A DNA stretch of 6,069 nt from a virus, in IMG/VR virus record IMGVR_UViG_3300045988_012314, positions 1-6,069 of that record; one strand, 5' to 3'. Shown here in pieces: positions 1-6,069 of this stretch (position 1 is the first letter of the stretch; every line of letters begins with the position of its first letter). The translations under genes and the position numbers were made by a program. The notes beneath the pieces were generated by a model. The model saw only the letters and a program-made list of their open reading frames with translations, made no database searches and was not told the origin of the DNA.

Positions 1-77
1 TTTGTTCCTAGTACGTATACAATTCCTTTTTCGATTTTGTCTAGGAATAGTTTTTCACGTTCTTCTTCTGTAAATAG
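1..77. repeat. Terminal direct repeat, copy 1 (identical to 5993..6069); marks circular closure, unit length 5,992 nt
   Basis: Base-by-base comparison shows tttgttcctagtacgtatacaattcctttttcgattttgtctaggaatagtttttcacgttcttcttctgtaaatag at both ends of the window. The reading frame of the Rep gene is continuous across the implied junction. Confidence 0.95.
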
Positions 78-773
78 TTTGTTTCTGTAATAAATTGGTA
101 GGTTGAGTTTTCCTCCGTTTCTCATTCGGTATGATTCGTTTGTTTCGCCTGGTATATATACATGTCTTTTGGCATCCTCTCGCTTGAGGTATCCTGCTCC
201 TATTCCTGCCGAACAAAGCACCTTTCCTCTGAATTTTGGGTGCTTTTCGTCAATTTTTAACATGTATTTTGTAATGTAGTTTATAGTTTTTTCATTCACA
301 AAATATCCGGTGAATGTGATTCCGTATTTCCAATTGTCCGTTACTTTCTTTCCATTTCCCAAGCCCCAAACTATTCCATGGAGATGCAATCTTTCTGTTT
401 TCTCGTGTCCGAGTTCTGTAATAAACCAGTGCTTTACGGATTTTCCGGTTAACTTTCGTACTCTTTCTAAGCATAGTCTTATAGCTTTTGTTGCAATATC
501 GTTATTATCTTTTAATTTGTATTTTTGTTTCAGTTGTTTGTATGATTTATCGTCGATTGTCAGTGTTAGAAAGTAGGCGTTTGGCGTTTGTCTGTTTTCT
601 TCTGACATTCTTACCACCCATTGTCTTTGCTTTTGTTTCCTGCATTCATAGCAGTCCCCGCATGCTGCTGTTACATAACGTAGTCTTTCATCAGGGCAAA
701 CAGGCGGTACCCCGCCGTTTTTCTTTGTTGGTAGGTACCGCTTATTTGGTATGAGTTTCGGATATAGACACAT
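1..773 (-). CDS. VP4: Replication initiation protein VP4/Rep (HUH-type rolling-circle endonuclease), N-terminal 257 codons plus 2 nt; continues across the circular junction into 5992..5728
   Basis: Manual translation of the - strand. The ATG is at 773..771, 4 nt after the VP2 stop, and the frame stays open to position 1, which is why it is absent from the ORF track. The protein begins MCLYPKLIPNKRYLPTKKNGGVPPVCPDERLRYVTAACGDCYECRKQKQRQWVVRMSEENRQTPNAYFLTLTIDD. It continues ...HWFITELGHEKTERLHLHGIVWGL...NEKTINYITKYMLKIDEKHPKF.... This gives the Cys cluster CGDCYEC, motif 1 YFLTLT, the His motif HLHGIVW and the Tyr motif YITKYMLK, as expected for microvirus VP4/A-type initiators. Confidence 0.93.
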   Translation of the reverse strand, partial: MCLYPKLIPNKRYLPTKKNGGVPPVCPDERLRYVTAACGDCYECRKQKQRQWVVRMSEENRQTPNAYFLTLTIDDKSYKQLKQKYKLKDNNDIATKAIRLCLERVRKLTGKSVKHWFITELGHEKTERLHLHGIVWGLGNGKKVTDNWKYGITFTGYFVNEKTINYITKYMLKIDEKHPKFRGKVLCSAGIGAGYLKREDAKRHVYIPGETNESYRMRNGGKLNLPIYYRNKLFTEEEREKLFLDKIEKGIVYVLGT

Positions 774-777
774 ATTA

Positions 778-1812
778 TTAAAGTCCTGTTTTTCCTACTT
801 TTGCTCCTAGTGCTGCCCCTGCTCCTTTCGAAGCTATTTCGAGCATTCCAAGTACAATGTCTTTGATGAGCTTTTGCTCTTCAATATTCAGACCTTTTTT
901 GCCTAAGTCGTATCTATTGAATACATCTTGTGCATAGGCTTCCATTTGTTCTTTTTGGATGATTAATGCCTTTCCTTTTTTGGTAAGCTCTTCCCATCCT
1001 TGTAGAATTTGTGCTGGAATTGCTTTTGCTTGCTCTTCATTGACTTTTCTCTGGCTTCCTTTGAGTAATATTTCACTCATCAGATTTTGAAGTGTTAGAG
1101 AGGATTCTTTCACTTTATTGTCAATTGTTCTTTCTTTTAACTCGTTGTCGAGTTTCATCCCGTTGATTTCTTCAGCTAGTTTATCAATTCCCTTTTGTAG
1201 GCTCTTGATGTTCCAGCGTGTTTCATCGGCTTTGTCTTTTGTCCAATCTGCCATGTTTCGTTTAAGTTCCTCTTCTGCATCTGCTACTCTGATTTGTCCT
1301 AAGATGAGCCCTTTCTTCGCTTTTTCGTTTGAAGTTTGCGCTATCAGGTTATCTATGGTAGCTTCTTGTGTTCTGGTGTCTACACCGCTTATTTTTTCGG
1401 CTTCGGCTTTATTCTTCTCTGCTTGGCTTTCGTTAAGTCTTGTTTGACTCATTACGTTTGCCAATTGTAGAGCCATTCCTTGCGCTTGGAGTCCTATTTC
1501 TGTTCCTGTTTTGCTAGGTTGTCCTACTCCGCTAGCTTGTCCTGCTCCGCTCGTGCTTCCGCCTGCTCCACCTTGTCCGTATATGAGACCAGGGCTTAGC
1601 CCTGCGCCTTTTATATGTCTCATAGTGTTTTCGTAATTGGTGTAATTCCATAAATCCCTTGCCAATCCTGTGGAATAAAACGCTTGTTGTTTATTTAGCT
1701 CCGCTTGGTGCTCCATCAATTGTTTGTTCTCTTCAAATTGGTCTTTTTTCGCCTGATTTCCCATTATTCCTTTGGCAATTCCGGCTCCTATACCCATTAT
1801 TGCTCCTAGCAT
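778..1812 (-). CDS. VP2: DNA pilot / minor capsid protein VP2 (344 aa)
   Basis: Listed ORF with an ATG start and TAA stop. It has a Gly-rich hydrophobic N-terminus (MLGAIMGIGAGIAKGIMG). The segment NYTNYENTMRHIKGAGLSPGLIYGQGGAGG resembles the conserved NT..QR...D.K.AGLNP.L block of microvirus VP2/H-type pilot proteins. A long Lys/Glu-rich, coiled-coil-like central region follows. The gene sits directly upstream of Rep. Confidence 0.85.
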   Translation of the reverse strand: MLGAIMGIGAGIAKGIMGNQAKKDQFEENKQLMEHQAELNKQQAFYSTGLARDLWNYTNYENTMRHIKGAGLSPGLIYGQGGAGGSTSGAGQASGVGQPSKTGTEIGLQAQGMALQLANVMSQTRLNESQAEKNKAEAEKISGVDTRTQEATIDNLIAQTSNEKAKKGLILGQIRVADAEEELKRNMADWTKDKADETRWNIKSLQKGIDKLAEEINGMKLDNELKERTIDNKVKESSLTLQNLMSEILLKGSQRKVNEEQAKAIPAQILQGWEELTKKGKALIIQKEQMEAYAQDVFNRYDLGKKGLNIEEQKLIKDIVLGMLEIASKGAGAALGAKVGKTGL

Positions 1813-1829
1813 AATTATTTACATTTTCG

Positions 1830-1849
1830 CGCTTTCATGTCTGAAAGCG
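1830..1849. repeat. Inverted repeat / hairpin CGCTTTCA-TGTC-TGAAAGCG (8-bp stem, 4-nt loop), 17 nt upstream of the VP2 start
   Basis: Perfect complementarity read directly from the sequence. No U/T tract follows it on the - strand. Confidence 0.7.
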
Positions 1850-1899
1850 ATATTCATATTACTTGATAATAAATTGTAGGTGCGTACTTCCGTGTATTT

Positions 1900-1917
1900 T
1901 CCGGTAATTAAACCGGA
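1900..1917. repeat. Inverted repeat / hairpin TCCGGT-AATTAA-ACCGGA (6-bp stem)
   Basis: Perfect complementarity. A third CCGG-containing palindrome, CTCCGGAG, lies at 1924..1931, so CCGGA (1913..1917) could alternatively pair with TCCGG (1925..1929). Confidence 0.6.
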
Positions 1918-1950
1918 CAAATACTCCGGAGTGCTTGTTACCTACAAGGC

Positions 1951-1970
1951 TTTGAAGATACCTCTTCAAA
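1951..1970. repeat. Inverted repeat / hairpin TTTGAAGA-TACC-TCTTCAAA (8-bp stem, 4-nt loop), starting 4 nt after the stop of the 105-aa ORF
   Basis: Perfect complementarity. Its position just 3' of a stop codon on the - strand suggests a transcript 3'-end or attenuator hairpin, but no U tract follows. A further 5-bp hairpin, CTTGT-TACCT-ACAAG, lies at 1934..1948. Confidence 0.6.
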
Positions 1971-1974
1971 CAGT

Positions 1975-2292
1975 TTAGTTTTCAGAGGGAGAGCCTCCCG
2001 GTATTTTATCAGGTACATTTCCAAAATCTTCAGGTTTTGGAGCTGTTTCTTTCTTTGCTGAAGCTCTTGTGATTTTATCGTAGGCGTCCATAGCTATATC
2101 AAACCTGTCTGTTCGTATATTGTACGCTGGTAGTACACCGTCTTCTTTTGCTGTATAGATAATTGGTGCTGTATCTGTAATTGGTTCTTTGTCTTGAAGG
2201 ATTCTTGCGCATTTTGTTTCAATGCTTTCACCTTCGTAGATTTCTATTGATTTTAATCTACCGTTATTTTTTGATGGAAATGAGTATTTCAT
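1975..2292 (-). CDS. Hypothetical protein, 105 aa from ATG 2292 (118 aa if the GTG at 2331 inside the VP1 3' end is used); function unassigned
   Basis: The listed ORF 1975..2331 begins with GTG (cac at 2329..2331) and would overlap VP1. The first ATG, at 2292..2290, lies 13 nt after the VP1 TAA and gives MKYSFPSKNNGRLKSIEIYEGE...PIIYTAKEDGVLPAYNIRTDRFDIAMDAYDKI.... It is co-oriented and tightly packed with its neighbours. I cannot confirm a family. A scaffolding role is only a positional guess. Confidence 0.6.
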   Translation of the reverse strand: MKYSFPSKNNGRLKSIEIYEGESIETKCARILQDKEPITDTAPIIYTAKEDGVLPAYNIRTDRFDIAMDAYDKITRASAKKETAPKPEDFGNVPDKIPGGSPSEN

Positions 2293-2305
2293 AATGTTAT
2301 AATTT

Positions 2306-4240
2306 TTATAAGTTAGGAATTTGTTTTGCACTAATTAGACGTCTTACTCTGATGTCAAATTTTGTTTGCACCCAAAAGTTCATAGCGTCTAGGTTTGTAT
2401 CTGCAAAGATGTAATTGAATTTTATTGGGTCTATATAAGTTGTTAAATCTTCAATCTGTTTGTTTGGACTGATTGAATAGTTACGATTGAGCACCATAAA
2501 GCTTTCACTCATTCCAGGCGCGAAATTTCCGAACGTCCTATTTACATTTGTCATGTAGTTAATCCAAGCTACTGTCTTACCTGCGGATGTACGTTTTAAG
2601 CCTGGGTCTGTTGTAAAGTAGTCTGCCCACCATGCACGTTCACCGTTTAATGAGTCTTGGTATCCGATTCCGTCTAGTGCTGGTTTGTGCCAATCATCCA
2701 TTGTTTCTAGGTATGTATCCCAGGTATTTCCCTGTCCATAGTCGATTCGTGGAGTGATTGAACAGATACACATAATATAACATGGTTCTGTTACTTTGAT
2801 ACGGATATGTCCGCCTTTTTGGCGTTCTGTTGTTACTCCTCGTCCGGCTAGTGTTCCTAGTGGTTCGTCTCCGGATGCGCTGTTGCTTACTACTTCTTGA
2901 AATACAATTTCTTGGCTTACACCACCTTCGAAGGTTGGTGTTTCGCATCTCTCCATGTAGTTACCTCCAGTGTATACTGTTTCTAGCCAATCTCGGTAAG
3001 TTCCTCCTGAAATTGCGATTCTATTGAGGAAGTTGTATACCTTCTGCGACAGGTTTAAGGCGTCCATTGATAGCGTACCGTCTGATACGTCTACGGCACT
3101 TGCTTCGTTAATTCCGTTTACGCCCTCTATCCACTCCGTGTTTATCCAATTTTGATACAAATCACTGTTGTAAGTTTTTAGGCATAATCCGTATTGTGGG
3201 TCCGTTGAGTTTAGTTTGTTGTTTACGGCTTTTCTTTTTACAAAGTTAGTGAACGGCGCTATACTCATTGATGTTTTTGATATATCAAATACAACATCTC
3301 CTGCCGTTAATAGTATTTTATCTCTGATTGTGTCTAGGTTTTCTAGTGGATAACTTTCTAGTGTTGTTCTGTTTATTGTTTGTACACTTCGAATATACCA
3401 TGTTTCCCCTTCTGGGACATTTTTCGTTGTTATTGTTATTAATTCTCCTGATATTTTCCATGTTCCTATATCTCCTGGTGCAAGTATTACACTTTGTCCT
3501 GTTGGTGAATTTTTTGCTACTTTGATTTGTAGCTCGTTTTGTTTTATTGTATTTGGACTTAATGCTATCAGTCCTGTGTTGTTAATTCTCCCTTCATTAC
3601 TTGGAATTGCATTCGGATTTACCCTTTTTCCGTTGATTGTTACTATTATTTCTTCAGTATTTCCGATAATATAAAAGTTTTCTTCCTGCGTGTTGGCGTA
3701 GTAGTTTTTAAAGATGTCATAGTATGCTAGTATTGGTACTGCGTTTTTGAATATGCTTTTTGTGTCTGGTTTGGTTATGTTCGCATAACCTCTTATTCCT
3801 AGGTATGCAAGTAAACAACTTGGATTTACTTGACTCCATTGCTCCTCCTCTGTTGTTGTAGCGTCGTAATTGCCGTTTAGTATTAAGCCTATTTGTGGTA
3901 ATTTTACTTTTGCCATATTCAGACCGATTTTTGTTCGGTTGTTATGTAGCCAACTGTTATACAATCTTACAGGTGCCGCATAGATGTGATGCTCTAGTTT
4001 GAATGACCCGAATAAAGGCCCTGTTGTTGGATGAGTAAGTACGTTTGCTTCTATATCGATGTCAAATGTATCACCTTTTTGCCCTACTAAGCATAGGTTT
4101 GGTACTAATGTTCCAGGACTTTGCGTATTTCTTACAATGGTTGATAAGTCATGAGTTGACATGTTATACTCATGCAGGCTTACTGACATTTTATTATTGT
4201 CACCAATGGTATTTTTACCGATATTCTTTTGAATTGACAT
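2306..4240 (-). CDS. VP1: Major capsid protein VP1 (phage F-type jelly-roll capsid protein), 644 aa
   Basis: Listed ORF with an ATG start and TAA stop. The N-terminal block HDLSTIVRNTQSPGTLVPNLCLVGQKGDTFDIDIEANVLTHPTTGPLFGSFKLEHHIYAAPVRLYNSWLHNN follows the conserved microvirus capsid pattern (DLS...G.L.P.....PGDTF......R..TP..P......L....FFVP.RL.W). The C-terminal ...FNYIFADTNLDAMNFWVQTKFDIRVRRLISAKQIP is also typical of the family. An AAGGAG sequence lies about 9 nt upstream of the ATG. Confidence 0.95.
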   Translation of the reverse strand: MSIQKNIGKNTIGDNNKMSVSLHEYNMSTHDLSTIVRNTQSPGTLVPNLCLVGQKGDTFDIDIEANVLTHPTTGPLFGSFKLEHHIYAAPVRLYNSWLHNNRTKIGLNMAKVKLPQIGLILNGNYDATTTEEEQWSQVNPSCLLAYLGIRGYANITKPDTKSIFKNAVPILAYYDIFKNYYANTQEENFYIIGNTEEIIVTINGKRVNPNAIPSNEGRINNTGLIALSPNTIKQNELQIKVAKNSPTGQSVILAPGDIGTWKISGELITITTKNVPEGETWYIRSVQTINRTTLESYPLENLDTIRDKILLTAGDVVFDISKTSMSIAPFTNFVKRKAVNNKLNSTDPQYGLCLKTYNSDLYQNWINTEWIEGVNGINEASAVDVSDGTLSMDALNLSQKVYNFLNRIAISGGTYRDWLETVYTGGNYMERCETPTFEGGVSQEIVFQEVVSNSASGDEPLGTLAGRGVTTERQKGGHIRIKVTEPCYIMCICSITPRIDYGQGNTWDTYLETMDDWHKPALDGIGYQDSLNGERAWWADYFTTDPGLKRTSAGKTVAWINYMTNVNRTFGNFAPGMSESFMVLNRNYSISPNKQIEDLTTYIDPIKFNYIFADTNLDAMNFWVQTKFDIRVRRLISAKQIPNL

Positions 4241-4243
4241 AAT

Positions 4244-4516
4244 TTATTTCTCCTTTTTGTTTTCGTTAGTATTCTTTGTTTTTTTTGCAGTTCGTTTTAG
4301 TTTCTTCTCATATTCATCTGCTTCCTTACATGCATAGATCATTGCGGAAATCAGATTCCAGTCTATGGAGTTGATTCTTTTTTCTGCTGCTTCACGCGTT
4401 GGAAATTTTTCATTTGTTGCCAAATGTTTGCCAATTACAATCATGTATTCTTTCTCTTCTTGAGTTGTTGGTAATACCTTGAATACATCTTTCATGTCGT
4501 TAAATTCTCTTTCCAT
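4244..4516 (-). CDS. Hypothetical protein, 90 aa, with a Lys-rich C-terminal tail (KKLKRTAKKTKNTNENKKEK)
   Basis: Listed ORF with ATG at 4516, starting 2 nt after the upstream stop and ending 3 nt before the VP1 ATG. The basic tail is compatible with nucleic-acid binding, like the small basic DNA-packaging proteins of other microviruses, but that is inference only. Confidence 0.55.
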   Translation of the reverse strand: MEREFNDMKDVFKVLPTTQEEKEYMIVIGKHLATNEKFPTREAAEKRINSIDWNLISAMIYACKEADEYEKKLKRTAKKTKNTNENKKEK

Positions 4517-4518
4517 TT

Positions 4519-4725
4519 TTAATAGTTTTTAGGATTGATACTAATTTTTGTACTATCAACGCTTGACGTCGATGTTTGTTCGGTCTTTTGCGTTGAGTTT
4601 TGATTGTTTTTGCTTACGGATAGACTCATTGTACACGACTGCACACATAAGGTCGTAATTATAGCTATGATCGCCGTACTGATAGCTCGGATAATTTCTG
4701 TCCATTGATTACCTGTAATTTTCAT
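4519..4725 (-). CDS. Small membrane-anchored or lipoprotein-like protein, 68 aa
   Basis: Listed ORF whose ATG follows the upstream TAA by 1 nt (TAA-C-ATG). It has a short charged N-region (MKITGNQWTEIIR), then a hydrophobic stretch AISTAIIAIITTL, then Cys residues (TTLC, VQSC). The tail is Ser/Thr/Asn/Gln-rich and looks disordered. Confidence 0.6.
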   Translation of the reverse strand: MKITGNQWTEIIRAISTAIIAIITTLCVQSCTMSLSVSKNNQNSTQKTEQTSTSSVDSTKISINPKNY

Positions 4726-4726
4726 G

Positions 4727-4981
4727 TTAGAATAATTTTAATTGTTTTTGTTTCCAAATTTTTGTATCTTGTTCATCTTTGTCAAAAGTTTTTTCGCATA
4801 TTAACCTCCTTTCTTGTTTTGTGAAGATATACTTTTTTGTAATAACATCTTCATCTAGTTCATAACATATTTTCTTCATTTTTATTGATGTGTTGAAGTA
4901 CACGTAATTTTTTAGCTCCTGAAATGTATTGAAAATATATCCGTCTGCTTCATATTTTCTAATCTTTTTCGGTTTTTTCAT
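4727..4981 (-). CDS. Hypothetical protein, 84 aa
   Basis: Listed ORF with an ATG start that overlaps the upstream ORF by 23 nt. It is co-oriented within the tightly packed small-gene block. I recognise no motif. Confidence 0.5.
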   Translation of the reverse strand: MKKPKKIRKYEADGYIFNTFQELKNYVYFNTSIKMKKICYELDEDVITKKYIFTKQERRLICEKTFDKDEQDTKIWKQKQLKLF

Positions 4982-5162
4982 TTTCGTTAGGATATAATTT
5001 CCATGATTCTACTACTGCTATTATACGCTCGTCTTTTGGTACGACTGCCTTTGCAATTGTTACCGCTATTTTGTATGTACATTCTGTTGGTATTTCTTTT
5101 ACCATTACATGAAACGTAGGATTATCTCCTGTTGTGATTACTGAAAATTTTGTTGCTGCCAT
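4959..5162 (-). CDS. Hypothetical protein, 67 aa
   Basis: Listed ORF with an ATG start and TAG stop. It starts 36 nt downstream of the stop codon of the 49-aa ORF. I recognise no motif. Confidence 0.5.
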   Translation of the reverse strand: MAATKFSVITTGDNPTFHVMVKEIPTECTYKIAVTIAKAVVPKDERIIAVVESWKLYPNENEKTEKD

Positions 5163-5191
5163 AGTTTTGTAATTTTTTAAGTTAATATTAT

Positions 5192-5208
5192 GGAGGCTTT
5201 AAGCCTCC
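5192..5208. repeat. Palindrome / hairpin GGAGGC-TTTAA-GCCTCC (6-7 bp stem) overlapping the stop codon of the 49-aa ORF
   Basis: Perfect inverted repeat read directly. On the - strand the TAA stop (5199..5201) sits in the loop. The sequence after the hairpin is A-rich rather than U-rich on the - strand, so this is not a canonical intrinsic terminator. Confidence 0.7.
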
Positions 5209-5209
5209 G
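5197..5209. repeat. 13-nt direct repeat CTTTAAGCCTCCG, copy 1 (copy 2 at 5456..5468)
   Basis: Exact match read from the sequence. This copy forms the right half of the 5192..5208 palindrome. Confidence 0.8.
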
Positions 5210-5348
5210 ATATTGATTTAATGTATTCTCCTTTTTTTAGAAGTAATTTTGCATATTTAATAGCATCATTGAAACTTCCTTTTTTTACAAACGTTGAATT
5301 TTCTTTAGTCTCTTTGTTTCTGATAGTGATAATGTAGATAGTTTTCAT
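5199..5348 (-). CDS. Unlisted small ORF, 49 aa (MKTIYIITIRNKETKENSTFVKKGSFNDAIKYAKLLLKKGEYIKSISEA)
   Basis: Found by manual translation and absent from the ORF track, presumably because of a length cutoff. It runs from ATG 5348..5346 to TAA 5201..5199. AAGGAGGT lies 4 nt upstream of the ATG, the strongest ribosome-binding site I found in the genome. A promoter-like match lies about 30-60 nt upstream. Confidence 0.6.
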   Translation of the reverse strand: MKTIYIITIRNKETKENSTFVKKGSFNDAIKYAKLLLKKGEYIKSISEA

Positions 5349-5352
5349 ATTG

Positions 5353-5360
5353 ACCTCCTT
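5353..5360 (-). promoter_or_regulatory. Shine-Dalgarno sequence AAGGAGGT for the 49-aa ORF
   Basis: The + strand acctcctt at 5353..5360 is AAGGAGGT on the - strand, followed by the spacer CAAT and then ATG. Confidence 0.6.
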
Positions 5361-5376
5361 GTTTTTTATTACACTA

Positions 5377-5408
5377 CAAATATACGTGTTTTTTTTGATT
5401 CCTGCAAA
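5377..5408 (-). promoter_or_regulatory. Candidate promoter for the small-gene block. Bacteroides-type: -33 TTTG (5408..5405) and -7 TATATTTG (5384..5377). It can also be read as a sigma70-like TTGCAG-N17-TATATT.
   Basis: The - strand reads AATTTGCAGGAATCAAAAAAAACACGTATATTTGTAG. TATATTTG fits the published Bacteroides consensus TAnnTTTG exactly, and TTTG lies 20 nt upstream. The site is in a 25% G+C stretch, so AT-rich matches arise easily by chance. Confidence 0.4.
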
Positions 5409-5455
5409 TTTTCTGATATTTATCTGAAGCTTTTAACTTTTATTAGCAATAGTAT

Positions 5456-5468
5456 CTTTAAGCCTCCG
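5456..5468. repeat. 13-nt direct repeat CTTTAAGCCTCCG, copy 2
   Basis: Exact match to 5197..5209. It sits at the boundary between the GC-rich structured block and the AT-rich promoter region. Confidence 0.8.
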
Positions 5469-5727
5469 TGGCGTTTGAACGGTGATGGAGCAATAGAGGG
5501 CGCATAGCCCTCCTTAGCGACTAGCACCTTGATATCGACGAAGTCGCACACCACGACCTTTGGTCGGGTGCATGTCACTCCTTATCCCGTTCTTAAGGTA
5601 GCCGCCTCTCGGATAAAGGCATATCTCACCCTCCCGTTATACACCCTTGGCCGCCCGGCCTAGAGGTGTTAAATACAGACCCGTGTGATGTTAACACGGT
5701 ACCCGTTGGATATGCCCGAGCACAGCC
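5456..5727 (-). other. GC-rich, non-coding, highly self-complementary element (candidate structured ncRNA, Rep 3'-UTR structure, or ssDNA complementary-strand origin); class unknown
   Basis: By my count 5461..5730 has 148/270 G+C (55%), against 25% for 5341..5460 and 30% for 5731..5790. Stop codons occur in all - strand frames, and the longest ATG ORF is 15 codons. There are at least eight nested helices, with coordinates given in the findings. The strand assignment is tentative. It rests on three G-T pairs that exist only when the - strand is folded. Confidence 0.55.
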
Positions 5728-6069
5728 TTATGTGTAATACTGGTTATAATATAGATTGGCGAATGTATCAATGTCTTTATTAAACTGCTCTTGTTCTCTT
5801 TCCTCTTTTTTTCTTTCCTTCTCGGCGACCATAGTCGCTTTAGATTCCATCCACTGACGTTGTTTTTTGAGCCTGTTAAGGTATTTTCTTTCTTCCCATT
5901 CTTTGGGATTGTCGTAATACAGTCTTTCACAGCGTTCTCGTTCGCTTACGAGTACACCCATATATCGTGATTCTTCGGTCTTTAGGTCTATTTTTGTTCC
6001 TAGTACGTATACAATTCCTTTTTCGATTTTGTCTAGGAATAGTTTTTCACGTTCTTCTTCTGTAAATAG
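5728..6069 (-). CDS. VP4: Replication initiation protein VP4/Rep, C-terminal part (5993..6069 duplicates 1..77); stop TAA at 5730..5728
   Basis: The listed 77-aa ORF 5728..5961 is in frame with the ORF leaving the window at position 1. The nucleotide index of 5961 within the gene is 773+(5992-5961)+1 = 805, which is the first base of codon 269. The junction reads ...GIVYVLGTKIDLKTEESRYMGVLVSERER.... The total is 773+265 = 1,038 nt, or 345 aa plus stop. The C-terminal tail is Lys/Glu-rich. Confidence 0.92.
   Translation of the reverse strand, partial: LFTEEEREKLFLDKIEKGIVYVLGTKIDLKTEESRYMGVLVSERERCERLYYDNPKEWEERKYLNRLKKQRQWMESKATMVAEKERKKEEREQEQFNKDIDTFANLYYNQYYT
5993..6069. repeat. Terminal direct repeat, copy 2 (identical to 1..77)
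   Basis: See copy 1. Confidence 0.95.

Follow-up and report, generated by a model that had tools for sequence, protein, structure and literature searches.

A GC-rich multi-hairpin cassette of gut microviruses as a candidate strand-specific rolling-circle replication origin

The viral-strand origin of φX174 is a 30-nt sequence located inside gene A, without flanking hairpins, that includes the nick site of the gene A protein (CAACTTG↓ATATTAATAAC, the arrow marking the nick) and is conserved among close relatives. The sites serving complementary-strand synthesis, i.e., the primase site of G4 and the PriA site of φX174, are separate from the Rep nick site. In the phages f1 and M13, the intergenic region holds a packaging hairpin, the minus-strand origin and, adjacent to them, the plus-strand origin, all on the packaged strand, while the origins of CRESS-DNA viruses carry a conserved nonanucleotide, placed in a hairpin loop, that is recognised by very divergent Reps. 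Gokusho- and alpa-like microviruses dominate gut ssDNA viromes; our search of the literature found no description of cis-acting replication signals in these phages, and nothing relevant on structured RNA in microviruses or on a gokushovirus origin. The single-strand origins of rolling-circle (RCR) plasmids, ssoA and ssoU, are non-coding sequences of 150-300 nt with extensive intrastrand pairing, one functional strand and a fixed orientation, which depend on host enzymes and not on Rep, and are swapped between replicons as cassettes (PMC5703833).

The DNA analysed here (6,069 nt, hereafter the window) represents a circular microvirus genome of 5,992 nt, positions 1..77 being repeated as 5993..6069. 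A first-pass annotation made from the sequence alone had delimited a GC-rich, multi-helix non-coding block next to the Rep gene (Table 1). The G+C content of about 55% given there was borne out: the block reaches 54.8%, the highest value among all 272-nt segments of the genome, and the maximal segment begins exactly at position 5456. Its surroundings had been put at 25-30% G+C, which holds for positions 5200-5455 (25.8%) but not for the Rep side (37.7%; whole genome, 37.5%). The Rep stop codon adjoins the block as described (5728-5730, - strand). The reported lack of ORFs longer than 15 codons was not strictly true, since a 52-codon ORF starting with GTG occupies 5578..5420 on the - strand; its frame is broken by stops in relatives, and it is therefore regarded as non-coding. 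All nine helices listed at that stage are present, eight of them fully Watson-Crick, the one closing domain 2 having five of seven Watson-Crick pairs plus two G.U pairs on the - strand. The block folds much better than shuffled sequences on both strands, with RNA parameters (z = -4.39 on the - strand and -3.24 on the + strand; 0/200 shuffles as good) as well as with DNA parameters (z = -3.57 on the + strand and -3.47 on the - strand; 1/200 shuffles as good on each). It could be assigned to no named RNA class, as already stated: the whole window gave nothing at E<=1 against Rfam (Rfam 15) on either strand, and ARAGORN found no tRNA and no tmRNA in it. A promoter-like site lies beyond the cassette in the window, and in another genome (L004) an equivalent motif, TTTG...TAnnTTTG, was read from the sequence after the element.

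Table 1. Features of the cassette and its surroundings, in window coordinates.
Feature	Position	Strand	Remarks
Whole GC-rich non-coding cassette	5456..5727		Rep stop codon on one side, promoter region on the other
Conserved core of the family ("domain 2")	5452..5590	+	Common to all subtypes
Hairpin P8, GAGGGC GCATA GCCCTC	5496..5512		Precedes the conserved block in + strand sense
Mini-hairpin, GC-GACTA-GC	5517..5525		Pairs 5517-5525 and 5518-5524
Near-invariant block CTAGCACCTTGATATC, mostly unpaired	5521..5536	+	67 subtype-A variants
Hairpin P7, CGAC-GAA-GTCG	5536..5546		Immediately follows the conserved block in + strand sense
Hairpin P6, CACC-A-CGACC TTT GGTCG-GGTG	5549..5570		Covariation
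Lineage-specific half ("domain 1")	5591..5727		Hairpins 5641-5669 and 5681-5699; closing helix 5618-5625/5709-5716
Second conserved block CCCTCCCGTTATAC (q-sense ..GTATAACGGGAGG..)	5629..5642	+	Invariant alignment columns
Hairpin plus T-run with terminator-like score	5699..5681	-	Inside the lineage-specific half
Promoter-like site, TTTGCA-18-TATATT	5379..5408	-	Serves downstream small ORFs; outside the cassette; keeps gene orientation

The significance of each helix was evaluated by comparing the observed pairing with 1000 column shuffles, using within-subtype alignments and anchored helices; RNAalifold, run on a 51-sequence MAFFT alignment, returned fragments only, because the two subtypes differ at the 3' end. 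The two-domain helix set proposed initially was retained in part. Hairpins P6, P7 and P8 were not equalled by any shuffle (0/1000, for P6 in subtypes A and B alike) and showed compensatory changes: up to four Watson-Crick pair types per position in P6; four stem variants in P7, all of them Watson-Crick (CGCC/GGCG, CGAC/GUCG, CGGC/GCCG and CUGC/GCAG); and 93% Watson-Crick pairing with two to three pair types per position for P8 in subtype A, its place being taken by another hairpin in subtype B. This pattern of substitution indicates that selection maintains the pairing of all three hairpins. The long-range helices did not stand up in the same way. Neither the helix closing domain 2 (5487..5493/5575..5581; 808/1000 shuffles) nor the GGATAA/TTATCC helix (145/1000) nor the domain-1 hairpin 5681-5699 (199/1000) was significant across subtype A, where the outer stem of hairpin 5641-5669 was marginal (16/1000). 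The 8-bp helix closing domain 1 exceeded all shuffles (0/1000), yet it was Watson-Crick in 34% of cells (27% gaps), and thus holds among close relatives only. Taken together with the different 5' hairpins of subtype B, these results make domain 1 lineage-specific; it was found in the window, in its close relatives and in one genome of another clade (L018), while subtype B has other hairpins instead. Further candidate long-range pairings (GCUACCUU/AAGGUGCU, AGGUAG/CUACCU, ACAGGG/CCCUGU and GACAGG/UUUGUC) were either invariant, and hence uninformative, or mutually exclusive, and none of them is claimed.

The preference for the - strand that had been read from wobble pairs disappeared in a symmetric test with helices defined by Watson-Crick pairs only. 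Subtype A had 14 G.U pairs compatible with the - strand against 15 A.C pairs compatible with the + strand; for subtype B the counts were 20 and 72, a difference that runs in the direction of the mutational bias. An earlier strand test favouring the - strand was rejected as biased, the helices having been defined there by folding the - strand.

The conserved half was the sole segment matched in deeply divergent microviruses, and consists of the three covarying hairpins, a 2-bp mini-helix and the unpaired block. Within the latter, 11 of the 16 positions are >=97% conserved among the 67 subtype-A variants; the mini-helix extends into its first bases, and the P7 stem starts with its last base, C5536. 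The mini-helix covaries as well, the 5525/5517 pair being G-C in 61 sequences and A-T in 6, with zero exceptions, and the 5524/5518 pair C-G in 66 sequences and T-A in one. A partner search for the variable core positions 5529, 5531 and 5532 found no compensating partner. In the second conserved block, the invariant columns T100, T102, A103, G106 and G108 of alignment A1 correspond to window positions 5641, 5639, 5638, 5635 and 5633, respectively.

The element family comprises at least 166 distinct copies, one per genome, in gut microviruses of about 6 kb. The core was matched by an nhmmer profile in 53 viral contigs, which constituted the first sample, and the second sample consisted of 102 further metagenome contigs; the family profile had no matches in φX174, φMH2K, Chp2 or SpV4. 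Relatives selected by their Rep protein alone carried the element in 25/26 and 8/8 cases and showed two core alleles, and one relative of the window's clade (L390) is without it. The claim of an "invariant 15-mer" was discarded, as the members concerned had been fetched by exact match to that 15-mer. Whether gene-sense or antisense, the element is located in the single large non-coding gap that extends from the last gene to the promoter. The window and L018 belong to different clades with opposite layouts, and the whole cassette (81% identity over 284 nt) is the only DNA similarity between their genomes; the same was observed for L103 and L008 (86% over 245 nt). No other conserved non-coding DNA was found between the deep clades compared. 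These comparisons indicate that the cassette has been exchanged between unrelated microviruses.

Cassette orientation strictly follows the strand asymmetry of the whole genome. Members of the window's clade carry the element gene-sense, those of at least four deep clades antisense; in the first sample it was gene-sense in 41 genomes and antisense to all genes in 12, and in the second sample in 76 and 26, respectively (38/155 antisense in total). At four-fold degenerate sites of the coding strand, the gene-sense genomes of the first sample had frequencies of.64 for A and.14 for T, and the antisense genomes of.69 for T and.12 for A. The test was replicated with the 102 contigs, where the 76 gene-sense ones were at +0.60 and the 26 antisense ones at -0.62. 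The + strand of the element was the T-rich strand in all analysed genomes, apparent breaks of the rule being composite contigs in every case, and the rule was kept in each of the exchanges across layouts (window/L018 and L103/L008). The skew is therefore constant with respect to the element and flips with respect to the genes, which would be expected if the element carries the determinant of the displaced strand. Since the gene-sense layout is a single clade, the independent support amounts to a single change of layout together with at least two transfers of the cassette.

In ssDNA phages, the packaged strand is T-rich at synonymous sites (PMC3278643). The four-fold-site test gave values of -0.66 for φX174, -0.37 for Chp2 and -0.41 for SpV4, while the coding strand of φMH2K is A-rich (+0.31), which makes this phage a counter-example or an unexplained case for the equation of T-rich with packaged. 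By analogy, we infer that the T-rich strand of the element-bearing genomes is the displaced, packaged strand. A more tentative proposal, to which we assign somewhat less than even odds, is that cassette orientation sets the displaced and packaged strand, so that the window's clade would consist of "negative-sense" microviruses with their genes on the complement of the packaged strand. This reading covers 41/53 and 76/102 of the element-bearing genomes, plus the element-less L390. To our knowledge, no negative-sense genome polarity has been described for this phage family.

The near-invariant block contains a nick-like motif. The octamer CTTGATAT at 5528-5535 (+ strand) is identical to that spanning the φX174 nick site, which would place the putative nick between G5531 and A5532, and the T-rich strand reads CACCTTGATATC, identical at 10/12 positions to the φX174 origin CAACTTG↓ATATT, where rep_origin is annotated at A4306. 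As in φX174, the motif is on the T-rich strand and in single copy per genome, and the phages encode an HUH Rep distantly related to the gene A protein, with the domain PF23343 REP_ORF2-G2P (E = 2e-10 in the window, 7e-14 in L004 and 2e-17 in L002; the Rep of L004 also shows a weak Phage_GPA match). The motif of the element differs from the φX174 origin in lying within a non-coding, GC-rich multi-hairpin cassette, and also in its relation to Rep, whose cleavage here is putative. A variant core allele, CC(T/A)TAGTATC (TTAGTATC), replaces CCTTGATATC in phages whose Rep is 92-98% identical to that of the window (T(A)GTAT was read in 14/67 subtype-A variants), and amounts to a GA->AG exchange right at the bond proposed to be cut, without compensating change. 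The same core is also used with barely alignable Reps (28% over 39 aa). A second allele with a near-identical Rep, together with a shared core among barely alignable ones, is more readily explained by a signal that the host recognises than by a nick site specific to Rep. The element nevertheless shares with CRESS-DNA origins a near-invariant unpaired motif, a GC-rich stem, divergent HUH Reps and lineage-specific flanks, although the sequences are unrelated and its block is a linker between hairpins instead of a hairpin loop; given this precedent, a core kept among Reps that cannot be aligned does not in itself speak against a nick site.

The resemblance to RCR single-strand origins concerns size, folding and strand specificity (PMC5703833; PMC5714925): the element is 272 nt long, non-coding and extensively paired, with three hairpins and a mini-helix covarying, and has one orientation relative to the skew, taken as a proxy for the displaced strand, in 53 + 102 genomes. 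It also carries, on the relevant strand and in 31/52 members, a hexamer similar to CS-6 of ssoA (TAGCGA, 5515-5520, + strand); CS-6 itself (TAGCGT/A) lies in a terminal loop, whereas the hexamer of the element overlaps the stem and loop of the mini-hairpin. The RSB consensus (TTATGCCGAGAAAATTT) had no match at <=6 mismatches on either strand of 5440-5740. Unlike ssoA, with which it has no sequence homology, the element occurs in phages of Bacteroidetes-like and not Firmicutes hosts, and priming by RNA polymerase would be putative. As an intergenic hairpin cluster of a microvirus, presumably on the packaged strand and used by host priming proteins, it recalls the G4 primase site and the φX174 PriA site (PMC5714925), G4 being likened by description, but differs from these complementary-strand origins in that its nick-like motif is embedded between hairpins. 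For a combined nick-site-plus-priming cassette, the closest functional analogy is the intergenic region of f1/M13, which belongs to another phage family, with a different Rep (gpII), nick sequence and size (~500 nt vs. ~270 nt), and no homology is claimed.

Based on the above comparisons, we propose, with a probability of about 0.55, that the element is a strand-specific rolling-circle replication-origin cassette acting on the T-rich + strand, antisense to the genes of the window. As in φX174, the phage HUH Rep would recognise the block at 5521-5536 and nick it within or close to CTTG↓ATAT, and the covarying GC-rich hairpins flanking it, P8 on one side and P7 and P6 on the other, would form a multi-hairpin fold that keeps the nick site exposed. 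On the released single strand, this fold would act as the host-recognised start of complementary-strand synthesis. We infer both the cutting by Rep inside the block and the start of priming at the cassette. If the element is an origin, the chances that it contains the Rep nick site are roughly balanced, and those that it is the complementary-strand origin slightly better than that, the two roles not being mutually exclusive. Among the three interpretations offered by the first-pass annotation, that of a signal on ssDNA came closest, although on the opposite strand to the one chosen there: the conserved block is on the + strand, i.e., the T-rich one, and the wobble test showed no preference for the - strand.

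A different possibility, which we consider unlikely, is an independent gene for a new class of structured non-coding RNA, with its own transcript or, in the window's clade, at the 3' end of the Rep mRNA, that would influence the phage or its host in trans or in cis. In its favour are the strong RNA fold of the - strand and the covarying hairpins; conserved unpaired blocks are typical for functional RNAs, and both the mobility of the cassette between phages and the absence of Rfam matches are compatible with a new class. Moreover, because the element occupies most of the gap, inversion of a block together with a neighbouring origin could in principle imitate the orientation rule. However, DNA-parameter folding is of equal significance on both strands, neither putative RNA strand shows an excess of G.U pairs, a promoter scan of the window recognised no promoter belonging to the element, and an RNA gene would have no reason to hold a fixed orientation relative to neutral-site skew through one flip and at least two transfers. 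Its antisense position to all genes in 38 of 155 genomes is also against it, and the same observation (12/53 and 26/102) does not agree with the initial suggestion that the VP2-Rep transcript ends in a structured RNA. An operon-end terminator that also stabilises mRNA 3' ends would work in either orientation, since the complement of a hairpin is a hairpin, and would agree with an element that, whichever the layout, always follows the final gene of its transcription unit. The hairpin with T-run that scores as terminator-like belongs, however, to the half that is not conserved across the family, while the conserved part is a mostly unpaired block of ~16 nt, which an RNA from the other layout would carry in complementary form. 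With ~270 nt and three covarying hairpins the element goes far beyond a terminator, and the orientation-skew rule is left unexplained, all of which makes this explanation highly unlikely.

A packaging or encapsidation signal on the packaged strand, comparable to the packaging hairpin of filamentous phages and distinct from an origin, would account for an element that is folded, strand-specific and tied to the packaged strand, whatever the sequence of Rep. It is nonetheless quite unlikely: in φX174-type microviruses, packaging is coupled to Rep-driven strand displacement, with no separate pac hairpin known, and a packaging signal alone cannot set the displaced strand, so an origin in the same orientation would be needed elsewhere, while no other non-coding DNA is conserved in common by the deep clades. 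Least credible, and very improbable, is a role in integration into Bacteroidetes chromosomes, whether as a dif-like or attP site for recombination or attachment or as a fragment of host origin. Integrase-free lysogeny of Bacteroidetes at dif-like sites does occur in related microviruses (PMC3091885), the orientation of such a site relative to the genes would be free, and the core has a short palindrome, GATATC. But in the one provirus found (L303, which is identical to the L108 genome and has flanking DNA with a GyrA-like gene) the element is intact and internal, between phage ORFs, and where foreign DNA joins phage sequence elsewhere, the junction is within VP1, VP2 or Rep and not in the element. 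Hairpins that covary are not known from dif sites, and inspection of the core revealed no 11-6-11 dif-like dyad. Among the matches listed, 0/120 bacterial or archaeal loci with the 15-mer belonged to the family, which argues against a common host gene and, along with the intact internal element of the provirus, against the host fragment or attachment site suggested at first.

The origin-cassette reading offers a candidate signal of ~140 conserved bases, with three hairpins, two alleles of the core and a putative position of the nick, and the family also supplies a simple marker by which genome polarity can be read from sequence. Should the strand inference be true, a large clade of gut microviruses has its genes on the non-packaged strand, which would change the orientation and annotation of these genomes, the reading of strand-specific virome libraries, and the interpretation of mutational bias and codon usage in ssDNA phages; a portable origin cassette, swapped among unrelated microviruses, would then set polarity. 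Its exchange between phages that are otherwise unalignable would represent modular origin evolution, as with the leading- and lagging-strand origin cassettes of rolling-circle plasmids. In practical terms, the cassette is a candidate minimal origin for ssDNA replicons of Bacteroidetes.

The window corresponds to a single microvirus genome, a 5,992-nt circle (bases 1..77 recur at 5993..6069), with all genes on the - strand; a 93%-identical genome from human gut is deposited as GenBank PV067927. The GC-rich, hairpin-rich element (5456-5727) fills the gap from the Rep stop codon to a promoter-like site. Its G+C content (54.8%) was the highest of any 272-nt stretch of the genome, the maximum beginning exactly at 5456, yet the 25-30% G+C given for the neighbouring sequence in the first-pass annotation applied to one flank (25.8%) and not to the other (37.7%). 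The nine helices listed there were all present as written, and folding was stronger than in dinucleotide shuffles under RNA (z = -4.39 for the - strand, -3.24 for the + strand) and DNA parameters (z = -3.57 for the + strand, -3.47 for the - strand). As anticipated, no RNA class could be named, with neither an Rfam scan (E<=1) nor ARAGORN giving a match. The supposed lack of ORFs longer than 15 codons was incorrect, as a 52-codon GTG ORF sits within the element; since relatives interrupt its frame, it is, judging by sequence comparison, non-coding. In OP549868.1, a GenBank "hypothetical protein" is annotated over an element copy (4566-4808); as relatives do not keep the frame open, annotations of this kind across the cassette are probably spurious.

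Parts of the element were detected by blastn against GenBank phages in 27 otherwise dissimilar microvirus records. Searching IMG/VR with the most conserved 15-mer, followed by profile filtering, yielded 53 copies in contigs of ~6 kb, and a metagenome scan added 113 contigs, almost all of ~6 kb (at least 166 distinct element sequences overall). Among relatives chosen solely for their Rep protein, without recourse to any DNA motif, the element was present in 25/26 and 8/8. None of 120 bacterial or archaeal loci with the 15-mer, among the matches listed, was a family member, and a literature search found no description of the element.

Only the half at 5452-5590 was common to all family members, the remainder (5591-5727) being lineage-specific. 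Neither the two long-range "closing" helices nor the hairpins proposed for the latter half were upheld family-wide, subtype B having other hairpins there. Two core alleles were distinguished: CC(T/A)TAGTATC, found in phages with 92-98% identical Rep, alters the dinucleotide at the proposed cut with no compensating change. One core, moreover, serves Reps that barely align. A divergent relative of the element (ON840022.1, 2181-2232) keeps the flanking hairpin architecture with GTTCGTAATGGTGCCTAGACGG in place of GTCGATATCAAGGTGCTAGACGC, and may carry a third core allele.

Features of the window and of the conserved element
Feature	Position	Strand	Remarks
Capsid VP1	2306..4240	-	
Pilot protein	778..1812	-	
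Rep	spans circle junction; stop codon 5728-5730	-	
Promoter-like site	5379-5408	-	read from sequence; Bacteroidetes-type resemblance (TTTG ... TAnnTTTG)
Hairpin	5549-5570		compensatory changes; 0/1000 column shuffles equal observed pairing
Hairpin	5536-5546		compensatory changes, with four distinct stems, all Watson-Crick; 0/1000 column shuffles equal observed pairing
Hairpin	5496-5512		compensatory changes; 0/1000 column shuffles equal observed pairing
Mini-helix, 2 bp	5517-5518/5524-5525		G-C 61, A-T 6, exceptions 0
Unpaired near-invariant block	5521-5536		+ strand reads CTAGCACCTTGATATC
Second conserved block	5629-5642		

An exact 13-nt direct repeat, CTTTAAGCCTCCG, occurs at 5197-5209 and 5456-5468 (separation 259 nt). 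The former copy is half of a strong hairpin (5191-5209) that resembles a terminator on the + strand, and the latter is the exact low-coordinate edge of the cassette. Between the two copies lie the promoter and first small ORF, and the repeat may represent a recombination scar at the cassette boundary. Within the lineage-specific half, ~30 nt past the Rep stop, the hairpin CCGTGT-TAACATC-ACACGG (5681-5699; - strand 5699..5681), followed by GTCTGTATTT, has an intrinsic-terminator-like score on the gene strand and may end the Rep transcript in the window's lineage.

In the first sample, the element was gene-sense and directly 3' of Rep in 41 genomes, and antisense in 12, mostly in a tail-to-tail arrangement with the pilot gene; in either layout it occupies the sole large non-coding gap ahead of the promoter. 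At four-fold degenerate positions the coding strand was A-rich in the gene-sense group (A.64 / T.14) and T-rich in the antisense group (T.69 / A.12), and in all genomes the T-rich strand was the one reading ...CACCTTGATATC.... The rule was replicated in another 102 metagenome contigs, with 76 at +0.60 and 26 at -0.62, and the apparent exceptions were all composites of microvirus and unrelated DNA. Microvirus/foreign joins at arbitrary points within VP1, VP2 or Rep were observed in contigs L264, L289, L299, L324, L333, L267, L295 and L310; chimeric assembly is the probable cause, although decayed insertions could also account for them. All gene-sense genomes fall into one capsid/Rep clade, whereas the antisense genomes are spread over four or more deep clades, so that the layout flip is ascribed to a single event. 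Whole cassettes are nevertheless shared between the two layouts. The cassette was the sole DNA similarity between the window and genome L018 (81% identity over 284 nt) and between genomes L103 and L008 (86% over 245 nt), and both shared cassettes follow the orientation-skew rule.

Since the skew is fixed relative to the element and flipped relative to the genes, the determinant of the displaced strand would travel with the element. In rolling-circle replicons the displaced strand is set by the Rep nick site. The Reps have an HUH domain. Of the 12 positions of the φX174 origin as annotated, CAACTTG|ATATT, ten are shared by the conserved block on the T-rich strand, among them the octamer that spans the nick. 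On the basis of the skew rule, this φX174-like block and features resembling single-strand origins, the element is interpreted as a replication-origin cassette acting on the + strand (probability about 55%). A candidate φX174-like Rep nick would lie in the conserved block on the + strand, and host enzymes would recognise the folded region for priming. The two core alleles under near-identical Reps, and the single core for barely alignable ones, favour such host-enzyme priming over a Rep-specific site; alternatively, the cut may fall in the invariant TATC adjoining hairpin 5536-5546. The element resembles single-strand origins of rolling-circle plasmids in being folded, GC-rich, strand-specific, Rep-independent and cassette-like (PMC5703833; PMC5714925). 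It differs from the ssoA type in that the RSB motif is absent, and its CS-6-like hexamer is only loosely comparable. The closest functional analogy is the filamentous-phage intergenic region, where both origins stand side by side.

A new non-coding RNA, rather unlikely here, would not predict the skew rule, and no promoter is recognisable for it in the antisense layout (the promoter scan covering the window only). The - strand preference earlier drawn from G.U pairs also disappeared in a symmetric comparative test, in which helices were defined by Watson-Crick pairs only and the remaining sequences then scored: - strand-compatible G.U against + strand-compatible A.C was 14:15 in subtype A and 20:72 in subtype B, suggesting that wobble is tolerated, if anything, on the + strand. 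A packaging signal would share the strand logic of an origin, but an equally oriented origin would remain necessary, and this reading is less probable still. A terminator or 3'-stabiliser, which would leave the conserved unpaired block unexplained, seems improbable.

The least credible reading, an attachment site, conflicts with one provirus: an L108-type microvirus genome lies complete within metagenome contig ODKU01001155.1 (L303; ~4400-9640 of 10369), matching genome L108 at 100% identity along 6,212 nt, and its element is intact and internal. That contig also encodes a GyrA-like protein (858 aa), and the embedded genome is therefore regarded as a provirus residing in a bacterial chromosome; its nominal ends showed no direct repeat >8 nt. 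The promoter next to the element in genome L004 (3900-3950), read from sequence, is also Bacteroidetes-like (TTTG ... TAnnTTTG), so both layouts are alike; together with the GyrA-flanked provirus, these promoters point to Bacteroidota as hosts of both groups.

In ssDNA phages, T builds up at synonymous sites of the packaged strand (PMC3278643), and the same skew test on the coding (packaged) strand gave -0.66 for φX174, -0.37 for Chp2 and -0.41 for SpV4. The coding strand of the cultured gokushovirus φMH2K (Bdellovibrio phage, AF306496) is A-rich (AT skew +0.31; four-fold sites A.45, T.24, C.25, G.07), with both CTTGATA heptamers on the non-coding strand; either it is an exception to the rule or its packaged strand deserves re-examination, and because of it the equation of T-rich with packaged is not proven for every microvirus. 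In L390 (IMGVR_UViG_3300017598_000095; 43% Rep identity), a relative without the GC-rich element, the coding strand is even more strongly A-rich (A.73 / T.04), and the only TAGTATC (2326, - strand, the T-rich strand) lies within the post-Rep non-coding gap, where it may be a minimal form of the same signal. If the origin interpretation is true, the window's clade would, tentatively and at somewhat less than even odds, package the strand antisense to its genes, a polarity undescribed for Microviridae; L390 would then do so too.
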